Made by a program: the position numbers and the translations under genes
Shown: one piece after another, positions 1-64,000 of the stretch
How the letters are laid out: every line of letters starts with the position of its first letter
Numbering within the stretch: position 1 is the first letter of the stretch
Notes under the pieces: model-generated
Told to the model about the DNA's origin: nothing
What the model saw: the letters and a program-made list of their open reading frames with translations, nothing else
Database searches by the model: none
Source of the DNA: an uncultured Bdellovibrionales bacterium
GTDB lineage: Bacteria > Patescibacteriota > Minisyncoccia > Moranbacterales > UBA1568
Length of the DNA stretch: 64,000 nucleotides
Reading direction: 5' to 3'
Assembly: GCA_964530135.1 (NCBI GenBank)
Contig: CAZGXN010000005.1
Coordinates: 2,269 to 66,268, forward strand

Positions 1-1
1 T

Positions 2-1057
2 ACCCGGATCTATCCCCATCCAAACTCCGATCTCTTCGCACTCGCCAAAGAACAAACGAATGAGACCAGTGTCGTTCTCTACGACCGAAACACTCAGTCC
101 GGCCAAGAAGTATTTTCCCGAAGTGGAACAGCCTTTGACTTTGACACCGCCGAAAACTTCGAATGGTCCCCAAATGGTAAAAAAATCCTCATTCCTCTCA
201 TTGAAGACGGAAAGCACACTTACTACATCGTAACCGTCGCGGATGGAACTACCGAAAAGCTCTCCGACATCGTTCCAGGACTGACACCGACCAATGCCCG
301 TTGGAATGCGACAGGTGATGAAGAACTCATCTTCTTAGCGCAGTCCGGACTCTACCGATTCGATACGATACGCGCGCGGATCCCCATCCTGCTCGCTGAA
401 AACATTCAGGCATATGAGGTAACTGATGACTACATCTATACTGTGGATCAGGTATCGAGAACCATCTCACGATTTCGAAATATGAGCAGCGGAGAAAATC
501 GAACCGAAGTAGCAGTACTGCCCGAGGCTGAACTTGGAACAGATGCTTCTATCCTCGATGTATACGACGATGAACGAATCGCTCTCCTCGAAAAGGGTGG
601 GCAGAAACGCCTCTTCATCTATAATCAGACTCCCGAAAAAAATTATGGTCTCCAAGAAATTGCCACCGGGGTTGAACACTTTCAATTCTCAAACGATGGC
701 AAAAAGTTACTCTTCGCAAGTACCAATGAAATTGGTGTCTACTTCACCCGTACCTGGGATGTCCAACCCCGACGAATGGAAGATGAGACAATGCAGGTAG
801 CCCGATTTTCCGACCCCATCGCCAATATCGCCTGGAGTGAAGACTATGAGCATATTCTCTTTACGCATGGCACGACACTAAAAATCATGGAACTCGACGG
901 CCGGAGCGGTCGAATCAGCAATGATATAAAATCGTTTACTAAAATGCCGATCCAGATCGTGCCCGTCTTCGCTGAGAACCAACTCTATATCGTCGTCCCG
1001 GGCGAAGACATCCAGTCAATCGTCTTCCCCGAACCCCAGGGCCTCTTTGGGCAGTAG
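2..1057 (+). CDS. TolB-like periplasmic beta-propeller protein (PD40-type repeats), 5'-partial at window edge
   Basis: Frame is open from window start to the stop at 1057. Repeated WSPNGKKILIP / FSNDGKKLLFAS PD40-like motifs. The track ORF start at 443 is internal. Confidence 0.45.
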   Translation, partial: TRIYPHPNSDLFALAKEQTNETSVVLYDRNTQSGQEVFSRSGTAFDFDTAENFEWSPNGKKILIPLIEDGKHTYYIVTVADGTTEKLSDIVPGLTPTNARWNATGDEELIFLAQSGLYRFDTIRARIPILLAENIQAYEVTDDYIYTVDQVSRTISRFRNMSSGENRTEVAVLPEAELGTDASILDVYDDERIALLEKGGQKRLFIYNQTPEKNYGLQEIATGVEHFQFSNDGKKLLFASTNEIGVYFTRTWDVQPRRMEDETMQVARFSDPIANIAWSEDYEHILFTHGTTLKIMELDGRSGRISNDIKSFTKMPIQIVPVFAENQLYIVVPGEDIQSIVFPEPQGLFGQ

Positions 1058-1658
1058 TGGTGGTAGTCCCTCATCTTGTATCTTCACCATCTCCCATTAT
1101 TTATCCATGTGTGTGAGACTACTCAAAAATAAAAAGGTTATCTTTCTCGACGGAGACGGGACGCTATGGTATCCCAAGAAAACTAGGCGTCATATTGCTC
1201 CTCACTGGATATATAAAGATACAACTATTGGAGATGCATTTCTCAAACACATCATTCTCATTCCTTCTGTCTTGCAGACCCTCAAAATTTTAAAGCAGCG
1301 CGGCTACATTCTCATACTCATTTCTACTCACCCTCATACCAAGAAAGTTGCTGATGTCTTACTGAAGAACAAGGTGTACCACTTCAGACTCGAAAATCTC
1401 CTCGACGCATTCTATACATCGCGAGACTATCCCGAAGGAAAGGGTGAAAGAATGGCTGATATCTTAAAGAAACGAAATATTCCGAAATCCCGAGCCCTCA
1501 TGATTGGAGATAGTTACGCGTATGACTACATGTCCGCAAAAAAAGTTGGTATCGATTGTTTTCTGATAAATTCCGAGTATCTGAAGCCCGAGGGACGGCG
1601 TGTAAAGAGGCTAATTACTGATGTGAAAGATGTGCTTCCAATTCTCTCGGAGAAATAA
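1047..1658 (+). CDS. HAD-superfamily (IIIA-like) phosphatase
   Basis: HAD motif I FLDGDGTLW and motif IV MIGDSYAYD. The true start is probably the internal Met near 1107. Confidence 0.6.
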   Translation: MGSSGGSPSSCIFTISHYLSMCVRLLKNKKVIFLDGDGTLWYPKKTRRHIAPHWIYKDTTIGDAFLKHIILIPSVLQTLKILKQRGYILILISTHPHTKKVADVLLKNKVYHFRLENLLDAFYTSRDYPEGKGERMADILKKRNIPKSRALMIGDSYAYDYMSAKKVGIDCFLINSEYLKPEGRRVKRLITDVKDVLPILSEK

Positions 1659-1659
1659 T

Positions 1660-2193
1660 ATGTTAGGAAATCTACCATTCCGAAAATTTCTCGATAACAT
1701 CGTTTCAGAAGAGCGCGCTGAAAACTGGTGGCGGCCAGAACTCTTTGAGAAGTACACACGCCACCAGTTACCAAAAAGTTTGGTGATTCTAAAGAAGCCA
1801 CCTCAGGAAGAGAATAATTACAATTGTTTTATTTTTGCTTTTGATCTTCAAAAATATACGCCACTCCTTGGTCACAACGGCTGGGAATACTCAAAGAAAT
1901 TAGACACTGTTGTCGATGCACTGATAGAGGATACAACCCTTGAGAAGCTGCCTACTTTTCAACCAGGAGCCTTGATAGTCTATCGAACCACCGAAAGAAC
2001 AATCAGTCATGTCGGGCGAATAACCGCCGACGGAAAGGTCATATCAAAATGGTCATGGGGGCCACTCATCGAGCACGCTCTCTACGATGTCCCAGAAAGC
2101 TATGGCGATATCGTCGAGTACTATACGAATCTCACCAATGGTAAAGAGGCTATACTCAAAGATTTTTTAAAGCATCAATCTACAAAGTTATAA
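1660..2193 (+). CDS. hypothetical protein, possible Cys/His papain-like fold
   Basis: ORF with conserved-looking NCFIFAF (Cys) and ISHVGRI (His) segments. No confident family assignment. Confidence 0.3.
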   Translation: MLGNLPFRKFLDNIVSEERAENWWRPELFEKYTRHQLPKSLVILKKPPQEENNYNCFIFAFDLQKYTPLLGHNGWEYSKKLDTVVDALIEDTTLEKLPTFQPGALIVYRTTERTISHVGRITADGKVISKWSWGPLIEHALYDVPESYGDIVEYYTNLTNGKEAILKDFLKHQSTKL

Positions 2194-2216
2194 AAAACAC
2201 CCCTTTCGGGGTGCTT
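2192..2216. terminator. bidirectional rho-independent terminator hairpin (CACCCC-TTTC-GGGGTG)
   Basis: GC stem with A-run on the plus side, giving a T-run on the minus strand right after the rpsI stop region. Convergent gene ends on both sides. Confidence 0.5.
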
Positions 2217-2367
2217 GGATGTCGGTTGAATCCTACCGCTTAGCCCACTGGGGTCGCTTCGCTCCTTGAGAACGCCTCCGTTCTCAACATTCGAAGACTC
2301 ACTGCTCTCCGTCCGCGGGAAAACTCTATCCGTTTTCCCGACCCCTTTCACACCCCAACGGTCAAAA

Positions 2368-2829
2368 CTATCGTTTTGCCCATTGAGGAGCGCGACGGGC
2401 TTTCTTCAGTCCTGGCTTCTTGCGCTCGACAGAACGTGGGTCGCGTGTGAGTAATTTTTCTGCCTTCAACGCGGGACGAACGAGCGCATCATGTTCGACG
2501 AGCGCACGAGCGATGCCGAGCTTCACGGCATCAGCCTGGCCAGAGAGTCCGCCGCCTGAGACGAGAACGGAGATCTTGATCGCCTCAGTCTTACCGACAA
2601 CCTTCAGCGGAGCAATAACCGCTTCACACTGTTCAAAGGTATTGAAGTACTCGGTATATGGACGGTTGTTCACAACGATCTCGAGTGTCTCTGCTTTGGC
2701 ATCAGCATAATAACGAATCTGCGCCACTGCCGTCTTGCGACGACCGACGGCATAGACATAACGACCCGTTGCCTCAAGGGGTTTTCGAGTTGTTTCTTTC
2801 ACGGTAGTTTTTTTGGTCGTAGTCGCCAT
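2368..2829 (-). CDS. rpsI: 30S ribosomal protein S9
   Basis: C-terminal GLKKARRAPQWAKR and GGGLSGQADAVKLGIARAL signature. Confidence 0.95.
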   Translation of the reverse strand: MATTTKKTTVKETTRKPLEATGRYVYAVGRRKTAVAQIRYYADAKAETLEIVVNNRPYTEYFNTFEQCEAVIAPLKVVGKTEAIKISVLVSGGGLSGQADAVKLGIARALVEHDALVRPALKAEKLLTRDPRSVERKKPGLKKARRAPQWAKR

Positions 2830-2843
2830 AACAAGTGTAGGGG

Positions 2844-3272
2844 TTAGTGAGTCACATCAATTTTCCGATTACCGTATTCGCCATCCTTGAAAAGCCGGAG
2901 TCGGGTCAGCATCTTGGCACGCAACGAGTTCTTCGGCAACATACCATACACCGCTTGCCAAATGAGCTTGGTCGAATCTTTTTCCCGCTGGTCCTTAAAT
3001 GAAATTGATGTGATACCACCCGGATAGCCTGAGAAACGATGGTACATCTTATCCTGACGCTTGTTACCCGTTACTTCGATACCATCTGTATGAGTTACGA
3101 TAACAATATCACCCGCGTCGATATGTGGCGCATAAGTGGTCTTCCCCTTCCCTGAAAGCACTTTGGCGATCGCGGTTGCGAGGCGGCCAAGGACCTGTCC
3201 CTGCGCATCAAACAAGTGTGTCGCACGGACAACCCCTTTCCTCTCTTTTGTTCTAGTGACCGTATTCTTCAT
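2844..3272 (-). CDS. rplM: 50S ribosomal protein L13
   Basis: MKNTVTRTKERKGVVRATHLFDAQGQVLGRLAT...VTGNKRQDKMYHRFSGYPGG matches L13. Start trimmed to the internal ATG at 3272; the track ORF N-extension is not L13-like. Confidence 0.93.
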   Translation of the reverse strand: MKNTVTRTKERKGVVRATHLFDAQGQVLGRLATAIAKVLSGKGKTTYAPHIDAGDIVIVTHTDGIEVTGNKRQDKMYHRFSGYPGGITSISFKDQREKDSTKLIWQAVYGMLPKNSLRAKMLTRLRLFKDGEYGNRKIDVTH

Positions 3273-3279
3273 AAGACAT

Positions 3280-3645
3280 TTAGACAAATTCGATAACGGC
3301 CATCTCAGCACCATCCCCCTGTCGACGCTCCAACTTTGTAATTCGAGTATATCCACTCTCGCGAGTCTCAAAGCGCTTGACGAAGTCACTCGAGATCTTC
3401 ATCGTTGCTTCCAGAGAAAGTCGCTGACGAAGGAGCCGGAGCTCCGCCTGGCGCCGATCTTTGTTTGCGGCCGCACGCTTACCTTTGTTCACGAGCTGAT
3501 CAATATGATTCTTGATTTCACGCGCCTTCGCGAGGGTCGTTGTGATCTTTTCACGCATGATAAGACTCCCCATGATAGTTTTCATAAGCGCGCGACGGGG
3601 ACCCGCCTTTCGACTCAAGATTCGACCTTTATTCCGGTGCTGCAT
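3280..3645 (-). CDS. rplQ: 50S ribosomal protein L17
   Basis: MQHRNKGRILSRKAGPRRALMKTIMGSLIMREKITTTLAKAREI is L17-like. Confidence 0.93.
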   Translation of the reverse strand: MQHRNKGRILSRKAGPRRALMKTIMGSLIMREKITTTLAKAREIKNHIDQLVNKGKRAAANKDRRQAELRLLRQRLSLEATMKISSDFVKRFETRESGYTRITKLERRQGDGAEMAVIEFV

Positions 3646-3672
3646 ATCCGTGAATTACTAGCGCTAGTCCGA

Positions 3673-4455
3673 TTACTCCTTCTCCTCTTCTTGTGCTGAT
3701 TCTTTTTTCACTTTCTTGGTAGATTTCTTCTCTTTTTCTTCGGATACAGCTTCTCCCCCATCAACCAACGCTCCCTCTGCCGAGAGAACTGAGAACTGGG
3801 AAACGAGAATAGCCACCGCTTGATTAAATGCTTCAACTGGAGTCAAGGTGCCGTCTGTTACGATCTCAAGGGTAATCTTGTCGTAATCTGTCCGCTTCCC
3901 GACCCGCATGTTTTCGACTTCATAATTGACACGCTTGATCGGCGTATAGATCGCATCGATTGCAATTTCACCGATTTCACGCTCCTCTTCCTCACGAGCC
4001 TCAACAGGTATATACCCTAACCCACGGTCGATAACGATGTCCATTTCGAACTCTGCCTTCTTATCAGTGAGCGTCGCTATGACTTGATCCGGATTTACCA
4101 CCTCGACTGAGCTCGGACACTTGATAGCCGCTGCGGTGACCACTCCTTCACCCTTAGATTTGAGTGTTACAGTAACAGCCTCGTCCGAGTGTGAGCGAAA
4201 ACGAACCTGCTTCATATTGAGGATAATCTGAACAACATCCTCCATGACACCCGGGATAGTTGAAAATTCATGTGAAACGCCCTTGAGTTTGACGGAACGC
4301 GCAGCTGCGCCAGGTAGAGAAGACAAAAGAACGCGACGGAGAGCATTCCCCAAAGTTGCTCCATAGCCCGGATAGCACCCGCCAATTTCAAGCTTACCGT
4401 GATTGACACCCAGAGGGGTGTACTGTGGCTGTTGTGGTGCAGTGATGTTTTGCAT
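3673..4455 (-). CDS. rpoA: DNA-directed RNA polymerase alpha subunit, N-terminal domain only, with a Lys/Glu-rich tail
   Basis: GYGATLGNALRRVLLSSLPGAA alpha-NTD signature. Only 260 aa, ending in EEKEKKSTKKVKKESAQEEEKE rather than an alpha-CTD. Confidence 0.88.
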   Translation of the reverse strand: MQNITAPQQPQYTPLGVNHGKLEIGGCYPGYGATLGNALRRVLLSSLPGAAARSVKLKGVSHEFSTIPGVMEDVVQIILNMKQVRFRSHSDEAVTVTLKSKGEGVVTAAAIKCPSSVEVVNPDQVIATLTDKKAEFEMDIVIDRGLGYIPVEAREEEEREIGEIAIDAIYTPIKRVNYEVENMRVGKRTDYDKITLEIVTDGTLTPVEAFNQAVAILVSQFSVLSAEGALVDGGEAVSEEKEKKSTKKVKKESAQEEEKE

Positions 4456-4498
4456 ATATTATGGTGTCTGCCTGAGGCGGACAAATTACCAGTTGAAA

Positions 4499-5131
4499 TT
4501 ATTTCGAATAGTACTCAACAACCATTTGCGCGTCGACGGAAATACCCACATCTTCACGCGATGGGAGCGCGAGCATCTTACCCTCAAGTTTCTCAGCATC
4601 GAGGGCGAGCCAATGCGGCACATCGTTCTTGTTCTTCAAAATTTCCATCCGGTTCTTGATCACAGCCTTTTCCTCTTTACTCGCCTTCAGGACAATCACA
4701 TCTCCGATTTTAACTTCATACGACGAGATATTCATCCGCTTTCCATTCACTGTAAAGAACTTGTGGCTGACGAGCTGGCGGGCGGAGATACGCGACGGAG
4801 CAAAACCGAGACGGTACACGACATTATCCAATCGGCACTCGAGACGCTGCAAGAGTAGGTCTCCTGTAGCTCCTGGACGCAAACGGCTCTCCTCAAAGTG
4901 ATGCCGGAATTGCCGCTCCATCACGCCGTACAGGTGCTTTATTTTCTGCTTCATCGAAAGCTGACGACCGAATTCACTACGACCACGAGATGGATTGTGT
5001 CCATGAATACCTGGTGCATATGGCCGACGAACCATTGCACATTTTGGAGAAAGACAACGATCACCCTTCAAAAAGAGTTTTTCGCCGGCCCGCCGACAGA
5101 GTTTACATTTGGAATCGAGGTTGTTGGCCAT
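4499..5131 (-). CDS. rpsD: 30S ribosomal protein S4
   Basis: N-terminal Cys-rich segment CKLCRRAGEKLFLKGDRCLSPKC and S4 core similarity. Confidence 0.93.
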   Translation of the reverse strand: MANNLDSKCKLCRRAGEKLFLKGDRCLSPKCAMVRRPYAPGIHGHNPSRGRSEFGRQLSMKQKIKHLYGVMERQFRHHFEESRLRPGATGDLLLQRLECRLDNVVYRLGFAPSRISARQLVSHKFFTVNGKRMNISSYEVKIGDVIVLKASKEEKAVIKNRMEILKNKNDVPHWLALDAEKLEGKMLALPSREDVGISVDAQMVVEYYSK

Positions 5132-5146
5132 AACGTTGCGAGGAAG

Positions 5147-5587
5147 TTAGATACGACGAGGACGACGAGGACGACAGCCATTGTGCGGGATCGGAGTGAT
5201 ATCTTTGATGGATGTGAGATTGAAACCATTGTTTGCGAGAGCTCGAATCGAGGCCTCTCGACCCTGACCCACACCTTTCACAAATACTTCGAGATCTTGA
5301 AGTCCGTATTTCTTCACTTTTTCAGAAACCTCCGCAACAACCTGAGTCGCTGCATATGGAGTTGATTTTTTAGCACCTTTGAAACCAAGATGCCCCGAGC
5401 TCGACCAGGCCAACACGCCGCCATTCATATCTGCGAGCGTTACAATCGTATTATTATAAGTACACTGAATACTGGCGCGACCAACCTGAACCAAACGCTT
5501 TACTTTTTTGGTGCGCTTTTTGGTATCCGCCTCTTCGGCCACTGGCGCTACCACCTCTACTTCCTCGGTTGTCAGCTCTTCTGCCAT
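5147..5587 (-). CDS. rpsK: 30S ribosomal protein S11
   Basis: GRASIQCTYNNTIVTLADMNGGVLAWSSSG and later conserved S11 blocks. Confidence 0.95.
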   Translation of the reverse strand: MAEELTTEEVEVVAPVAEEADTKKRTKKVKRLVQVGRASIQCTYNNTIVTLADMNGGVLAWSSSGHLGFKGAKKSTPYAATQVVAEVSEKVKKYGLQDLEVFVKGVGQGREASIRALANNGFNLTSIKDITPIPHNGCRPRRPRRI

Positions 5588-5595
5588 AGGATTCC

Positions 5596-5985
5596 TTATG
5601 TCTTGCTATCGGATTTCTTACGACCACTGCCCATCGTCTTTCTCACATTACCACGGACCGTCCGTGTGTTTGTTTTGGTACGCTGACCACGCACTGGCAA
5701 GCTCTTGGCATGACGGATACCGCGATACGATCCGATTTCCTTGAGCCGTTTGATGTTCATCTTTACCTGATGCCGAAGTTCACCTTCAACACGGTGTCCT
5801 TTTTCGATTGTTTCGCGCAAACGGTTGGCATCTTTCTCAGAAAGGTCTTTTGTCCGGATATCCCGATCAATGTTCAAAGACTCGAGGATCTTGCGGCTCG
5901 CTGGACGGCCGATGCCATAGATATAGGTCAACGCGATTTCGACGCGCTTGTTATCAGGCAAGTTGATACTGGCAATACGGAGCAT
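5596..5985 (-). CDS. rpsM: 30S ribosomal protein S13
   Basis: [26 protein letters not shown] typical S13 N-terminus. Confidence 0.95.
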
Positions 5986-5991
5986 AGGCTT

Positions 5992-6105
5992 TTATCCTTG
6001 ACGCTGTTTGTGCTTGGGGGTCTTGCAAATCACATGGACGACGCGATGGCGACGCACAATTTTGCAGTGAGCACAGATCTTTTTTACGGAAGCGCGGACT
6101 TTCAT
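5992..6105 (-). CDS. rpmJ: 50S ribosomal protein L36 (37 aa, not in ORF track)
   Basis: Manual translation of the minus strand gives [37 protein letters not shown], an L36 zinc-ribbon signature, in the expected infA-rpmJ-rpsM position. Confidence 0.85.
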
Positions 6106-6113
6106 AGCTTATT

Positions 6114-6338
6114 TTAGACTTTCAAACGCTGAACGATTCGTCCTTTGGTTAAGTCGTAGGGACTCATATCGACGATCACCCGATCTCCCGGAAGCAAACG
6201 GATATAATGCACCCGCATCTTTCCAGAAATGTGAGCCAACACCTCATGTCCATTGTCAAGACGGACTTTGAAGGTAGTGCTTGGAAGAGACTCGATCACC
6301 TCTCCCTCGAAACGAATAAGTTCTTTGTTATTTCCCAT
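6114..6338 (-). CDS. infA: translation initiation factor IF-1
   Basis: [39 protein letters not shown]1-like IF-1 sequence. Start trimmed to MGNNKE. Confidence 0.9.
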
Positions 6339-6581
6339 ATATTGCACCGGCTCTGGCGAGAGAATACTTTGCCAAAACAAAAAGAGAGTCATGCGTATAA
6401 TTCGTGCGTTCCTCAGTCTTGCATCGCGCCAGTATACCCTCTCTCACGAGATCCGTATGCACTTTTCAAATGTGCTCACAGTGTACTGGAAAGCCGAAAT
6501 GTTGTCAACAAACCGAATACTTGACTCCATCAAGACAATTCTGGGAGTCATTTTTATTGTCAGAAAATTCCTATTTTTGGC

Positions 6582-7298
6582 TTATTTACCATACCGCCGC
6601 TCCCGACCTTGATACTCTTCGATTGCGCGACGAAACCCTGCTGCATCAAAGTCCGGAAAGTCACAATTCGGAAAATAGAGTTGAGCATCTTTGGTCTCCC
6701 ACATCATAAACCCAGCGGACAAATGCGGATCATCTCCGGTTCGGATGAGAAGGTCCACTGACGGAATATCCGCTGTCGACAAATGACGCTTGATCACTTT
6801 CTCCGTTACCATACCTGGAGCAAGCCCTTCTCCTGCAATCCGTCGGACCGCCTGGAGCATATCATCATCCCCACTATAGGCGAGAAAAAAATTCAGAAAG
6901 TATTGATCGTGTTCGCGAGTGGCTTCGATCCCTTGTTTCAAAATAGTTTTCAAACTATCAGGAAATTGCTCTTCCCATCGACCGATACAGCGAATCCGCA
7001 CCCTATCTCGAAACACATCTTGATCTGCCATGAGCTTTTCAAAATAAGTCGCATAAATTCGAAGGAGTTCTTGTTTCTCTCGCAGAGGTCTCCGAACGAG
7101 ATTTTCTATCGATGAGCCCCAAAAAGAGAGTTCTTGAATTCCCATCCGTCGCGCCTCACGCACAATCTCTTCAAATCGCTCAGCTCCGGCCTGATGCCCC
7201 TCCCATGGCTCCTGGCCATGTTCCTTCGCCCAACGGCGATTGCCGTCCGGAATGATCGCCACATGACGGGGAAGAAATTTTTGGTTGAGTTCGGTCAT
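6582..7298 (-). CDS. uppS: undecaprenyl diphosphate synthase (cis-prenyltransferase)
   Basis: HVAIIPDGNRRWAKEHG signature. Start trimmed to MTELNQ so it does not overlap the upstream gene. Confidence 0.9.
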   Translation of the reverse strand: MTELNQKFLPRHVAIIPDGNRRWAKEHGQEPWEGHQAGAERFEEIVREARRMGIQELSFWGSSIENLVRRPLREKQELLRIYATYFEKLMADQDVFRDRVRIRCIGRWEEQFPDSLKTILKQGIEATREHDQYFLNFFLAYSGDDDMLQAVRRIAGEGLAPGMVTEKVIKRHLSTADIPSVDLLIRTGDDPHLSAGFMMWETKDAQLYFPNCDFPDFDAAGFRRAIEEYQGRERRYGK

Positions 7299-7314
7299 AC
7301 AAAGAATTCTGGCA

Positions 7315-8400
7315 TCAATATTCGCGTTTGGCCATATAGTCAGCCACTCCCTCGAGAAAAGCGCGGGATTCGGGATGAATAGGGATTTGCATTTCATTCA
7401 AGGCCTGTTTGCCTTCCTCAATGTAGCGGAGGGCTAGATCCTTGGCTGCCTGCAATGACCCTGTTTCACGGAGAATTTCACGGAAACGGTTGATATCTGT
7501 GTGGGTGAGATGCATACCTCGCTTGAGGAGTTGATCAAGCTCTTTTTTAATGGTTCGATCAGCATGCTCAAAGACATATGCAACCAAAAGTGTAATCTTG
7601 CCCTCACGAATATCAGAACCGATTGGTTTCCCGATACGCTCCTCATCTCCGTAGATACCCAAGATATCATCCTGGATTTGGAAGGCGATACCCAGCGGAA
7701 GCGCATAACGAGACATCTCCGTTGCAAGTTCTGGTGTACCACCCGCGAGCAAGCTTCCAAGATGCAGTGGCCCTTCAACGGTATATCGCGCTGTTTTCTT
7801 CTCGTACATCGAGAGAATTTCCTCACTTGTGGCTTCGCCCTTGTATTCGATATAGATATCGCGGGCCTGCCCCACAACAGTATGAGAAACTATTTTCTGC
7901 ATCCGAGATAAGGCGGCGTAAACATTTTTTTCAGGGAAACCGGACTGAAAAATAATATCGTTGCCAAGTGCAAAGACCATATCCCCAACAATAAGTGCAA
8001 TGGAGTCACCAAAGTGATCGGCATTCGAGAGAAACAGATACTTCCGTCCCCAGGCCCGATAGCGTTCATGCAGCGTCGGTTCGCCATGACGGAGAGTATC
8101 CCGATCGATAATGTCGTCATGTATGAGGAGAAACATATGGATAAGCTCCACCGCCACGGCTGTGCTCATCAGTCGCTCTCGGTCGGTGCCGCCCGCTGCC
8201 AAGTAACCATAATACATAAACGCCGGCCGGAGGCGTTTTCCACCAGCCAGAGTCATTGCCTTCACATGTTTCAGCGCATCATAGACAAGTGCGTCTTCCC
8301 GCTTTGCTTCTTCGAGAGCATCGTCAAAATACGCTGCGATTTTTGGGTCAATCTGCGCTTTGAAGGCTTGTAATGTGGCCGGAATATCCATGTGCTTCAT
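7315..8400 (-). CDS. trans-polyprenyl diphosphate synthase (IspA/IspB family)
   Basis: FARM motif LLIHDDIIDRD and SARM motif FQIQDDILG. Chain-length specificity is not determinable from sequence. Confidence 0.85.
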   Translation of the reverse strand: MKHMDIPATLQAFKAQIDPKIAAYFDDALEEAKREDALVYDALKHVKAMTLAGGKRLRPAFMYYGYLAAGGTDRERLMSTAVAVELIHMFLLIHDDIIDRDTLRHGEPTLHERYRAWGRKYLFLSNADHFGDSIALIVGDMVFALGNDIIFQSGFPEKNVYAALSRMQKIVSHTVVGQARDIYIEYKGEATSEEILSMYEKKTARYTVEGPLHLGSLLAGGTPELATEMSRYALPLGIAFQIQDDILGIYGDEERIGKPIGSDIREGKITLLVAYVFEHADRTIKKELDQLLKRGMHLTHTDINRFREILRETGSLQAAKDLALRYIEEGKQALNEMQIPIHPESRAFLEGVADYMAKREY

Positions 8401-8546
8401 TAGGAAACATGCTCGTAATTGTAATACCAATTCAGTCTGGTTTCAAGTATCACCATCCGGTCGGAGTGTATACCGGTGCATTTTGCGAAAAGCGTTCTTC
8501 ATGATGCCTGAAACACTCATGATACATGGTATCACCAGTCATTCCA

Positions 8547-9278
8547 TTATTTTTCCGGAAACACAAAGTAATCACGATAGCGCTCATAAAGAGCAAGTGT
8601 CGCGACGAGATCACGGGCATTGTATCGGGCGATCTCCTTAAACTTTCCCTCCTTGAAAAGTCCGCGCACATCGTCTCCGGTCACGCCCTGCGCCTTGGGA
8701 CTCTCGATACCGAACGCACGAGTCCAGAGATGCAAACTCCCCTTGCGACGCAATGCACCATAAAACGACAGTTGATCGAGCAGATCGATATGCTTTGCGT
8801 TCCATGGTTGATAGTTCAGATATCGATTGGCCAGCAAATTTTTTGATGGCTTCACGCCCTGGATAGCCGAACGTACCACAAGAAAGGGCACATCAAACTG
8901 GCGACCATTGAAGGTAACGAAGGTATCATACTTGGTCGCGATGTCCCAAAATTTCTCGAGCATCGCTTTTTCTGAGAGTGCCTCAAATTTGCAGTTCTCC
9001 TCCTCGAAATCCGTATCGCTCGCATCCGCCGGTTGGTAGTAGACGGCCGACTTCTGCCGCTCCGCATCGAGAACCCCGATAGCGACGATCTGTCCGGTCA
9101 AGGGCGAAAACCCGAGACCATCCTCCAGATCCTTCAACGCCGTCTGATATTCGTCCTCACTACCACTCTCCCGCTTGATCCAACGGGTCAACGACTCCTT
9201 GGTCGTCTCATCAAGCGCCGAGAAATCCTCGCCGACTGTCTCGATATCAAAAATAAGTGTGGGCATATGTATCGCCAA
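8547..9278 (-). CDS. predicted 3'-5' exonuclease, RNase H-like, related to the PolB exonuclease domain (YprB-like)
   Basis: Exo I motif LIFDIETVG and a downstream FNGRQFDVPFL block typical of the PolB-exo-like family. Confidence 0.55.
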   Translation of the reverse strand: MAIHMPTLIFDIETVGEDFSALDETTKESLTRWIKRESGSEDEYQTALKDLEDGLGFSPLTGQIVAIGVLDAERQKSAVYYQPADASDTDFEEENCKFEALSEKAMLEKFWDIATKYDTFVTFNGRQFDVPFLVVRSAIQGVKPSKNLLANRYLNYQPWNAKHIDLLDQLSFYGALRRKGSLHLWTRAFGIESPKAQGVTGDDVRGLFKEGKFKEIARYNARDLVATLALYERYRDYFVFPEK

Positions 9279-9346
9279 AGAAGTTTCATACCGCCTTCGC
9301 TTGAAGCCTCACGCCAGCCCGTTCAATTCTCTTAGAATATCACAAA

Positions 9347-9381
9347 ACGAAAGGACCCCAGAAAAATGTAGGGTCCTTTGG
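9347..9381 (-). terminator. hairpin (AAAGGACCC / GGGTCCTTT) followed on the minus strand by a T-rich tract
   Basis: 9-bp GC-containing stem. Downstream minus-strand sequence is TTTCGTTTTGTG. Lies between tRNA-Glu and the exonuclease gene start. Confidence 0.4.
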
Positions 9382-9387
9382 TCTGGC

Positions 9388-9405
9388 AGTAGCCCCAAGG
9401 GGAAT
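9388..9405. repeat. 18-bp direct repeat of the tRNA-Glu 3' end (AGTAGCCCCAAGGGGAAT); second copy at 9582-9599
   Basis: Exact 18-bp match to the acceptor/T-arm end of tRNA-Glu, about 195 bp downstream of the tRNA 3' end. Confidence 0.5.
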
Positions 9406-9583
9406 TCCGCCTCGCTGTCTGCTGACAGCTTCGTTGCCCTGGGCAGCGCTGAATGTTCACTCGCCCACATTCATCGACACTCGCTTATCTCGCCTTCGCT
9501 CGATGCTCGCACCTGCCCGTTCGACTCCCCTTGGTATAAAAAAGAAAAAACCCACACAAACATGAAGGTTTATTCTTTGCTAG

Positions 9584-9655
9584 TAGCCCCAAGGGGAATC
9601 GAACCCCTGTTTCTTGGATGAGAACCAAGTGTCCTAGCCGCTAGACGATGGGGCC
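9584..9655 (-). tRNA. tRNA-Glu (anticodon CTC), no encoded CCA
   Basis: Hand-folded cloverleaf: acceptor GGCCCCA/TGGGGCT, D-arm GTCTAGCGGCTAGGAC, anticodon loop TTCTCAT, T-arm AGGGGTTCGATTCCCCT. Confidence 0.8.
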
Positions 9656-9730
9656 ATACTACGCTAAAGCTTCGTAATGGCAGGCCGTCTTTCGTCCGTT
9701 GAAACGGACTACGGAACGGCAGAGCCATTC

Positions 9731-9991
9731 CTACTTTTTATACTTCGTGATCTGTACTAACCGCTTGTACGCAAACGCTTTTCCTGAACCTGTCTTCAAA
9801 TACTTCTCGAAGTCTTTTGCCAAGCGCTCCTCTTCGAAAGCTGAGTAATAGACCAGCCTCCAGGGTATGAATGGTTTTGTTGCCTTCGACTTTTCTCCAT
9901 TATGCTCCACCAAACGTTTCCGTAAATCTTTTGTAAATCCATAGTAGAAATCTTTAGATTTCGGACTGTACAAAATATATACGTAATACAT
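9731..9991 (-). CDS. GIY-YIG nuclease superfamily protein (small standalone)
   Basis: MYYVYILYSPKSKDFYYGFTKDLRKRLVEHN is the GIY-YIG motif region. The track ORF N-extension was trimmed. Confidence 0.7.
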   Translation of the reverse strand: MYYVYILYSPKSKDFYYGFTKDLRKRLVEHNGEKSKATKPFIPWRLVYYSAFEEERLAKDFEKYLKTGSGKAFAYKRLVQITKYKK

Positions 9992-10170
9992 AGCCTGGCG
10001 AAGCAGTTCTGAAGCCTTGGCGAAAGACTGCAGGAGCGGCAGGAATCCTCTTCCTCCGTCGCTCGCGGTCGCGAGTGCGACAACGCTCGCTTCCTCCTCC
10101 AGAGCCTGGGTCAACTGAAAAGCCAAGCAGTTGGCTTTTCATCTGTACCCTCCGATTCCACATCACTCTT

Positions 10171-10213
10171 GCAAAGAAATCCCGCCCCGCTTCAGCGGGA
10201 CGCTATTTCTTTG
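10171..10213 (-). terminator. long hairpin (GCAAAGAAAT...ATTTCTTTGC with inner CCCGC-TTCA-GCGGG) immediately 3' of tRNA-Trp
   Basis: 10-bp outer plus 5-bp inner inverted repeat. No clear U-tract, so it may be a processing or terminator structure. Confidence 0.35.
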
Positions 10214-10284
10214 CAGGGGCGGCAGGAATCGGACCCGCGCTAAAGGTTTTGGAGACCTTTGTACTACCATTATACGACGCCCCT
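10214..10284 (-). tRNA. tRNA-Trp (anticodon CCA)
   Basis: Hand fold: acceptor AGGGGCG/CGCCCCT, anticodon stem AAGGT/ACCTT with loop CTCCAAA, T-loop TCCGATT. Sits in the canonical position after rpmG. Confidence 0.72.
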
Positions 10285-10338
10285 CTCTGCGCAACACAAG
10301 TGTTACACCAGTAAGTATACACGCTCGGACAACATCGA

Positions 10339-10479
10339 TTATTTCGACTCGTTGTGTACGGTATTCTTACGACAAAAGCGGCAATACTTCGAAAGTGAAA
10401 GTTTCTCCTTCACCTTCTTCTTATTACGCGAAGTTTCACGAGAAACGCGTTGACATTCGCTGCATTTCAATTTAGCCAT
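10339..10479 (-). CDS. rpmG: 50S ribosomal protein L33 (46 aa, not in ORF track)
   Basis: Manual translation gives MAKLKCSECQRVSRETSRNKKKVKEKLSLSKYCRFCRKNTVHNESK, an L33 zinc-ribbon with CxxC...CxxC. Confidence 0.85.
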   Translation of the reverse strand: MAKLKCSECQRVSRETSRNKKKVKEKLSLSKYCRFCRKNTVHNESK

Positions 10480-10603
10480 GTTTTCCTTGATCTTGCCCAT
10501 AGGTGTGACGCGGTTACTTCAAAATAATGGTTGCACTGTACGCGAAAAAACTGTCTTCGTCAATCTCCTTAAAAATTTTCTCTTTTCTTTCACCCCTCCC
10601 TTG

Positions 10604-10676
10604 AGCCGTTGACCGGATTTGAACCGGTGACCTACGCCTTACCATGGCGTTGCTCTACCAACTGAGCTACAACGGC
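10604..10676 (-). tRNA. tRNA-Thr (anticodon GGT)
   Basis: GCCGTTGTAGCTCAGTTGGTAGAGCAACGCCATGGTAAGGCGTAGGTCACCGGTTCAAATCCGGTCAACGGCT. Canonical cloverleaf with anticodon loop ATGGTAA. Confidence 0.8.
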
Positions 10677-10815
10677 TTTTTGAGTATATCAACGGATTCC
10701 GTTACGAATATTTTCCTGATATCTGATTACCCAGTAAAAAAGGAATATTCAGAGAGACTCCTCACTCCCCTCATAAAATCAAACCAATACTCCGAAAGTA
10801 TCATCTTGATTTTTG

Positions 10816-10898
10816 TGGGTAGGGAGGGATTCGAACCCCCGAAGCCCGAAGGCGACAGATTTACAGTCTGTTGTGATAGACCACTCCACCACCTACCC
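10816..10898 (-). tRNA. tRNA-Tyr (anticodon GTA) with long variable arm
   Basis: GGGTAGGTGGTGGAGTGGTC...ACAGACTGTAAATCTGT...GGGGGTTCGAATCCCTCCCTACCCA. Long extra arm as in bacterial tRNA-Tyr. Confidence 0.8.
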
Positions 10899-10952
10899 GC
10901 TGAAACAAATTGTTGTCAATTGTTACCACACACGGTCTCTCATTCTCCAGTG

Positions 10953-11025
10953 AGCCTGAGGTCGGGCTTGAACCGACGACCCACGGTTTACAAAACCGTT
11001 GCTCTACCAACTGAGCTACTCAGGC
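10953..11025 (-). tRNA. tRNA-Thr (anticodon TGT)
   Basis: GCCTGAGTAGCTCAGTTGGTAGAGCAACGGTTTTGTAAACCGTGGGTCGTCGGTTCAAGCCCGACCTCAGGCT. Confidence 0.8.
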
Positions 11026-11228
11026 CAAATTGTCTACCGCAGAGCCTGGCTCTTCTCGCTCCCAAACAAAACCCTCCCCACTCAGGGAAACTACTCTTCT
11101 AGCTTGAGTCTGCTGTACTCGTGCACATCTTTCAGACAGCCTTCCTAGCTTAGCCAAAAATTCACGATTCATCAACTCGCACACCCCTCCGCACAAAAAT
11201 ATGTGGTAGAGGCTATCCCACTATACAT

Positions 11229-12029
11229 TCAACCACGAGACCGCTCCTTTTGGACGAGCAAACGCTCCAATCGCCGAACTTTCTCCTTGACCTCACGGTT
11301 CAGAGGCGAGAGCTTGATGACTTGACGATAGCAGGCCTTGGCATCCGAAAGATTACTCTGCTCCATATAGAAATCTCCCAACTCTTCGTATGCAGGCGCA
11401 TCTTTTGGATTGCGAGCAATTCGATCAATGAGCTCTTCTTCGGAGAGACGGCGTGCTCCAGCAGACGGAGATTGACGACGACGGAACACTGGCGTCCCAC
11501 CATCGTCTTTTAACCGGAGCGAGTCACTCAATCTTTTTCTCACTTCACGGATTCGGACAGTCTTTTCATTGGCTGGAGAGGTGGCTGATTCGGACGGATG
11601 ATGCTGGACAACCTCTCTGTCTGTATGTGCAGCAATCGGCAGCACAGCCTCAGTTGGTGCCAAAGTCCCCGTTTCGTCTTTGCCATGCCGCCGTTGCCAA
11701 CGATCCCAAAATCGGCTTTTTTCAGCGGCTGCCGAAGCTGCCTCATGTGCCTGACGCATCTTCTCACGTCGCTCACGGAGCGCTCCTGAGAACCGGTTAA
11801 AGCGATTATGAATCTTGAGCGAGAGAAGATTGAGACGCTTCGTTAATTTTTCGAGTACCCGAATACCGGTTTCTTCTTTGATAAAGAGGATGCGCCGAGG
11901 TGGCGGAACGAGTTCGCCATCTGCCATTCTCCCAAGCACGGCTGGGTCTGTGGATTTCTTAGAAAGAAACCAGAACAAGAGCGCGAGGCTCAGAATAAAT
12001 ATGAGGGGTGGGATAACGAGATACCACAT
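11229..12029 (-). CDS. membrane-anchored protein with a C-terminal TPR-like repeat
   Basis: N-terminal TM segment IPPLIFILSLALLFWFL. C-terminal DAPAYEELGDFYMEQSNLSDAKACYRQVIKLSP looks TPR-like. Confidence 0.45.
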   Translation of the reverse strand: MWYLVIPPLIFILSLALLFWFLSKKSTDPAVLGRMADGELVPPPRRILFIKEETGIRVLEKLTKRLNLLSLKIHNRFNRFSGALRERREKMRQAHEAASAAAEKSRFWDRWQRRHGKDETGTLAPTEAVLPIAAHTDREVVQHHPSESATSPANEKTVRIREVRKRLSDSLRLKDDGGTPVFRRRQSPSAGARRLSEEELIDRIARNPKDAPAYEELGDFYMEQSNLSDAKACYRQVIKLSPLNREVKEKVRRLERLLVQKERSRG

Positions 12030-12062
12030 GATCGTAAGAGCATTGGCCTGCGTGAGCAGGGG

Positions 12063-12647
12063 TTAGATTTCAAACCGAGTGAAGCTACCAACCTGGATAT
12101 TCTCTCCGATACGATGAATGTTCTCCGTAATAAGCGCCTGCACCGTCTTGGTCGGGTCTTTCACAAACGGCTGCGTGAGCAATGCCAGTTCCTCACGAAA
12201 CTTCTTCTCTTTACCAGCGACAATTTTCTGAGCGATATCCACCGGCTTCCCCTCGTTTCTTGCTTGCTCCTCCCAAATCCGGCGTTCATTTTCCACTAAT
12301 TCAGCCGGGACATCCTCCGGCCGGATATATCGCGGTGCCATAGCCGTGATGTGCAAGGCGAGATCATGGGCCAAAGCCCGAAACTCATCATTCCGACTGA
12401 CAAAATCCGTCTCTGAGAGAAGTGTCAGGAGTGTACCCACTCGATTGTTTGCATGGATATACGAGACGATAATCCCTTCACTCGCCGTCCGATCAGTCTT
12501 CTTCAGCGCTTTGACTTCGCCACGCTTCTTGAGGATCTCAATCGCCCGAGTTTCATCACCCTGTGCTTCATCCAAGGCTTTTTTAACTTCAACAATCCCA
12601 CCGCCAGTCTTGGCGCGTAATGCTTTCACTTGTTCCATGCTGCTCAT
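12063..12647 (-). CDS. tsf: elongation factor Ts (short form)
   Basis: MSSMEQVKALRAKTGGGIVEVKKALDEAQGDETRAIEILKKRG is the EF-Ts UBA-like N-terminus. Sits downstream of rpsB. Confidence 0.9.
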   Translation of the reverse strand: MSSMEQVKALRAKTGGGIVEVKKALDEAQGDETRAIEILKKRGEVKALKKTDRTASEGIIVSYIHANNRVGTLLTLLSETDFVSRNDEFRALAHDLALHITAMAPRYIRPEDVPAELVENERRIWEEQARNEGKPVDIAQKIVAGKEKKFREELALLTQPFVKDPTKTVQALITENIHRIGENIQVGSFTRFEI

Positions 12648-12691
12648 AAGGCGTTTTTTTTATTCTAGAAGAAAACAAGGAAATCCGAAAA

Positions 12692-13534
12692 TTAAGCTTT
12701 CTGTTCCACCGGCATCACCGGTTTCACCGTCCCACTCGCCGCTTTCTCAGAGGCCGCTGCAGCCTTCTGTGCGATCCCTCGTTCTACTGCCCGTCCAAGG
12801 AGGCCGAGAAGGAGACGAAGTGAAGAAAGCGCGTCATCATTTCCTGGAATCGGATAGTCAATCGCACTCGGATTGGCATTGGTATCAACAAGAGCAACCA
12901 GCGGGACACCCAGGTGCTCAGCCTCCTTGATGACCAGACCAGCTTCTTTCGCATCCGCAATAACGATTGCACCCGGAAGCTCTTGCATATTTCGAAGACC
13001 GCCAACTTTATGCTCTAATTTTTCGAGCTCTTCACTCTTGCGCTGTTGTTCAAATTTGGTGTATTTCTTGAATTCACCTGCTTCCACCTGCACCTCACTC
13101 TCAACGAGATACTTCGCTCGCCCGCGAATCTGGGAAAAATTTGTCAGCGTCCCGCCAAGCCAGCGATCAATGACATAGGGCATGCCGAGGCGTTGGGCGA
13201 GAGACTTTACGGCATCATGTGTCTGTTTCTTGACACCGACAAAAAGCACTGGTTTACCACTCTTGGCAACACTCGTGAGAAACTCTGAGGCCTGGTCAAG
13301 ACACTCCTTTGTCTTTTCCAAATTCAAAATATTGATATTCTTCCGCGTGGTAAAAATGTATTTTTCCATGCGCGGATGACGCCGGCTCTTGATATGGCCA
13401 AAATGCACTCCTGCCTTGAGCAATGACTCGAGAGAATCATCAATTCGGCTGAAATCAAACCCTGCGAAATACTCCGCTGCACCCTCGACCATGGGGGATG
13501 CTTCGGCCTGAGGAACCACTCTTTCTTCTGACAT
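12692..13534 (-). CDS. rpsB: 30S ribosomal protein S2
   Basis: LLKAGVHFGHIKSRRHPRMEKYIF S2 signature, with a C-terminal extension. Confidence 0.95.
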   Translation of the reverse strand: MSEERVVPQAEASPMVEGAAEYFAGFDFSRIDDSLESLLKAGVHFGHIKSRRHPRMEKYIFTTRKNINILNLEKTKECLDQASEFLTSVAKSGKPVLFVGVKKQTHDAVKSLAQRLGMPYVIDRWLGGTLTNFSQIRGRAKYLVESEVQVEAGEFKKYTKFEQQRKSEELEKLEHKVGGLRNMQELPGAIVIADAKEAGLVIKEAEHLGVPLVALVDTNANPSAIDYPIPGNDDALSSLRLLLGLLGRAVERGIAQKAAAASEKAASGTVKPVMPVEQKA

Positions 13535-13829
13535 ACTGCTTTATCCTTAAATTATTTACCTCTATCCTCAGGAATGACTCGCCCGAGATTCTTCTCGCAT
13601 GCCCACCGCTTGCCTGATGTCTGGAAAAAGTCCAGTAAAGAGCAAGAGTAAGCCGAGCGAGAAAAACAGGATGGGGCGCTCTGACGGATATGTGTGATCT
13701 GTACACTCGCCTCGATTTCCCAATCAGAGGCGGTAACAAAGCGCTCCTAGAATACGCGAGTGCATGAGACTTGTCAATTTCGGGGCAGCATGGTAGACTC
13801 GTCTATACATATTTCACTGTACGATCACT

Positions 13830-14183
13830 ATGAAAACTGATATTCACCCAACCTACTACAGTAAGGTCCCCGTCACCTGTGTCTGTGGCGCGGCGTTTAC
13901 CACCGGCTCAACCGTTGAGGCGATCCATACAGAAATTTGCTCACAATGCCATCCGTTTTACACTGGCAAAAAGAAATTCGTCGATGCTGGTGGCCGAGTT
14001 GATCGCTTCAAGAAGCTCGCTGAGCGTGCCGAAAAGACCAAAGCAACGAAAACAGCTGTTGCCGCAAAACGGGCAAAAAAAGTAGCCGCTGAAGAAAAGG
14101 CTATGGCTAAAGCTGAAAAAGAGACTCAGGCGGCCGAAGCTGTCCGTGTCGCAAAAATTGAAAAGGCTAAAAAGTCCGCTTAG
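13830..14183 (+). CDS. rpmE: 50S ribosomal protein L31 with Lys/Ala-rich C-terminal extension
   Basis: [27 protein letters not shown]...[11 protein letters not shown] is the L31 core (~70 aa), followed by a ~45-aa AKKAAK-type tail. Confidence 0.9.
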
Positions 14184-14196
14184 CTCGTGTATGCTC

Positions 14197-14227
14197 AAAA
14201 ACAACCTTGTTCCGGTTGTTTTTTGTT
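14197..14227 (+). terminator. rho-independent terminator after rpmE (AAAAACAACC-loop-GGTTGTTTTT TGTTT)
   Basis: 10-bp inverted repeat followed by a T-rich tract. Confidence 0.5.
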
Positions 14228-14449
14228 TGCGAGGGAACCAGAAAGGGGTTAGGCTACACAGAGCAGTTCCCCTAAAAATGAATGTCCAGTCTGACTAGTG
14301 AATTTACATCATATCCATCAGTATCTCCTGCCTCAGCCGATGAAGCAGTCGGACTGAGAGATGGGTGAATTCGGAACACATCCCTCAACGAACGAATGGA
14401 CAATCAGTCTTGAGTTCAATCATAATATAGGCTTATATAAGCCACAAAT

Positions 14450-15538
14450 ATGAAGGATTTGATAGCGAAAATTGAAGCTGAAGTGAAACAGGTTGAGGCG
14501 GAATTGTCATCCTCAGCTGTTTTGAACGCGCCCGAAAAACTGATGACTTTGGGCCGACGTAAAGCTGAGCTTGAAGCAATCATGGAACACATCAACCGGC
14601 TCAAGAGAATCGAGAAAAGCCTCCGTGAAAACGCCGAAATTACGCAGACGGAATCCGATGCGGAACTTAAAGCCATGGCCCTTGAGGAAAATATTACTTT
14701 GGCCGCAGAAAAAGATACCCTTGAAACTGAGTTGAAACGCCTCCTCCTGCCAAAGGATAAGAATGATACTAAAGATATCATCGTCGAAATCCGCGCGGGC
14801 GCAGGTGGTGATGAAGCGAGCCTTTTCGCGGCCGAGCTCTTCCGTATGTACGCCCGATACGCCGAGACGATGGGCTGGCAGACGACACTCCTCGACAGTC
14901 ATGCGAGCGAAGTGGGCGGCTACAAAGAAGTTACCTTCGAGGTCAACCGCGGGCGGAGTGAGACTTCGGTATATCAGAAATTCAAGTATGAGTCCGGCGT
15001 CCACCGTGTCCAACGCATCCCCGAAACAGAAAAGATGGGCCGCGTCCATACTTCGACCGTAACCGTCGCCGTTCTCCCTCAGGTCGACGATATCGAGATC
15101 GTCGTCCGGCCGGAGGATCTCCGCATCGATACCTTTTGTTCGTCTGGTCCCGGCGGCCAGTCGGTCAATACCACCTACTCAGCCGTACGCATCACTCACC
15201 TCCCGACCAATCTCGTCGTCTCCTGCCAAGACGAAAAATCCCAGATCAAAAACCGTGAAAAAGCCATGAAAGTTCTCCGCGCCCGTCTTTGGGAACAAGA
15301 AGAAGAACGGCAGCGCAAAGAACAGGGTGATGCGCGCAAGGATCAGATCGGCACTGGCGACCGGAGCGAAAAGATTCGCACCTACAATTTCCCCCAGGAC
15401 CGCATCACCGACCACCGCATTAAGGAGAGCTGGAGCAATATCCCTGGCATCCTCGCCGGCGGCCTCGGACCCATCCTCGACTTGCTCGAGACTGAGGATA
15501 TGCGCCTCAAGCTCGAAGCCGAAGGGAGGAAAGTGTAA
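14450..15538 (+). CDS. prfA: peptide chain release factor 1
   Basis: GGQ motif ([10 protein letters not shown]) and PET tripeptide (PxT, RF1-type) in [17 protein letters not shown]. Confidence 0.93.
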
Positions 15539-15569
15539 AAAAAAATCAATTGTTCATCTAAAAATGATT

Positions 15570-15601
15570 CAAGGCAGCTCGCGTAATACGCAAACTGCCT
15601 T
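15570..15601. terminator. hairpin CAAGGCAG...CTGCCTTG between convergent prfA and the membrane-protein gene
   Basis: 8-bp inverted repeat with A-run before and GA-rich after. Candidate bidirectional terminator. Confidence 0.4.
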
Positions 15602-15661
15602 GAGAAACACCGACGCAGAGGGTTAGTCCGCCCCACACTTCTTGTTGCCCAATGAATGGAA

Positions 15662-16063
15662 TTAATCGAAGAATTCCCAAATGTTGTCGGCCGGCTTGTT
15701 CCAGCCAATAACCTTAAAGAAGGGCACCGTGAGTAGGAGCAACATGGGGATGAAGCCAATGAAGAGTATGAGGAGCATCACGCCACTGACGAGAGTGAAG
15801 ATGAAGTACCCCAATCGGCCAGACTCCACAGCGGCGGAGTAATACACACTCACCATGTTCCAGCTAGTGGACGGGAGCATAAGGAGCGCCCACACCCCAG
15901 CGAACAACGTAGTGCCGAGTACCACTGCGATGGAACTACGGAGTAACAGGAAGAGGACGCGTTTAATCATGACATTCTCCGGGTGAAACCGCTGAGCGGC
16001 AATGTTGAAGAAATTGGGAACGAACAACGGCATTATAGTAGCATAAAATTTAAATTTAGTCAA
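15662..16063 (-). CDS. small multi-pass membrane protein, hypothetical
   Basis: Three or four hydrophobic helices. No recognisable family. Confidence 0.35.
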   Translation of the reverse strand: MTKFKFYATIMPLFVPNFFNIAAQRFHPENVMIKRVLFLLLRSSIAVVLGTTLFAGVWALLMLPSTSWNMVSVYYSAAVESGRLGYFIFTLVSGVMLLILFIGFIPMLLLLTVPFFKVIGWNKPADNIWEFFD

Positions 16064-16095
16064 TAGAGAGAAAGGGTTTTAAATAAGCCACCAAT

Positions 16096-16989
16096 ATGAT
16101 GCCGGATTTGACCATCACTGAAGCTCTCAATCTCTCCCCCACTCTCCCACGACTCGATCGGGAGGTTTTGCTTTCCCATGTGATCGGGCAGGATCGGGTC
16201 TTTCTCATGGCGCACGGCGAAACCGAATTGACGCCAGCCCAATTGAAACGCTATCGAACCTTGCTCACACGCGCGACGAAGCACGAACCGATTGCATATA
16301 TCGTCGGCGAAAAAGAATTCTATGGCCGAAAATTTTTTGTTGGACCAGGCGTGCTCATTCCTCGTCCCGAGACCGAACTCCTCGTTGAGAGCACAAGAAA
16401 AAAGATTTTAACCGCTGCATACAAGAAAAAAAAGATTGCAATCGTTGATGTCGGCACCGGTAGCAGCGCGATCATCACGAGTATTTTTCTTTCGCTGAAT
16501 TCAGCGTGGCAAAAGAATATTTCCTGGTTCGCGGTCGACAGCGAAGCTGCCGCGCTTCGCTACGCCCGAAAAAATGCGCGACATCACCATGTGGACAAGG
16601 TTCGATTCATAGAGAGTGATCTCCTCACCAAACTCTCCAAGAGACTTTCCCGCTACGATGAAGTCTTCGCGATTGCCAACCTACCCTATCTTTCGCACGC
16701 TCTGTACCAAACCACCGCGCCAAATGTACAGCACTACGAACCGAAAAATGCCCTCGTTAGTGGCGAAGATGGCCTAGACCACTATCGCCGGCTCCTGGAA
16801 GAACTCCGAACACTTAGCCAGGCCGGCGTAAAAGTCAATTTTTCCTTTGAAGTAAGCCCTGAACAAGCTAGAAAGTTACCCTCCCTCTTCAAGGATATAT
16901 ATACTCTCTCCACACTCGAAATCCTACCCGATCTCGCCCAAAAGATGCGCGTCGTGATGGGCACTCTCGACCCGAAACAGACGGCTTGA
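16096..16989 (+). CDS. prmC: release-factor glutamine N5-methyltransferase (PrmC/HemK family)
   Basis: SAM-binding VDVGTGSSAI and NLPY (NPPY-type) motif. Sits next to prfA. Confidence 0.8.
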   Translation: MMPDLTITEALNLSPTLPRLDREVLLSHVIGQDRVFLMAHGETELTPAQLKRYRTLLTRATKHEPIAYIVGEKEFYGRKFFVGPGVLIPRPETELLVESTRKKILTAAYKKKKIAIVDVGTGSSAIITSIFLSLNSAWQKNISWFAVDSEAAALRYARKNARHHHVDKVRFIESDLLTKLSKRLSRYDEVFAIANLPYLSHALYQTTAPNVQHYEPKNALVSGEDGLDHYRRLLEELRTLSQAGVKVNFSFEVSPEQARKLPSLFKDIYTLSTLEILPDLAQKMRVVMGTLDPKQTA

Positions 16990-17043
16990 ATGAAAAACAA
17001 AACCCCCGCTTTAGCGGGGATTCTGTAAGAATACGCGAACTAA

Positions 17044-17136
17044 TTAGGCGCGACGCTTCGCGGACTTCTTAGCGGCCTTCTTCTTGGTCACCTTCTTTGC
17101 TACTTTCTTCTTCTTGGCTACTTTCTTTTTTGCCAT
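17044..17136 (-). CDS. 30-aa lysine-rich micro-protein (MAKKKVAKKKKVAKKVTKKKAAKKSAKRRA)
   Basis: Not in the ORF track (<60 aa). ATG preceded at 8 nt by GGAAGGAGGTGA, a near-perfect Shine-Dalgarno. Confidence 0.4.
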   Translation of the reverse strand: MAKKKVAKKKKVAKKVTKKKAAKKSAKRRA

Positions 17137-17213
17137 ATCAGGTCACCTCCTTCCAAAATTTTGTTTTCGCTTCCGTATGTTTACGGTTACGATGTTATTT
17201 TTCTTATTTGTTT

Positions 17214-17254
17214 GTGAAACAATTTTGTTTCACGCCCGTGTGAAGTTTCTCACA
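17214..17254. promoter_or_regulatory. two adjacent palindromes: GTGAAACAA-TT-TTGTTTCAC, and a CRP/FNR-type TGTGA-N6-TCACA (17239-17254)
   Basis: Perfect 9-bp inverted repeat, then an exact match to the CRP/FNR-family half-site arrangement. Both lie in a 680-bp ORF-free AT-rich region. Confidence 0.4.
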
Positions 17255-17683
17255 CGCTTATAGTATACTCCGTTCAAAAATTTTGCATAGAGTATTTGTC
17301 AAGAGTGTTACATCAATTTTTCATTCTCTCATCTCGTTCACAAAAAAATAGCGTGTACAGATTGAAGAATGCATAGCGCGTACTCAAAAATAAATACTTG
17401 CTTTCACTTTAATTATTTCTCCGGAGAGTACACTCATCACTCATAGAAACTATATAAAATTTTTCTTTTTCATTTCACTGAGAAAAATTCCGGATGTTTT
17501 CAACCCTCAACAACGCTGTGCGATAAAGAGTCAAGCAGATACCAACTGATTATCAATATAAACACCGTGAACAGAAACTTCCTTCTCGCTTCTCTCTCGT
17601 GCACGCCATTTCCCCTTGATAATGCTCAACAAATAGGTAATTTTCAGGCTTCATTAAGCTGAAAAGTGCTCTGTTTGTCTAGG

Positions 17684-17712
17684 TTGACACTCAACTTTTT
17701 CGACCGTACTAT
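17684..17712 (+). promoter_or_regulatory. near-consensus sigma70 promoter TTGACA-17-TACTAT followed by a structured ~100-nt leader
   Basis: Exact -35 hexamer with 17-nt spacer. The leader contains hairpin GTCCTTTT-CAGCCG-AAAAGGAC before the RBS of the 17821 ORF. Confidence 0.5.
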
Positions 17713-17820
17713 GAGGGAGGAAACGGGCGAATGAGGTCCTTTTCAGCCGAAAAGGACTCCCGTTGGGGCTTCAACGCAAGCAGCACATTCACAAGATAAT
17801 CTGTAAAGCTAGGAAGAGAG

Positions 17821-18411
17821 GTGACTCTTATGGATGAAAACATGAATTTGAACGACGAAGAGCGTGTCACTGATCAAGCGAAGGCTTGGCTTCAGGAAAA
17901 CCTGCGTGTTATTGTAAGCTTCTTCATTGTCGCCGCGATTGCGCTCGGGATTTACTCCTATTCGCAACGCGCCGATGAGACTGTTGATACTTCCGATACT
18001 CTCACTGCAAGCGAATCCAAAACAGCGGATTTGAACAAGGCAGCGGATGGAAAGGAAACGAATGATCAGTCAAAGGTTACAACCGAATCGAAAGAACTCA
18101 GCCAGGAAACCGAAGGATCGTTTATCGAAAGTGCCGCGAAAGGCGAAGGAACTACTCATCTCGCCCGCCGGGCCCTTATGAACTATCTCGAAAAAACTCC
18201 CGACTCATCACTCTCGGGTGAACACAAGGTCTATATCGAAGATTATCTTCGGAAACAACTCCGAGAACGTGGCCCAATTACAGTCGGCCACTCCGCGGAA
18301 TTTTCCAAGGATCTGATCCGTCAAGCTATCACTCAGTCAAAGCAGTTGAACGAAAAGCAGCTCAAGAATCTCAAGCAGTACTCGAATCGCGTCGCTGCCT
18401 ACCGATCGTAA
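17821..18411 (+). CDS. hypothetical single-pass membrane protein with acidic/Ser-Thr-rich extracytoplasmic region
   Basis: TM segment VIVSFFIVAAIALGIYSY. SD-like GAGAGGTG upstream. Confidence 0.45.
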   Translation: MTLMDENMNLNDEERVTDQAKAWLQENLRVIVSFFIVAAIALGIYSYSQRADETVDTSDTLTASESKTADLNKAADGKETNDQSKVTTESKELSQETEGSFIESAAKGEGTTHLARRALMNYLEKTPDSSLSGEHKVYIEDYLRKQLRERGPITVGHSAEFSKDLIRQAITQSKQLNEKQLKNLKQYSNRVAAYRS

Positions 18412-18455
18412 GCATCGCGCCACAGCTTTCCCTGTCCTTTATCTGCAATTGCACC

Positions 18456-18478
18456 AAAACCCCGGACCCCGGGGTTTT
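18456..18478. terminator. bidirectional rho-independent terminator AAAACCCCGG-ACC-CCGGGGTTTT
   Basis: Perfect GC stem flanked by A-run and T-run, between convergent genes. Confidence 0.6.
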
Positions 18479-18484
18479 GGCTTT

Positions 18485-19006
18485 TCAAAGACTTATATAT
18501 GAAAAAGGGCGCCAGTACCAAACACGATCACCCGGCGAGAGCGCCTTCGCCTCACCGGCATTGAGCTCCAGTACCTGGTCAACCGGTGCCGGTGGGGTAA
18601 CAATTTTCGGATTATCTGGCTGGATACCTCGCTCGATAAACACAATCCGACCTCGATAGAGGAACACCATATCCAATGGAAAGCGCATGCCCTTCATCCA
18701 AAACCCATAAGGATACGGCTGGTCAAAAAGAAAAAGCATACCTGTTTTTGCTGGCAGATCATCTCGTTCGCCAAGACCGCGCGTACGCAGTGGTTCGGTA
18801 TTCGCAATCTCGAGTGTCCACACTTGACCAGATGCAATTGCATGTGTCGGAAAGACCAGCTCATTTGGATCAAAGGCGCGTGGAAAATGTGATGAGATTA
18901 CAATAAAGATACCCAGACACAAAAAGATAAAGGTGCCCGCCACAATAACAGTCGGGGTGCTACGACCAAATAAAGACTGTCTCAAGCGAACAGAGGAACA
19001 AGTCAT
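18485..19006 (-). CDS. DUF192-family protein (COG1430-like)
   Basis: N-terminal TM plus MRFPLDMVFL and GRIVFIE blocks typical of DUF192. Confidence 0.55.
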   Translation of the reverse strand: MTCSSVRLRQSLFGRSTPTVIVAGTFIFLCLGIFIVISSHFPRAFDPNELVFPTHAIASGQVWTLEIANTEPLRTRGLGERDDLPAKTGMLFLFDQPYPYGFWMKGMRFPLDMVFLYRGRIVFIERGIQPDNPKIVTPPAPVDQVLELNAGEAKALSPGDRVWYWRPFSYISL

Positions 19007-19064
19007 AAATACTTTTTATCCCGATTACTTTCGGTGAAGATTCGCGCTGATGTGATACAGTGTA

Positions 19065-20099
19065 TCATAGTAACTTTTCCTTCCGTTGAACTCGAAGCCG
19101 CACTGGCAATAACAATGGAAGGATCGCCAACAGACTCCCCGCAACCATGAACACCCAGGCCTTACTTCCACCCTCAAGAAATAATGCAAGTAACCCCATA
19201 AACCCCGTTACCATGAGATAGGCACAGGCTACCGAGACTGGCCGCCATCCCTGAGCAAGAAGAAAGTGATGAAAATGCTCATGGTCAGGGAGAAAAGGAG
19301 AATGTCCAGAGAGAATCCGACGAATGAGTACAAACAGCGCATCAAAAACCGGAAGAGCGAGTACTAAAAGGAGCGTCGCGACCTTCATCCCAGCGTACAG
19401 TGCTAGTACCGCGAGCGAAAATCCGAAGAAATACGCCCCTCCGGTCCCCGCGAGGATACGCGCTGGATACCAGTTGAAGAAGGTGAGACTGAGTGAAAGA
19501 CCGAATAAGACTACTGCCAAAATAGCCACTGTCGGCTGATTGACCTCAGGCCGAAGAGCCAGCAGGAACAGTGTTCCGAAAGAAAGTGCCGCGATACCTG
19601 GCATAAGTCCATCGGTCCCATCAGCCCAATTTATAGCATTCATGATCAGCATCACCCAAGCCAACACCCCAAAAAATCCAAGAGACAGAGGAAAATGCAC
19701 GCCCGAGCGATTCAAGTACGCACCAAAGTCTAAATGCATACCCGACGAATACACAAGTAAACCAAGCAACACCTGAAAAGAGAGATGCCATGGCCATCGA
19801 ACATGTCCGAGATCATCCGCCACGGAAAAGAGAATGATTGCGAAAGACCCAATTCCGAGAGCGATAAATGAGGGATTCCATTCAAGACGACTATCACCAA
19901 GCAAGAAAATAAGAAATATGCCTCCGAGGAAGGCTCCGCCCAATCGGTAGAATTTCGGTATCAATTGTTCCCGACCCGCCTCACGCCGTTCAAAAGGTTT
20001 CTGGAAAAATGACCAGTGGATAACAATCCACAGAGTCACTGTCGAGACAATCAACGCCCCGGCCCAAGACATAAGGTAGAAGAATGGCCCATGCTCCAT
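19065..20099 (-). CDS. polyprenyl-phosphate N-acetylhexosamine-1-phosphate transferase (WecA/MraY family)
   Basis: Multi-pass membrane protein with the NAINWADGTDGL motif. Confidence 0.75.
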   Translation of the reverse strand: MEHGPFFYLMSWAGALIVSTVTLWIVIHWSFFQKPFERREAGREQLIPKFYRLGGAFLGGIFLIFLLGDSRLEWNPSFIALGIGSFAIILFSVADDLGHVRWPWHLSFQVLLGLLVYSSGMHLDFGAYLNRSGVHFPLSLGFFGVLAWVMLIMNAINWADGTDGLMPGIAALSFGTLFLLALRPEVNQPTVAILAVVLFGLSLSLTFFNWYPARILAGTGGAYFFGFSLAVLALYAGMKVATLLLVLALPVFDALFVLIRRILSGHSPFLPDHEHFHHFLLAQGWRPVSVACAYLMVTGFMGLLALFLEGGSKAWVFMVAGSLLAILPLLLPVRLRVQRKEKLL

Positions 20100-20111
20100 A
20101 TCAACCCGATA

Positions 20112-20480
20112 CTATGAATTGATCATGACAATCGCTGCGGTAGCTACCACACCCGAAAAAACAATGAGAAGCGCCCCGTACAGTAGGATAATAGCTGGCA
20201 GCAACACTTGTCGATGAGCCAGAATCCTCGCCAGCAAACAGTCACTCCCGAAAAGTACCAAACAGACACCTGGAATCAAATATACCTGCCACCAAGCACC
20301 GAGAATATCCACTCCAAAAAAAGCACTATAGCGGAGAATGAACACATCCGAAGAGGGTTGAATAAAAAAAGCACTCACCCCAATCAATATCCCATGTAGT
20401 ATCAGGCCCGTCCAAAGAATCCGACTCCAGGATCGGTCAAACAAGGTGCGGAGAGACTGTTTGGTTGAGGCATCCATCAT
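20112..20480 (-). CDS. hypothetical membrane protein
   Basis: Four predicted TM helices. No family recognised. Confidence 0.35.
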   Translation of the reverse strand: MMDASTKQSLRTLFDRSWSRILWTGLILHGILIGVSAFFIQPSSDVFILRYSAFFGVDILGAWWQVYLIPGVCLVLFGSDCLLARILAHRQVLLPAIILLYGALLIVFSGVVATAAIVMINS

Positions 20481-21574
20481 ACAGCTGGGGGCAATTCTGC
20501 TTGAGACACATCCACCGGTTCATCCTCGGGAGCAGCGAGACGAGTACGCTCCATTTGATCACCGAGCCGCATCAGTCGCTTTTCAGCATCCTCATATTTT
20601 TTTCCGGTATTTGAGATATGTTTCCCCAATACTTCAAATTCTTCATTGAACTTTCCAAATTCTCGTCCGAGTCGTTCTAATTGGACAAACATTTCCCTGG
20701 CTCGCTTCTCGATTTGCAGACCCTGGAGCCCAAACATGATTGTCTTCAGGTATGCATAGAAGGAGTTTGGTGAGACTGGAATCACGCGTTTTTTATTGAA
20801 ATATTCATACAGTCCCTGATGATCATCATCTTTGATAATGATTTCATAGTAGACATTCTCCGCTGGAATATACATCAGTGCCCAGTCAAGCGTCCCCTCA
20901 CTCGGGAGAATATACTTTGCCGCGATCGCGTCAACATGCTTCTTTACATCAGCGATAAATTGCCGGCGCGCTGCCGCCCGATCTTTCTCACCCTCGAGAG
21001 AGATGACGCGCTTAAAATTCTCAAGAGGAAATTTCGAATCAACACTGATGCTGCCTCCGCGAAGTGTAATCAGTGCATCAACTGTCTCACCGGTTTTAAA
21101 CGTATGCTGGAGCGCATAACAATCAGCCGGCAACATCTGAGACAGGATATCTCCGAGCATCGCCTCACCGAAGCCACCCCGAATCTTTGGCGCCTTGAGA
21201 ATATCCTGAAGAGACGCAACATCCTTTGTAACTTCCAGGATCTGTTCATTTGTTTTTCCCATCTCCGTGAGGCGTTCCCGAACATCGAGAAATTGTCGGC
21301 CTGCATCATTCAAGCGCTTGTCCAGGCGTTCCGTGTTGTCATGAAGACGCGTATCAAGCGTTGACTGCATATTGTGAAATTGCTGGGAGAGCGTCGCAGA
21401 AAACTGATGCATATCCTGACGCATCCCCTGTCCGAGATCTCGAACCTCCTGTTCGAGAATCGCCCGTTTCTCATCCAACAACCGAAAACGTGCCCGAAAA
21501 AGCGTTACCGCCCAAACCATCACCCCTCCAACCAAGAGTGCGGCAACGATAGTAATGAGGGTGGCAAGCTCCAT
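20477..21574 (-). CDS. rmuC: DNA recombination protein RmuC
   Basis: N-terminal TM plus coiled-coil, then RGGFGEAMLGDILSQMLP...GETVDALITLRGG...VDSKFPLENF RmuC core. Confidence 0.8.
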   Translation of the reverse strand: MELATLITIVAALLVGGVMVWAVTLFRARFRLLDEKRAILEQEVRDLGQGMRQDMHQFSATLSQQFHNMQSTLDTRLHDNTERLDKRLNDAGRQFLDVRERLTEMGKTNEQILEVTKDVASLQDILKAPKIRGGFGEAMLGDILSQMLPADCYALQHTFKTGETVDALITLRGGSISVDSKFPLENFKRVISLEGEKDRAAARRQFIADVKKHVDAIAAKYILPSEGTLDWALMYIPAENVYYEIIIKDDDHQGLYEYFNKKRVIPVSPNSFYAYLKTIMFGLQGLQIEKRAREMFVQLERLGREFGKFNEEFEVLGKHISNTGKKYEDAEKRLMRLGDQMERTRLAAPEDEPVDVSQAELPPAV

Positions 21575-21576
21575 GT

Positions 21577-22179
21577 CTATTTTCGGATACCTGCGACAAA
21601 ACGCTTAAGCTCGGGGACCTTGTTGACGACTTCCTCATACGGCCCCTCGAGGAATTCGATAAAGAAGCGGTCGAGCATATTCAAACGATAACGCAGCTCT
21701 TCACTGTTCATAAGGACAAATCGAATTTCTTTCCCCACCTCTGCTTCAAGAAAAGTAATTGCCTGTCGAAGCTTGGCTCGATTAATATTGTTCACCACGA
21801 GCACCATATCCACTTTTGATTTTGGATAGTTGAGAAACAGTCCGCTAATCAAGATAAGCTTTACTTCACCGACTATCTTAAGCTTCCGAAAGACTTGAGA
21901 CTGCGCATTCACATTCAGCTTCGAGACGAGCGTTTTCATCTCGAGATAAAAAGGAAAGTCCATATTACTCACATAGAGTTTCTTCCCCTGACGAGACTTC
22001 TCCGTAACAAACTTCATCTTTGCGAGACGCTTTACCTCGCGCAGAACATCGTTTCGCGAGAGAAGTGTCTTCTCAACAATATCGGCAATCGAAAATTCGG
22101 CTTCAGGATTCATCGTAAAAAAACGGATGAGACGGGCTCTCGGGCGGGATCCAAAGAGCGCTTCAAAGAGCGCAACAGA
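21577..22179 (-). CDS. putative winged-helix DNA-binding protein
   Basis: FSIADIVEKTLLSRNDVLREVKRLAKMKFV resembles a wHTH recognition region. Weak. Confidence 0.35.
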   Translation of the reverse strand, partial: SVALFEALFGSRPRARLIRFFTMNPEAEFSIADIVEKTLLSRNDVLREVKRLAKMKFVTEKSRQGKKLYVSNMDFPFYLEMKTLVSKLNVNAQSQVFRKLKIVGEVKLILISGLFLNYPKSKVDMVLVVNNINRAKLRQAITFLEAEVGKEIRFVLMNSEELRYRLNMLDRFFIEFLEGPYEEVVNKVPELKRFVAGIRK

Positions 22180-22333
22180 CATAAGGAGAATACAGTCTTT
22201 ACACAAGTTAGAGACAACAGCCTCAGTATACGAATGCTCATAGAAAAAGTCAACGCGTATTTTTTATCCTTTGAGGCTTGATTAAGGGACAAAAAGCCAC
22301 TTTCACTTCAAAAATTGTGCTATACTATAGGGT

Positions 22334-24802
22334 ATGCGTCCACGCACCGACAATCGGTCCGGAAAAACCTCTCCGGCCCCGCTCGAGAAACACTTTAGAG
22401 AAATCGTCGTGGGAAGCGGTCGGTCCCAAGAACCGTACATCATCGCCTTTCACTACGCGAGTGACAATGTCTCAAGCTCTCCTCTGGGGACGCTTTTCGG
22501 CTTTTTCGAAGTCGAGATTCATGACCAAGATGCCGCCTACATCGTGAATTTCCTTGCCTCCGTCGCAAAAAAAGAATACTTTGCCAACCCCCGCCGCAGC
22601 GCTATTGAGAGCTTTGAGACCACTCTACACAAGATCAATGTTGCCCTCGCTGAAATTGTCAAACACGGCAATATCTCCTGGCTGGGCCACCTCCATGGAG
22701 CGCTCGGGATAACGACTCAGGACACACTCCATTTTTCGGTTACCGGTGAGGGAGAAATATACCTCGCGCGTGAAGATGACCTCCATTCCATCAGTACTGG
22801 TCTTGCTGAAAATGAAGGCGAACCCCACCCCCTCAAAACCTTTACCGAAGTCGCGAGCGGAAAGCTCTATGATGGTGATCTCGTATTCACCCTTTCCCCC
22901 TCGGTCTGGTCACTCTTTTCTCCTGATGACCTCCGCCGAAGCCTGAACCGTCTCGGGCCAGCAGGTTTTGAACAGTTTCTCCGAACCGCACTCGTCAATG
23001 AGCTTTCCACAGCGGCCATCACGCTGATTACTTGCATGGCTCCCGTCGAATTGAAAAAGTCTGCGTCCCTTCCGCCCAAACCCGCCGCCAATCTTACGAA
23101 TGTTTGGAGCGACACACCCTTCCTCGCTGCCCGACAATCAAAGACTGGAGCGACCAAAACAAAAAATGTAGCCGAAACCAAGGATGAAAGCAATGATCCA
23201 ATTCGTCAGACCGCAGGACATATCTATATTCAAGCCTCACCCGATGAAGCCTTTGAAACGACTGACAACCCCTGGAGAGAACGGTGGGAAATGTTCTCGC
23301 ACGGGTTTGAAGAACAGGTACGCTCCTGGAACACTGCTCTCCGAAAGTCCAGCCGGCGCATCGGTAAAGAAAGCGCACTCGCCTTCGCCTTCCTCAGTAC
23401 CTGGACCGGACAGGTCGGTCGGACACTGAATCGTCGCATCCGGAATCTCAAACGCACCTGGAATGATAGGCGTCAGAAAAAGGCGCAAGAAAAAGAACAG
23501 GCAGCGCTCCTGAAGGTGACTGAGAAAATGCCACAAGTAAGACCTGCGGCAGAGCCAAGAGAGGAGACGATCCCTTCCGTCGCTTCTACGATCGCACATT
23601 CTGATCCAACCCCACCTCCGCGCGAGGAAACAAATACTTTCCCACCGTCATCTGAACGCGTCCGGCGGTTTTTCCAACGCGAATCGCGCCAGGAAGTAAC
23701 TTTTGGTACTGAAGCTAAACAACTGTTGGCTCAATGGAATGAGCGAATCATGCAGCTTAAATCTTCCATACTTCCTACCTTAGAACAGACTCGTCGTCAA
23801 TTAAAACATCTAACACTCTGGACAGAGCGATACCCTGCTGCCCTGCCCAGCCGCTTCCGAGAGTTTTGGGATGCCCGCTCTCCGAAAGAGCGGTGGCTGT
23901 GCATCGGCCTGGTTGTGGCTCTCATCATCGGGACACTCGCCTCTCTGAACTGGTCGGACAAAAAAGTATCGCCTGTGGAAACCATCGTAACCTCGCCCGT
24001 CCCAGAGTCCTCCGCGCCTGTCTTTCCGCCAGCGAACGAACCCAAGGCCACACTCCTCTCGACAAACCGATCTATCCTCTCGCTCGCGGACGGCATGCGC
24101 GCGATCGCTTTCGCCTCGGTCAACAACCTCCCATTCCTCGTGACTGATCGGGGTATCGTGAATCTCGCCACGCAGGAATCCATTGCTACCCCAGAACCGA
24201 TTCGTCTTGCAACAGCGATGGACGATTTGGATTTACTCTTCCTCCTTGGGACTTCCAATCGACTGTACAATTACAGTGTCACAACCAAAAAATTCAGTGA
24301 AAACACTCTCCCCCTTCCGGCCGGAACAAACATAGACGCCCTCGGCGCCTACCTCACCTATCTCTACACTCTCGATCAAGGGGCAGGCACTCTGCACCGT
24401 TTCCCGCGAGCTGAGGGCGGTTTCGACACACCTACTCGCTGGCTGAAAGAAACGGTGGCCCTCACCGAGGGTGGCAATATGGCCGTCTTTGAAAATGTCG
24501 CTCTCACCCTCCAGAACAAAGAACCCGCCCTTTACAGCCGCGGCATCCGAAGCACCGGCACTTTCGCTGGCACGACTACTTTGGTCACGACTGATGCTCT
24601 CACTTTTGACCAGAAGACTGGTGATCTCCTCGTTCTCGATCGAGCTCAGAAACGCATCATCCGCTGGTCAAATACTGGCACGCTCCTCGCCCAATACTAT
24701 CAAGAGTCATGGGGCACCGCTGAAACCTTCACGCTCTCACCCGACGGCACTGAACTCCTTGTCTCCGACCAAACTTCCGTCACTGCCTGGCCGATTCAGT
24801 AA
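22334..24802 (+). CDS. large (822 aa) hypothetical protein with cytoplasmic N-domain, central TM helix and C-terminal extracytoplasmic domain
   Basis: Long ORF with TM helix WLCIGLVVALIIGTLASL near residue 515. Basic/Pro-rich linker. No family confidently recognised. Confidence 0.45.
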   Translation: MRPRTDNRSGKTSPAPLEKHFREIVVGSGRSQEPYIIAFHYASDNVSSSPLGTLFGFFEVEIHDQDAAYIVNFLASVAKKEYFANPRRSAIESFETTLHKINVALAEIVKHGNISWLGHLHGALGITTQDTLHFSVTGEGEIYLAREDDLHSISTGLAENEGEPHPLKTFTEVASGKLYDGDLVFTLSPSVWSLFSPDDLRRSLNRLGPAGFEQFLRTALVNELSTAAITLITCMAPVELKKSASLPPKPAANLTNVWSDTPFLAARQSKTGATKTKNVAETKDESNDPIRQTAGHIYIQASPDEAFETTDNPWRERWEMFSHGFEEQVRSWNTALRKSSRRIGKESALAFAFLSTWTGQVGRTLNRRIRNLKRTWNDRRQKKAQEKEQAALLKVTEKMPQVRPAAEPREETIPSVASTIAHSDPTPPPREETNTFPPSSERVRRFFQRESRQEVTFGTEAKQLLAQWNERIMQLKSSILPTLEQTRRQLKHLTLWTERYPAALPSRFREFWDARSPKERWLCIGLVVALIIGTLASLNWSDKKVSPVETIVTSPVPESSAPVFPPANEPKATLLSTNRSILSLADGMRAIAFASVNNLPFLVTDRGIVNLATQESIATPEPIRLATAMDDLDLLFLLGTSNRLYNYSVTTKKFSENTLPLPAGTNIDALGAYLTYLYTLDQGAGTLHRFPRAEGGFDTPTRWLKETVALTEGGNMAVFENVALTLQNKEPALYSRGIRSTGTFAGTTTLVTTDALTFDQKTGDLLVLDRAQKRIIRWSNTGTLLAQYYQESWGTAETFTLSPDGTELLVSDQTSVTAWPIQ

Positions 24803-25000
24803 TGTACACAAAATTAAAAGCCCTGGAGATCCGTTAGATCATCAACAGGACTTGTTACCTCTTGCGAGGCATACTTGAGCAGCTCATTGGCCACTTGCAT
24901 CATTCAATTCACAACAAAAAAAACTACAATCTTTCAAGAGGATAATTGGAGCAAACAGACACAAAATTTCTCTTACAACGGTTGAAAACTGCTTTTTAGC

Positions 25001-25588
25001 TCATCTCTTTTTAAGTGAGACAGAGGGATACCCCATGAGACAGGCGGAACGAAACTCTCGTCCCATGTCATTCCAAGGATTGCTGATCAGGATATATCCG
25101 AATTTCCAGCGTGCTTCACCGGAATACTCTGTAGTAATCTGACCAGTATCAGGATCTTCGTCGATCCAGGAATCTTCTTCGAGAGAGAGACAGACAATGT
25201 AGCGCCGCCCACCTTTCCCTTTCACGACAGTTCCGGGGAAGTCGATGTAGCTGATGCCAAAACGCCGGTGAAGCGCCATGAGAACACTCTTTTGGACTCG
25301 ACCCCGACTCTTCATGAGAGAGTAATCTTGCCACAGCGCCTGACCGACAGCCGCGTCGAGCAGGATATATCCCTCTTCTTCGAGGCAATGGATCTTGCAA
25401 GCCATGCTCGCACTCCAGTACGGCGGCTGTTCCGGAAAGATGACACTTCCGAAGTCTACCTTCCGTAACATAAGAGAGCGACGATCTTGGGATTCGATGA
25501 CCAAGTCACCTCCGCTGCTGAAATACAGCGAATGAGGGTCGAAGGGCGTTGCCCGATTGATGGGCAGGAAACGCGAGAATCGTATCAT
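25001..25588 (-). CDS. hypothetical protein (195 aa), last gene of the ATPase operon
   Basis: ORF with no recognisable motifs. Co-directional with the upstream cluster. Confidence 0.4.
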   Translation of the reverse strand: MIRFSRFLPINRATPFDPHSLYFSSGGDLVIESQDRRSLMLRKVDFGSVIFPEQPPYWSASMACKIHCLEEEGYILLDAAVGQALWQDYSLMKSRGRVQKSVLMALHRRFGISYIDFPGTVVKGKGGRRYIVCLSLEEDSWIDEDPDTGQITTEYSGEARWKFGYILISNPWNDMGREFRSACLMGYPSVSLKKR

Positions 25589-25757
25589 GTGATGCTCCGA
25601 TTGTGAAAGAAATCCCTATCTGGCCGGGACCGGACGCCGTTTCAAGGTTTAATTTGAAACATTCTATTATACACTTTTTTATGATCTTTGTCTAGGGTCA
25701 AAAGAAACGAAGAAAAAGGCTCTAGAAGAATTCCTTTTGGTTCAAATTTTGGCAAGG

Positions 25758-25830
25758 ATTAAACTCGGGCACCTTCAGTAAGCTGGATACGGGACATGAT
25801 TTCCTGATTCACGATGCGGGTATCGCGACA
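25758..25830 (-). pseudogene. remnant copy of the 3' end of the 831-aa ATPase gene (encodes RDTRIVNQEIMSRIQLTEGARV*)
   Basis: About 62 bp with ~80% identity to 26377-26438. The in-frame translation matches the ATPase C-terminus RDARIVNQEIMSRIQLIEGAVVK. In-frame stops lie immediately upstream of the remnant. Confidence 0.55.
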
Positions 25831-25885
25831 GTTACTATTTTCACAGTACTCTACCATCCCACGATCTCTTTGGGATTACTTCCGT

Positions 25886-26323
25886 TTAGAGCTGATCGAT
25901 CGCATTTCTCAATTCAGCTACGAGAGACTGTAACTCTCCATCTGACATGACAGCACGAACACCATTTGCATGATCCAAATCACCCAGCCGGACATTCGGA
26001 ATGAAGTGATAGTGGAGGTGTTCGACGCTTTTCGGCCCGGCCGTGCCTTCCCGAACCATGAGCGTAAAGTTTTCATACCCGAGATACCGGAGGAGACGGG
26101 AACTCTTTTGGGCGAGATCCTGAATGTCTTCGTATTCTTCTGGACTGAGGTGGAGGAAGGATTTCCGGTGTTCTTTCGGAATAATCAGCAAATGGTGCTT
26201 GTGATACGGAGCGAGCGCATAGGTGACATAGGCGGTCTTATTTTCGATGAGCCGCCGGTCATCCGAAGCACAGAATGGGCAAGAACCAAGCGGGAGCGCA
26301 TCAATATAGTCAGTATATTTCAT
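25886..26323 (-). CDS. HIT-family (histidine triad) hydrolase
   Basis: HLHYHFIP histidine-triad motif plus N-terminal CPFC zinc-binding motif. Confidence 0.8.
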   Translation of the reverse strand: MKYTDYIDALPLGSCPFCASDDRRLIENKTAYVTYALAPYHKHHLLIIPKEHRKSFLHLSPEEYEDIQDLAQKSSRLLRYLGYENFTLMVREGTAGPKSVEHLHYHFIPNVRLGDLDHANGVRAVMSDGELQSLVAELRNAIDQL

Positions 26324-26363
26324 AGAGAGATTGGTTACTCATTACCCTGTCGCCCAGGCGCTC

Positions 26364-28859
26364 TTACTTCACAACTGCACCTTCAATAAGTTGAATGCGA
26401 GACATAATTTCCTGATTCACGATACGGGCATCACGACCATAGCGCAGCCGTGAGAGCTCTTTGAGAGCGTTCGCAACTTCCTGATCACCCGTTGTTGGTG
26501 GATAGGTCTTCAGGTTAAATGGCTTGGTTAATTCATTGTTTATGAGGAGTCGAGCAAAAGCCTGATAATTATCCACATTGACGATATCGTGCGCCGTGAA
26601 AACTGGAGCAAACTGTTTCTCGAGAAATTCAGCATCCTCGGGGCCAACCCGAAATGCGATGAGTGAACCAACATTTCCGAAGACCGCCTTTGATATTTCT
26701 TCTTTTAATTGTCCGATAAATTGATGCGCGAGGACAAGAACCAGCCGATATTTGCGTGCTTCCGAGAGAATCTGGGCAATCGAGGTCGTCGTAACATTTT
26801 GGAACTCATCCAGGTAAAGATAGAAATCTCGACGTTCTGCCTCTGGCTGATCAACTCGTGAGAGCGCAGCCATGAGAATCTTCCCAACCACTACCATGCC
26901 CAAAAGTCGCGCGTTGATTTCACCGATTTTCCCTTTCGATAGATTTATAAGAACGATTTTCCCCTGGTCCATCAGTTCACGAAAATTCAACGCACTTTCC
27001 TGCTGAGCGATGATGGGACGCATCATATCATTCGAAATGAAAGTCGTCAGTTTTGAGGTAATGTACGGCACCATATTAGCGAGCGCAGCTTCACCGCCAG
27101 CCTTCTCTGCTTCTTTCAGCCAGAAGTCGCGAACAATTGGATTTGTACAGTGCGCCAACTTATACCGACGGAATTCTTCGTCAGCCAACACTTTGGGGAT
27201 CTCCATAAGTGTCGAGCCACTTTCAGGATGCTCCATGATGAGGAGCATGGCGTTACGCATGTATTGCTCAAACATCGGACCACCTGTTGATTTCATATCA
27301 TACAACTGGTCAAAAATACCGATCATTTCATTAATAACAAAGGTCTTTTGCTCGGGGTGCTGGGGATCATATTCCAGCATATTGATACCGATCGGACGAG
27401 CGATATCGGCCGGATCAAACACGATAACATCCTCAGCCCGTTCTTTCGGAATAGCCGTCAAGATATCTTCAATCGCATCACCATGCGGATCGATAAAACA
27501 GAATCCTTTACCCGATCGCGCATCTTGCTTCGCCATCTCCTGTAAATAGTTGGATTTGCCGACACCCGTCTGCCCGACAACATACATATGCCGACGGCGA
27601 TCATTGTCCGTAATACGAATCTCTGTCTGTGTATTTCGGTAGTCATTATAACCGAGAAGAATCCCTTCTTTTGGAATATTGATAGGTGGTGGAGCAGCCC
27701 CTGCTTTCAGCCACTTGATCTTGGGAGTCTCTGTCGTCGAGATAGGGAAATGAAAGAAACTCGCCACTTCGTCCGGTGTGAGAATCATCGCAGCATCCGG
27801 ATCGAAGTTTCGAAAGATATAATGATAAGCAGCTCGCTTCAAAGCAGTACGTTTTTTCACTCGAAAACTATTCACTTCCGGATTTTCAAACTGAGTAAAA
27901 GAGTTCTCCATATGACTCAGAATACTTTCCGCTCGCGCTTTCGTAGCCGCCGAGGCGAGCAATCGAATATTGACCGAAAAAGCCACCTGACTCGCCTTCG
28001 CATCGATTGTCTTCACCAGCTCTTGTTCCTCTGGTGTAAGGACGACCGTTTTCTTTTCCGTGAGTGTCTGTGATTTTGTGTCCTGCTGCAATAAAATCCG
28101 TCCGACACCCTGCAATGTCGATTTTCCAACCAATGATGCAAATGTCTCAGGATGCGCATCTTTTAGACGCTTTCCGGCTTGCATATGCTGGGCGATATGG
28201 CGACTTCCTTGGCGCCAACCAGCCGGCGCAGGAGAGAGGATGATCTGGATCGCCGCTCCTTCCGTCACCGTTTCAAGTTTGGAAAGCGCATTGGATATCT
28301 CATTGAGTGGATCAACGGGGAGATTCTTGTACGTCTTTAGTGGCAATGCATGGCTCGCTGAAAGCTCTAAAATCGATACAGCAGTTTCTCCGGCCGGAGA
28401 AAAAATAGTGTAGTCTGATACCTTTTCAATTGCTGCATGAGGGAAAAAGCTATGGATCTGTTTCTCTACACTCTCACGATAGTGCTTGGGTACCGACAAA
28501 TAAAAGAAAATTTCCTCACTCGAAGAGGGATTGGCAATTTCAAAAATGATATGTGGTGGGTCGAAAAATAAGTGCTTCCACCATGGGAAATGGCGCTTGA
28601 GTGAAGCAAGTGATATCAGCAACTGTTCCATCGCCCGAATTTCCTCACGCCATTCATCGGGGCTATGCGTGGCGCCCTCCGCCGCCTTTTTTTTGCCAAC
28701 TTGGACTATCTCAAGGTCAAGATTGAGCGACTGTGAGACTTCAAAACGCAATAATAAAAACGCTTTCACTAACAGAAAAATACCAGAAACAAGTGCCAAT
28801 GCACCCGAGAGGTAAGCAAGCGGAAGAAGAATCACATTCAAATCAAATTCGGAAGGCAT
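26364..28859 (-). CDS. membrane-anchored P-loop ATPase of the HerA/FtsK/VirB4-VirD4 (type IV secretion / DNA translocase) clade
   Basis: N-terminal TM helix, ~400-aa N-domain, Walker A YVVGQTGVGKSNYL, Walker B FYLYLDEFQNV, then LVLVLAHQF. Architecture resembles VirB4/TraG-like conjugative ATPases. Confidence 0.65.
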   Translation of the reverse strand: MPSEFDLNVILLPLAYLSGALALVSGIFLLVKAFLLLRFEVSQSLNLDLEIVQVGKKKAAEGATHSPDEWREEIRAMEQLLISLASLKRHFPWWKHLFFDPPHIIFEIANPSSSEEIFFYLSVPKHYRESVEKQIHSFFPHAAIEKVSDYTIFSPAGETAVSILELSASHALPLKTYKNLPVDPLNEISNALSKLETVTEGAAIQIILSPAPAGWRQGSRHIAQHMQAGKRLKDAHPETFASLVGKSTLQGVGRILLQQDTKSQTLTEKKTVVLTPEEQELVKTIDAKASQVAFSVNIRLLASAATKARAESILSHMENSFTQFENPEVNSFRVKKRTALKRAAYHYIFRNFDPDAAMILTPDEVASFFHFPISTTETPKIKWLKAGAAPPPINIPKEGILLGYNDYRNTQTEIRITDNDRRRHMYVVGQTGVGKSNYLQEMAKQDARSGKGFCFIDPHGDAIEDILTAIPKERAEDVIVFDPADIARPIGINMLEYDPQHPEQKTFVINEMIGIFDQLYDMKSTGGPMFEQYMRNAMLLIMEHPESGSTLMEIPKVLADEEFRRYKLAHCTNPIVRDFWLKEAEKAGGEAALANMVPYITSKLTTFISNDMMRPIIAQQESALNFRELMDQGKIVLINLSKGKIGEINARLLGMVVVGKILMAALSRVDQPEAERRDFYLYLDEFQNVTTTSIAQILSEARKYRLVLVLAHQFIGQLKEEISKAVFGNVGSLIAFRVGPEDAEFLEKQFAPVFTAHDIVNVDNYQAFARLLINNELTKPFNLKTYPPTTGDQEVANALKELSRLRYGRDARIVNQEIMSRIQLIEGAVVK

Positions 28860-28883
28860 GTGTATCTGTCTGTTTGTTTGGTT

Positions 28884-29303
28884 CTACTTTCCTTCACTCT
28901 GGATAAGTCCTTTAGCCTTCAGGGCTTCATAGAGTGTGTCCGCAAGCTGATCATGCATCGTATCAAGGACATAGAGATCATTTAGCTTTCTTGCCACATC
29001 GACTGCATGTGCCACTCCTTTGAGTTGAGCAAGTTCCACCAATTGATTCACCTGACTCGTCGCATCCAAGGCCTGTCCCACTTGGCGAACATCAGCCTGG
29101 ACATCTGCTGCCACCGGCACAGACTGAGAGCTCACACTCGACTGAGCGAGGATGGCAGCATACCTTTCCTCGGCCTTTTCGGATAACTGCTCAGCCCCAT
29201 CTTCAAAAGGCTGTCTCACCTTGCCCCCATTCGTCTCTGGTGAAAGGACCACCTCAGTTGGTGTAGTCGCGGCTTCTTTTTTTCGAGAAAAGAATTCCCA
29301 CAT
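28884..29303 (-). CDS. hypothetical acidic protein (139 aa)
   Basis: ORF in the operon, no motifs. Confidence 0.4.
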   Translation of the reverse strand: MWEFFSRKKEAATTPTEVVLSPETNGGKVRQPFEDGAEQLSEKAEERYAAILAQSSVSSQSVPVAADVQADVRQVGQALDATSQVNQLVELAQLKGVAHAVDVARKLNDLYVLDTMHDQLADTLYEALKAKGLIQSEGK

Positions 29304-29308
29304 ATGTC

Positions 29309-29614
29309 TTAGACGGTAACCGCCTTCACATCTTTCTTAAATTGATCCACGATATGCTCGACAAAGGCTTGGTAATGCGGAATGCGCGTCTCGAGAAATT
29401 CTCCCACAGCACTTTCAGTGGGTTCAGACTCAATCAGGGCTTCATAGTCCGTCAAGCCTTGTTCACCAAGCTTTTCCATCGTCTCCATAAATATGCGCTT
29501 CAGAAGGGCTTCCAACATTTTCCCCAAAAGCTCTTGCCGCTTTGGTTCAGACAGACCGGACAACTCCAGTGATTCGGCAAGCTCGGCTTCAATTTTTGAG
29601 TAATCGATATCCAT
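29309..29614 (-). CDS. hypothetical small acidic helical protein (101 aa)
   Basis: ORF in the operon, no motifs. Confidence 0.4.
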   Translation of the reverse strand: MDIDYSKIEAELAESLELSGLSEPKRQELLGKMLEALLKRIFMETMEKLGEQGLTDYEALIESEPTESAVGEFLETRIPHYQAFVEHIVDQFKKDVKAVTV

Positions 29615-29627
29615 ACATGTATTGTAT

Positions 29628-32603
29628 TTAGTCTAACATACGAAAACCTGGAATCTTTTTTCCTTGATGTCCCGCGAGTGCGATCATCCGGATCACATAC
29701 TCTTGAATAGATTCGCCAGATCGAGCCCGAGCGAGCTCGACACCCAAGGCTTTAGCTGAGGCCTTTGAAAATTTTGCCACTTCCTGCATTTGCGAATAAT
29801 GCAGAGGATTCTTCGCCTGGTCATAGCTGAAAAATGGATTCTTTTCGAGAATAGCCCGGTCCGTAAGCACGGTATCGACTTTCAGCTTCACAAATTCCGG
29901 ATGCAGTACTGGATCATAGCGCATATCGGGGATATCCCCTCCTGCTACATCATTCGTTTGAAACAGTTCAATTGAGAGTTTTTTAAAATTTCGAAAAATT
30001 GTTTCCTGATTTTCCTGAGGCAAGCTCTCGATATACTTCACTGTATTGCCATACGGATTGAGGAGCTCCTCAGTAGGGCTAAGTGTAAACATACCTCTAA
30101 TCTCTGCCTTCTCAGAGGGAGAAACAACCGCTGGAATATGGTCGAGTTTCATTGTCCCACGCTCCGGAACACTCTCCCCTCCCAGTGTGCGAAGCGACGC
30201 ATCTGGTGCAGACACACCCGATACAGTGGGGAGTTCAATCGGAACCGTTCCCCGGGCCGTATCAACCATTTGCGTTACCTCCTCGGAAGAGAGAAGGGTG
30301 CCGATATCCAGTTTGGCTCCAGCCTGAATAAGATGCGGGCTGAATTTCCCATTGGTATCCAGGGTGAAGCCCGCTGCTCGAGCCAACTCCGGACTTGATT
30401 CAAGCTTGGTCTGCAGTTTCAGTTCAACCAGTTTTGCAAAGCGTGCTGCAGAACGATCATCCATACCCGCCGCATCTTTAGCTGCTTTCTCAGCCAGCTT
30501 CCAGATACTATCTCCGCGTTTTACCTCATAAGGATCGAGGAGGTGCTTGGTCATCGCAGTACTGGACTCGATCGATGGTGTAATGGGCGCAGTATCTTTT
30601 GGTATTTCGGGCATACTGGAGTGTTCAACACCCTCTCCTGGTAGTACGAGCGTTTCTGAGCCCTTTGGTATTTCTCCAACAGACGAAGTTTCTAGGATTG
30701 CTGGTCCACCCAATCGAACATCCCCGCTCTCAGTGGGCACTCCGGTGGATCCCACAATAGCCTGCGTCTCGTTCGTGCTCCCAGTGATATGTTCATTCAT
30801 GAAATGTGCCACCGCGCCAGAACCAAACACGACGCCAGCCATAATAGCCCCCGACTTTCGATAGAGATTTCCTCGACGGCGAGCACCTTCACCCGAGCGC
30901 GCGCGGAGTGAGGCTTCTTTCAGATATGTTTCCAGGGCCGAAAAATCAACGGTCTTTTTTTCTCCAAGCTTGACAGCAAGCTCATCCGCTTCCAGCGCAT
31001 CAAAAGCAGCCTCATGCTTTGTTTCCACCTGATTACGCTTTCTTTCCCGCAGTTTTTGGGCGACAAAATCTGCTCCACCCTCAAGGGTTACTGCTACCCC
31101 CGCCCCCGCTGCCAATCGCTTCAACGCGATCAGTCCGACAGTGGCTGTCCCAATGCCACCCGTGGCCAGACCGAGTCCGACAGCACCCGCCCCAGCGAGG
31201 CTTGCTCCAAGAAGGTATTTACCCGCCTTTCCTTTAGCGAGTTTATTATATCCAGCACCTAATTTCTCGATACCCAAAATAGCGGTCTCACCGAACACGA
31301 CTGTTCCACCGATCATGAGCTTCACACGGGCTTTCCACACCTCTCCAGATGTTGCCCCACTTTCGGAAGTGAGATTCGGTGCTGTCTCGTTCCAAAGAGT
31401 TCTCATTTTCTCAAGCAGTGGCTGATTCAGCTTGGTGAGGCGCATCTCCTGACGCGTTGCATAGATTCGCTCAGCTTCATCAAATTCGAATTCGCGGATC
31501 AGCGCGGCCAGAGCTGGACGCAACTCTGAGATACGCAGTCCCGAATGTTTCAACTTTTCAATCTCCGCCGATTGCAATGCTCTGACCTTCTCGTCATACC
31601 AGGCCCGATACTTTTCTACCTCCCTATCATCACCGTCCTTATGCGACAGTTTTCGAAAAATCCGTGTGAGATTCTTCCACGCACTCATTTGCGATTCCTC
31701 GACCGCGATAAAGGCTGTCCGTTCGCTTGCAACTTCTTCCCGAAGTTTCGCAATTTGCGCATCCATGTCGGCAGCCGTGATCTCGTTCTCCGGTATCTGG
31801 ACGCCGCTCATCTCGATGAGCCGGACCGTCTCACGGGGCGACTGTTCATTGGCCGGCACTTTCGGACTACCCGCCTCGGCTTCTGGCTCGACAGTTTCCT
31901 TCGGACCAGCAGCTTCTCCTGATGGAGTATCTTTTGTTTCTTGACGAACTTCCGTGCCCGCATCCGAATCAGGAACGCCAGAGCCGCTGCCTTCTGCAAT
32001 GACCCAACCCTCGGCCTGGCCACGCTTCAGAATCTCTGTCCGAGAAATACTCGCAATCGCTGGGTCGCCCTCCTTTGTGATCCGGTAGCCGTTCGGTTTC
32101 TTGGTTATTTCATAGACTAACCCATCCGGATCCTGGTAACGGATTGCCTTGCCCTGCCCGAGACGTGGAAGTGTAAATTTGAACGGCGCCGCTTCAGCCG
32201 AAGACATTTCCTCTGTCGGCCTTGTATCCGGCGTTACTCGAGCCGGGGTTGAGAGTGCTGATTGATCACTCTGCGACAACCCATCAAACGATTGACTCAA
32301 CTCCTTGGCACGCCGAGCATTGTATTTGGTAAACGGAGTCAGAAGATTTCCAGGCGCCACCTGAGTGTCAAGGCTAGCCATATAAGCATCGATTTCGGCC
32401 TGCGATGAACCTTCTGCTTCAGTCGATATGCGAGTCGAGGTGATGGTTGGTTCAGACTGCAACGCATTGGGAGCAACCGTCGTCTCAATATATTTCGGTT
32501 GATCTTTAGCCAACTCTTCCTCCATGAAAGCACGCGCAATCGCATCAAGATCCGGTGGAACTTCCATCCGCCCTTTATCCAAGTTCACTTTTTTTCTCAC
32601 CAT
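29628..32603 (-). CDS. large (991 aa) protein with glycine-zipper membrane segments and a LysM-like peptidoglycan-binding motif
   Basis: Gly/Ala-rich hydrophobic stretch GASLAGAGAVGLGLATGGIGTATVGLIAL. YEVKRGDSIWKLAEKAAKDAAG matches the LysM consensus YxVkxGDtLwxIA. Confidence 0.5.
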   Translation of the reverse strand: MVRKKVNLDKGRMEVPPDLDAIARAFMEEELAKDQPKYIETTVAPNALQSEPTITSTRISTEAEGSSQAEIDAYMASLDTQVAPGNLLTPFTKYNARRAKELSQSFDGLSQSDQSALSTPARVTPDTRPTEEMSSAEAAPFKFTLPRLGQGKAIRYQDPDGLVYEITKKPNGYRITKEGDPAIASISRTEILKRGQAEGWVIAEGSGSGVPDSDAGTEVRQETKDTPSGEAAGPKETVEPEAEAGSPKVPANEQSPRETVRLIEMSGVQIPENEITAADMDAQIAKLREEVASERTAFIAVEESQMSAWKNLTRIFRKLSHKDGDDREVEKYRAWYDEKVRALQSAEIEKLKHSGLRISELRPALAALIREFEFDEAERIYATRQEMRLTKLNQPLLEKMRTLWNETAPNLTSESGATSGEVWKARVKLMIGGTVVFGETAILGIEKLGAGYNKLAKGKAGKYLLGASLAGAGAVGLGLATGGIGTATVGLIALKRLAAGAGVAVTLEGGADFVAQKLRERKRNQVETKHEAAFDALEADELAVKLGEKKTVDFSALETYLKEASLRARSGEGARRRGNLYRKSGAIMAGVVFGSGAVAHFMNEHITGSTNETQAIVGSTGVPTESGDVRLGGPAILETSSVGEIPKGSETLVLPGEGVEHSSMPEIPKDTAPITPSIESSTAMTKHLLDPYEVKRGDSIWKLAEKAAKDAAGMDDRSAARFAKLVELKLQTKLESSPELARAAGFTLDTNGKFSPHLIQAGAKLDIGTLLSSEEVTQMVDTARGTVPIELPTVSGVSAPDASLRTLGGESVPERGTMKLDHIPAVVSPSEKAEIRGMFTLSPTEELLNPYGNTVKYIESLPQENQETIFRNFKKLSIELFQTNDVAGGDIPDMRYDPVLHPEFVKLKVDTVLTDRAILEKNPFFSYDQAKNPLHYSQMQEVAKFSKASAKALGVELARARSGESIQEYVIRMIALAGHQGKKIPGFRMLD

Positions 32604-32610
32604 ACACTCA

Positions 32611-34353
32611 TTATGTGATAACTGTCTCCTTTTGCAAGTCAGCCAGTATGGCTGTGATATCGGCTGGACTGAGATTGACCGGCACGATGAGTTTGATGAC
32701 CGCGGGGAGGTAAAGATTCAGCTGTTCCATAATCTTTTTCCGGCGATCGATATCACTCGCCCCAGCGCGTTTCAAACGTTCATTGAGACCCGCCACAAAT
32801 CGATCCTTGCGATCAAACAACTCTCTCCGCACACGCTGCTGTTCAACCGGATCCAAACGCTCCCATTCCGTTCTCAAAAGAGCACCACTTTCATCTCGTT
32901 CCAACACTTTTCCATCCAAATTGAGAATAGTCGCGACCTGCTCGGCCCGAGTATACTGGTCGGTGCGAAGCTGTCTCCGAAAAAGATCTATCGTATCATA
33001 TACGCCAAACCCCACTGCGCCATTCTCCAATAGGTATCGCGTACTCACTCTCCCCTTATTGATTTCGGTAACTGTAATACGCTGAATGCGCTCTGGATCC
33101 CCTGCCGCAGCCTGTCTTTCCCATATATCACCTGGTTTTGGTTCATACTCGGACATCTCTTGTTCTGGAGCCACTTCTCTCCTGCCACCCGCACTCAAAG
33201 ATATATCCCCGTCGCCCGTCCGATGCCCTTTTTTTTTCGCTTGTGCTCGCGCTCTCACTCGCGATTCTTTCTCTGAAACAATCTGTAAAGTTTCTTTTTC
33301 CCGTTCGGCTAAAATCCGGGCGCCAACGGTTAAGAGTTCCTGATAATCAAAAAATAGTGCTGTGAGGAAACCAGCCGCGCGATCATCCAGCTCACCCACT
33401 TCCGTAACTTGTTTTTTAATCTTTTCCAGTCGTGCCTCAATTGCAGCGCTCCGCCCTGTCAGTGCCAAAACCTGTTTGTACATATTCCCTAACCCGCGCG
33501 CTCGAAGATCAGCCTTGAAACGCGCCTCATCCTTGAACCCACGAAGGGCCTGATCCATTTCTTTCCAGCGCCTCAGTTGATCCCCCACCGTTGCAATTTT
33601 TTCCAGTGGCTTTTCTCGCATCTGTCGCCATACCATCCGCCAATCGTCTTGAGAAGCATTGCTTGGGCCCTGATCCGATATGATCCTGTCATCGAGCGCC
33701 ACTGGGTCAGCTCCAGTATGCTCCGCAGTGCTCGTTGAAGGAGAAATTTCAAACAAAGCTTTTATCGTATCCGGAACTGTGATCTCACCCTGATGTTCCA
33801 AACTCTCAATTGCCTCCTTCACATCAGCGATATCGTTGGAAAATTCGGTATGTATTGCCTCAAGCTGAAGTATCTCTTCGGAAGCTTCACGACGGATATC
33901 GGAGTTTTCGAGATACGGTTCAGCGAGGTTTTTCGCTCGCATCAAACCTTTTTCGACAGCCAACATGAGGCCCTCCTCATCTTCCGCCTGGTAACCGTGT
34001 GCTTCGAGGAACGTACTGAGCTGAGTCAATACCTCAGACTGTTGGACGATATCCCTGAGGAGTTTTTCCATTATTTTTTTTGTGGGGTTTTCAAGAAGCT
34101 CCGCCGAACGGGGATTAGTGAATGTTTCGCGACTTTTGTGAATCCTCTGGCTCGGAACTGGATCTCGAGACATTTCTTGGTTTTCCGATTCTTTTGTCGG
34201 TCCCTCCTGATGCGACCATCTCGTTTTTCTCTGATCAGAAAAATGAGCATCGGGCGCAGCATCTTTTTGCTCACGCACAAACTGCGAGGACAGAGATTCC
34301 CCCGAGACATTTCTTGGTTTGGCAGCAAATGGACCCTCACTCAAAACTGACAT
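32611..34353 (-). CDS. hypothetical soluble charged protein (580 aa), first gene of the operon
   Basis: Highly charged, coiled-coil-like, no TM. No family recognised. Confidence 0.45.
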   Translation of the reverse strand: MSVLSEGPFAAKPRNVSGESLSSQFVREQKDAAPDAHFSDQRKTRWSHQEGPTKESENQEMSRDPVPSQRIHKSRETFTNPRSAELLENPTKKIMEKLLRDIVQQSEVLTQLSTFLEAHGYQAEDEEGLMLAVEKGLMRAKNLAEPYLENSDIRREASEEILQLEAIHTEFSNDIADVKEAIESLEHQGEITVPDTIKALFEISPSTSTAEHTGADPVALDDRIISDQGPSNASQDDWRMVWRQMREKPLEKIATVGDQLRRWKEMDQALRGFKDEARFKADLRARGLGNMYKQVLALTGRSAAIEARLEKIKKQVTEVGELDDRAAGFLTALFFDYQELLTVGARILAEREKETLQIVSEKESRVRARAQAKKKGHRTGDGDISLSAGGRREVAPEQEMSEYEPKPGDIWERQAAAGDPERIQRITVTEINKGRVSTRYLLENGAVGFGVYDTIDLFRRQLRTDQYTRAEQVATILNLDGKVLERDESGALLRTEWERLDPVEQQRVRRELFDRKDRFVAGLNERLKRAGASDIDRRKKIMEQLNLYLPAVIKLIVPVNLSPADITAILADLQKETVIT

Positions 34354-34440
34354 ATACTACTGAGTCTTTACATTTTTTTCCTTTTCATAGTCTCTTTGCT
34401 ATAATTTTAACAGAGCTAGACAAAAAAGAATACAAAAAAT

Positions 34441-36069
34441 ATGCTAACGCCTACCCTATCTGAAGAAAAAAAGTGGACCGCACTCGTGGCGCCTTACATC
34501 CTTTTTTCCATTCTTGTTCTCGCACTCTTTGTCCGCATCTATCATCTCGATTCACTTCCGGCTGGACTATACCCAGATGAGGCAACCAATGGCACCGATG
34601 CACTCCTTGCCAATGAGACCGGTAATTACCGACTCTTCTACACAAATAACTACGGCCGCGAAGGTCTTTTCATCAATCTCCAGGCACTCGCCATCAAATA
34701 CTTCGGGAATACTATCCCTGTCTTAAAGGCCTGGTCAGTCTTTTTTGGGACATTCGCCATTCTCGGACTCTATCTCCTCGCACGCGAGCTCTATGCACGG
34801 CGTGTGTATGCGATGACCGCTGCTTTCATGTTGGCAACCTCCTACTGGGCGATTAATTTTTCGCGCATTGGTTTTAGGGCTATCATGACGACCTTCCTCC
34901 TCACCTTTTGTTTTTACTTTTTCTTTCGTGGTTTCCGAACCAATAAACTACGTGATTTCCTAATTGCTGGCCTCTTTCTCGGCATTGGACTGCATACCTA
35001 TGTCGCATTTCGACTCGCACCACTTATTGTGATTGCTCTCCTCCCCGCTCTCTTCCTCACTTATGAGCGTTTCCTTGCGCGCTATTGGAAGCACGCCCTC
35101 GCCTTCATACTTGGTGCATGTATCACCGCTGCCCCCATGATCTATGATTTTTATATCAACCCAGATCATTTCTCTTCTCGGACCGGAGCAGTTTCAATCT
35201 TCTCCCCAGAAATTAATAAAGGAGATTTTTGGGGGACTTTCGGTAAGACTTTTGGCCTCTCGCTCGTCAAATACAATTTCTGGGGCGATCAAAACTGGCG
35301 CCATAACTACCCGCCCTACCCTATACTCGATCCAGTGTCCGGTGCGCTCTTTCTCGCCGGCTTCCTCTTTCTCATTTGGGAAACAATCAAACTTCTTGGG
35401 TTACGTCTCCGAGACAAACTCCGCGATGAGCGGCTCATTCGGAATTGGTTCCTCCTCTCAGCCTTCTTCGTAATGCTGATGCCTGAATTCCTCACTGAGG
35501 AAGGGTTGCCCCATGCACTCCGAGCGATTGGCACCCAGATGCCCGTCTACCTTATCGCCATCCTCCCTATCACCTGGATCGTCCGCCACGCACAGCGTTC
35601 ACTCGCCGGTGGACGATTTGCGCTCTATTCACTTCTCGCCTTTGGTTTGTTTTGTGGGGCAGCCTTCAATCTGACCAAATATTTTGTTTTCTTTGATCGC
35701 AATCTCAATCAGCACGGAGCGTTTAACCAAAACTTTCGGAATATGGCTGTCTATGCGATGAGCCTACCAAATGACACGCTGAAATATATTGTTACCAATG
35801 GAGGTGGACGGATGCTCGAAGATGGACTCCCCGTTTCAGCCCAACCCATCAAATTCCTCACTGCCGGAAAAATTGAAAACCTCGTATACCTGACACCGGA
35901 AACAACCGTGCGTACTCAAAACAGCGTTATTATTCTCATGAACCACGATGATGCACTCATCGGACGAATAAAAAAAATCACCCCCACTGTCCGAGTTGAA
36001 CACATTGATCTCTTCCCTGGCACTCAGAGTGGATTTACTGTGCTCCGTTTCCCTTCATCCCACCAATAG
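34441..36069 (+). CDS. GT-C membrane glycosyltransferase (ArnT/PMT-like, family 39/83)
   Basis: Multi-pass membrane protein with a DEATNG-type first-loop acidic motif (YPDEATNG). Confidence 0.7.
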   Translation: MLTPTLSEEKKWTALVAPYILFSILVLALFVRIYHLDSLPAGLYPDEATNGTDALLANETGNYRLFYTNNYGREGLFINLQALAIKYFGNTIPVLKAWSVFFGTFAILGLYLLARELYARRVYAMTAAFMLATSYWAINFSRIGFRAIMTTFLLTFCFYFFFRGFRTNKLRDFLIAGLFLGIGLHTYVAFRLAPLIVIALLPALFLTYERFLARYWKHALAFILGACITAAPMIYDFYINPDHFSSRTGAVSIFSPEINKGDFWGTFGKTFGLSLVKYNFWGDQNWRHNYPPYPILDPVSGALFLAGFLFLIWETIKLLGLRLRDKLRDERLIRNWFLLSAFFVMLMPEFLTEEGLPHALRAIGTQMPVYLIAILPITWIVRHAQRSLAGGRFALYSLLAFGLFCGAAFNLTKYFVFFDRNLNQHGAFNQNFRNMAVYAMSLPNDTLKYIVTNGGGRMLEDGLPVSAQPIKFLTAGKIENLVYLTPETTVRTQNSVIILMNHDDALIGRIKKITPTVRVEHIDLFPGTQSGFTVLRFPSSHQ

Positions 36070-36107
36070 ACATTTTTAGTTTTAACTCATCTCAACACCC
36101 CCTCTCT

Positions 36108-38051
36108 ATGGAAAATCTGAAACGCCTCGCTCCACAGTTTCTCGCGCTTATGATGGTCGCTTTTTTTGCTGTTTCGATCCTTGTTTCTTATCAGGAATCA
36201 ACGACCATGGATGAACGAGCGCATATTCCGGCCGGGTACAGCTATGTGAAGTACCAGGATATGCGTATCAATCCCGAACACCCGCCCCTCCTGAAAGACT
36301 TGGCTGGTCTCGCTCTTCTTCCTCTTGATCCAAAAATGCCGAAAAGTGATCCCCTCTGGGAAAGTGGCGACTGGCTCGATGCGGCAAAATTTCCTGAAGG
36401 GCCGGCGCGTACCTGGGGGCTTGCCCAGTGGGAATTCGGGGACAAAATCCTCCATCTGAATGGGAATGATGCCAACCTTGTTACCTTCTGGTCGCGATTC
36501 CCCTTTATCCTGGTTTCTCTTTTACTGGGGTTCTTTATTTTTCGCTGGACCAAAGAGCTTGCCGGAGCTGTTGCTGCACTCTTTGCGGCACTCCTCTATT
36601 TCTTTGATCCAAATATTATCGGCCACAGTCACTATGTAACCACTGATATTGGTATTGCTGCCTTTATCTTCTTTGCTTTTTACTACTTTGTCCGATTCCT
36701 CAAAGATCCTAGTCGGAAAAACATTCTTTGGGCAGGTATCTTTCTCGGTCTCGCTCAGCTCACAAAATTCTCGGCCGTATTACTCTTTCCTATATTCGGT
36801 ATGTTTGCGGTCCTGTATGGTCTCACGGTAACGGTTGAATCCATTCCGGGATCGTGGAAATCTCGTCTCAAAAATGCCTTTGTCTACGGACTCAAATACA
36901 TGGGCAGCGTCGTTGTTTGCTTCATAGCCATCTGGATTCTCTATTTCTTCAATACCGCTCAGATGCCTGGTGAAGTCATCGCGGAAATTGCGCGTGCCCA
37001 ATTCCCCAACGATCGAGCCATCGGTCAGATCGCAGAGACAACTATTGTTACCCTGAGTCAATTCACTCTATCAAAGCCTTTGGCTGAATATTTTCTCGGT
37101 GTCTTCATGGTATTCGCCCGAGTGGCCGGAGGAAACACTTTCTATTTTCTTGGTGAAGTATCCAAACAGGCATCCCAACTCTACTTCCCAATCGTTTTCG
37201 TTCTCAAGGAAACGCTCCCAATGCTCTTTCTCCTCATCACAACAACGCTGTACACACTCTATCGAATCGGCCAGGGACTGATGCAACGCAATGGGCAGAG
37301 CTTCCTCACACTCATCATGACATCATTCCGAGAGCGTATCACCCAATACATGATGGTTTTCTTCATCCTCTTCTATAGCTATGTCAGCATCACCGGAAAT
37401 CTCAACATAGGATACCGACACCTCTTCCCAATCCTTCCTTTCTTGTATGTGCTGGTTGCTAAAACTGTCTTTGATATCCTCAAGCGTGAGCGTGAACACC
37501 CGACCACTTACCGAACACTTCGTATTCTCCTGGCTTGCGCCACCTTTTCGATTATTGCTATTCCCATACTCTCTTATCCGAGCTATCTCTCATACTTCAA
37601 TGCTATCGGCGGCGGACATGAGCAGGGCTACCGCTATGTGACTGATTCTAACTATGACTGGGGTCAGGATCTTCGGAGATTGCGAGACTTTGTCGACAAC
37701 TACAATCAGTGTGTCGAGAGCGGCTTTTCGACCCCTTTTTGTGAGCCATTCCGAACTATGATGACTCCCAAAGATCAGCCAATCAATACTATTCGGGTTG
37801 ACTACTTTGGTGGTTCCAGTGGACAGTGGCAACTCGGAGACAAATATAAAGGGTGGCATTCCCAACTCCCACCAGAGCCAGGGTGGTATGGTCTCTCTAT
37901 CGGCTTTCTCCAAGAAAACTGGTACAAAACACTCGCACCTGGTGAACGTTCATACGATTACCTTCGCCATCGAACACCCGATTTCCGGGTCGGCGATTCT
38001 CTCTTCGTATACTATATCCACCCCGAAGAAATCTCTCCTGAAGAAAAATAA
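36108..38051 (+). CDS. GT-C membrane glycosyltransferase (PMT/ArnT-like), second tandem copy
   Basis: Multi-pass membrane protein with an early DERAHIPAGY loop motif and a large C-terminal soluble domain. Confidence 0.65.
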   Translation: MENLKRLAPQFLALMMVAFFAVSILVSYQESTTMDERAHIPAGYSYVKYQDMRINPEHPPLLKDLAGLALLPLDPKMPKSDPLWESGDWLDAAKFPEGPARTWGLAQWEFGDKILHLNGNDANLVTFWSRFPFILVSLLLGFFIFRWTKELAGAVAALFAALLYFFDPNIIGHSHYVTTDIGIAAFIFFAFYYFVRFLKDPSRKNILWAGIFLGLAQLTKFSAVLLFPIFGMFAVLYGLTVTVESIPGSWKSRLKNAFVYGLKYMGSVVVCFIAIWILYFFNTAQMPGEVIAEIARAQFPNDRAIGQIAETTIVTLSQFTLSKPLAEYFLGVFMVFARVAGGNTFYFLGEVSKQASQLYFPIVFVLKETLPMLFLLITTTLYTLYRIGQGLMQRNGQSFLTLIMTSFRERITQYMMVFFILFYSYVSITGNLNIGYRHLFPILPFLYVLVAKTVFDILKREREHPTTYRTLRILLACATFSIIAIPILSYPSYLSYFNAIGGGHEQGYRYVTDSNYDWGQDLRRLRDFVDNYNQCVESGFSTPFCEPFRTMMTPKDQPINTIRVDYFGGSSGQWQLGDKYKGWHSQLPPEPGWYGLSIGFLQENWYKTLAPGERSYDYLRHRTPDFRVGDSLFVYYIHPEEISPEEK

Positions 38052-38127
38052 ATTTCTCCAGTGAAAAAGAGTGGTGAAAAAACCACTCTTTTTTCTTTTT
38101 CAACATTCCTTCATGCTCGAAATTTTT

Positions 38128-39027
38128 TTAAGGCTGTAATACCTCTATCACCGCAGCATCAGTTTCTGTATAAAATATCCTTCCATCAATCCGCAAATCA
38201 ACCGATTGAAGCTTTGAGCGATCGGGCCGATCTTTCCCATATTCATCAAGGAAAATCCTCAGTGTTCCCAAACTCTCTTCCACCGGCCGAGTGGTTGAAA
38301 GAGACAGTTTCCAGTTTTCTCCTGTAACCATAACAATCTCTTCCGAATAACGCGAAGGAGTTGTAGCTATAAGAGAAGGTGTTCCCTGTGTGAATTTTGC
38401 AAGACGCTCTCGTGCGGCATAAAAAGTATTCACATACGGCTCAACGGGTAGAGGTTCACCCACCTCTACTGGTAATGCACTCAGATCAATGACCGAGAGT
38501 TGGGTCGATTCATATCGGATATCATCTGCAAATGGAACGGTTACCGCCCGTCCATCACGGATGCCATAACACGGCCCGCCCGAACACCAGCGCAGAAGCA
38601 CCGGCGCTTCTGTCAGACGAAGCACAATACGATCAGGAAACTTCCGCTCCACAAAAACACTCGAAACTTTCGGATAGCGCTCGAGAATCCTTGCGACAAT
38701 CCGTTCCGTCGGGACAAGAAAAAAATTCCGCTGCTTAAAAATTCCGAGCATGGTACGGGCCATCTCTTCTTCAGCGAGCGTTTGATATTCGATAGACGGA
38801 ATAACACTTTCCCCTTCTACTGTCACTGTTTGAATCATCAACGCAGGAGAAAAAAGGAGTGTCTGTCCGCTGACCAAGAGGAAGGCAGCCCAAAGCGAGG
38901 CTGTAATCCAAAACTGATTCTTTTCTTCCCCTCTCACGACATTGCGCCGAATAATTTTTCCGCGACGAGGAAGCATGGCCTTTGTAAAAAGTCGCTCCCG
39001 ACTTTGCTTTTTGCCATTCAACCACAT
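38128..39027 (-). CDS. cell division protein FtsQ/DivIB-like (POTRA domain)
   Basis: TM helix followed by IQTVTVEGESVIPSIEYQTLAEEEM POTRA-like block. Start trimmed to abut holB. Confidence 0.55.
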   Translation of the reverse strand: MWLNGKKQSRERLFTKAMLPRRGKIIRRNVVRGEEKNQFWITASLWAAFLLVSGQTLLFSPALMIQTVTVEGESVIPSIEYQTLAEEEMARTMLGIFKQRNFFLVPTERIVARILERYPKVSSVFVERKFPDRIVLRLTEAPVLLRWCSGGPCYGIRDGRAVTVPFADDIRYESTQLSVIDLSALPVEVGEPLPVEPYVNTFYAARERLAKFTQGTPSLIATTPSRYSEEIVMVTGENWKLSLSTTRPVEESLGTLRIFLDEYGKDRPDRSKLQSVDLRIDGRIFYTETDAAVIEVLQP

Positions 39028-39028
39028 A

Positions 39029-39898
39029 TCAGGCCTGTGTAAAAAGTTTTTCGAGTAAGAGACGGGGATTTCCCTCTCGAGTGGAAATTTGATCCAAAGT
39101 TTCAAGTGCAGATTCGAGAAATAGAGCAAAGGCGAGCGAGGACATCGACTGTCTACTCCATTGACGCTCCAGACCAATAATCCAGAGCTCGAGGATGCCT
39201 GGTAGCGATTCTGCCTGATCCGCCAGCCTTTCAGCGAGACTGAGACGCTCTGTCCAGGTTAAACCAGAAAGTCGAAAGAGTCCCCTGAGAAGCTCTTTAT
39301 ATTCTTCAAAGGCACTCGGATGTCTGATCGCTTCAATCACGAGACCAGGCAAACCCAGGGAAAAAAAGAAATCAGGCATTTTAGTATTCGGGAAGGAGGC
39401 ACCCAGCTCGTCGCCTGACAAGAGGTCGAAAGAAAGTGTGAAGAGGCGTGAACGAACTGTTGGAAGCAGCTTACCTGGTAAGTGGGTTACGAGAATGATC
39501 ACCGAAGAGGAATTGGGTTCTTCCAAGACTTTGAGGAGCGCATTAGCTGCTGAAACAGTCAATCGATCTGCTTCATCGATAATGAGCACACGGTGTGTTC
39601 CGATACGCGGAAAACGCGAGAGAAATACTTCAGCCTGACGAATATCTGCAACCGACAAGGCTGTGGGTTGCGACACCTCATCAATCCCATTGCCCGATTG
39701 ACGACCGATCACGAGGATATCCTCATTCGTATCCATGCCCGCTTTCTCTCCTCCCGAAAGTTTTCGGGCAAAATCATAGGCCACTCGAAACTTCCCCAAT
39801 CGCTGCGGGCCAGAAAAAAGAAAACTTTGCGGTGCCACTGAAAGAGCCACCATTCGATTGAGATGCTCTCTCACGTTCGTATGTCCCACGATATCCAT
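39029..39898 (-). CDS. holB: DNA polymerase III delta-prime subunit
   Basis: GPQRLGKFRVAYDFARKL P-loop-like, HRVLIIDEADRL, SRLFTLSF. Start trimmed to MDIVGHTNV. Confidence 0.8.
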   Translation of the reverse strand: MDIVGHTNVREHLNRMVALSVAPQSFLFSGPQRLGKFRVAYDFARKLSGGEKAGMDTNEDILVIGRQSGNGIDEVSQPTALSVADIRQAEVFLSRFPRIGTHRVLIIDEADRLTVSAANALLKVLEEPNSSSVIILVTHLPGKLLPTVRSRLFTLSFDLLSGDELGASFPNTKMPDFFFSLGLPGLVIEAIRHPSAFEEYKELLRGLFRLSGLTWTERLSLAERLADQAESLPGILELWIIGLERQWSRQSMSSLAFALFLESALETLDQISTREGNPRLLLEKLFTQA

Positions 39899-39905
39899 AC
39901 AATTA

Positions 39906-41027
39906 TCAAGATTGGAGTAGTGCCCTCTGAATACCAGAAAGAAAGTTCGTACTTCGATATTTTTTTGACCGTTCCTGAATCTGTGCTGGCTGGTAGATAT
40001 GCTCTCGTTCGAGAAAACGCCGAACTCCATCAGCAATCATCTCAGGCGTATAGCCCGTATAAAGCTCACCGGTAATCCCCGGCTCGATCAATTCAGAGGC
40101 AGCGCCGCCAACAAAAGCGATCGCTGGAACGCCACAGGAAAATGCCTCAACTATTACCATACCAAAATCCTCCTCACTCGGCTGGAGAATTGCCCGAGCT
40201 TGTTGATACAACATTGTCAGTGCTTCATCAGTAACTGCGCCAGCAAAGCGCACTGTTGGACCAGCGAGTTCCTTGAGGGATTTTTCTTCTGGTCCAACCC
40301 CAACCACCAGGAGTGGGAGTTCGAGACGATTGAAGGCCTCAATAACCGCATCAACGCGCTTCGATCGAGTGAGCCGTGAGACAACGAGGAAGTGTTTTTT
40401 GACAACTGGCATATCTGTATCGGAACGGGGCATTGGCTGCTCACAAAACAAACCAGCTGGAGGAAAAACCACCACTGCAGTGCGTCGATAATATTTTTCG
40501 ACCCGCTGGCGAGTAAATTCAGAATTGACCAAAAGAATATCGGGACGCTCGGCTGATTGCCGATCCCATACCCGAAGATAGGAGAGATAGAGACGGAGCA
40601 ATACACTGTTTCCTTTACCCACATCCCGAAGATACTGTTCTTGATTCTCCCAGACATAGCGCATCGGCGAATGGAGATAGGCAATATGTCGCGTATACAG
40701 CCGTGTTACAAGTCCCTTCATCCAAGCCCCCGACGATGAAATGACGAGATCGAAATCCCGAAGATCAATCGCTTCCACAGCGATGGCGTACAGGGGCAAG
40801 AGCCAGCGATGCCGGCGCCGGATCCAGGCAGGAAATTTCTGGAGAAATGAGGCCCGGATCTCGCGACCCGGAAAATGTGCTGCGACAAAATCTTGGTCCG
40901 CAAGCAGCGTATAGATCGGGGCGTCTGGATACGCATCGGCCAGCACCTTGAAGGTCCGCTCCGCTCCGCCCCACACGAGAAGGAAATCATGAGCTAGCGC
41001 TATTTTTTGTGGCTTATTCTCGGACAT
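39906..41027 (-). CDS. glycosyltransferase family 4
   Basis: GT4 C-terminal EX7E region EDFGMVIVEAFSCGVPAIAF. Confidence 0.8.
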   Translation of the reverse strand: MSENKPQKIALAHDFLLVWGGAERTFKVLADAYPDAPIYTLLADQDFVAAHFPGREIRASFLQKFPAWIRRRHRWLLPLYAIAVEAIDLRDFDLVISSSGAWMKGLVTRLYTRHIAYLHSPMRYVWENQEQYLRDVGKGNSVLLRLYLSYLRVWDRQSAERPDILLVNSEFTRQRVEKYYRRTAVVVFPPAGLFCEQPMPRSDTDMPVVKKHFLVVSRLTRSKRVDAVIEAFNRLELPLLVVGVGPEEKSLKELAGPTVRFAGAVTDEALTMLYQQARAILQPSEEDFGMVIVEAFSCGVPAIAFVGGAASELIEPGITGELYTGYTPEMIADGVRRFLEREHIYQPAQIQERSKKYRSTNFLSGIQRALLQS

Positions 41028-41222
41028 ATCTGAGACTTGACTTTACAGTATTTTTACACCAAGATGTAATGTCCGAGACTCGGACTTGTGCAACGAGATT
41101 CTGGAGGTTCATATGCCCGTCGCTTTCGAAATCGCTATGACCGTGCAGTTGATCGGTTGGATAGCCGTTCATGTCATGGTCATTGCCCTGGGATTCCCCA
41201 GCTCACGGCTCTATCACTACCT

Positions 41223-42374
41223 CTACGACGGTGATGAGTTCTTCGGTGACAAGAGCAACTGAGCCACCTCCCGGGCGCACTGCGCCCAATCAAAGCGATC
41301 CGCATTCCGGGTCGCTTTCTCTATTATATCAGCCCGCTTTTCTGGATTTTGGACGAGCGCTTCCATCGCTGCTGCCAGTGCCTCGGTCGAGAGTGGATCA
41401 ACCAATATAGCCCCTTCTCCAGCAATTTCGGGTAGAGACGAAGTATCTGCTGTGATAATGGGTACGCCCGCTTGCTGTGCTTCAAGAACGGGTAAACCGA
41501 AACCTTCGTAGAGCGACGGAAAGAGGAATATATCGGCATTTTTCAATAAACTAAATTTTTCTTCCTCTGTAATATACCCGACTTCGTATATCTCATTCTT
41601 AAATTGAGAATCAAGAATCTTGATCCGTATATCCTCGTACCCATAGCCCCGCTTTCCAGCAAGAATGAGTATGTGAGGTAAACCCATTTTCTGTTTAAAC
41701 CGCTCAAACGCTTCAATCATCCGGACGATATTTTTGCGTGTTTCAAGACGGCCGATAAAGAGAAAGTATTTTGAATCTTGAAATTTGAATTGTGGACTCG
41801 AGCCAAGGCTCTGAATACGAGATTCTAAATGGTCGTTACTCACCCCCTCGTAGACAACGGTCATTTTCGTTTCCGGCACACCGTAGAGCCGTACCAGGTC
41901 GCGCTTGGTATTTTCCGACACTGCAATGACTCGTCGGGCAACTCTCACTGAATACCGGATTGACCACCGCATATAGAGCCGCTCCAAAAAGTGATAGCTT
42001 TCCGGTGAGAATTCATACTCGAGGCCATGAATGGTTACTACCGTTCGTTCTGGATGGATGAGCGGGACCGTGTGGGCAGGAATAAAAAGCACCGTAGGTG
42101 GGTGCAACAGCATCTCTAATGACAACCGCATCTGTGTCCAAAAACGCGGCGCCCACAAACCCTTCACTTGCCAGTGTGGCGGGAGCTCAAAATCAATACT
42201 TGGAATAATGCACCGAAGCTGGCCGCTCTGGAAAATAAACTTCTTTCGAACATAAAGAACCACTGTCTCATTCTGAAGAACATTCCGAAGATGCCGGATA
42301 ATCTGATAGCTGTACTCTTCTATCCCCGTCCGGCGCCGGAGGAAAGCCCGGGAAGCATCAATGCCAATGATCAT
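41223..42374 (-). CDS. glycosyltransferase family 4
   Basis: YEGFGLPVLEAQQAGVPIITAD EX7E motif. Confidence 0.8.
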   Translation of the reverse strand: MIIGIDASRAFLRRRTGIEEYSYQIIRHLRNVLQNETVVLYVRKKFIFQSGQLRCIIPSIDFELPPHWQVKGLWAPRFWTQMRLSLEMLLHPPTVLFIPAHTVPLIHPERTVVTIHGLEYEFSPESYHFLERLYMRWSIRYSVRVARRVIAVSENTKRDLVRLYGVPETKMTVVYEGVSNDHLESRIQSLGSSPQFKFQDSKYFLFIGRLETRKNIVRMIEAFERFKQKMGLPHILILAGKRGYGYEDIRIKILDSQFKNEIYEVGYITEEEKFSLLKNADIFLFPSLYEGFGLPVLEAQQAGVPIITADTSSLPEIAGEGAILVDPLSTEALAAAMEALVQNPEKRADIIEKATRNADRFDWAQCAREVAQLLLSPKNSSPS

Positions 42375-42484
42375 AGCGCCAGGACCAACAAGTGAGGCAT
42401 CGCCGCGAAACCAAACGAACAGATTCGCCGAGCGTCTTTATCCTGCATTTCTTGATGTATATTTACTGACATTGTTTTTATAGA

Positions 42485-43498
42485 CTACTTTCCGAGCATG
42501 AGACTGCGTTTGTAAGTATCGAGATTCTCCAAGACGACACCCGTCCCCTTCACAACGCAAAATGCGGGATCATCTGCTACATAACAGGGTACATTGATTG
42601 TTTTTGCAATGAGTTGATCAAGATAGCGCAGTTGCGCTGTCCCACCCGAAAGCACCATCCCTTTATCCATAATATCCGAAGCGAGTTCAGGTGGTGTCTC
42701 TTGGAGCACTTGCTTGATAACATGAATGATTTCGCGCAACTCATCTTGAATAGCTTCAGTTATCTCATTTGAAGACAGCGTGATCGTCTTTGGCAATCCG
42801 CCCATCAGATCTCGACCACGCACCTCCAGATGATCCTCCTTCACTTGCGCAATAGCTGATCCGATAGCAATCTTCACATCTTCAGCGGTTCGATCACCAA
42901 TAGCAAGACTATATTTTCGTTTTATATAATCACTGATTGCCCGATCAATTTTATTACCACCAACCCGAGCGCTATGTGATGCGACAATACCACCAAGCGA
43001 GATGATAGCGATCTCAGATGTTCCGCCACCGATGTTAATAATCATATTGCCCTGCGCCGTATGAATCGGAATGCCTGCTCCGATCGCTGCAAGTACTGGC
43101 TCCTTAACGACATATGCGGCCTTAGCGCCAGCTTTCATCGCTGCATCGATCACTGCTCGCCGCTCCGTTGAGGTAATGCCAGCCGGCACAGAAAGCACAA
43201 CTTCCGGCCGAATAAAACGCACTCGTCCCATCACCCGATTAATGAAATACTTGAGCATTGCCTCAGTTACTCGATAGTCAGCGATCGCACCATCACGCAA
43301 TGGCTGGCTTGCGACAATTGTATCCGGGGTTCGACCAAGCATCTCTTTCGCCTCATTACCAACGGCCAGGACTTTGTTTTCAAAAAGTGAAATCGCCACC
43401 ACTGATGGTTCATTGATAACCACACCCTGACCCGGAACAAACACCAAGGTATTCGCTGTCCCTAAATCGATACCAATTTTCCGGATCAGCCATTGCAT
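42485..43498 (-). CDS. mreB: rod shape-determining protein MreB
   Basis: IGIDLGTANTLVFV actin-fold N-terminus and overall MreB similarity. Confidence 0.95.
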   Translation of the reverse strand: MQWLIRKIGIDLGTANTLVFVPGQGVVINEPSVVAISLFENKVLAVGNEAKEMLGRTPDTIVASQPLRDGAIADYRVTEAMLKYFINRVMGRVRFIRPEVVLSVPAGITSTERRAVIDAAMKAGAKAAYVVKEPVLAAIGAGIPIHTAQGNMIINIGGGTSEIAIISLGGIVASHSARVGGNKIDRAISDYIKRKYSLAIGDRTAEDVKIAIGSAIAQVKEDHLEVRGRDLMGGLPKTITLSSNEITEAIQDELREIIHVIKQVLQETPPELASDIMDKGMVLSGGTAQLRYLDQLIAKTINVPCYVADDPAFCVVKGTGVVLENLDTYKRSLMLGK

Positions 43499-43510
43499 AC
43501 TACTGTATCG

Positions 43511-44773
43511 TTAGAGTGTCTCACGAATAATGTCTGCACCAATTGCTGAAAGACGCTTCTCAATCGCTTCATATCCCCGATCGACCTGATAGATATCTTC
43601 GATGATAGTCTCGCCGACTGCAGCCAGGGCAGCGATGATAAGTGAGGCACCAGCCCGCAAATCATAGCTTTTGATGACAGTACCATGAAGTGGTGTCGGG
43701 CCATGAATGAGGAGTTGATGTGGATTCAAAATCGTTAATTTTGCTCCCATTTTCTCAAGCTCAGCCGCATAATTGAAACGACCCTCAAACATGGTGTCAA
43801 AGATGAGCGTCTCACCCGCTGCCTGAGTCGCCAAGACAGCCAGCGGAGCCTGAATATCTGTGGGGATACCTGGATAAGGTCGGGTATCAATTTTCGGTAC
43901 GGCCCGAAGCGTTTCAGTCGGATGCACCGTGATAGCATCTGGGGCAACAGTAAAACTGACACCAAAATCTTTTAGTTTTTCCAAAACGATGTCGAGCGTA
44001 TCTTCGTGAGCGTGTTCGACGGTGATCTCACTGCGGGTTGCCGCACCCAGAGCGAGAAAAGTGGCTGCCTCATTATGGTCTGGCATAATCGTGTATGTCA
44101 CACCTGAAAGTACCGGCTGGCCAGTAATTGTTACTGTATGCGTGCCAAGTCCAGAAATTTTTGCACCCATTTTTTCGAGAAAATGCCCCAGATCAACGAC
44201 ATGTGGTTCAGTTGCGGCGAGTTTAATAGTCGTTTCACCTGGAAGGACCGCCGCGAGGAGCATCGCATTTTCGGTCGCCGTAACCGAAAGTTCCTTGAGT
44301 ACTACGCGACCCGCCCGCCTTCCGTGAGCATCAATAACCGATCCTCCTTCAGTAGACGCTATCTGAACGCCCAACTTTGCAAGCGCATCAATATGCGTAT
44401 CTACAGGTCGTGCGCCGATGACACACCCCCCTGGCTGACGAAATTCAAATCGATCAAATCGACCGGCCAGCGATCCGAGCAAGAGAATAGATGAGCGCAA
44501 ACGCTTTACTTTTTCATGGTCAATGTGCGCGGGGTTGAGCGTACTTGGAGTAATCGCAACCGTCCGTGGCGCGATCCACTCGACGACAGCTCCCATGCTC
44601 TCGATAATTTCCAACATCCGAAACACATCCTCGATACGAGGCATATTTTCGAGGACGGAGCGCTCGGTTGAAAGCAGTGTTGCGGCGATAATTGGGGTCG
44701 CAGCATTCTTCAAACCATAGACCGGAATCCGACCCGACAGTGTTTTTCCACCCTGAATTCGAAAGACTTCCAT
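43511..44773 (-). CDS. murA: UDP-N-acetylglucosamine 1-carboxyvinyltransferase
   Basis: MEVFRIQGGKTLSGRIPV...RFEFRQPGGCVIGARPVDTHIDAL with the active-site Cys region. Confidence 0.9.
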   Translation of the reverse strand: MEVFRIQGGKTLSGRIPVYGLKNAATPIIAATLLSTERSVLENMPRIEDVFRMLEIIESMGAVVEWIAPRTVAITPSTLNPAHIDHEKVKRLRSSILLLGSLAGRFDRFEFRQPGGCVIGARPVDTHIDALAKLGVQIASTEGGSVIDAHGRRAGRVVLKELSVTATENAMLLAAVLPGETTIKLAATEPHVVDLGHFLEKMGAKISGLGTHTVTITGQPVLSGVTYTIMPDHNEAATFLALGAATRSEITVEHAHEDTLDIVLEKLKDFGVSFTVAPDAITVHPTETLRAVPKIDTRPYPGIPTDIQAPLAVLATQAAGETLIFDTMFEGRFNYAAELEKMGAKLTILNPHQLLIHGPTPLHGTVIKSYDLRAGASLIIAALAAVGETIIEDIYQVDRGYEAIEKRLSAIGADIIRETL

Positions 44774-45188
44774 AGAACCGAGTATACCCCGAAAACCGAC
44801 CTCTTTCAACCCACACAATTCCCTGGAAAACAGGATTGTATCTCGAATATAGGCCTATCAGCAACAAAAAACCGCCTGCGCATTTTACGCGCGCGGGCGG
44901 CAATGTTGAGGTGGGCGGCGGGACCGAATTGGCGCCAGCCGCGTGGAACAGGGACACCTGTTCCAAATTGATTGAAATGCGTTGGGACGCTTTTCTTTTT
45001 GTTTTTATTACCAAACGGAGCGAGCGAAGTAATTCCGTCTGGGGAATCATTTTCGAACGCAGTGCTGGCAACATCGGGTTTTACCCGTTATTTTATTGTG
45101 TGTCTGAACAATGTAAAAAAAGAAAACGGGCATTCACCCGTTTCTTACTTCTTTTACTCTACCAGTATAGCAGATTTTCCAGTCATTG

Positions 45189-46121
45189 TCAAAGCGCGGA
45201 TGTATCACCCTTCCTAATGATATCGTAAGCAGCGAGGGCAGCAGTCACACCGAGTCCGGCCGATATATTATTTTGTTTGTAGGGTGCATCCGTCGCATCA
45301 CCCGTCGCAAAGATTCCCAGCTTGGAGGTCGTAGCTCTGCGTGTATCGAGAACGATCTCGCCACGCTCATTCAAATCAAGCACACCTTTCACGAATTCCG
45401 TATTCGGCACCATACCAATTTCGACAAAAACACCATCAAGAGCGAGCGTTTGTTTCTCGTTTGTGGCCTTGTCCAGGTACTGCAACCCCTCGACTTTTTC
45501 ATCACCGAGAATCTCCTCTGTAACACCATTGTAAATCACTCTCACCTTTGGTGAAGCGAGAATTTTCTCCTCCGTCACTTTATCCCCTTTGAGCTCTTCG
45601 CCCCGAGCGATGAGAACAATTTCACTCGCATAGGGCAGGAGATCCTCAACCGCTTCCAGCGCTGAATTGCCGCTTCCAATCACTGCAACTTTCTTCGCCT
45701 TAAAGAACGGGGCATCACACGTTGAACAATAGACCACCCCCTTGCCTTTGAACTTCTCCTCGCCTGGCACATCCAGATGACGATGTCGCCCACCCGTCGC
45801 AATGATGAGGGTTTTTGTCTCGTAGTTGCCCTTATCCGTCGTGAGACTATACCCACCAGTGGGAATCTCGGACAAACCTGTTGCCCGCTCACCCGTCCGG
45901 ATCTCGAGTCCTTCTTGGGCCCGCAAGTGCTTTTCCAATGCCTGGCCGAATTCCCAGCCCGGAATCGTTACTGTACCAATCCAGTTCTCAATCGATGCAG
46001 ACACAACTGACTGGCTCAAAAAATTCTCCGTAATAAAAAGCGTCTTCATTTGCTTCCGGGCCGCATACACACCCGCTGCCACCCCTCCGGGCCCTCCACC
46101 CACAATAATACAGTCGTACAT
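45189..46121 (-). CDS. trxB: thioredoxin-disulfide reductase
   Basis: FAD motif YDCIIVGGGPGG, redox CSTCDAPFF, NADPH motif VAVIGSGNSA. Confidence 0.88.
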   Translation of the reverse strand: MYDCIIVGGGPGGVAAGVYAARKQMKTLFITENFLSQSVVSASIENWIGTVTIPGWEFGQALEKHLRAQEGLEIRTGERATGLSEIPTGGYSLTTDKGNYETKTLIIATGGRHRHLDVPGEEKFKGKGVVYCSTCDAPFFKAKKVAVIGSGNSALEAVEDLLPYASEIVLIARGEELKGDKVTEEKILASPKVRVIYNGVTEEILGDEKVEGLQYLDKATNEKQTLALDGVFVEIGMVPNTEFVKGVLDLNERGEIVLDTRRATTSKLGIFATGDATDAPYKQNNISAGLGVTAALAAYDIIRKGDTSAL

Positions 46122-46144
46122 AAAATTACCTTTAATTGATGAAA

Positions 46145-46606
46145 TTAGATTGGCTGCCAAAAAAATACCTCATCTGTCCCATTTGGAAATGTTAGCCTAC
46201 CCGCTTCATGGAGCCCCTTCCTTCGAAACCTCTCGATCATTTCTGGCCGCTTCGTACAGGCGCTTAGAAGCATTGTCGAATATCCTTGCTCTCGTAAATC
46301 TGTAGATACTGCTTCCATCAGAGCGGCCCCCACTCTTGCGTTGCGGCGCTCTGGTATGACATAAATCCAACTCAGAAGGGGGACTCGCTCAGGCCATATT
46401 TTATCTACTCGTGAGTATCCAATAGGCATCTCCCCATCAAAAGCGAGATAGGCCCTACCCGCTTCGCACAATGTCCGATAGTGTGCTTCATCAGTAGCCA
46501 CTTGGAAACAAGTTTCGGTGTCCGTGTCGTCTAGCTCCTTCACAACCTCAATGTCTTGGACCGTGGCCTTTCTCACAATTGGGATCACAACCCTCTCTTC
46601 GGTCAT
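46145..46606 (-). CDS. GNAT-family N-acetyltransferase
   Basis: Size and the acetyl-CoA-binding-like RRNARVGAALMEAV segment. Confidence 0.5.
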   Translation of the reverse strand: MTEERVVIPIVRKATVQDIEVVKELDDTDTETCFQVATDEAHYRTLCEAGRAYLAFDGEMPIGYSRVDKIWPERVPLLSWIYVIPERRNARVGAALMEAVSTDLREQGYSTMLLSACTKRPEMIERFRRKGLHEAGRLTFPNGTDEVFFWQPI

Positions 46607-46615
46607 AAAGTAGCG

Positions 46616-46906
46616 TTACTGCATTTTAAACAGGCTCTTGAGATAGGCCTCGTCAATCTTTTTCTTCCCTTCCCACTTACAAACAAAATCATCTTTCAAG
46701 AGCTCGACACCGAGCATTGCGACCGCTTCGCGGATTGCAGAAATCTGAGCAATGATATCAAGACATTCATCGCCCTGTTCCACCATCCGACGAATCCCCC
46801 GCAGCTGCCCTTCAACACGCGCAATTCGTGCCAACACTGCCGCACGCCCCGTGTTCGATTTTTTGGTTTCAAGTTTCTTCAAATCAGCTCTCGGCTTCAT
46901 AAGCAT
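46616..46906 (-). CDS. metal-sensing transcriptional repressor, CsoR/RcnR/FrmR family
   Basis: ARVEGQLRGIRRMVEQGDECLDIIAQISAIREA with the conserved C/H/C-type ligand positions. Confidence 0.65.
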   Translation of the reverse strand: MLMKPRADLKKLETKKSNTGRAAVLARIARVEGQLRGIRRMVEQGDECLDIIAQISAIREAVAMLGVELLKDDFVCKWEGKKKIDEAYLKSLFKMQ

Positions 46907-46973
46907 TTTAAAAATATACCCTCTCGGGGTATAGTATCATCCGAGAAAGAAATGTCAATTTCCTCTTAGGCTC

Positions 46974-48389
46974 CTAGGCCGAAGCCAATCGTTTCACACC
47001 AGCACGAAACTGATCCCCCCGGTCGAACTCATTTTGGAAAAGACCAAAACTTGCTACTCCTGGAGAAAGGAGTATGACATCACCAGAACGAGCTTCATCG
47101 ACAGCAATTTGAAGCGCATCTTCCATGTTTGCAACCACCGGAAAAGTGATCCCCGATTTTCCTTGAGCGAGAGCTTCTTTTTCCATCAGTGGCAGCAGTT
47201 TTTCAGTCGCCGTTCCCTGGAAAAGAATTACTGATTTTGGTTCGGTAACAAAAATGCGAGCCAGTTCAGCATAATCGAATTTCTTATCCGCGCCACCGGC
47301 AATGAGCACCACGGGCGCATCAAATGATCGAATGCCAGCTATGGCCGCTTCGGGCATAGTCGCTGCTGTATCATTGTAGAAACGGACACCCGCGCGTTCT
47401 CCAACATACTCAAGGCGATGAGCCACTCCCTTGAAGCTCGCCAGTGCTGCCAGAATATTTTTTTCCTTTATACCCTGCTGGCGCACAGCGGCGATCGCCG
47501 CGAGAATATTGCTCCGATTATGATCACCAAGCAGTTCAACCGTCGGCCACGGAAAGAGCTCCCTTTCGCCCTCGACGGTTCGCTCCCAGACCATCCCTGA
47601 TCGGATAAATACCCCAAGGCCATCTTCCAATACTTGTTCAGAAAACCAAACAACCTGACTTGATGCTTTCAGAGCCAGAGCACGCGCGCCCGAATTATCC
47701 CGATTTACAATCAGCACATCATTTTTTTTCTGAAAACGAAAAATGATCTCTTTGTCGGCAACATACGCATCCATCGTTTTATAGTAATTCAGGTGGTCTG
47801 GATAGATATTGGTGATGACCGCAATATGTGGCGAATACTCATGCGCGATAAAAGATGAAAGCCGCCAACTCGAGAGCTCAGCCACCACGGTCGAAGTATT
47901 GCTAACTGTAGCCAATGCATCGAGAAAACCAATCTGACTCATCCCGACCCGGACGACATTTCCGCGCGCATGCTCGATTATATGAGCAATAAGAGTCGCC
48001 GTCGTTGTCTTACCCTTGGTCCCAGTCACACCAATCATCGGCTGTTTCATTAGTTGGATAAATAAGCTCGCATCCATCTCAACTGGTATTTTATGAGCAA
48101 GCGCGAGCTTGATGTACTCATTTGTCCAGGGGATCACTGGATTCTTTACAACCATGTCGACATGCGTAAAATCCTCTGCCCGATGTTGACCGAGAATGTA
48201 AGTGATGTTTTTATGCCCCTTGAGTTCCTTGAGCGTCGGGGCGAGGTCTTCCTTTGTCTTGATATCAGTTGCAATAACCTCACGCACCCCAGCCGCAAGA
48301 AGAAACTGTATCGTGGCCAAGGCACCCCGATTCAATCCAATTCCAAAAACCGTTACTCGCTTACCCTTGAACCAATCCTGTTTCAGCAT
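46974..48389 (-). CDS. murD: UDP-N-acetylmuramoylalanine--D-glutamate ligase
   Basis: GVTGTKGKTTTATLIAHI P-loop and Mur ligase domains. Start trimmed to MLKQDW. Confidence 0.88.
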   Translation of the reverse strand: MLKQDWFKGKRVTVFGIGLNRGALATIQFLLAAGVREVIATDIKTKEDLAPTLKELKGHKNITYILGQHRAEDFTHVDMVVKNPVIPWTNEYIKLALAHKIPVEMDASLFIQLMKQPMIGVTGTKGKTTTATLIAHIIEHARGNVVRVGMSQIGFLDALATVSNTSTVVAELSSWRLSSFIAHEYSPHIAVITNIYPDHLNYYKTMDAYVADKEIIFRFQKKNDVLIVNRDNSGARALALKASSQVVWFSEQVLEDGLGVFIRSGMVWERTVEGERELFPWPTVELLGDHNRSNILAAIAAVRQQGIKEKNILAALASFKGVAHRLEYVGERAGVRFYNDTAATMPEAAIAGIRSFDAPVVLIAGGADKKFDYAELARIFVTEPKSVILFQGTATEKLLPLMEKEALAQGKSGITFPVVANMEDALQIAVDEARSGDVILLSPGVASFGLFQNEFDRGDQFRAGVKRLASA

Positions 48390-48460
48390 ACTGCGAGAGA
48401 AAAAAAATAGACCTAGCGCTAAGAGAATCCAGCTCTGTCCCAAGAAAAGCCGACAGCGGG

Positions 48461-50050
48461 TTACCAAGGGAGCCAGGAATGTGGTTTACGGTAAATTTTT
48501 CCTGACCGTTTGCCAGTATACACCCCATTTTCAATAGCCAAAATACCATTTACAAAGAGTGTTTCTACACCCACCGCATACTGATACGGGGCCTCCATGG
48601 TTGCTCGATCAGCTATAGTCTCGGGATCAAAAATGACAATATCAGCAGCATAACCCACCTTGAGAAATCCGCGTTTTTCAAGTTTGAACTTTTTCGCCGG
48701 CTTGCCAGTCATTTTATGGACCGCCTCTTCCCACGAAAGTGAGCTCTGACGCCGGACATACTCAGCAAAAACCCGAGGGAATGTCCCAAAATTTCTTGGA
48801 TGCACATGATCCCCTGTTTTAGCATGCTCAAGATCATACCCTGAACCGTTCGAGCTCACAATTGAGAATGGGTGCCGAATCGCCTTCTGAACATTTTTTT
48901 CAGAAAGGTTTTCAATGGAAACGATAGCCCGCCCCTCGCTCGCAAGGAGTATGTCGATAATAACTTCTTCTGGCGGTTTCCCGTGCAGTCGCGCGATATC
49001 AGACACTTTCCGCTGGGTGAGCATTTTACCCATATTTGTCATAGAGAGAAGCATCGAGGAATAGTCTGTACTGCTCTTTTTCATCTCAGTGATAACGGCA
49101 TCCCGAACCTTCAGATCACGCAGCCGTGCAAGCATCAACTTCGCCCCATTTTCCGTGATCCATGTCGGGAGAAATGTATAGAGGACTGAACCAGTGGCTG
49201 TGTAGGGATACACATCGAAACTGATATCTAGCTGATTGAGTGCTGCTGTCTCAATAAGATTAAATGCTTCATCCATCAGCGGCCAGTTGTTCTTACCAAC
49301 TGCCTTGAGGTGGGAGATATGGAGAGGCACTTTTGATTTACGGGCTACTGTCACCGCCTCCTCCACTGCTCTCACCAGCCCCTCGCCCTCATCCCGAACA
49401 TAGGTTGCATACACTCCTTTTTCTCCATGCACAAGTTCCACGAGACGGAGAATTTCATTGATATGCGCTCCCCGAGCATGTGTGTAGAGGAGACCTGTAG
49501 AAAATCCGATGGCCCCTTCATGGAAGGCCTGTTTCAAAAGTCGCTCCATCACCTCAACTTCAGCATCATGGATAGGTCGCGTCTCATCCTTCATCGCGCC
49601 CCGACGAAGAGTCCCGTGCCCAACAAGGGTGGCAAAATTCACTGCTGGTCGGCGTTTTTCCAGTGCCGAAAAAAATTCAGCCAATGTCAACCAATTGAAA
49701 TTAATCTTACTCACATCCGTCCATTTCTGGATCGAACGGATAATGTCTGGACGGGTGAGTGGTGCAAGTGAAGATCCAGAGTTACCACCAACAATCGTCG
49801 TTATCCCCTGATACAGCAGACTCTCAAGAGCAGGATGAGCGAGCAATTCCCAGTAGGTATCCGAGTGGTTATTAATATCGATGAATCCCGGGGCAACATA
49901 TTTTCCCGTCGCATCAATGACGCGTTCAGCTACGCCACTGACATTGCCGACGGCCACAATGCGATCCTCCTGAAGAGCGATATCGCCCTGAAACATCGGC
50001 TCACCAGAGCCATCAATGAGCGTCCCATTTTTGATAAGGACATCGTACAT
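48461..50050 (-). CDS. N-acyl-D-amino-acid deacylase (D-aminoacylase) family amidohydrolase
   Basis: MYDVLIKNGTLIDGSG...APGFIDINNHSDTYW metal-binding HxH-type N-terminus. Confidence 0.7.
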   Translation of the reverse strand: MYDVLIKNGTLIDGSGEPMFQGDIALQEDRIVAVGNVSGVAERVIDATGKYVAPGFIDINNHSDTYWELLAHPALESLLYQGITTIVGGNSGSSLAPLTRPDIIRSIQKWTDVSKINFNWLTLAEFFSALEKRRPAVNFATLVGHGTLRRGAMKDETRPIHDAEVEVMERLLKQAFHEGAIGFSTGLLYTHARGAHINEILRLVELVHGEKGVYATYVRDEGEGLVRAVEEAVTVARKSKVPLHISHLKAVGKNNWPLMDEAFNLIETAALNQLDISFDVYPYTATGSVLYTFLPTWITENGAKLMLARLRDLKVRDAVITEMKKSSTDYSSMLLSMTNMGKMLTQRKVSDIARLHGKPPEEVIIDILLASEGRAIVSIENLSEKNVQKAIRHPFSIVSSNGSGYDLEHAKTGDHVHPRNFGTFPRVFAEYVRRQSSLSWEEAVHKMTGKPAKKFKLEKRGFLKVGYAADIVIFDPETIADRATMEAPYQYAVGVETLFVNGILAIENGVYTGKRSGKIYRKPHSWLPW

Positions 50051-50071
50051 AGCGTCCCGGGTGAGTTTGTT

Positions 50072-51076
50072 TTATCTGACTAAAGCCGCCGCCTCAACGA
50101 GGCGGTTCGAGTAGCCCCATTCATTATCATACCACGCGACAACTTTTACGAGATCGCCATCAACCACCCGGGTTAGCGAGAGATCGACTGTTGATGAATG
50201 GGGATTGCCAATAAAGTCCGATGAAACCAGCGGCTCATTGGTTACAGCCAAGACATGTGCAAAACGCGGATTACGACTCGCCTCAGTCAGAACGGTATTG
50301 ATTTCCTCGACCGTCGTTTTCTTTTTGAGCAAAAATGTAAAATCCGTCAATGAAACAACGATAGTTGGAACACGAAAGGAAAGTCCATCGAAGCGATCTT
50401 TCAACTCAGGCATAACCTGTGTTACCGCGATAGCTGCCCCGGTGGTCGTTGGCACGATATTGTATGCGGCCGCTCGAGCACGACGCAAGTCTTTGTGCGG
50501 GCCATCCTGTAAATTTTGATCAGCCGTATACGAATGAATGGTGCTCATCAATGCCTTATCAATACCGAAGCGCTCATGCAACACCGTCGCCACAGGTGCC
50601 AGGGAATTCGTTGTGCAGGATGCGTTGGAAATAATGGTTTCCCCTGCATAACTATCAGCATTCACACCGATCAAGAAAGTCGGGACAGCTCCGTCATCTC
50701 CCTTCGATGGGGCAGACAGGATAACTTGTTTGGCACCAGCGGTAATATGCTGGGCCGAAGCTGCCTTGTCTGTAAAACGACCCGTACACTCAAGTACCAC
50801 ATCGACGGCCAGGGTCTGCCAGGGTAGCTTGAGTGGATCTGGCTCAGAAAAAACAGGGTACTCCTTCCCGTCAACGATCAGCTTGTGATCACCCGCCACA
50901 ACCGTCTTTGCATACCGACCATAGGCCGTGTCATAAGAGAGAAGGTGGGCAAGCACACTCGCTTCGGTCAAATCATTGATAGCGACGACTTCCATATCGG
51001 CCTTTTCGAGTGCGATCTTGAAAGCTGCCCGACCAATCCTTCCAAACCCATTAATGGCAATCCGCTTCTTTTCCAT
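50072..51076 (-). CDS. gap: glyceraldehyde-3-phosphate dehydrogenase
   Basis: INGFGRIGR NAD motif and active-site ASCTTN. Confidence 0.95.
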   Translation of the reverse strand: MEKKRIAINGFGRIGRAAFKIALEKADMEVVAINDLTEASVLAHLLSYDTAYGRYAKTVVAGDHKLIVDGKEYPVFSEPDPLKLPWQTLAVDVVLECTGRFTDKAASAQHITAGAKQVILSAPSKGDDGAVPTFLIGVNADSYAGETIISNASCTTNSLAPVATVLHERFGIDKALMSTIHSYTADQNLQDGPHKDLRRARAAAYNIVPTTTGAAIAVTQVMPELKDRFDGLSFRVPTIVVSLTDFTFLLKKKTTVEEINTVLTEASRNPRFAHVLAVTNEPLVSSDFIGNPHSSTVDLSLTRVVDGDLVKVVAWYDNEWGYSNRLVEAAALVR

Positions 51077-51093
51077 AACAATAGAGTTTATAT

Positions 51094-51954
51094 TTATGCT
51101 TTACCAGTTGAACCAAACAAATCCATCTTTACCTTCACTGCTTCACGGAAGCTCTCCCGCGCCGGCATGAGAATCTTACGAATATCAACTGCTGAATTTT
51201 CTGGAAGCGTCTCTCGAAGTGTCGTAATGAAGGCTGTTTTCGTCGCAGTCTCAACATTGAAACATGCCACCCCAAGATGGATGGCCTGCGTAACGGCATC
51301 CGACTGCCAATCGGAAGCCCCATGCAGCACGAGGGGGATGTTGATACGCTCACGAATCGCTGCGAGACGATCGAAGTCCGGCTCAGCTCGCTCAGGAAAT
51401 GATCCGTGTGCATTTCCGATACCGACGGCCAAAGTATCAATACCCGTTGCTCGGACATACATCTCGGCTTGCGCTGGATTTGTCATATATTTTTCCCAGT
51501 CCATATGGGCGACATCCGCGATCTCGCCTTGATAGGGTACATTGCCCAATTCTCCCTGGACTGTCGCCCCTTTGGCATGCGCCTCCTGGACGATCGTAGT
51601 CGTCGATGACTGATTCTCCTCATACGCGACTGTCGAGGCATCCAACATAACAGATTTAAAGCCAATCGCGAGCGCCTCACGGACAACTGCCATATTGCGG
51701 CCATGGTCGAGATGAATGGAAAATGGAATATCCGGGAAATAAAAATCAGCAATATTTTTTACTAAGTGATACATGGCTTGGCCACCGCCATACTGAAAAG
51801 TCTTCTCTGTCATCTGCACGATGACCGGTGACTGCCGATCGGCAGCAGCTTCGAAAATCGCCCAGGTCGTCTCGAGATTCACTGTATTGAAAGCGCCAAC
51901 TGCATATCCCTTTGATTGAGCCTCCACCAGCATCTGTTTGGACGATATGAGCAT
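51094..51954 (-). CDS. fba: fructose-bisphosphate aldolase, class II
   Basis: GYAVGAFNTVNLE...HLDHG class II aldolase signatures. Confidence 0.88.
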   Translation of the reverse strand: MLISSKQMLVEAQSKGYAVGAFNTVNLETTWAIFEAAADRQSPVIVQMTEKTFQYGGGQAMYHLVKNIADFYFPDIPFSIHLDHGRNMAVVREALAIGFKSVMLDASTVAYEENQSSTTTIVQEAHAKGATVQGELGNVPYQGEIADVAHMDWEKYMTNPAQAEMYVRATGIDTLAVGIGNAHGSFPERAEPDFDRLAAIRERINIPLVLHGASDWQSDAVTQAIHLGVACFNVETATKTAFITTLRETLPENSAVDIRKILMPARESFREAVKVKMDLFGSTGKA

Positions 51955-51963
51955 ATCCGTATC

Positions 51964-52740
51964 TTAGGCTTGGTGTAAATAATCTTCTGCATCGAGCATC
52001 ATCTTCACGAGCTCACGCGGATACAAACTCTCTCCACCGACGAGAACTCCGGACATCTCCGCCTCCCAAGAAACTGCCGAGAGTGTAGCTGCCTTGACCG
52101 ATCCACCGTATATCACCGCAATTCGCTCAGCCAAAGCCGGATCATACAGTTCAGAAAAAAGCTTGCGGAGATAAACTTTCACCTGAAGAATATCCGCGGT
52201 GGTAGGAATCAACCCCGTCCCAATCGCCCAACGTGGCTCGTAAGCAACGATAACTCGCTCCGCCAAGAGTGGCGAAAGATCGGCAAACACTGCCCGAACG
52301 GTCCGTTCAATGACTGCCATGGTTTCATCCCGCTGACGCTCCTCTGCCGTCTCTCCAAGACAGACAACTGGTGCTATTCCTTCCTTCAAGGCCAGCCGTG
52401 TCTTCAGCGCTACGAATGTATCTGTTTCACCGCCATACATCCGCCGTTCACTGTGTCCGAGAATCACAAAACTCACACCCGCATCCCGCAACATCAGCGG
52501 GGAAATCTCTCCTGTGAAAGCCCCTTTCGTTTCCCACGCCATGTTCTGTGCAGCCAGTGAAAAGCCCGGTGGGAGATGATTGAATGCATGCAAATGAATC
52601 GCCGGCGGTGCAATGACACCGCGCGTACGAACAAATGTCTTGCCCATTGACTCACGCCGGAGCTGAGACAAATATTCATTCACCTCCTGGTGATTCAGGA
52701 GATGGAGTTTTAAATTACCAATGACATAAAAAGGTGGCAT
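51964..52740 (-). CDS. tpiA: triosephosphate isomerase
   Basis: VAYEPRWAIGTG catalytic loop and IYGGSVK. Confidence 0.9.
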   Translation of the reverse strand: MPPFYVIGNLKLHLLNHQEVNEYLSQLRRESMGKTFVRTRGVIAPPAIHLHAFNHLPPGFSLAAQNMAWETKGAFTGEISPLMLRDAGVSFVILGHSERRMYGGETDTFVALKTRLALKEGIAPVVCLGETAEERQRDETMAVIERTVRAVFADLSPLLAERVIVAYEPRWAIGTGLIPTTADILQVKVYLRKLFSELYDPALAERIAVIYGGSVKAATLSAVSWEAEMSGVLVGGESLYPRELVKMMLDAEDYLHQA

Positions 52741-52743
52741 AGG

Positions 52744-53736
52744 CTACACGCTCGCGAGCGATTCACGGAGGAAGCTGGCGGCTTTTTCTGGTGTGATGGA
52801 AGATATCTCAATCCCCGTCGAGAGTTCAAAACCCGCCCAGGTCGCTGTATGCGGAGCGATCTCAATGTGCCACTGAAAGTGTGGGTAGTCCCGCCCATCA
52901 CAGGGTGCGGTGTAAAGATAAAAATTGTAAGCGGGATCACCGAGTGCCGTATGGAGTGATTGCAACGCTTTTCGCAAAGCCTCACCACAAGCAAATTTTT
53001 CTTCATCAGTAATCCGTTCAAAATACGGATTTGATCGTTTCCCTACTACCCAGAGCTCAAAGGCGACACGAGATGCATAGGGGGCAAAAACAACAAAGTC
53101 ATCATTTTCATAGACCAGACGCTTTTTCTTCTTGCATTCATGGTCCACCATCACACTGTAGACACGCTGATGATGGCTCCGATAGAAACGCTCCGCTCCG
53201 GAGAGAATTGACTCAACATACGGTGCGACGACTGGGATCGCCATCAATTGTGAGTGTGGGTGCGGAACCGAGGCACCCGCAGCCTTGCCATGATTATGAA
53301 AAATCTGGATATAACTGACACTCGCCTTGTTCATGAGTGCGAGGTAACGATCTTGATAGGCATCAAGTATTTCGGCAACCTGCCATGTCTCCAGCTCAGC
53401 AATCGACCGTCTCGCATCACGCGTAACGATGACCTCATGGTAACCGACTGCTGACATACCAAAGTAGGGCCCCTCGGCGAGTGATTTTGGCCGGCCATTG
53501 GAGGGTGAAACAGCGGGAAACTTGTTCGGAAATACTCGAAGACTCCAGTCTCCATCCGGTCGCATATAGATGAGCGTATCCTTCTCCTGCCCACTCGCTT
53601 CTGGATTCTCAAAAATATCCGATCCTGTCACACTCTCTGCTTGAGCTGACACACCAAACTCATCCGGTCGCTTGGCGCGGGCCGTTGCGATGATCACCCA
53701 ATCACCCGTCACCAGATCCTGACGAAGCTCAGACAT
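52744..53736 (-). CDS. galT: galactose-1-phosphate uridylyltransferase (HIT superfamily)
   Basis: HPHSQLMAIPV HxHxQ motif plus Cys/His zinc region. Start uncertain. Confidence 0.78.
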   Translation of the reverse strand: MSELRQDLVTGDWVIIATARAKRPDEFGVSAQAESVTGSDIFENPEASGQEKDTLIYMRPDGDWSLRVFPNKFPAVSPSNGRPKSLAEGPYFGMSAVGYHEVIVTRDARRSIAELETWQVAEILDAYQDRYLALMNKASVSYIQIFHNHGKAAGASVPHPHSQLMAIPVVAPYVESILSGAERFYRSHHQRVYSVMVDHECKKKKRLVYENDDFVVFAPYASRVAFELWVVGKRSNPYFERITDEEKFACGEALRKALQSLHTALGDPAYNFYLYTAPCDGRDYPHFQWHIEIAPHTATWAGFELSTGIEISSITPEKAASFLRESLASV

Positions 53737-53807
53737 CGAGTGATTTTTATTTTCTTCTCCGCCAACCATGTTTGTATGTTCGTGTGTTTTCTCTTTTGTT
53801 CCATTCC

Positions 53808-54584
53808 TCACGCTGCGTCTCGGTGATTGTTACTCAATCGATACTGACCAGTTATGAGTCGCCACTTCGTTTTGAAGAGATCAATGAGTACTTGAATGAA
53901 GCCGTTTGGTCCCGTAAGACTCACTGTCGACCCAGCCTCGTTCATCCAACGCACTGGAATCTGTTTTATTCTGAAGCCCAGCTTTTCAGCGAGAATAATA
54001 AGCTCAAAGTCAAAACCGAACCGATCAACGACCATCCGGCTTGCAACAGCATCAGCGGCTTCAGCCGAAAGTACTTTAAACCCGCATTGGGTGTCGGGAT
54101 AAGCCCAGAGACCCAAGACGATGCGGATAAGCCAATTCCCTCCTTCTCCCATAATTTCACGGTGGCGGGGCTGATGAACCTGAATGAAGGCCCCTTCTAC
54201 TTTTCGTGAACCGATGATAACCGCATACCCCTCTTCAAAAAGCGGGAAACATGCATCGAGATGCGAGATAGATGTCGATCCATCAGCATCAAGAAAGACA
54301 CGATACTCACCCGTACCCGCCAACAGGGCTTGCCGCACGGCCGCACCTTTGCCGCGATTCTCAGGATTATTGATCACCCGAAGGTGCGGAATCGTCAGTG
54401 CATAATTCGCCGCAATCTCAGCTGTATTATCTGGCGATCCGTCAACCACGACAATAATTTCATAAGTAAACGATTTCCCCTTCAGATAACGATCAATCTC
54501 GAGCAGATTGTGCCCAATGCGTTCCCCTTCTTTATATGCAGGAATCAAGACCGAGAGATACGGCTTCTCCATACGGACAGACAA
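53808..54584 (-). CDS. glycosyltransferase family 2, polyprenol-phosphate hexosyltransferase-like (DPM1/GtrB-like)
   Basis: LSVLIPAYKE...VVVDGSPDNT...FLDADGS GT2 DxD fold. Confidence 0.8.
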   Translation of the reverse strand: MSVRMEKPYLSVLIPAYKEGERIGHNLLEIDRYLKGKSFTYEIIVVVDGSPDNTAEIAANYALTIPHLRVINNPENRGKGAAVRQALLAGTGEYRVFLDADGSTSISHLDACFPLFEEGYAVIIGSRKVEGAFIQVHQPRHREIMGEGGNWLIRIVLGLWAYPDTQCGFKVLSAEAADAVASRMVVDRFGFDFELIILAEKLGFRIKQIPVRWMNEAGSTVSLTGPNGFIQVLIDLFKTKWRLITGQYRLSNNHRDAA

Positions 54585-54737
54585 TCAAAACTTACAGCCC
54601 CATTGTACCATATTCGGGCTGGATATATATAATAAATTGTGTCTTTCTCGAATGGAACGACCAGAAAATACCCATCAACCAAGTAGAAACGGTCATGCCG
54701 TGCCCCTTCATGGTATTCATCACGCTTCTCTTTCTTG

Positions 54738-54808
54738 TCGGGGCGTCGGGAATCGGACCCGAACTACAAGACCCCCAGCCTTGCGTACTACCACTATACT
54801 ACGCCCCG
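54738..54808 (-). tRNA. tRNA-Pro (anticodon GGG)
   Basis: Acceptor CGGGGCG/CGCCCCG, anticodon loop CTGGGGG, T-loop TCCGATT. Confidence 0.72.
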
Positions 54809-54997
54809 TAACAAAAATAGTGTACCACTGTTAGTAGATTGTCGGTACACTCCGAAGGCTCATTCCCCATCCATCTCATGTACCCGATAGAACATGCCAA
54901 AACAGGATGAGCCTATCAAAATTCAGGCAAAATGAAAAGGCGTCCTTGTAGGGAGCGCCTTAGCTGTGCCGCAGTGCGGCAATACATCGATTGGCCG

Positions 54998-55201
54998 TTA
55001 GGCCGGCGGTCGTCGGATACCCAAGATACCGTGTTCCCGCAAATTTTTGGGTGTATCAGCAATATTGGGATTGCCAGTGCACCACGGATCATCATCCATA
55101 TCGGCATCAGCATCGGAACGGTGCACCACCGGATGATTCGTTGAAGCCACGGGTTGCGTGTGGTCTAGGCCACTGAGGTCGCCGCCTTCTGCATTATTCA
55201 T
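54998..55201 (-). CDS. possible small acidic protein (67 aa)
   Basis: ATG preceded by CAGGAGAAAG SD-like sequence. Composition is otherwise unremarkable and it may be spurious. Confidence 0.2.
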   Translation of the reverse strand: MNNAEGGDLSGLDHTQPVASTNHPVVHRSDADADMDDDPWCTGNPNIADTPKNLREHGILGIRRPPA

Positions 55202-55261
55202 CTGCTTTCTCCTGATTTACGGGGGGAATACTCCCCGAGCGATTGTTGGCGAAATGAAAAA

Positions 55262-55768
55262 TCAAAGATCACAGCCTGAGGCAATCCGGATTTGGGCCGG
55301 CGTAATCCTCAGGGACAGGTTCTTCACAAAAACCCGTCGAACATCTTCTGGCGGCCGGCAATTCCGGGATTCCACCGAGAGACAGCAAGCCTTGCTGGAA
55401 AAAACCAAGTGGCAATTCGTCTGCTGAGCATGCGGACAGATCATCCTCGCACCATATGAATGAGTGCTCGACTGAACCGGTCGGATACCACCCGGAGATG
55501 GGTGGGTTGCCAACTGATTCGGCGCCAAAGACGCAACGGGCGCATCATTCACAGAAAGTTCTGGGAGATTATCCATATTTCTGATACTCCTCTCAATTGT
55601 TGAAGAACTGTTGAAGAATGTTTCTGCGCCGGGTAACGCTTTAAAAAAACGAAACCCGAACACTGCCGGGCTGGTGTCTGCGATGAATTGTATTTTTGTA
55701 TTGACAAACCGTACCCGGCCGGAATGAAGTTTTTTTATCAGACTTCCTTCTCGCTTCACTCTGGCCAT
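55262..55768 (-). CDS. doubtful hypothetical ORF downstream of the 37-bp palindrome
   Basis: Open frame with unusual Ser/Arg/Pro-rich composition. Could be non-coding. Confidence 0.2.
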   Translation of the reverse strand: MARVKREGSLIKKLHSGRVRFVNTKIQFIADTSPAVFGFRFFKALPGAETFFNSSSTIERSIRNMDNLPELSVNDAPVASLAPNQLATHPSPGGIRPVQSSTHSYGARMICPHAQQTNCHLVFSSKACCLSVESRNCRPPEDVRRVFVKNLSLRITPAQIRIASGCDL

Positions 55769-55788
55769 GCACTGTTCGATGTCAATAT

Positions 55789-55825
55789 GATATAACACTT
55801 GACAAAAATTGTCAAGTGTTATATC
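55789..55825. promoter_or_regulatory. 37-bp perfect palindrome GATATAACACTTGACAA-AAA-TTGTCAAGTGTTATATC containing TTGACA on both strands
   Basis: 17-bp perfect inverted arms verified base by base. Lies 25 bp 3' of the ndk stop and overlaps a candidate TTGACA-17-TATCAT promoter for the minus-strand downstream region. Confidence 0.6.
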
Positions 55826-55849
55826 GCAACTTCTTTGATGTGTACGCCC

Positions 55850-56455
55850 CTACTCAAGAATCCCGTCAAGATTCACATCATACAGAATTTGTTCCTGAAC
55901 AAGGCGATACTTCAAGATGTCCGATTTTTCAAACCAGATTGGAATCTCTCGTTCAGCCTCCTCAGGACTATCTGAACAGTGCACCAGATTGCGAACCGCC
56001 CGATTATCGATAGACGAGAGTGCATATGAATCAACGGTCAGATCGCCGCGAATCGTACCCACATCCGAGGTTGTCGGTTCAGTCCCACCCACAAGTTTTT
56101 TCACAATTGCGACTGCTTGATTGCCCTCAACGACAAAGGCAAGTACTGGACCAGATGTAAAGAAATCGACATTTGCCTGAATGATATCTTTACCATATTC
56201 AATTGGCTCCTTTTCAATGGGAAGATTTTGGGCCTGACGATCATCGACAACCCGATGACCTTTTTTCAGAAACCACTCCTCATCTTTATTATAATGCTTC
56301 CAACACTGTTCGGCCCGCGGCACAACCAGACGCATTGCAACAAACTTGAGGCCCGTATTTTCAATCCGACTAATAATAGTCCCCATCAGTGAGCGCTGGA
56401 TAGCATCGGGTTTCAGAATAACCAGCGAACATTCTTTCTTTGGATGCAAAGCCAT
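55850..56455 (-). CDS. ndk: nucleoside diphosphate kinase (long form with insertion)
   Basis: LVILKPDAIQRSLMGTIISRIENTGLKFVAMRLV and active-site NLVHCSD. An ~60-aa insertion relative to canonical 140-aa NDK. Confidence 0.85.
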   Translation of the reverse strand: MALHPKKECSLVILKPDAIQRSLMGTIISRIENTGLKFVAMRLVVPRAEQCWKHYNKDEEWFLKKGHRVVDDRQAQNLPIEKEPIEYGKDIIQANVDFFTSGPVLAFVVEGNQAVAIVKKLVGGTEPTTSDVGTIRGDLTVDSYALSSIDNRAVRNLVHCSDSPEEAEREIPIWFEKSDILKYRLVQEQILYDVNLDGILE

Positions 56456-56621
56456 AACTTCCTTACAATAAAATAAAGTGACTGATTTTCGAATGCATTA
56501 TGACACGAAAATTTCCGCGAAACAATACATCGTAACTTTCCCCATGTCGGAAACAGTATACAGACTCAATCTCACTTTGGCAAGGTTCGGCAATACCAGC
56601 TCAATCTTTTTGTCCGCAAGC

Positions 56622-57512
56622 TCACTCTACACGATGGCATTGATTTGTCTGAGTGCTACAGCGATACATGATGTCGCCGACCATATCCGTTCGGACAATA
56701 GCTACCCCATGAGACCGGAGCCGTTCCAAAACAGTGGCATGCGGATGACCATAGCTATTCTTCCCGACCGAGATGACAGCTTCTTTGGGTTGAATCAGAT
56801 TGAGCAATCCCTCGCTGGTTGAATACCGCGATCCATGATGTGCGACTTTCAATACATCAACGGTTTCGAGATCTGGAATAAATTGCTCCTCATCCGGCAG
56901 ATCGCCAGTGAGGAGAGCGCTCGTTTCACCAAAATCAAAACGACTGACTATACTTCCCTCATTGGTCTCAGAAATATCCGCCGGAAGCAACGTATCTGGA
57001 AAGATGATGGAAAGCTGACCACCCCGTGGAAGTGTGATTGATGTCCCCCGAAGTGCCGGTAGGAGACGGGCTGCCTCAGGAACGAGCCCCGAATAAAACA
57101 TCTGAGCGGAGGCTGTTTTGGCTCGTGCGCCCGTGTCAAATACAGTCTTCACCTGATAACGCTCGAGTAAAGCTGATAACCCGCCGATATGATCAGCATC
57201 TGGATGTGTTGGGATGAGAACTTCGATGGTCCGATCATAAAATGGTATGTATCGCCCCAGTCGAGAGAGAAGCTGACGACCATCTCGCCCACCATCAATA
57301 ACGATCTGGTTCATCCCCTGACTGATAAGTATGGCATCCCCTTGCCCCACTGAGAGGAATATCACGCGCGTCTCACTGGCATTCACATGGATAGCATACA
57401 GCCACACGCCACACGCTATCACGAGTGCACCGAGCAATCCAGCAAAAACAGTTTTAGTGATCCACCCCCAGTACATAGCGTTGGCGTAATTGTTCGAACC
57501 CAAACACCGCAA
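56622..57512 (-). CDS. comEC: ComEC/Rec2-type metallo-beta-lactamase domain protein (C-terminal module of ComEC as a separate ORF)
   Basis: SVGQGDAILI...THPDADHIGGL...VAHHGSRYS MBL motifs, with its own N-terminal TM. Confidence 0.75.
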   Translation of the reverse strand: MRCLGSNNYANAMYWGWITKTVFAGLLGALVIACGVWLYAIHVNASETRVIFLSVGQGDAILISQGMNQIVIDGGRDGRQLLSRLGRYIPFYDRTIEVLIPTHPDADHIGGLSALLERYQVKTVFDTGARAKTASAQMFYSGLVPEAARLLPALRGTSITLPRGGQLSIIFPDTLLPADISETNEGSIVSRFDFGETSALLTGDLPDEEQFIPDLETVDVLKVAHHGSRYSTSEGLLNLIQPKEAVISVGKNSYGHPHATVLERLRSHGVAIVRTDMVGDIMYRCSTQTNQCHRVE

Positions 57513-58956
57513 TTCCTAAGCCGATATACCAGAGTACGGCAAACATTGTGCCCGTGTCGAGCCCTGACAGGCTGGCCCCAGGCAAAATCGCCAATCCCTC
57601 AGTGAGACGAATGATCATGGTCAACGGAAGCCAACTGAGCAGTCCACACAAAAATCCCAGGCTAGGGAAAATAGCTACGAGAGCAAGCATAGCAATACCG
57701 ACAAACATCGCGACCGGTACGAGCGGGAGGATCAGGGCGTTTGCCAATGGCGCGATGATCGAGAATGTACCAAAATTCGAGGTAAGTACCGGTAGCGTAA
57801 AGAGTTCAATAATCAGTGTTGTAAGGAACAGTGCTGATACCGCACCATACCAATGCCGAAAAAAATCAAAGGTTTCATATGCACGGACAAAAACCAACAA
57901 TGCTGCTGTCGCCAGGAAAGAGAGTTGAAATCCGACATCATATCGGATAAGGAGTGGATTCAGAACGAGCATGAGAACCCCCGCGATGAGAAGGCCATTC
58001 CATGAAGCAGCCGGCCGGCCGGCGAAATAGGCGCCGAAAGCCAGCCATGCCATGAATGCGGCGCGCAACGATGCTGCTGATCCATCGATGATGAGAAGGA
58101 AGCCTGCAAGTCCAATAATGGCCAGCCCGACAGCCCAGCGCCGCCACAGTCCCAGGATAAGCGCGAGGATAACAATCCCTTCAGCCACCACGCTCATATT
58201 GTAGCCTGACACGGCAACGATATGCGACAATCCGGCTCGAGCGAAGGCATTTTTCATTTCAGGTGTGAGCCTATCACTGCCACCGATCAGGAGCCCTGTC
58301 AGCAAGCCCGCCTCTGGTTCAGGAAGAAGGCGTATAATCGCCTCACGAAATCCTGACTGAATGCCCGCCAATTGCTGGCGAAAACTATACCCTCCGCTTG
58401 AGAGCCAAACGGATTGTCCTCCCCACTCACAGGTGTAGCCTATATCTCGGCTCGCGAGCAGCAAACGATAATCAAAGCCTGGCTCAAAATTCTTTGGCCG
58501 TGTGAGTGCACACCGAAAGTCCAACCTTTCACCAGCTACCCTATCAAAATCGACCGGAGCGCGATAGAGAATATCCCCGCCGTGCCAATCCCCTACCGGC
58601 CGTAGTGTTACTGGACGATACAAACCCCGTATCTCACCACGCTCAATAATTTCTACCGGACCAGAAAAATCTACTGTCTCAGGAAGCGTTTGCCAGTGTA
58701 TCAATTCGCGAGTATACAAAAATATTCCGCTCCATACGGTTAATAGTATCGCTACAGTACCGGTGGCATTGGCCCACTTCCGATCTATGCTGATATACGC
58801 GATACCCAATGCTGAAAACAGAAGCGCCAAAACACGGGCGTCCTCACCCATCCAAGCCGCTATCCCCATGCCCGCCAGGAAACCAATAGCTGCCCGGGTT
58901 ATCAATAGTGATATATCCATCTGTACACTGTTTTTCGGCTCACTCATACAACACAT
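57454..58956 (-). CDS. comEC: ComEC/Rec2 membrane channel domain (DUF4131 + Competence domain)
   Basis: Polytopic membrane protein with ARAGLSHIVAVSGYNMSV Competence-domain signature. Overlaps the MBL ORF by about 59 bp in another frame. Confidence 0.8.
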   Translation of the reverse strand: MCCMSEPKNSVQMDISLLITRAAIGFLAGMGIAAWMGEDARVLALLFSALGIAYISIDRKWANATGTVAILLTVWSGIFLYTRELIHWQTLPETVDFSGPVEIIERGEIRGLYRPVTLRPVGDWHGGDILYRAPVDFDRVAGERLDFRCALTRPKNFEPGFDYRLLLASRDIGYTCEWGGQSVWLSSGGYSFRQQLAGIQSGFREAIIRLLPEPEAGLLTGLLIGGSDRLTPEMKNAFARAGLSHIVAVSGYNMSVVAEGIVILALILGLWRRWAVGLAIIGLAGFLLIIDGSAASLRAAFMAWLAFGAYFAGRPAASWNGLLIAGVLMLVLNPLLIRYDVGFQLSFLATAALLVFVRAYETFDFFRHWYGAVSALFLTTLIIELFTLPVLTSNFGTFSIIAPLANALILPLVPVAMFVGIAMLALVAIFPSLGFLCGLLSWLPLTMIIRLTEGLAILPGASLSGLDTGTMFAVLWYIGLGIAVFGFEQLRQRYVLGVDH

Positions 58957-59149
58957 TTAAAATGTCTGCACTCTAGCCTCCTCTCTTTTTTAATTCTTGC
59001 ACACAGAAAATGAGCCTTTAGCTCCTCGCTATCTGAAAATATGTCGCCGGATTTATCCGTAATACGCTTTTCCCCGATGTGCCAAAAAACTATCCACAAC
59101 CGTGTTAGCCATATTATTTTTGCGCTATTTCCCTCAGATCTATAGCGGT

Positions 59150-59599
59150 TTAATCAAATTTTTCCAAGGCCCGACGGAAACCGCGGGCGCTGCCAAATGA
59201 TTGATAGACACTCGCGAAACGGATATATGCTACCTCATCGACATCCTTCAGTTTATCCAAAACAATCGTTCCGATATCACGGCTCGCAATCTGATTCTTC
59301 TTTGCTTTCTCCGCGATCGTATATTCAATAGCCCCGAGTAACTTTTCCAGTCGGTCTTCAGGCATGGGCCGCTTCTCGAAGGCTTTGCGCAATCCGGTCT
59401 CTATTTTTTTCCGATCATAGGGCTGGTGTTGACCATCCTTCTTCACCACTGAGACACGGAAAAGCTCGGCTTGTTCGTATGTCGAAAACCGCGCCTGGCA
59501 TGACAGACATTCACGCCGACGACGGACAACCCGGCCTTCCAAAGTTTCCCGCGAATCGGTCACTTTCGATTCTGGATGATTGCAGAATGGACAGCGCAT
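59150..59599 (-). CDS. nrdR: transcriptional repressor NrdR
   Basis: MRCPFCNHPESKVTDSR...CLSC zinc ribbon plus ATP-cone. Confidence 0.9.
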   Translation of the reverse strand: MRCPFCNHPESKVTDSRETLEGRVVRRRRECLSCQARFSTYEQAELFRVSVVKKDGQHQPYDRKKIETGLRKAFEKRPMPEDRLEKLLGAIEYTIAEKAKKNQIASRDIGTIVLDKLKDVDEVAYIRFASVYQSFGSARGFRRALEKFD

Positions 59600-59681
59600 A
59601 AAACAGAAAACAACCTGTTCCTCACTCTAGCAAATTGGTACCAAAAGAAAAAGCGCCCTCCTGATGGGGCGCTGTAACTCT

Positions 59682-60950
59682 TTATTTCTTCATCTTGCGG
59701 CGGATGAAGGCCGGGATCTCCAGATCCTCTTCCTCGACAATATCCTTGGACTCCTGGCGAAGACTGAAATTTTTCGGCTGAATTTTTTCTTCGATAATAA
59801 GCGGGGTGGGTTCGATCCGGCGCGAGGTGAATGTCATCAATTCGTCTGTCGACTCTTCAACCGGCGGCTCCTGCGGCTCTTCCCGACGATAGACTTGGCT
59901 CTGATGCTGTGTTTGCGTCAGCTGGCCAATGGTCGGACTGGCCTTGGCTCGGCTCACCAAACCAATTGGCATCTCCTGGATCTTGCCCGAATCAAAACCC
60001 GTTGCTACAACAGTAATTTGGATATCGCCCTTTCGGATCTGTTCGTCTACAACCGCTCCAAAGATAACTTTTGCGTTCGGATCGATATTTTCCGTAATGA
60101 TATTCGCTGCCTCATTGATCTCGAGCATACCGACATCAGTCGAACCCGAAATATTAAAGAGTACGCCCTTGGCCCCGTCGATAGAAAGTTCAAGGAGTGG
60201 TGAATTGATGGCTGCCCGAGCCGCTTCCACGGCGCGGTTCTCACCGCTGGCGATACCGATACCCATGAGTGCTGAACCTGAGTCCTGCATAATCGCGCGC
60301 ACATCAGCAAAGTCGACATTGACAATACCAGGGCGCGTAATGAGGTCCGAGATACCCTGCACACCCTGCCGCAGCACATCGTCAACAATTCGGAACGCCG
60401 AGATAAGAGTCGTTTTACGGTCGATAATCGAGAGAAGCTTGTCGTTCGGAATCGTAATAAGTGTGTCGACGCGATCCTTCAAATTATTCAGTGCCTCATC
60501 AGCAATCGCCCGTCGCTGCGATCCTTCAAAAGCGAAGGGGCGAGTAACAACACCTACGGTGAGCGCGCCGAGTTCCTTTGCCGTTTCAGCGACGATCGGA
60601 GCAGCACCTGAACCCGTTCCACCACCGAGTCCACAGGTTACAAACACCATATCCGCACCCTTCAACACCTCTTGAATCTCATCACGGTTTTCTTCCGCAG
60701 CCTGACGACCAATTTCTGGATTCATGCCAGCACCAAGCCCCTTGGTGAGATTCTTTCCGATATGGATCTTTTCCTGAGCGCGGCTGTGATGCAATGCTTG
60801 AGCATCCGTGTTGATGGCAACGAACTCGACGCCCTTGATTTTGGCATCAATCATTCGTGAAATAGCATTACCACCAGAACCACCGACACCGACCACTTTG
60901 ATTTTAGCAAATGTCTCGATATCAGGTTTGATCTCTGCCATACGGCTCAT
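59682..60950 (-). CDS. ftsZ: cell division protein FtsZ
   Basis: GGGTGSG tubulin signature in [17 protein letters not shown]. Confidence 0.95.
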
Positions 60951-61070
60951 CTATACAATCGTCGAATTATGACATCCAGCAAACGCCTCAGGCTGACACA
61001 GCACACCCAGAGCGGTATCGCTTGATGAACCACTCTATCATGAGGAAAGTAACCGTGTCAAGAACGAGTT

Positions 61071-62339
61071 TTAGGGCAGAAATCGACGGAAAAGTCCCTT
61101 TGCCTTACCAGCGATAGACCCCCAATCTCCAGGTAATGTATCCAAAAAATTAGCCCGACCACCAAATGAAAAACGCTCATGCCTATTTCCCTCTTCGAGC
61201 GAGAGGAGGAGCAGGCCAACGACAGTTGCAGAAGCTGGTCCATCGATATGATCAAGAATACCGCCTAAAGGTTTCGGATAGCCGATTTGTGCTGGAAGAC
61301 GGAGGTGTCGCTTGGCGAGCTCAACCGCTCCTGGCATCAAAACTCCACCACCTGTGAGAACGACACCTGCCGGCAGGAGAGCTTCGCGATTGATCGCCTT
61401 CAATTCAAGATTCACATGATGAAAAATTTCTTCCATTCGAGCTTCGATGATCTCGGCGACATGATGCCGCGAGATTTCATCATTCTCCTGCGAATCAAAT
61501 TGACTCAGATCAATCGCCTCTTTCTTACCAACCTCAGAAGGAATCGCATGTCCATACTGAACCTTTACAGCTTCAGCCACATCAATCGAGGTACGCAATC
61601 CGATAGCGATGTCATTCGTCACATGACTTCCCCCGACAGGGAGGACAGCGAGATGGAGGAGATCGCCATCCTCAAAAACTGCCAGGGATGTCGTATTGGC
61701 ACCAATGTTAACCAACACAACTCCGAGCTCTTTTTGTTTAGGGGTCAAAATTGCCTCGGCCGAAGCGAGTGGCTCAGCGATAAAATGATGGACTGAAATA
61801 CCCGCAAGCTCCAGACTACGAATCAGATTCTTCAAATGATTGCTCCCCGTCCCAATCACCAGAGAAGAAAGTTCAAGCCGGACCCCACGGAGCCCGATTG
61901 GATCCTTGATGCCCCCCTGGTCGTCAAGCCGATAGTGCTGTGGAACAACATGCAGGATTTCCTTGTTCGGGGCCAAAATGGCTCGCGCCTGGGTTTCTTC
62001 GACTATCCGAACGAGATCATCCTCGGTTACCTCACCATCCGCCTTGCCGACTGCAATAACACCGATGGCCGATTGGGAAAAGAGATCTGATCCGGAAACT
62101 GAACATGCCGCAACATCAACCGTTGCGCCGGCCATGCGCTCGGCAGCTTCCAGTGCTGCATTGATAGATTTCGCCACTTCCTCTGGCTGGACGACCAGAC
62201 CTCGCCGAATACCGACTGAGGGGACAGCGCCAACCCCAACCACTTTCAGTGGTCCGTCATCGCGCGGTAATTCAGCAATAACGGCTCGGACGGTCGCCGA
62301 TCCGATATCAAGGCCAAGGGTATAATGTGATTTCGCCAT
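61071..62339 (-). CDS. ftsA: cell division protein FtsA
   Basis: LGLDIGSATVRAVIAE actin-fold start and FtsA core. Start trimmed to MAKSHY. Confidence 0.88.
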   Translation of the reverse strand: MAKSHYTLGLDIGSATVRAVIAELPRDDGPLKVVGVGAVPSVGIRRGLVVQPEEVAKSINAALEAAERMAGATVDVAACSVSGSDLFSQSAIGVIAVGKADGEVTEDDLVRIVEETQARAILAPNKEILHVVPQHYRLDDQGGIKDPIGLRGVRLELSSLVIGTGSNHLKNLIRSLELAGISVHHFIAEPLASAEAILTPKQKELGVVLVNIGANTTSLAVFEDGDLLHLAVLPVGGSHVTNDIAIGLRTSIDVAEAVKVQYGHAIPSEVGKKEAIDLSQFDSQENDEISRHHVAEIIEARMEEIFHHVNLELKAINREALLPAGVVLTGGGVLMPGAVELAKRHLRLPAQIGYPKPLGGILDHIDGPASATVVGLLLLSLEEGNRHERFSFGGRANFLDTLPGDWGSIAGKAKGLFRRFLP

Positions 62340-62433
62340 AGGGAGTACGGAGCGCCAAAAGATAGGAGCGAAGGATGCCCGCTCATGCGCCTTATTATAC
62401 CGCAAGAGAAACATGCCTGCCACTCAAGGCGGA

Positions 62434-62781
62434 CTAGAAGATGAAAGGAAGAAAAATCAATGCTCCAATAATCGCCGCACCAATCGCTACAATAAGCACT
62501 GATCCGGCGACCAAGTCCTTGATCACTTTCACATACGGATGAACTCGTGGCTTCGTCATATCGAGCATACGCTCAAATGAAGTATTCACAAGTTCCAATG
62601 AAAGAACCATGACCGTGATGAGGGTAAGCACTGCTCGCTCACTAGACGAAAGCGGAAAATACCAAGCGAAAAATGCTGTTACCAAGGCGACAGCAAGCTC
62701 AATGTGAAAATTACGCTCCTCTCGAAGCGCATACGCAATACCAGAAAATGCGTGACGGAAACTTCGGAAAAACCCATGCAT
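62434..62781 (-). CDS. dgkA: diacylglycerol/undecaprenol kinase (DgkA family)
   Basis: Three-TM 115-aa protein with NFHIELAVA and SLELVNTSFE motifs. Confidence 0.8.
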   Translation of the reverse strand: MHGFFRSFRHAFSGIAYALREERNFHIELAVALVTAFFAWYFPLSSSERAVLTLITVMVLSLELVNTSFERMLDMTKPRVHPYVKVIKDLVAGSVLIVAIGAAIIGALIFLPFIF

Positions 62782-62786
62782 ACGCC

Positions 62787-63275
62787 TTATTTTTTTTCCT
62801 CTTTTCTCATGTGCTCAAGCGGAGCGAGTATCTCAGTAACGGCATCCTGAATCGCAAACATCTGCGCTTCGTGATTAAAACCGACCAAGTGGAGCACACC
62901 ATGCGAGAATACATATGTAAACTCACGTTTCCATGATACACCATCCTCCACAGCCGAACGAGCAATGAAAGCTGGCGACAAGACAATCTGACCAAGGTCG
63001 ATCGCTCCCGACTTTGGCACAGAACGGAGCGCCGACAGTCCCTCGAAACGGCCAAAGGAGAGAATATCGGTCGGCTTCGCCTGCTTCCGATACATGCCAT
63101 TCAGTTTCGTGATCTCAGCATCTGACACGCAGGCGACATCGATGACGACTGTACGGTCGGCTCCAAAAACATGTGGGAACGAACGCGTGAGCGTTTCACG
63201 GATTACGCTTCGCAGAAAGAAAAGAGAAAGCCCGTGTAGGGCCTCCTCTCCCCGGATGGTCATCCGGATTCGCAT
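62787..63275 (-). CDS. ybeY: rRNA maturation endoribonuclease YbeY
   Basis: HGVLHLVGFNHE zinc-binding H3xH5xH motif. Confidence 0.85.
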   Translation of the reverse strand: MRIRMTIRGEEALHGLSLFFLRSVIRETLTRSFPHVFGADRTVVIDVACVSDAEITKLNGMYRKQAKPTDILSFGRFEGLSALRSVPKSGAIDLGQIVLSPAFIARSAVEDGVSWKREFTYVFSHGVLHLVGFNHEAQMFAIQDAVTEILAPLEHMRKEEKK

Positions 63276-63276
63276 A

Positions 63277-63729
63277 CTAATTCAGTTTCGCTAGAACAAT
63301 TTCACGAACCATACTGCCATCTGCGGCACCGCCAGTTTCCTTCATGACTGCGCCCATGACGCGACCTATGTCCTTGCTGGTGACTTCAGGCATCGTGGCC
63401 ACAACCCGATCGACGATCTCCGCAACTGCTTCGCGGGAAAGCTGTTCCGGAAGATAACCTTCGATCAGGGCGAGCTCAGCAGCTTCCTTCTCCGCGAGAT
63501 CCTCGCGACCCGCCGCACGATACTGCTCGATCGAATCTTTACGCTGTTTCACAAGCCGCTTCACAACATCCTGGACTTCACTATCGACGAATGCTGTAAC
63601 GGGCTTCCGCGCCTCAATGGCGGCGTTCTTCAGCGCGCTCTGAAGGAAGCGCAGCGTGTCGCGCTTCATGGTTTCCCCCGCCTTCATGGCGGCCTTCAGT
63701 TCATCGCCGATCTGAGTGATAAGAGACAT
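63277..63729 (-). CDS. GatB/YqeY domain protein
   Basis: LKAAMKAGETMKRDTLRFLQSALKNAAIEARK typical of the YqeY family. Confidence 0.72.
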   Translation of the reverse strand: MSLITQIGDELKAAMKAGETMKRDTLRFLQSALKNAAIEARKPVTAFVDSEVQDVVKRLVKQRKDSIEQYRAAGREDLAEKEAAELALIEGYLPEQLSREAVAEIVDRVVATMPEVTSKDIGRVMGAVMKETGGAADGSMVREIVLAKLN

Positions 63730-63879
63730 AGGTGTGTTTTTACAGAGGCTTTGAAGATTTGGATGGGCCACGCGAAACTTCCGAGCAGTGAGCGAAGCGT
63801 ATCAGAGGCATACGTTGAGCGAAGAGCACAGGAAGTGACAGAGTGGACCGCCAAATCTAAAAAGCTTAGCGAATCTTCT

Positions 63880-64000
63880 TCTTGATGTCACGGAGTGCAT
63901 CATCATCAAACTTCCCGAGTTTCTTCAGGCGATTGATTTCTTTACGGATTTTCACTTTGTAGAGAGCTTCATTCCGTCGCTTCGGACGGCTTTTTTCTTC
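63880..64000 (-). CDS. 3' end of an unidentified basic protein (…RRNEALYKVKIRKEINRLKKLGKFDDDALRDIKKKIR), 5'-truncated by window edge
   Basis: Open reading frame running off the window. No family recognised. Confidence 0.25.

Follow-up and report, generated by a model that had tools for sequence, protein, structure and literature searches.

Small gene-less elements carrying sense and antisense tRNA 3'-end copies are stacked behind two tRNA genes of a Moranbacteria genome

Background

tRNA genes are the classic landing pads of large islands and phages. The classic identity block of islands that integrate into tRNA genes is a direct repeat that starts in the T-loop and continues to the 3' end. 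For casposons and the MITEs derived from them, the target is the 3' end of a conserved gene, such as a tRNA gene, and insertion generates a TSD of ~14-15 bp, which consists of the end of the target gene, while the upstream gene sequence serves as recognition context. A precedent for GIY-YIG homing is T4 SegB, a GIY-YIG enzyme that acts in a tRNA cluster. The target preference of the casposon Cas1 casposase has itself been a subject of study (PMC5137440).

We have analyzed a 64-kb stretch of DNA from a Moranbacteria (CPR) genome, hereafter referred to as the window, in which at least three small selfish DNA insertions are stacked behind two tRNA genes. Two of these belong to an uncatalogued family that is gene-less, tightly folded and equipped with both sense and antisense copies of the tRNA 3' end. 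We found no description of these elements, designated type A and type B, in the literature searched. The initial annotation of the locus was right in recognizing the footprint of an insertion, whereas its readings of that footprint as an integrase scar and as a disrupted operon are not supported. Loci used for comparison are identified below by our own handles (L001 and so on).

Results

The layout of the locus is given in Table 1. The 18-bp sequence AGTAGCCCCAAGGGGAAT, from the 3' end of tRNA-Glu, occurs exactly twice, at 9388-9405 and 9582-9599, with 18/18 positions identical. Only 0.06 matches with three or fewer mismatches are expected by chance, and two or more matches were obtained in 0 of 100 shuffles, so the repeat that had caught the attention of the initial annotation is real and non-random. 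The duplicated block extends from T-loop nucleotide ~58 to 2 nt beyond the discriminator; the tRNA is therefore left intact (copy T1), with a spare copy (T2) across the insert. A second pair is found at tRNA-Trp, where 10212-10230 and 10029-10047 are identical at 18/19 positions with a spacing of 183, and the T-arm of tRNA-Glu recurs in inverted orientation at 9519-9534. These two features had been overlooked in the initial annotation, as had the truncated copy at 9292-9329 and the structured element that ends in the repeat. Both hairpins that it had reported are present, the one directly after tRNA-Trp having a terminator-like score. Our simple terminator scan allows loops of 3-8 nt and did not call the hairpin at 9536-9581.

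Table 1 Features of the locus (window coordinates)
Feature	Position	Strand	Evidence or remark
rpmG (ribosomal protein L33), upstream neighbor	10339..10500	(-)	PF00471, E=1.2e-12
tRNA-Tyr/tRNA-Thr spacer, decayed element	10677..10814	(-)	pairwise alignment with L001 element after tRNA-Tyr
tRNA-Trp(CCA)	10213..10284	(-)	10212-10230 = repeat copy 1 (T1), T-loop to 3' end
Hairpin X, terminator-like, directly after tRNA-Trp	10170..10215	(-)	arms 10170-10191 and 10194-10215
Type A structured element	10029..10166	(-)	CM R2 119.3 bits, E~3e-30; covariation
GIY-YIG cassette leader, conserved (GTCTTTCGCCAAGGCTTCAGAAC...)	9992..10028	(-)	31/38 identical to L089 leader
Stand-alone GIY-YIG nuclease gene, 86 aa	9731..9991	(-)	PF01541, 57.1 bits against a cut-off of 22.6, E=2.3e-15
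GIY-YIG cassette 3' flank: hairpin CCGTAGTCCGTTTCAACGGACG and conserved TTACGAAGCTTTAGCGTAGTAT	9656..9730	(-)	abuts tRNA-Glu 5' end
tRNA-Glu(CTC)	9583..9655	(-)	9582-9599 = repeat copy 1 (T1)
Hairpin X with U-run after tRNA-Glu, newer insertion	9536..9581	(-)	MFE fold
Type B structured element	9388..9534	(-)	CM R1 120.5 bits, E~4e-30; covariation
Older terminator-like hairpin, past second repeat copy	9350..9379	(-)	terminator scan; homology to L089
Truncated 5' part of older type B element (GAATTGAACGGGCTGGCGTGAGGCTTCAAGCGAAGGCG)	9292..9329	(-)	77-88% identical to 9491-9527
PolB-exo-like 3'-5' exonuclease gene, resident	8547..9266	(-)	PF10108, E=4.4e-23

The older terminator is homologous to the terminator that directly follows tRNA-Glu in L089 (ACCAAAGGAC...GTCCTTTGG), and the truncated element occupies the same position as the full element of that locus. 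In the decayed spacer element, the terminator and some motifs are retained and the 3' tRNA-end copy is eroded.

A copy of the last 16 nt of a tRNA, with at most two mismatches, was found downstream in direct orientation within 700 nt in 18 instances among 254 tRNAs in 81 sequences; the same search upstream returned a single match, which is an artefact. These figures bear on the most trivial account of the repeat, namely a chance match or by-product of conserved tRNA-like promoter or terminator sequence. T-arms are indeed conserved among tRNAs, and short matches such as GGGAATCGAACCCC recur. The exact 18 nt, however, include the tRNA-specific acceptor strand, and a pattern that recurs at 18 tRNAs, only downstream and only direct, effectively refutes this account, to which we assign a negligible probability.

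The tRNA-Glu insertion spans ~180-195 bp, has no ORF, and consists in order of a terminator hairpin, a 16-nt antisense arm, a scaffold of ~110 nt (type B) and the repeat. The T-arm of tRNA-Glu is matched in antisense by the 5' arm, CCAAGGGGAGTCGAAC (9519-9534), with complementarity at 15/16 positions, or 16/16 with one G.U; the scaffold is made up of helices P2-P4, and the last 18 nt (9388-9405) are T2. The tRNA-Trp insertion is of type A and measures 183 bp with a 19-bp repeat. Its 5' arm, GGAATCGGA (10151-10159), is antisense to the T-loop/T-stem of tRNA-Trp, a long hairpin and the motif CCCAGGCUCUGGAGGAGG are features of its scaffold, and it terminates in a 19-nt copy of the tRNA-Trp 3' end (10029-10047; T2, 18/19). 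This type A scaffold is closely similar to one found behind tRNA-Glu in L087, and a single scaffold type occurs with Tyr-, Trp- or Glu-specific arms. Complementarity of the 5' arm is in every case higher to the resident tRNA than to T2, because the arm covers T-loop positions 53-57, which are missing from T2; T2 was thus rejected as the pairing partner of the arm.

Several other models of the insert were considered. A tRNA minihelix mimic processed by RNase P was dropped as the main model because pairing of the arm extends to the discriminator and position 74, and because the majority of arms lack the necessary length. Origin of the hairpin and antisense arm through fold-back copying of the local flank fits L039 and L034 but fails at the window tRNA-Trp, because the original flank there is the GIY leader. 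A 53-aa ORF at 9309-9470 has no Pfam match, and a conserved frame is unlikely given the many alignment gaps in hairpin regions.

Relatives with empty sites show that insertion was precise. L022 and L021 show 100% identity across tRNA-Tyr, the spacer and tRNA-Thr, apart from a 52-nt insert that is carried by L021 and is made up of a 36-nt mini-element and a 15-16-nt copy of the local tRNA end. The 5' arm of L021 matches another tRNA-Tyr allele, whereas its T2 is local; at this locus, T2 is thus target-derived and the arm is element-borne. In L089, L087 and L112, the GIY leader abuts the tRNA-Trp 3' end with neither an element nor hairpin X between them, whereas the window has 183 extra nt at this point, of which the final 19 form the tRNA-end copy. 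(The gap at tRNA-Trp was misplaced in the MAFFT alignment of the window and L089, and the insertion boundary was read directly from the sequences.) Since hairpin X is missing from these empty sites, it arrived with the tRNA-Trp insertion. Likewise, the compact state of tRNA-Tyr, 5-9 nt and tRNA-Thr has no terminator, indicating that the hairpin comes in with the element. In the nearest relatives, L001 and L003, the order is tRNA-Trp, 44-48 nt, tRNA-Glu, 4 nt and the exo ATG, with no repeat, which bears out the view that the duplicated tRNA 3' end marks an insertion.

CM R1 (type B) gave 17 matches at E<1e-6 in 1.28 Mb and CM R2 (type A) gave nine; beyond the 17, a type B element is also present in L089 and in the near-identical strain copies L091 and L093. 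All R1 and R2 matches inspected share the strand of the tRNA and are found tens of nt downstream of tRNA-Tyr, Trp or Glu, or else downstream of a previous copy of an element, and both scaffolds recur behind these tRNAs in many Moranbacteria. The loci surveyed come from one genomic neighborhood, either around tsf or adjoining GIY-YIG. Approximately 26 of the 66 tRNA-Tyr loci are filled, and many are empty with spacers of 5-9 nt. Some copies are in tandem or truncated, as in the window, L060, L033, L067 and L038. T2 has decayed in L028, L050, L020 and L089, with the scaffold kept in the first three despite the loss of the tail. The duplicated block is 15-19 nt long in the window and L021, as opposed to ~65 nt in L071, L051 and L038, where it comprises the tRNA end and the terminator. 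In L068, L071 and L060, T2 carries a tRNA-Trp acceptor allele that differs from the resident gene. Elements of one scaffold type do not share a conserved hairpin X. L049 has an SDR gene between tRNA-Trp and its repeat and represents a cargo-bearing version. An exact-pattern scan for the type B core returned six matches in a metagenome collection, of which only L086 is a true element and the rest are coding look-alikes, and none in a viral collection.

Both scaffolds are conserved secondary structures with strong compensatory covariation. For type B, 94.3% of cells are paired, compared with 78.7% in shuffled alignments and 26-46% with partners slid, and compensatory changes occur in 21 of 27 pairs (already 18 of 27 in a MAFFT-only alignment). 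The corresponding values for type A are 89.8%, 76.9% and at most 56%, with compensatory changes in 17 of 30 pairs. Scaffold helices contain 33 G.U pairs versus 8 A.C, from which we conclude that the tRNA-sense strand is the folding strand. Rfam 15 recovered only tRNAs at the gathering threshold in the window and five loci, and a search of 9388-9582 at E<=10 yielded nothing above chance-level miRNA matches; tmRNA, SRP RNA, RNase P RNA, hammerhead and T-box were rejected for this interval on inspection by eye.

Such conservation raises the question of whether the elements are resident small RNA genes of use to the host (tRNA-linked antisense or tRNA-mimic), derived from duplicated tRNA 3' ends and terminators and exchanged between strains by no means other than ordinary homologous recombination at the tRNA cluster, with the repeat kept as a needed tRNA-like 3' end or closing stem. 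Covariation of this strength, the conserved unpaired motifs AGGGCAAGGA and GACGCGAAA, a G.U bias that indicates RNA on the tRNA strand, a separate terminator after each unit and survival of the scaffold where the tail has decayed are all in keeping with a host RNA, as is the tendency of the 5' arm to follow lineage-specific T-loop variants of the resident tRNA. Nonetheless, the patchy occupancy of tRNA-Tyr loci with their many empty spacers, the truncated and eroded copies (two in the window), the presence of a single scaffold type behind three different tRNAs and the clean L021 insertion with its non-matching arm argue against it, and there is neither a conserved promoter nor an Rfam family match. 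We consider this explanation unlikely.

The initial annotation suggested that the conserved operon context after tRNA-Trp had been disrupted, with the GIY-YIG gene, tRNA-Glu and the exonuclease gene in the place of secE-nusG. The synteny check it had suggested shows otherwise: secE-nusG is absent after tRNA-Trp in the whole clade and at every other Moranbacteria locus inspected, and the order exo-ispA-uppS-infA is conserved in L001-3, L005, L010, L017, L038 and L089. Because the exo gene and the lack of secE-nusG are lineage-wide, no operon was disrupted here, and the exo gene is a resident. A Pfam scan of 27 window ORF translations, 20 of them from elsewhere in the window, revealed no recombinase, integrase or transposase, all being housekeeping or without a match, and neither secE/nusG nor an integrase was among those 20. 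No ORF lies between the window repeats, and no integrase was seen next to any of more than 25 element copies.

An integrase-mediated scar, as had been proposed, would make the repeats the attL/attR of a tyrosine-integrase island in the tRNA gene that has been almost entirely deleted, with GIY-YIG and exo as leftover cargo. The window repeats do have the T-loop-to-3'-end form of an island identity block, the non-resident T2 alleles in L068, L071 and L060 would be in line with an att copy carried by the element, and newer copies lie closest to the tRNA, as in island accretion. However, in addition to the missing integrase, the insert is an ORF-less member of a recurrent family, with a conserved, covarying scaffold of ~110 nt, rather than random remnant DNA. 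L021 is a complete 52-nt event that duplicates local sequence, the exo gene is syntenic clade-wide, and GIY-YIG lies outside the repeat pairs and is older than the Trp insertion. We regard an island scar as very improbable.

The real GIY-YIG ORF is the 86-aa frame in Table 1 and not a 131-aa mechanical ORF. Its translation contains the motifs YVYIL...YYGFT...R..EHN...E, it has 403 homologues, and its best PDB match is the UPF0213 protein 1zg2. The protein consists of the catalytic domain only. Assignment to the GIY-YIG homing endonucleases of the group I intron or free-standing type is not supported: C-terminal DNA-binding modules are missing and the score against TIGR01453 (NCBIfam group-I-intron endonuclease) is 18.8 bits, below the cut-off of 56. 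In each of nine independent lineages examined, the start of the GIY-YIG gene lies 37-130 nt downstream of a tRNA on the same strand, and a conserved leader is present. A 13-52-nt copy of the 3' end of that tRNA follows the gene in L100, L106 and L115, and a partial copy in L095; L115 also has an ORF-less unit with the same left end ahead of the GIY unit. These duplications run from tRNA positions ~58-61 to ~74, boundaries similar to the ones seen in types A and B, and the gene lies inside a tRNA cluster at 9 of 80 loci. The 3'-flank motif also follows the ORF in L106 and L087. The leader is partly complementary to ORF segment 9811-9824; the case for true terminal inverted repeats is weakened, since in most lineages it is the LAKD codons of the ORF that supply the best complement of the leader.

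Neither repeat pair encloses the GIY-YIG gene, and the presence of tRNA-Trp, leader and GIY without an element in L089, L087 and L112 indicates that it predates the tRNA-Trp insertion. Judged by its sequence context, it represents a separate, older cassette, the third insertion at the locus, from a family that likewise sits at tRNA 3' ends. Its earlier characterization as mobile thus looks sound, given the tRNA anchoring in nine lineages and the tRNA-end copies that follow.

GIY-YIG-driven homing might then account for all of the insertions: the nuclease would cut tRNA genes near the T-loop or 3' end, and repair would copy the GIY cassette, as well as ORF-less type A and B hitch-hikers or derivatives, into the break. 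The regular spacing and leader, the following tRNA-end copies, the shared left end in L115, the boundaries like those of types A and B, and residence in tRNA clusters are compatible with such a process. Yet an 86-aa protein has no DNA-binding module, and the intact tRNA, hence any site in it, survives insertion, leaving immunity unexplained. Moreover, the leader and end motifs are not shared by types A and B, many element-bearing loci are without a GIY gene nearby, and types A and B were not found beside GIY genes outside Moranbacteria. Homing is therefore quite improbable in our estimation.

Discussion

Precise insertion, duplication of the tRNA 3' end, recurrence behind several tRNAs, a folded scaffold and tRNA-matching arms characterize the elements described here. 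The 18-bp repeat is probably a target duplication produced when a small, ORF-less, non-autonomous mobile element, mobilized in trans, inserted at the tRNA-Glu 3' end. Insertion would duplicate the target block such that the tRNA is kept intact as T1 and T2 is placed on the far side. The inserted DNA would bring three components: a hairpin resembling a terminator, a 5' arm in antisense to T-loop, T-stem and the 3' strand of the acceptor, and the ~110-nt scaffold, whose several conserved helices form in the tRNA-sense strand. This process would also have put the related type A element behind tRNA-Trp, and repeated insertion at one tRNA end would displace older copies outward, where they would decay (e.g., 9292-9329). 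Mobilization is presumed to depend on an enzyme encoded elsewhere, and the antisense arm may help to choose the target tRNA.

Certain observations sit less comfortably with trans-mobilized insertion. Neither a transposase nor an integrase is found in or beside any copy, nor was an autonomous relative found. A block length of 15-19 versus ~65 nt is unusual for a single transposase, and the foreign T2 alleles of L068, L071 and L060 are a better fit to att-type or homologous exchange with an element-borne copy than to fresh duplication. Hairpin X varies within a scaffold type, and the loci come from one neighborhood. As for the selfish nature of the elements, strong covariation and conserved single-stranded motifs could signify an RNA that benefits the host.

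A more far-reaching hypothesis, which we rate as rather unlikely, is that types A, B and C constitute a new class of re-targetable tRNA-end elements. In these, a scaffold of folded RNA or single-stranded DNA would use a 10-22-nt arm antisense to the tRNA 3' third as a guide to the matching tRNA gene, either to insert next to it or to act on it. A change of arm would re-aim the element at Tyr, Trp or Glu, and the enzyme partner might be the minimal GIY-YIG nuclease, whose gene is anchored at the same kind of site. If this guide reading is true, CPR bacteria would have a nucleic-acid-guided system that targets tRNA genes.

The classic tRNA landing pad is used here by protein-less elements of 50-190 bp with a tRNA tail in both orientations. 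If they are mobile, as the empty and filled sites indicate, they would explain how CPR tRNA-cluster spacers grow from 5 nt to several hundred, they would be a source of terminators inside tRNA operons, and they would offer a natural example of a single scaffold re-aimed at different tRNAs. The minimal 86-aa GIY-YIG gene, found at tRNA 3' ends across several phyla, is a candidate tRNA-gene-directed nuclease. For genome annotation, tRNA-fragment repeats of CPR bacteria should not be taken as integrase scars, and gene order 3' of tRNA-Trp is not conserved in this lineage.

Comparison with known systems

Islands and prophages that integrate into tRNA genes by tyrosine integrase at the T-loop sublocation resemble the window elements in that the tRNA is kept intact, the repeat runs from the T-loop to past the 3' end, and new copies displace older ones. 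The window elements differ in being only ~50-190 bp long and without an integrase, in having a conserved folded scaffold and a tRNA-antisense arm, and in duplicating, in the cleanest case (L021), local target sequence. Casposons share with them a TSD-like block at the tRNA end, as seen on sequence inspection. In contrast to casposons, however, no casposon-type TIRs, Cas1 or PolB polymerase were seen among the scanned ORFs, the host is a CPR bacterium, and the duplication ranges from 15 to ~65 nt. The neighboring PF10108 exo domain is syntenic and not mobile.

Bacterial MITEs and small palindromic repeats (Correia, RUP, REP/BIME, RPE) are likewise short, ORF-less, structured, patchy, intergenic, terminator-supplying and prone to decay. 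Here, by contrast, the target is a tRNA 3' end, and the arms copy the target rather than transposase-binding ends. A specific test for MITEs showed that the ends next to T1 and T2 are not mutual inverted repeats and that the duplication is not of fixed length; no parent IS was found. Free-standing GIY-YIG homing endonucleases such as T4 SegB, together with UPF0213/YhbQ-like proteins, are comparable to the GIY cassette as patchy single genes in tRNA clusters, with duplicated target flanks in other phyla. The window protein, a predicted nuclease, is distinguished from the free-standing homing endonucleases by its 86-aa length, its lack of a DNA-binding domain and a score below the group-I-intron cut-off.

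Integron attC and the CTX-phi attP hairpin (XerCD) offer a parallel in sense and antisense target copies that can pair into a duplex site, in structure that is conserved beyond sequence, in the favoring of one strand, in tandem arrays and, with L049, in one cargo-bearing version. The hairpin-closed unit and arrays of attC are present, but no integrase occurs among the 27 ORFs scanned, IntI included, and no GTTRRRY boxes were noticed by eye. The window elements further differ in having arms that derive from the tRNA and vary with it, an antisense arm placed between tRNA and scaffold, and, at the center, a conserved multi-helix scaffold instead of a variable loop.

The omega-RNA of IscB/TnpB and the bridge RNA of IS110 are alike by resemblance only: a target-matching segment of 10-22 nt is joined to a scaffold of ~110-130 nt, and the same scaffold carries different segments at different targets. 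IscB, TnpB and IS110 are absent from the scanned window ORFs, and Rfam gave no omega-RNA match. In the window elements, the segment that matches the target runs antisense to the resident tRNA beside it.

Repeats and genes at the tRNA-Trp/tRNA-Glu locus

The locus is a stack of small insertions directed at tRNA ends, two of which belong to uncatalogued families of structured elements. The repeat, hairpins, GIY-YIG gene and exonuclease gene described in the initial annotation were all confirmed (see table). The 18-mer AGTAGCCCCAAGGGGAAT is exact at both of its sites and has no third site in the 64 kb at up to three mismatches (0.06 expected by chance); in a shuffle control, two matches occurred in 0/100 cases. 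A repeat finder returned three features that the initial annotation had missed: a duplicated tRNA-Trp 3' end, an inverted copy of the tRNA-Glu T-arm and a pair of similar segments on the exonuclease side of tRNA-Glu. Just 5' of tRNA-Glu, the minus strand reads GACGGCC-TGCCATTACGAAGCTTTAGCGTAGTAT-GGCCCC, in which the first 4 nt of the tRNA (GGCC) are doubled around a ~27-nt piece that carries the conserved GIY-YIG 3'-flank motif and is absent from the homologous locus L089.

Features of the locus, in window coordinates
Feature	Position	Strand	Remarks
tRNAs Thr(TGT), Tyr, Thr(GGT), Trp, Glu(CTC)		minus	five; ARAGORN and Rfam
tRNA-Trp	10213-10284	minus	ARAGORN, Rfam
tRNA-Glu(CTC)	9583-9655	minus	ARAGORN, Rfam
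tRNA-Glu 3'-end repeat	9388-9405 and 9582-9599		exact 18-mer
tRNA-Trp 3'-end repeat	10029-10047 and 10212-10230		18/19 identical, spacing 183
Inverted copy of tRNA-Glu T-arm	9519-9534		repeat finder
Similar segments	9292-9329 and 9491-9527		repeat finder; the former is the start (~38 nt) of a type B element
Type A element behind tRNA-Trp	10029-10166
Decayed element, tRNA-Tyr/tRNA-Thr(GGT) spacer	10677-10814	minus
Partial doubling 5' of tRNA-Glu	9656-9690	minus
Terminator	9350-9379		real, as is the hairpin behind tRNA-Trp
GIY-YIG ORF	9731-9991		86 aa; PF01541, E=2.3e-15
PolB-exo-like nuclease ORF (exo)	8547-9266		PF10108; downstream

Gene order in relatives

The window Tsf protein, used as query, retrieved 80 loci (loci are designated by L numbers), nearly all labelled Candidatus Moranbacteria/Moraniibacteriota (CPR), with best Tsf matches 81-85% identical. 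L001 and L003, the nearest relatives, have rpmG, tRNA-Trp, 44-48 nt, tRNA-Glu, 4 nt, exo, ispA, uppS and infA in succession, and the same backbone occurs in L002, L005, L010, L017 and L038. The genes behind tRNA-Trp vary among more distant Moranbacteria, and secE-nusG was recognised there by eye in 0/6 such loci. Because the order is common to relatives, the absence of secE-nusG and the presence of exo are properties of the lineage and not products of a local insertion. The proposal that a secE-nusG context had been disrupted is therefore unsupported, the initial annotation having itself named such a shared gene order as refuting it, and exo, previously counted with the insertion, is a lineage-wide backbone gene. 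Relative to L001/L003, the window is longer by ~510 bp in the interval from tRNA-Trp to tRNA-Glu and by ~310 bp in that from tRNA-Glu to exo. The short gap between tRNA-Glu and the exo start codon in these relatives (L001 13267-13272, L003 13627-13632) would imply co-transcription with the tRNA cluster, leaving no room for a separate exo promoter.

Filled and empty sites

L021 and L022 are identical across tRNA-Tyr, a 9-nt spacer and tRNA-Thr, save for 52 nt in L021 that consist of a 36-nt mini-element and ACCCTGCCCGGCCCAT, which duplicates the end of the local tRNA. Closer relatives of the window were found through GIY-YIG protein homologues, namely L089/L091 (79% identical), L087 (83%) and L112. 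In these, the sequence right behind tRNA-Trp is a 37-nt leader, then the GIY-YIG ATG. The window leader is 31/38 identical, but lies only past the second Trp repeat. Since the leader abuts tRNA-Trp in relatives, the hairpin, type A scaffold and 19-nt copy constitute a precise 183-bp insertion, which the GIY-YIG gene predates. Behind tRNA-Glu, L089 has the terminator ACCAAAGGAC...GTCCTTTGG, then CATGATATTCTA and a full type B element. Beyond its second Glu repeat, the window retains the homologous terminator, GTGATATTCTAAGA and the start of a type B element, and thus holds an older truncated copy and a newer copy nearer the tRNA.

These comparisons uphold the original reading of the duplicated tRNA 3' end as an insertion footprint: insertions are precise, the tRNA end is duplicated and the tRNA is preserved. 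Elements also accrete adjoining the tRNA. The tRNA-Tyr/tRNA-Thr gap of compact genomes is 5-9 nt without a terminator; expanded spacers (~26/66 loci) carry a terminator-like hairpin and at least one element, and L060, L033, L067 and L038 contain arrays and second copies that are truncated. The corresponding window spacer, with tRNA-Thr(GGT), contains a decayed homologue of the post-tRNA-Tyr element of L001, with the terminator and motif GGAAAATATTCGTAACGGAATCC retained and the tRNA-end copy eroded. In L049 (6637-7580), a putative SDR-family dehydrogenase gene (translation read by eye) lies between tRNA-Trp and an 18-nt 3'-end copy with one mismatch, which is preceded by a small hairpin; this is a cargo-bearing version of the tRNA/repeat layout.

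The array in L038 (~12720-13130) has three to four units behind tRNA-Tyr, each closing with a tRNA-Tyr 3'-end block and then a terminator, the first two terminators being identical. Its layout of repeats and variable units resembles a cassette or CRISPR-like array.

Structured scaffold families

From repeat to repeat, the Glu element measures 194 nt and comprises, on the minus strand, a U-run hairpin, CCAAGGGGAGTCGAAC (almost perfectly antisense to tRNA-Glu over its T-loop and T-stem and the beginning of the acceptor strand), a GC-rich stretch of ~110 nt and the repeat. The inter-repeat segment folds better than its shuffles (z=-3.4), and no family in Rfam matched it even with the threshold relaxed to E<=10. 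BLAST against the 80 loci matched short cores that, in other genomes, lie behind tRNA-Tyr and tRNA-Trp. The order recurring at these sites, by reading, is tRNA, terminator-like hairpin, an arm antisense to the T-arm of the adjoining tRNA, a conserved scaffold, a direct copy of the tRNA's T-loop-to-3'-end block (T2) and often another terminator. When all 254 tRNAs were scanned blind, a direct 3'-end copy was present downstream 18 times and upstream once, the upstream case being an artefact of a duplicated tRNA-Thr.

Type B, with core CAUUCAGCGCUGCCCAGGGCAAGGA, includes the window Glu element. From nine copies aligned with MAFFT, 27 pairs were predicted, 18 of them compensatory (e.g. GGGCAG:CUGCCC, GGUCAG:CUGACC, GGUGGC:GCCACC). 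The covariance model (R1) made 17 strong matches in 1.28 Mb, and all those inspected were on the tRNA strand, tens of nt past tRNA-Tyr, Trp or Glu or an earlier element copy. When the 17 sequences were aligned, 94.3% of cells were paired, versus 78.7% when shuffled and 26-46% when partners were slid, with double changes in 21/27 pairs. G.U pairs outnumbered A.C pairs (33 vs 8), and the tRNA-sense strand is therefore the folding strand. Type A, with core CCCAGGCUCUGGAGGAGG, includes the window Trp element; its covariance model (R2) made nine matches, with 89.8% paired versus 76.9% in shuffles and 17/30 pairs compensatory. The fold of the elements is thus conserved and strand-specific. A shorter type C (GGAGGGAUGAGAAG...) lies behind tRNA-Tyr in L001, L003, L010, L021 and L038.

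None of the three types matched Rfam, and R1 and R2 had no matches outside Moranbacteria among the loci searched. Exact-pattern scans yielded one further copy in a metagenome collection and zero in a viral collection, and no literature description of these elements was found.

tRNA-matched arms

The element arms match the tRNA: one and the same scaffold type bears arms specific to whichever tRNA precedes it. The window type A scaffold is nearest to that of L087, which is located behind tRNA-Glu and has Glu arms. The 5' arm spans tRNA positions ~53 to 65-74, and T2 spans ~58 to 75. Complementarity of the 5' arm was greater to the resident tRNA than to T2 in 14/14 instances with the arm inside the scored stretch, and the arm tracks lineage-specific T-loop variants (UCCGAUU in window tRNA-Trp, UUCGAGU in L067). 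In the apparently young copies L067, L034 and L039, the arm is perfectly antisense over 19-22 nt and, with the hairpin, forms a single long palindrome with the tRNA end. T2 is often decayed (L028, L050, L020, L089), and the fresh L021 event combines a T2 of local sequence with a 5' arm that fits another tRNA-Tyr allele. T2 is therefore interpreted as a target duplication, or footprint, and the antisense arm as a working part of the element. Two findings speak against simple fixed-stagger transposition: the duplicated block at times spans the whole terminator, ~65 nt (L071, L051, L038), and the T2 acceptor allele differs from that of the resident gene in L068, L071 and L060.

The GIY-YIG cassette

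The 403 GIY-YIG homologues are 80-100 aa long, consist of the catalytic domain only and occur in CPR phyla as well as Omnitrophica, Nitrospinae and Verrucomicrobia. The gene starts 37-130 nt past a same-strand tRNA in 9/9 independent lineages inspected (Trp in four, Asn in two, and Gln, Ser and Ile in one each), and a leader, (G/A)TC(T/C)TTCGC..., is conserved in all nine. A 13-14-nt copy of the preceding tRNA 3' end lies 3' of the gene in L100 and L106; in L115 a 52-nt copy stands ahead of the leader, and L095 has a partial copy. The gene is therefore a tRNA-end-anchored cassette in its own right. The earlier suggestion of a mobile GIY-YIG gene gains support from this anchoring and these copies, yet the gene lies outside both window repeat pairs. 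As a classical homing endonuclease the protein fails, lacking a DNA-binding domain and scoring 18.8 bits against a TIGR01453 cut-off of 56; among PDB structures, its closest relative is UPF0213 protein 1zg2. As a possible mobiliser of the ORF-less elements, the cassette has duplication boundaries similar to theirs but different end sequences, and the two co-occur loosely.

In L115 (1222-1400, a Peregrinibacteria contig), an ORF-less unit that starts GTCCTTC... comes after tRNA-Ile; next are the 52-nt copy, exact from anticodon stem to CCA, and the GIY-YIG unit, which starts GTCCTTCGC. The arrangement looks like nested or successive insertions. The leader is complementary over 12-23 nt to a segment of its own ORF (codons ...LAKD...): window 10016-10029 vs 9811-9824, L100 431-450/703-722, L095 2966-2988/3239-3261 and L112 1458-1469/1668-1679. 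Such complementarity points to pairing at long range within the mRNA or to an inverted repeat at the DNA level.

Another GIY-YIG subfamily, ~40% identical, lies immediately upstream of tRNA-Trp or tRNA-Tyr (L005 ~13960-14300, L047 ~8560-8940, L074 ~13230-13600, L062 ~12075-12470, L024 ~12280-12660). Ahead of the gene stands a partial copy of the same tRNA's 5' part, reaching to the anticodon for Trp and to T-loop position 57 in L062, with GC-rich hairpins (CCCCGCC...GGCGGGG) and CGATTC after the copy. The arrangement mirrors that of the window cassette.

Other tRNA interruptions in the cluster

L065 (~12330-12660) and L038 (~12390-12720) have a ~250-nt insertion in the tRNA-Tyr anticodon loop, which ARAGORN missed; Rfam gave no group I match at gathering score, and an upstream ORF of ~200 aa is a putative LAGLIDADG homing endonuclease (by eye). 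Downstream of tRNA-Tyr in L020, L043, L051 and L068 (e.g. L068 ~12390-12470), tRNA-Thr(GGT) is apparently interrupted just past the anticodon loop (…CCTTGGTAA-ACT..CTGCCCACC…GGAAACTGA…) and has no ARAGORN call; the interruption may represent an intron or a further insertion directed at a tRNA. A further partial-tRNA duplication occurs in L023 (~13160-13250) and L061 (~12370-12430), where a tRNA-Thr 5' fragment (GTCGTTGTAGCTCAGTTGGTAG) and GC hairpins stand ahead of intact tRNA-Thr.

Mobility and comparison with known systems

Neither the 27 scanned ORF translations of the window nor the neighbourhoods of other copies yielded a gene for a recombinase, transposase, Cas1, IscB, TnpB or IS110, and the lack of a recombinase there speaks against the integrase scar initially proposed. 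The elements would be mobilised in trans, and the antisense arm may serve in targeting. We rate them as tRNA-targeted mobile DNA; less probably, they are a re-targetable, guide-like system, and in that case new in kind. The closest known systems, with which the elements share some features, are tRNA-integrating islands, casposons, folded-hairpin sites (attC, CTX-phi), bacterial MITEs and guide-bearing omega or bridge RNAs; each of these has at least one defining feature not found in the elements or among the ORFs scanned.

Follow-up and report, generated by a model that had tools for sequence, protein, structure and literature searches.

The DNA analysed here, a 64-kb stretch of a Moranbacteria (CPR) genome called the window below, contains an unusually long gene-poor interval. 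We interpret the whole of this region as the shared upstream region of two divergent monocistronic genes with two mRNA leaders (probability about 0.7). One of the genes, on the minus strand, encodes a lysine-rich protein of 30 residues; the other, on the plus strand, encodes a membrane protein. The gene order, its conservation, the covariation and the strand of the leader hairpins and the coding signals are established by comparison of related sequences.

Organization of the locus

No ORF of at least 60 aa was found on either strand between positions 17001 and 17820. This gap of 820 bp is the longest of its kind in the window, the next-longest internal ORF-free gap being 297 bp. The non-coding interval that separates the two start codons (17137-17829, 693 bp) has a GC content of 0.385, compared with 0.491 for the entire window. 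The ORF-free, AT-rich region reported in a preliminary description of this DNA is thus present, and all of the sequence features named in that description were recovered in place. Among six genomes whose flanking PrmC proteins are ~65% identical, the interval shows 75-95% identity at both ends, and its middle cannot be aligned. Synteny of rpmE-prfA-prmC, a micro-ORF on the opposite strand, a long spacer and the membrane-protein gene was retained in the related loci L001, L002, L003, L005, L007, L009 and L161. The following features were assigned (window coordinates):

16997..17026, minus strand: predicted intrinsic terminator of the micro-ORF transcript, CCCCGC-TAAA-GCGGGG and then a T run (13-pair stem and T tail)
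17136..17044, minus strand: micro-ORF for a 30-aa Lys/Ala/Val-rich protein, MAKKKVAKKKKVAKKVTKKKAAKKSAKRRA; position, frame and Shine-Dalgarno (SD) sequence kept in relatives
17154..17143, minus strand: SD sequence of the micro-ORF, GGAAGGAGGTGA; GAAGGAGGTGA is invariant in 18 aligned leaders
17167..17192, minus strand: hairpin P3; covarying stem and conserved U-R-A-A-C loop motif
17214..17233, minus strand: hairpin P2, the GTGAAACAA-TT-TTGTTTCAC palindrome; compensatory pairs in relatives
17237..17256, minus strand: hairpin P1, the TGTGA-N6-TCACA "CRP/FNR site"; covariation; at the predicted transcription start
17262..17267, minus strand: putative -10 box TATACT of the micro-ORF promoter; conserved upstream of the ATG in relatives
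17297..17303, minus strand: CTTGACA upstream element; conserved across the window group and the L003-L118 loci
17314..17643, no strand: AT-rich spacer between the divergent promoters; 330 bp, GC 0.358, not conserved
17653..17667, plus strand: promoter-upstream element ATTAAGCTGAAAAGT; family consensus ATTA[CA]GCC..AAAA
17674..17712, plus strand: putative promoter, TTTGTCTAGG, with TTGACA (17684-17689), 17 nt and TACTAT (17707-17712); conserved
17713..17829, plus strand: 5' leader of the membrane-protein mRNA, transcription predicted to begin near 17719; 75-95% identity in six genomes
17722..17764, plus strand: hairpin H (AACGGG..GGUCCUUUUC-AGCC-GAAAAGGAC..CCCGUU); compensatory changes
17768..17781, plus strand: invariant element GCUUCAACGCAAGC; one exact copy in the window
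17812..17824, plus strand: SD region GGAAGAGAGGTGA, after an invariant CTAG; conserved
17830..18411, plus strand: conserved Moranbacteria hypothetical protein of 193 aa; ~1400 homologs

No Rfam family matched either leader. A search of the whole window and 20 related loci at gathering thresholds returned only tRNAs, and the lowest E value in a permissive search of 16900-17950 was 0.15 (24.1 bits against a threshold of 55 bits), a hit on the terminator that we regard as noise. A repeated element of the REP or MITE type was also considered and rejected, the hairpin sequences being single-copy in the window. No publication describing a peptide or RNA motif of this kind in Moranbacteria was found in the literature.

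The lysine-rich micro-ORF

An SD-preceded ORF of 14-71 aa with Lys/Ala/Val repeats was found at the equivalent position in all seven close loci and in 47 of 61 metagenome loci. In these 47 it is divergent from the membrane-protein gene, at a distance of 440-996 nt upstream. The repeat unit is (A/V/T)(A/V/T)KK, and its copy number varies among orthologs, giving the observed range of lengths. Indels preserve the frame at every length, and the ATG and the stop codon are conserved. The micro-ORF of the window uses AAG for 12 of its lysines and AAA for 3, compared with 43% AAG in the long ORFs of the window (P = 0.004); across the 47 orthologs the ratio is 665:260. Runs of A in the micro-ORFs never exceed 8 nt. 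Compared with L001, the window shows several synonymous codon differences (GCT/GCG to GCC, CGT to CGC). The SD sequence of the micro-ORF makes a contiguous match of 10 nt to the canonical anti-SD complement, compared with 2-7 nt for the 62 long ORFs of the window. On one contig, the JGI gene caller has annotated a gene of 28 aa at this position. GC hairpins with T runs come after the micro-ORF in all six relatives examined (seven of seven sequences when the window is counted). The predicted terminator in the window also sits directly past the convergent prmC gene.

Judged by this comparative evidence, the micro-ORF is a genuine, conserved and mostly unannotated gene for a lysine-rich protein of 30 residues. 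The minus-strand ORF with a near-perfect SD that had been pointed out in the preliminary description is therefore present and is retained in relatives at the same place and in the same frame, with its SD, start and stop.

The peptide matched no family in Pfam or NCBIfam, and no histone H1-like or small ribosomal protein profile in these collections was matched even at E values up to 10; the NCBIfam models without a match include those of the bS22, bL37 and bTHX types. A word-indexed protein search with an ortholog of 58 aa returned low-complexity noise only. A phmmer search against 1.84 billion representatives gave 0 matches for the peptide, and an exact look-up of 10 orthologs in a collection of 15 billion proteins found none recorded. 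Since the peptide is of low complexity and homology searches give nothing usable, any binding partner (DNA, rRNA or polyphosphate) would be a guess.

Histone H1-like proteins with Lys/Ala repeats include Hc2 of Chlamydia (PMC2848022) and AlgP of Pseudomonas (PMC9239181), and AKKA-type tails are carried by the mycobacterial proteins HupB and HbhA (PMC10665949). Like Hc2 and AlgP, the micro-ORF product consists of K/A/V/T tetra- to pentapeptide repeats and is predicted to be disordered and polycationic; as in Hc2, the number of repeats, and hence the length, varies between strains and lineages. However, it is far shorter (14-71 aa versus 100-350 aa), free-standing and without a folded domain, and its binding to DNA is putative. 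Ala/Lys-rich C-terminal extensions have also been described for ribosomal proteins of Parcubacteria, such as uS19 (PMC9297842). The peptide shares clade and composition with these tails and with bL31 of the window, and its gene adjoins rpmE, prfA and prmC. Unlike the tails, it is encoded by a separate gene, and its association with the ribosome is conjectural.

The three-hairpin leader of the micro-ORF

We infer both transcription starts of the region from -10 boxes. For the micro-ORF, nearly every one of 47 relatives has TATAAT or TATACT at 91-178 nt before the ATG. No good -35 box was found at 16-18 nt from this hexamer. The perfectly conserved CTTGACA element lies 29-37 nt from the -10 (29 nt in the window), which is too far for a standard -35, and in a distant AT-rich subgroup its position is occupied by a DnaA box. 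A transcript of ~260 nt would start from the consensus -10 TATACT (17267..17262) and end at the terminator (17026..16997). Its 5' leader of ~120 nt is predicted to fold into P1 (at the 5' end), P2 and P3 (with the URAAC loop), separated by A-rich linkers, and would end in the very strong SD, followed by the 30-codon Lys/Ala/Val-repeat gene.

P1 begins 4-9 nt past the -10 hexamer in the window and its relatives, i.e., at the predicted +1, and its stems differ among them. P2 coincides with the palindrome GTGAAACAA-TT-TTGTTTCAC, which had been noted earlier and is exact at 17214-17233. It carries two compensatory pairs and one U·G in L081, and two G·U pairs in L002, which correspond to A·C when the plus strand is read. 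P3 comprises an inner stem at 17173-17186 (CCGUA-AACA-UACGG) and an outer stem (UCGU/GCGA), and is located 20-45 nt upstream of the SD. The stem of P3 covaries (CG/UA, GC/AU), whereas T-x-AAC in the loop is invariant in 18 leaders.

The leader as a whole is 89-93% identical across six genomes, above the identity of the micro-ORF itself (71-77%). RNAfold predicted the same hairpin layout in most relatives, and the folding z-score was -4.3 in the window, with a median of -4.1 over 47 leaders (85% of them below -2). In a sequence-only MAFFT alignment of 18 leaders, pairing in P1 and P3 reached 91%, compared with 23-61% in slid controls. The same alignment held 49 doubly changed cells, which are non-independent events, and the observed value was reached in 0 of 500 shuffles. 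In P1 and P3, read on the micro-ORF strand, the ratio of G·U to A·C was 42:3 (18 leaders). A covariance model of the leader gave one match in the window and was found at the expected place in most relatives (for example L102, E = 2e-7). Double changes were observed at 25 of 25 pairs, including 7 of 7 in P2, in the alignment fitted to this model, a model-fitted alignment unlike the sequence-only one. Based on the covariation and its controls, the strand asymmetry and the z-scores, the leader hairpins are maintained by selection as RNA.

Structures that stabilise mRNAs at the 5' end have been reviewed (PMC3997798). In Bacillus subtilis, a small, abundant DNA-binding protein is made from the hbs mRNA, which has a highly structured 5' UTR and a strong SD at which initiating ribosomes block RNase J1 (PMC5737220). 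The leader of the micro-ORF resembles such stabilisers in its length, its extensive structure and the hairpin at its predicted 5' end. It also shares with hbs an exceptionally strong SD, a short gene for a small, basic and presumably abundant nucleic-acid-binding protein, and a monocistronic transcript with its own terminator (here a predicted one). The two differ in that no sequence or covariance-model relationship connects them, the host is a CPR bacterium and the 5' end is a predicted one. We infer that the short mRNA would be shielded from 5'-end-dependent decay jointly by the hairpins at its 5' terminus and by ribosomes sitting at its strong SD, with the result that a small, very basic, nucleic-acid-binding peptide would be produced in quantity. 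The peptide is likely to be abundant, because its gene has the strongest SD in the window and its mRNA would be stabilised.

We know of no counterpart of the conserved P3 loop motif among 5' stabilisers, and, more speculatively, this loop may be a site at which feedback binding takes place. An invariant loop on a covarying stem points to sequence-specific recognition. The leader hairpins, chiefly P3, might therefore act as a translational operator for the peptide or its particle, in the way of ribosomal-protein feedback, and stabilisation would then not be their main function. The short distance from P3 to the SD is compatible with such an operator, as are the stronger conservation of the leader than of the coding sequence and the neighbouring rpmE-prfA-prmC genes. 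The Ala/Lys-rich tails on ribosomal proteins of Parcubacteria (PMC9297842), found on L31 here (13830-14183) as well, also argue for it. However, a Lys/Ala-repeat peptide whose length varies from 14 to 71 aa would probably not recognise one particular loop, and UUCG or GAAA tetraloops replace the loop of P3 in the L003 and L005 lineages. We consider feedback as the main function to be unlikely, and prefer stabilisation.

The inverted repeats have also to be considered as DNA operators, at which a dimeric factor, of the CRP/FNR type or other, would repress the micro-ORF promoter. The preliminary description had read P1 as a CRP/FNR-type site, and as a sequence match this is accurate. TGTGA-N6-TCACA is exact at 17239-17254, with the consensus half-sites and spacing, and forms part of a full inverted repeat of 7+7 nt (CGTGTGA-AGTTTC-TCACACG, 17237-17256); the exact motif is shared by the window, L001, L002, L081, L082 and L084, and its overlap with the predicted transcription start is typical of a repressor site. 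As an operator, it did not withstand comparison with the relatives. The motif and the adjacent palindrome lie downstream of the conserved minus-strand -10, the close relative L161 has TGTGA-N4-TCACA rather than N6, and the stem sequences at the P1 position of L003, L005, L009 and L087-L134 are unrelated although the pairing is kept. UUCG and GNRA tetraloops occur in the equivalent hairpins, and the 42:3 ratio of G·U to A·C is unexpected for a duplex operator. Orthologous leaders thus vary in both sequence and spacing, with substitutions that are those of a one-strand RNA helix; the compensatory changes and the G·U excess fit only an RNA of the micro-ORF strand. The CRP-like motif is not enriched (one exact site in 64 kb; three with at most one mismatch, versus 2.07 expected), and tblastn with E. 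coli CRP and FNR detected no homolog in the window, so that the search for a regulator and for further sites yielded neither a candidate nor an excess within these 64 kb. A function of the repeats as DNA operators is very improbable.

It is also highly improbable that the minus-strand transcript acts as a structured RNA without coding function, its poly-lysine frame being incidental, as the very strong RNA structure signal and the absence of the exact peptide sequence from protein databases might suggest, or that the spacer hides a small RNA or an origin-like element, for which the DnaA box beside the promoter in distant relatives could be cited: against the former stand the frame-preserving lengths, the conserved ATG and stop, the strongest SD, the synonymous changes and the AAG bias, and against the latter a spacer that has neither conservation nor structure. 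An origin of replication or DnaA site was rejected for this region, across which the GC skew stays negative and in which no DnaA box with at most one mismatch was found.

The central spacer

In the spacer (17314-17643), 30-nt bins are 11-41% identical to five close relatives, compared with 68-95% on the flanks. Folding z-scores range from +0.5 to -1.5, and no ORF of at least 60 aa was found. By these measures, this AT-rich central segment of 330 bp is free of constraint. The preliminary description had suggested that the remainder of the region might encode a regulatory RNA. The central segment, neither conserved nor unusually structured, gives no support to this suggestion; what is conserved of the non-coding sequence is the pair of mRNA leaders.

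The plus-strand leader and the membrane-protein gene

The plus-strand promoter is conserved in 63 relatives as TTGAC[AG]-17-TA(C/G)TAT, TACCAT or TAAAAT. An element of the ATTAAGCTGAAAAGT type was found at an equal distance from the -35 in most of 64 unique upstream sequences. From this promoter, TTGACA-17-TACTAT in the window, a leader of ~110 nt would be transcribed, with a G-run/UCGAU-like block, a variable hairpin, GCUUCAACGCAAGC and a CUAG-SD block, ahead of a lineage-specific membrane-anchored protein. The leader of the window contains GGGCGAAUGA (17725-17734), and that of most relatives GGGGGUCGAU. A compensatory C-G to U-A change and G·U changes were observed in hairpin H of L001 and L002, and a hairpin of different sequence takes this position in relatives. 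Covariation in this leader is confined to hairpin H; the invariant element cannot covary. The 13-mer CTTCAACGNAAGC of the invariant GCUUCAACGNAAGC element occurs exactly once, on the strand of the gene and upstream of it, in 79 related loci and is absent from 84 other loci. The GCUUCAACGCAAGC leader may resemble the helix 31 region of E. coli 16S rRNA (UCGAU...CAACGC).

The folding z-score of the plus leader is -1.6 in the window, and the median over 59 relatives is also -1.6. RNAalifold gave no consensus pairs in the 3' half of the leader, and no covarying junction of several stems could be delineated. An SD-sequestering helix was rejected, given the RNAalifold result without consensus pairs. 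A leader peptide was rejected as well: ATGs past the GGAGG-like block are present only in some lineages, in inconsistent frames. Like the cis-regulatory leaders and riboswitch candidates of Rfam, the plus leader is a conserved element of the 5' UTR that accompanies a single gene family, with an invariant core and a variable hairpin. It differs from them in having no Rfam match, and the gene behind it offers no clue to a ligand. The most likely function of this leader is that of a sequence-specific site of post-transcriptional control.

A promoter and a structured leader had been proposed earlier for a gene starting at 17821. The promoter (TTGACA-17-TACTAT, 17684-17712) and the conserved leader with its covarying hairpin hold, but the gene start does not. 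The most likely start codon is ATG 17830, which lines up with the gene starts of relatives; GTG 17821 falls within the SD. The encoded protein of 193 aa has an N-terminal transmembrane helix, a disordered linker and a C-terminal alpha/beta domain. All of its ~1400 homologs are unnamed or annotated as 'hypothetical'. No Pfam domain was detected, the AlphaFold model has a pLDDT of 68, and a Foldseek search against the PDB gave no match at E below 0.5.

Implications

In CPR bacteria, which have not been brought into culture, small proteins and regulatory RNAs are nearly unexplored. The locus offers a conserved micro-protein that is mostly missed by gene callers, together with two conserved leader RNAs absent from Rfam. 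It also carries a caution, in that a perfect TGTGA-N6-TCACA can be an RNA hairpin. Tentatively, the peptide could be a free-standing version of the Ala/Lys tails of Parcubacteria ribosomal proteins, lineage-wide in Moranbacteria, with two undescribed RNA elements controlling the peptide and the membrane protein. The elements in question are the three-hairpin URAAC-loop leader and the GGUCGA...GCUUCAACGCAAGC leader. Both may answer to a common RNA-binding factor, as suggested by the presence of GGUCGA in both divergent leaders of distant members; we hold this extended proposal to be possible but rather doubtful. If the peptide is a component of the nucleoid or the ribosome, it would bear on how nucleic acids are neutralised and organised in organisms with reduced genomes and reduced ribosomes.

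Organization of the region

All features of the preliminary description were found in the sequence. The interval 17001-17820 has no ORF of at least 60 aa on either strand; at 820 bp it is the longest ORF-free gap of the window (the next internal gap is 297 bp), and GC is 0.385 over 17137-17829 versus 0.491 for the whole window. The best-supported reading of the region is two back-to-back monocistronic units: a minus-strand micro-ORF rich in Lys, Ala, and Val, and a divergent plus-strand gene for a membrane protein.

Features of the region
16096-16989, prmC
17136..17044 (-), micro-ORF of 30 codons, with GGAAGGAGGTGA 6 nt upstream of its ATG
17214-17233, 9+9 palindrome (P2)
17237-17256, 7+7 inverted repeat containing an exact TGTGA-N6-TCACA (P1)
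17314-17643, AT-rich spacer, GC 0.358
17684-17712 (+), promoter TTGACA-17-TACTAT, conserved in relatives
17830 (+), probable ATG of the membrane-protein gene, preferred to the GTG at 17821 first proposed for this gene

The genes run in the order rpmE, prfA, a small membrane ORF, prmC, the micro-ORF (opposite strand), the long spacer, the gene for the 193-aa membrane protein, DUF192, and a family-4 glycosyltransferase. Its core (rpmE, prfA, prmC, micro-ORF, spacer, 193-aa protein gene) is common to the related loci L001, L002, L003, L005, L007, and L009, and L161 covers the same order from prfA onwards; DUF192 and the glycosyltransferase come next in L001 and L002, the closest loci, and in none of the others. 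PrmC is 65% and 63% identical to proteins of these two Candidatus Moraniibacteriota MAGs, followed by matches in more distant Moranbacteria. In L002, the prfA C-terminus is continuous with prmC in one ORF (5401-6747) and the membrane-protein gene is broken into two (7604-8195), both probably assembly frameshift errors and not biology.

A cluster of five tRNA genes (9584-11025, -) lies upstream of the rpmE-prfA-prmC block and was also found in L001, L003, L005, and L009; a further single tRNA gene is at 54738-54808 (-). The ORF between prfA and prmC (15662-16063, opposite strand) is a predicted 133-aa membrane protein without a Pfam match, and a 120-aa gene was called at its place in L161-L163. 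The window has further long perfect inverted repeats (arms 10-17 nt) at 55789-55825, 38064-38093, 10116-10141, and 18454-18480; the last, in the gap where the membrane-protein and DUF192 genes converge, probably serves as terminator for both.

The micro-ORF

We regard the micro-ORF as a genuine gene. L001, L002, L003, L005, L007, L009, and L161 all have a Lys-rich ORF convergent with prmC, for example MATKKKKVTKKKAVKKVTKKKAAKKTAKRRA and MAKKKKVAKKKKVTKKKATKKRRA, with others reaching 59 aa and made of (A/V/T)(A/V/T)KK repeats. Eighty metagenome loci were fetched by alignment of the membrane protein, and the 61 with at least 1.1 kb upstream were used. Of these, 47 have a Lys-rich ORF of 14-71 aa with an SD in front, on the opposite strand at a distance of 440-996 nt; the 14 loci without it are among the more distant lineages. 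The frame is kept across all length differences, and several of the changes that separate the window from L001 are synonymous. Lysine codons are AAG 12 and AAA 3 in the window's micro-ORF, compared with 43% AAG in the long ORFs (binomial P = 0.004), and AAG 665 and AAA 260 in the 47 orthologs, where A-runs do not exceed 8 nt, a pattern expected if slippery poly(A) is avoided in translated sequence. The SD matches the canonical anti-SD complement over 10 contiguous nt, the longest match of the window (2-7 nt for 62 long ORFs), and a strong intrinsic terminator follows the micro-ORF in the window and in 6/6 relatives examined. A 28-aa gene was called at this position by the JGI annotation of one contig; two other pipelines made no call. 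Ten ortholog sequences were looked up in a collection of 15 billion proteins and none was present; the peptide matched no Pfam or NCBIfam family, and no paper describing the peptide or the leader RNAs was found in the literature.

Leader hairpins of the micro-ORF

On the minus strand, essentially all 47 relatives have a consensus -10 at 91-178 nt upstream of the ATG; it reads TATACT in the window and mostly TATAAT in the relatives. P1 starts 4-9 nt after it, at the predicted transcript start, and is followed by P2, an A-rich linker, a third hairpin (P3), and the SD. Among six close genomes identity is 89-93% in the leader, 71-77% in the micro-ORF, and 11-41% in the spacer.

Eighteen leaders were aligned by MAFFT from sequence alone and folded by RNAalifold, which recovered P1 and P3. 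In this alignment 91.1% of cells are paired and 49 are changed on both sides; no column shuffle (0/500) reached the observed value, and structures slid by 1-3 columns were only 23-61% paired. Seven close leaders were used to build a covariance model, which gave exactly one match in the window (153 bits); most relatives were matched too, with position and strand as expected (e.g., E = 2e-7 in L102). The model-fitted alignment has double changes in 25/25 pairs, but it is biased towards structure and therefore only complements the sequence-only alignment. Folding z-scores were -4.3 for the window leader and -4.1 for the median of 47 leaders. The P3 loop, U-R-A-A-C, is invariant on a covarying stem in the 18 leaders; the L003 and L005 lineages have GAAA or UUCG tetraloops in its place.

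P1 had been described as a CRP/FNR-type site, with P2 as an adjoining palindrome. Both are RNA hairpins kept in relatives with unrelated sequences: P1 is CGUAUCGGAA-AAAAA-UUCCGAUACG in L009 and UACAGGAA-AAUU-UUUCUGUA in L087, both distant relatives. The non-Watson-Crick cells of P1 and P3 in the 18-leader alignment are 42 G·U and 3 A·C, so the helices are read as RNA of the micro-ORF strand and not as duplex DNA. P2 has two compensatory pairs and one U·G in L081; in L002 two of its pairs are G·U, where the plus strand would form A·C mismatches. In the closely related L161 the loop is shorter by a loss of two nucleotides and the hairpin is intact, so that the sequence reads TGTGA-N4-TCACA. A DNA operator was judged very unlikely from the G·U/A·C asymmetry, the unrelated stems, and this N4 spacing. 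The DNA motif is not enriched in the window, and tblastn of the 64-kb window with E. coli CRP and FNR gave no match.

A regulatory RNA had also been suggested for the rest of the region; the spacer is unalignable between close relatives and not unusually structured, and an Rfam scan of the region gave no family match. No DnaA box was found in the region, and GC skew does not turn across the spacer. A perfectly conserved CTTGACA and the -10 of the micro-ORF promoter are 29-37 nt apart. At the corresponding position, the AT-rich distant subgroup L119-L152 (e.g., L125, L136, L150) has a perfect DnaA box, TGTGGATAA, directly upstream of a TTGCAA-17-TATAAT micro-ORF promoter; in L140 and L153 the box is in the opposite orientation, TTATCCACA.

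The membrane-protein unit

The conserved plus-strand promoter consists of an upstream ATTA[CA]GCC..AAAA block, TTTGTCYAG, TTGAC[AG], 17 nt, and the -10. The leader has blocks in fixed order in 63 unique relatives.

Elements of the plus-strand leader, 5' to 3'
First stretch: ~10 nt
Second block: GGGGGUCGAU; GGGCGAAUGA in the window lineage
Hairpin of variable sequence: window 17722-17764; in L001 and L002 a C-G pair is replaced by U-A, a compensatory change
Invariant block: GCUUCAACG[C/A/U]AAGC
Next block: RGUACWUUC
Extra hairpin, in some relatives: ~100-nt insertion in L001 and L082
End block: CUAG-RAAGRRAGGUGA, then ATG

The structured leader proposed for this gene is supported by the conserved blocks and by one hairpin with a compensatory change; no common fold emerged beyond that variable hairpin. 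RNAalifold found no pairs in the 3' half, and z-scores are modest. The 13-mer CTTCAACGNAAGC occurs once per locus, on the gene strand upstream of the gene, in 79 loci, and in 0/84 other loci examined. The invariant GCUUCAACGCAAGC is non-coding: there is an in-frame stop at 17797 and no plus-strand ORF spans it. The insertion (L001 7636-7740, same position in L082) lies between GAUAAUCU and GUAAAGCUAGG, and folds as one long hairpin; the window, L002, L081, and L161 lack it.

The membrane protein has ~1400 homologs, all hypothetical, and no Pfam domain. Its model (pLDDT 68) combines a transmembrane helix with a disordered linker and an alpha/beta domain; the PDB gave no structural neighbour.

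GGUCGA is present in both divergent leaders of the AT-rich distant subgroup, and it is possible that one RNA-binding factor is shared by both. In most relatives the membrane-protein leader has the motif close to its 5' end (corresponding to window 17725-17734). In the micro-ORF leader it has the form AAAGGUCGAAAAC in the distant subgroup (L119-L157); the window group has AAGCGAAAACAAAA directly after P3. The E. coli 16S rRNA helix 31 region, UUCGAUGCAACGCGAAG, includes UCGAU and CAACGC. We take the window leader blocks UCGAU...CAACGCAAG (17725-17731, 17768-17781) to resemble it, and this may be chance.

Relation to known systems

The micro-ORF mRNA would have three parallels with known stabilised mRNAs: a 5'-end hairpin, a heavily structured leader, and an SD of unusual strength. 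Among known cases hbs of Bacillus subtilis comes closest, likewise with a structured 5' UTR, a strong SD, and a small basic product, in this case DNA-binding; there the 5' UTR and SD-bound ribosomes keep RNase J1 away (PMC5737220). The micro-ORF product is like the Lys/Ala repeat modules found in bacterial proteins of the histone H1-like type, and its repeat number varies, as in the histone H1-like Hc2 (PMC2848022). It is also like the Ala/Lys tails of Parcubacteria ribosomal proteins (PMC9297842). The window's L31 (13830-14183, +) has a ~50-aa C-terminal extension rich in Lys, Ala, and Glu, which echoes the tails of Parcubacteria uS19 and the composition of the micro-protein.

The inverted repeat is most probably not a CRP/FNR site, and the peptide and leaders are of known kinds: a gene for a small polycationic protein and structured cis-acting leaders. 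Feedback control through the conserved loop of P3 is possible.

Follow-up and report, generated by a model that had tools for sequence, protein, structure and literature searches.

In the stretch of DNA analysed here (64,000 nt, referred to as the window), the gene for a small HIT-family hydrolase sits directly behind the gene for a large ATPase, and on its far side it is followed by a second copy of the last codons of that ATPase gene. Comparison with related loci makes it probable, at roughly 0.6, that this second copy (the leftover) is a dead ATPase gene end marking the far edge of an old HIT insertion, and that it was later overwritten by recombination. The leftover is a real but ordinary evolutionary scar, not the mark of a new kind of system.

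The ATPase gene (26364..28859, minus strand, 831 aa) is an open reading frame (ORF) with Pfam and NCBIfam matches, whose secretion-type product combines DUF8128, a DUF87/HerA-like domain and a TraG/VirD4-like C-terminal part and carries the Walker A motif GQTGVGKS. It has thousands of homologs in Moraniibacteriota, the closest species being 90% identical. The working copy of the repeated gene end occupies 26367..26435 on the minus strand (codons RDARIVNQEIMSRIQLIEGAVVK; stop at 26366-26364; repeat core 26377-26437), and a 40-nt spacer (26324..26363, minus strand) separates the ATPase stop from the HIT start; it can be aligned only with that of locus L009 and in its last ~28 nt holds a motif, GGTAAnGAGTAAC, common to four HIT-bearing loci. 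The inserted gene itself (25886..26323, minus strand, 145 aa) matches the HIT domain PF01230 (E=1.3e-11, 45.4 bits against a Pfam cut-off of 21.5) and retains an intact histidine triad, H-x-H-x-H, as HLHYH at residues 102-106. A second spacer of 58 nt (25828..25885, minus strand), without similarity to the ATPase, leads to the leftover (25759..25827, minus strand), which consists of 22 codons, RDTRIVNQEIMSRIQLTEGARV, running from 25827 to 25762 and equivalent to ATPase residues 809-830, and a TAA stop at 25761-25759, 69 nt in all. With its partner copy it forms a direct repeat at a distance of 608 nt.

Beyond the leftover lies an AT-rich intergenic stretch (25589..25758, minus strand, 38% GC), in which no strong terminator hairpin is left and a promoter-like site, TAGACA-17-TATAAT (25694..25666), is oriented toward the following 195-aa ORF (25001..25588, minus strand). 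This ORF, of no recognised family (no match in Pfam, NCBIfam, PHROGs or PDB), is further cargo in the gap, confined to the window's lineage and absent from all related loci; the other cargo ORFs had no match in PHROGs or PDB sequence searches. Last comes an 822-aa gene (22334..24802, plus strand) that converges on the ATPase gene and is its direct neighbour in most relatives.

The two gene ends align without gaps (25769-25829 against 26377-26437) over 61 nt, of which 52 are identical (85%), and the local alignment score of 77 is 29 standard deviations above that of shuffled sequences (18.4 +/- 2.0, maximum 26, n=500). The initial annotation had described a repeat of about 62 bp at about 80% identity, which is borne out in substance if not in those exact values; its translations of the leftover and of the intact C-terminus are correct, and the HIT gene (26323 to 25886) does lie between the intact end and the remnant, with spacers of 40 and 58 nt. 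Low complexity, which it had named as a possible source of the similarity, is not seen in the repeat. It was loose on one detail, the stop codons immediately upstream of the remnant, as the nearest in-frame upstream stop is 17 codons away (25881-25879). The copies differ at 15% of positions, so that assembler collapse is not expected; the longest exact stretch common to both is 17 nt (ATCGTGAATCAGGAAAT), a length that after long divergence speaks neither for nor against a former integrase core. The 1-kb stretch bounded by the ATPase end and the 195-aa gene is 100% identical in four contigs (L001, L003, L005 and L008) and 99.7% identical in a fifth (L004), all five assembled independently from other samples, and the repeat feature also occurs in the complete genome of another species (L010, CP064975.1). 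Misassembly is excluded as far as contig comparison allows.

Comparison of orthologous loci across Moraniibacteriota finds HIT in the gap behind the ATPase gene in no more than one small group. The usual arrangement, seen in most of 80 loci, is an ATPase gene and a homolog of the 822-aa gene on opposite strands, converging across a gap of 21-150 nt without HIT, and three of these empty sites (L016, L020 and L112) belong to members of the window's own clade. HIT stands behind the ATPase gene only in the window, L009/L015, L010, L011-L014 and L095-L099, and a metagenome scan with HIT yielded only three loci, all of them ATPase-linked and all without the leftover. Distant HIT orthologs (69-76% identity) are found at other loci, either before glycosyltransferase and SWIB genes or after a histidine kinase gene. 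The convergent empty site, the presence of HIT there only in a small group and the distant orthologs elsewhere together indicate that HIT is foreign to this position and was inserted with duplication of the gene end, the first of two origins that had been proposed from the sequence. Genes for SWIB, glycosyltransferase, sigma factor and rhodanese, the neighbours of HIT at the distant loci, are absent from the window, and between the window and the distant loci the flanks of HIT show no homology beyond the coding region.

The insertion is not recent. In blastn the window and L010 match collinearly over the ATPase gene, HIT and the spacer as far as the stop of the leftover, and the leftover begins at the same Arg codon (motif G-R-D) in the window, L010 and L009. 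The HIT-spacer-leftover junction is shared with L010 and, in decayed form, with L009. Between lineages, identity at four-fold degenerate sites is only 31-46% for the ATPase gene and 39-55% for HIT; since the same junction is present in two relatives whose synonymous sites are saturated with respect to the window (31-55%), the recent remodelling that had been supposed is not supported. The state of the leftover varies among lineages: its frame is open in the window, interrupted by an in-frame TAG in L010, and only ~62% identical with a 1-nt indel in L009, while L011 has at most a possible 18-nt tail and in L095-L099 the leftover is gone. The arrangement is old; it is the present sequence of the leftover that is young, and this looks as though it had been refreshed by recombination.

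The pattern of substitutions points the same way. Identity between the leftovers of the window and L010 is 76% (P=3e-8 against 0.42); they differ 5, 1 and 10 times at codon positions 1, 2 and 3, and the window's leftover departs from its own working copy at 1, 1 and 8 such positions (Fisher P=0.0014). Conservation by codon position in an untranslated piece argues for copying from a gene rather than for selection on the piece itself. The L010 leftover is identical to its own gene end at 48 of 51 positions and has L010-specific bases in common with it; the window's leftover and gene end have two unique bases in common. Third-position GC is 60% in the leftover and 30% in the working copy, as in the rest of the window's ATPase gene (local intergenic GC is 38-42%). 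Simple conversion from the present working copy is therefore at odds with the data, and the source must have been an older version or a relative's allele. The leftover's ending (...EGARV, then stop) is the usual ATPase ending in the closest relatives. Across the 60-69 nt and three lineages on which these statements draw, the leftover is far better kept than neutral DNA and seems to have been overwritten at times by recombination with working gene ends; its substitutions are not those of neutral DNA as old as the arrangement itself. The likeness to concerted evolution by gene conversion is twofold, as the leftover carries lineage-specific bases of its own genome's gene end and is closer to working copies than neutral sites would allow, but the tract is very short and the window's present parent is not the best donor, so that exchange with the DNA of relatives may have been involved. 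The 58-nt spacer is weakly but significantly similar to that of L010 (score 5 against -7.6 +/- 3.8 for shuffled sequences, P=0.0015); having no conversion partner and yet resembling L010, it could be under constraint.

In the ancestral state the ATPase and 822-aa genes were convergent and a terminator hairpin lay in a gap of under 150 nt; folding predicts strong terminator hairpins in the empty-site gaps. In an ancestor of a small Moraniibacteriota group, HIT moved in from another locus and the last ~69 nt of the ATPase gene were duplicated, so that one copy of the gene end closes the working gene and the other was stranded behind HIT. The empty sites, the orthologs of HIT elsewhere, the junction common to several lineages and the lack of further ATPase fragments show these steps. 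The likeliest route to the duplication, we infer, would be a circular DNA carrying the gene end beside HIT that joined the chromosome by a single crossover; a replication template switch re-entering 69 nt upstream could have had the same outcome. Later, to go by the substitution pattern, the stranded copy would sometimes have been overwritten from the working gene ends of its own genome or of relatives, which would account for an in-frame copy here as against a stop in L010, heavy decay in L009 and deletion elsewhere. Neither a recombinase or transposase gene nor inverted repeats are found with HIT in the window. The sequence of the leftover bears no sign of a function of its own, and its one consequence is likely to be that, as part of a direct repeat, it supplies a homologous stretch through which HIT could be precisely lost or gained again.

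Several known systems leave comparable structures. In E. coli, circles that carried part of a gene end and integrated by a single crossover gave duplications of 109-950 bp on either side of the insert (PMC3240628). The window has the same succession as such Campbell-type integration, namely gene end, insert and second gene end in direct orientation, of which the first copy completes the gene and the second lacks a body; it differs in lacking a plasmid or vector backbone, the insert being a single 438-nt gene of housekeeping type plus ~100 nt of spacers, and in that only 69 nt are common, the event is ancient and inherited, and the circular intermediate is hypothetical. Integrase-driven islands and prophages that enter the 3' end of a gene for a tRNA, a tmRNA or a protein supply a replacement end (attL/attR). 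There, as here, the insert restores the 3' end of its target and the displaced end remains as a direct repeat at the far side, but in the window there is no recombinase in or beside the insert, whose length is 0.5 kb as against many kb, the two copies have at most 17 nt in exact agreement, and no sign of current mobility is seen. Target-site duplication by transposases likewise places a direct repeat of the target on both sides of the inserted DNA, although usually of 2-15 nt as against 69 nt here (122 nt and ~40 nt at two analogous loci), and the window contains neither terminal inverted repeats nor a transposase.

Some more specific candidates were rejected. An integron cassette was discarded as no attC-like inverted repeat follows HIT and there is no integrase. 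For an integrase-driven integrative element no recombinase gene is seen, as the insert holds only HIT (by Pfam) and the adjoining 195-aa ORF matches no family. The absence of inverted repeats bounding HIT and of any Y1 transposase-like sequence, with a duplication of 69 nt, speaks against a transposon with target-site duplication. A duplicated terminator was dropped when folding placed the terminators of the ancestral gaps outside the repeated coding end; a terminator scan of 24700-26500 returned 0 terminator-like sites. Read-through of the HIT stop into the leftover is precluded by a difference in frame, given the 58-nt spacer.

The most serious competitor, which we still regard as unlikely, is that HIT and its flanking gene-end repeats form a cassette for which homologous recombination alone is enough to move it between related genomes. 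Exchange between its repeats would free a circle (gene end, spacer, HIT, spacer), which, once transferred, would re-enter by crossing over once with the ATPase end of a relative lacking HIT, producing the same junction and stranding a gene end of mixed donor and recipient sequence. On the ATPase protein tree, the one gene tree from which species relations are taken here, no bootstrap replicate unites the lineages with HIT as a monophyletic group (0/200): L112, which lacks HIT, clusters with the HIT-bearing L011 and L009 (152/200), HIT-bearing L098 and L099 are basal (181/200 and 192/200), and L097 has HIT behind an outgroup-type ATPase gene, its neighbour L076 having none. Such a patchy distribution is fitted equally well by losses of HIT or by replacement of the whole locus through ordinary homologous recombination, and the HIT tree roughly tracks the ATPase tree, with L097 outermost. 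A cassette would also suit the ATPase tail and first ~200 nt of HIT, where the window is 85% identical to L009 and ~70% to others in a patch that begins at the right end of the repeat, although copies of 60 nt are too short for placing crossover points. The leftover is GC3-rich as in relatives, unlike the window's own ATPase gene, and differs from every working gene end almost only at third positions, as would be expected of a piece of a foreign working gene. Any transfers would nevertheless be old, with four-fold sites in HIT saturated between lineages (39-55% identity), and within one population neither a circle nor an empty-site variant was seen.

That the leftover, perhaps with the spacer, has been kept by selection, whether as a 3' untranslated element or terminator for HIT, as a binding site for protein or RNA of a sort also present at the ATPase gene end, or as a 32-codon small protein, is very improbable. 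The leftovers and spacers of the window and L010 resemble each other more closely than synonymous sites do, and in the window a frame of 32 codons, opening with an ATG 10 codons upstream, runs across the leftover. In L010, however, the frame is broken by a stop and lacks a corresponding start, in L009 it is shifted and the sequence heavily decayed, and most HIT-bearing relatives, L011 and L095-L099 among them, retain HIT without the leftover. As to a role in RNA, an Rfam scan and single-strand folding of the interval from HIT to the 195-aa gene gave nothing beyond a sub-threshold chance match (fold z-score 0.19), no terminator-like site is present, and the ancestral terminators lay in the gap, outside the coding end.

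The second origin proposed in the initial annotation, a decayed tandem paralog of which the leftover would be the last trace, is scarcely credible. Nothing speaks for it except that a piece of the ATPase gene, oriented like the gene, lies downstream. With the entire ATPase as query, tblastn finds only these 22 codons (residues 809-830) downstream and no other ATPase fragment in the window; moreover, the similarity ends sharply at one codon, the Arg of G-R-D, with unrelated sequence upstream, two ATPase genes occur here in none of more than 90 loci of relatives, and the gene between the copies is the unrelated HIT, with orthologs at other loci. Chance similarity or an assembly artefact, which only the short length of the repeat would favour, can for practical purposes be dismissed with the alignment 29 standard deviations above shuffles, identical in independent assemblies and present in L010.

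Read as the stranded end of an old insertion, the leftover both dates and orients a gene gain in a bacterium of the candidate phyla radiation (CPR), the placement of HIT with duplication of the gene end. The gap between the ATPase and 822-aa genes is a hotspot for lineage-specific cargo. The leftover itself would be a compact natural case in which recombination has preserved the likeness of a pseudogene fragment to its parent although neutral sites have long since saturated, which calls for caution when such remnants are dated by divergence.

Two unrelated lineages bear a comparable scar at this gene end, with a repeat of 122 nt, 121 of them identical, and a 1.3-kb insert in L072 (DMXN01000036.1, 5053-6597), where the event looks fresh, and a repeat of 27 exact nt in L028. 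We offer only as a doubtful suggestion that the ATPase end is a recurrent landing site for DNA bringing a fresh gene end, and that the repeats serve as portable homology arms for the loss and re-gain of small cargo such as HIT among related CPR genomes without a dedicated recombinase. Y1 (IS200-like) transposase sequences are absent from the window and occur among the other loci only in L072 and L028, where they are mutually dissimilar. Genes of this family are not known to make target duplications. At both loci the IS200-like HUH gene lies directly before the stranded copy, and such genes might have a so far undescribed role in duplicative insertion.

The minus strand of the window carries, in order, an ATPase gene of 831 aa (28859 to 26364), a HIT-family hydrolase gene of 145 aa (HIT, 26323 to 25886), a short repeat of the ATPase gene's 3' end (the leftover, 25829 to 25759) and an ORF of 195 aa (25588 to 25001), and converging on these from the plus strand is a gene of 822 aa (22334 to 24802). 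The claim of the initial annotation that a duplicated ATPase 3' end flanks HIT is borne out, as the leftover and the working copy at the actual end of the gene align over 61 nt without gaps, with 52/61 identical (score 77 against 18.4 ± 2.0 in shuffles). The leftover spans ATPase residues 809–830 and translates to RDTRIVNQEIMSRIQLTEGARV against RDARIVNQEIMSRIQLIEGAVVK, each followed by a stop. An assembly artefact is ruled out because the same kilobase, leftover included, recurs in contigs from several other samples and assemblers, at 100% identity in L001, L003, L005 and L008 and at 99.7% in L004. One independent 29-kb contig (L002/L008, ERR3094302_187614) stops at window position 25651, ~110 nt past the leftover and within an AT-rich stretch ahead of the 195-aa gene, which could reflect strain variation in the sequence after the leftover.

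The ATPase, with DUF8128, a DUF87/HerA-like core and a C-terminal TraG/VirD4-like part, has thousands of homologues, their source name being Candidatus Moraniibacteriota; in the HIT protein the histidine triad is intact and the domain scores above threshold, and the 195-aa ORF had no match in Pfam, NCBIfam, PHROGs and PDB searches. A motif of ~28 nt (GGTAAnGAGTAAC...CTATG, window 26324–26351) just 5' of the HIT start codon is common to the window and the related loci L009, L010 and L011, the remaining spacer being unalignable, and may be a promoter or translation signal for HIT.

Comparison of 80 loci, drawn from contigs with one genome per species, revealed that in most of them the ATPase stop is followed, after only 21–150 nt, by an opposite-strand homologue of the 822-aa gene, and that this short gap holds a strong hairpin and then T runs. 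The short gap without HIT is also found within the window's own clade, in L016, L020 and L112 (~90% ATPase identity), and the only loci with HIT behind the ATPase gene are those of the window, L009/L015, L010, L011–14 and L095–L099. Orthologues of HIT (69–76% identity) occur at other loci, some of them preceding genes for a glycosyltransferase and a SWIB protein, and one lying behind a histidine kinase gene. The empty gap in most loci and the orthologues elsewhere show that HIT was relocated to the space between the two convergent genes, in line with the earlier proposal of insertion with target duplication. The alternative proposal, a decayed tandem paralogue of the ATPase, is not supported, as tblastn with the complete ATPase as query found no further ATPase fragment in the window.

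The observed topology is exactly what would result if the chromosome underwent a single crossover with a circular DNA that bore a fragment of the gene end; in E. coli such crossovers give duplications of 109–950 bp (PMC3240628). A replication template switch would be another route to the duplication. Pfam, repeat and Y1 transposase searches of the window found no integrase, transposase or inverted repeats accompanying HIT. No function was found for the leftover: the interval between HIT and the 195-aa ORF has no Rfam match, a fold no better than shuffles and no terminator-like site, the 32-codon frame across the leftover is not conserved in relatives, and the leftover has been lost in most HIT-bearing relatives. 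It is a new example of an already known kind of evolutionary scar.

The suggestion that the locus was remodelled recently does not hold. Between the window and L010, a complete genome of 1.2 Mb (CP064975.1), blastn gives a collinear alignment that takes in the ATPase gene, HIT and the spacer and ends at the leftover's stop. The window, L010 and L009 have in common the Arg codon at which the leftover starts, behind similar spacer sequence, a shared junction that points to one old event. Identity at four-fold degenerate sites between lineages is 31–46% in the ATPase gene and 39–55% in HIT, with NG86 dS >1.1 or not computable, and since the lineages are so far apart at synonymous sites the arrangement is not recent. 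The leftover has an open frame in the window, an in-frame TAG in L010, and ~62% identity with a 1-nt indel in L009; L011 has possibly an 18-nt tail only, and L095–L099 have none.

A neutral stretch as old as the arrangement should be unrecognisable. Yet the window leftover has 76% identity to that of L010, where the four-fold sites of HIT would predict 0.42 (P=3e-8), and the two differ 5:1:10 at codon positions 1:2:3; between the window leftover and its working copy the corresponding counts are 1, 1 and 8 (Fisher P=0.0014), and the L010 leftover matches its own gene end at 48/51 positions, with bases unique to L010 in common. Such conservation of an untranslated piece along codon positions indicates fairly recent copying from a working gene and, given that there is only one shared junction, occasional gene conversion of the leftover explains this most simply. 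Third-position GC is 60% in the window leftover, 30% in the working copy and 65–80% in the relatives' genes, with local intergenic DNA at 38–42% GC; in this the leftover resembles the relatives' genes. The working copy in its present form is thus an unlikely donor, and the source must be either a former state of the gene or a relative's DNA. Across the whole ATPase gene the window has 47% third-position GC against 57–71% in all close relatives, with neighbouring genes differing less (47–56% against 52–65%), and the relatives' ATPase genes are conspicuously GC3-rich inside their own loci.

Exchange between lineages also appears visible near the leftover. The window matches L009 at 85% identity, and other relatives at ~70%, over a stretch that comprises the ATPase tail (AVVK and stop), the spacer and the initial ~200 nt of HIT; this mosaic patch covers window positions of about 26080–26390, from the last five ATPase codons, and outside it L009 shows no greater similarity than the others. 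The patch suggests an old recombination tract with its left edge at the repeat's right end. That recombination keeps its appearance young is the modest twist of this scar.

On a tree of the ATPase protein HIT-bearing lineages are monophyletic in 0/200 bootstraps. HIT-bearing L099 and L098 are basal (192/200 and 181/200), HIT-less L112 clusters with HIT-bearing L011 and L009 (152/200), a further nested pair is made up of L016 and L020, both HIT-less, and in L097 HIT lies behind an outgroup-type ATPase gene. This scatter points to at least two losses of HIT, to several gains, or to exchange of the locus through recombination. HIT would be deleted precisely by recombination between both gene-end copies, and the same would follow from ordinary replacement by the allele of a HIT-less relative.

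Similar scars are found at the ATPase gene end in two unrelated lineages. In L072 (DMXN01000036.1), as assembled, the gene's own end is directly repeated over 122 nt (5053–5174 and 6476–6597, 121/122 identical), the copies parting within the stop codon (TGA vs TAG) and the second lying 20 nt from the convergent gene. The 1.3-kb insert between them holds a truncated methyltransferase ORF and an IS200-like (Y1_Tnp) ORF, most of which is bracketed by an inverted repeat of 54 nt at 85% (5613–5666 and 6208–6261). To judge from these sequences it is an independent event of the same kind, and apparently a fresh one. In L028, as assembled, the repeat is 27 nt exact and 40 nt in all (5148–5187 and 7973–8012), the second copy lying directly past an IS200-like ORF (7284–7946) at the distal end of a 2.8-kb insert that also encodes a 677-aa SLT/SH3 protein, with the convergent gene ~110 nt beyond.

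Many public MAGs with a Moraniibacteriota-type locus (L016, L018–L022 and others) are titled 'uncultured Bdellovibrionales', 'Micavibrio', 'Fimivivens', 'Bathyarchaeia' or 'Saccharibacteria', and such labels look unreliable. The HIT-less close relative L112 has a shortened ATPase tail (...SRIQLAG and stop, 826 aa; L112:3950–4100), followed by a terminator hairpin and then the convergent gene. The gap at window 24803–26363 and its counterpart in L009, L010, L011 and L099 form a hotspot with lineage-specific cargo after HIT, namely the 195-aa orphan in the window, an IMP cyclohydrolase in L009, a hydrolase and an HTH gene in L010, orphans of 169 aa and 188/202 aa in L011–14, and a 477-aa orphan in L099.
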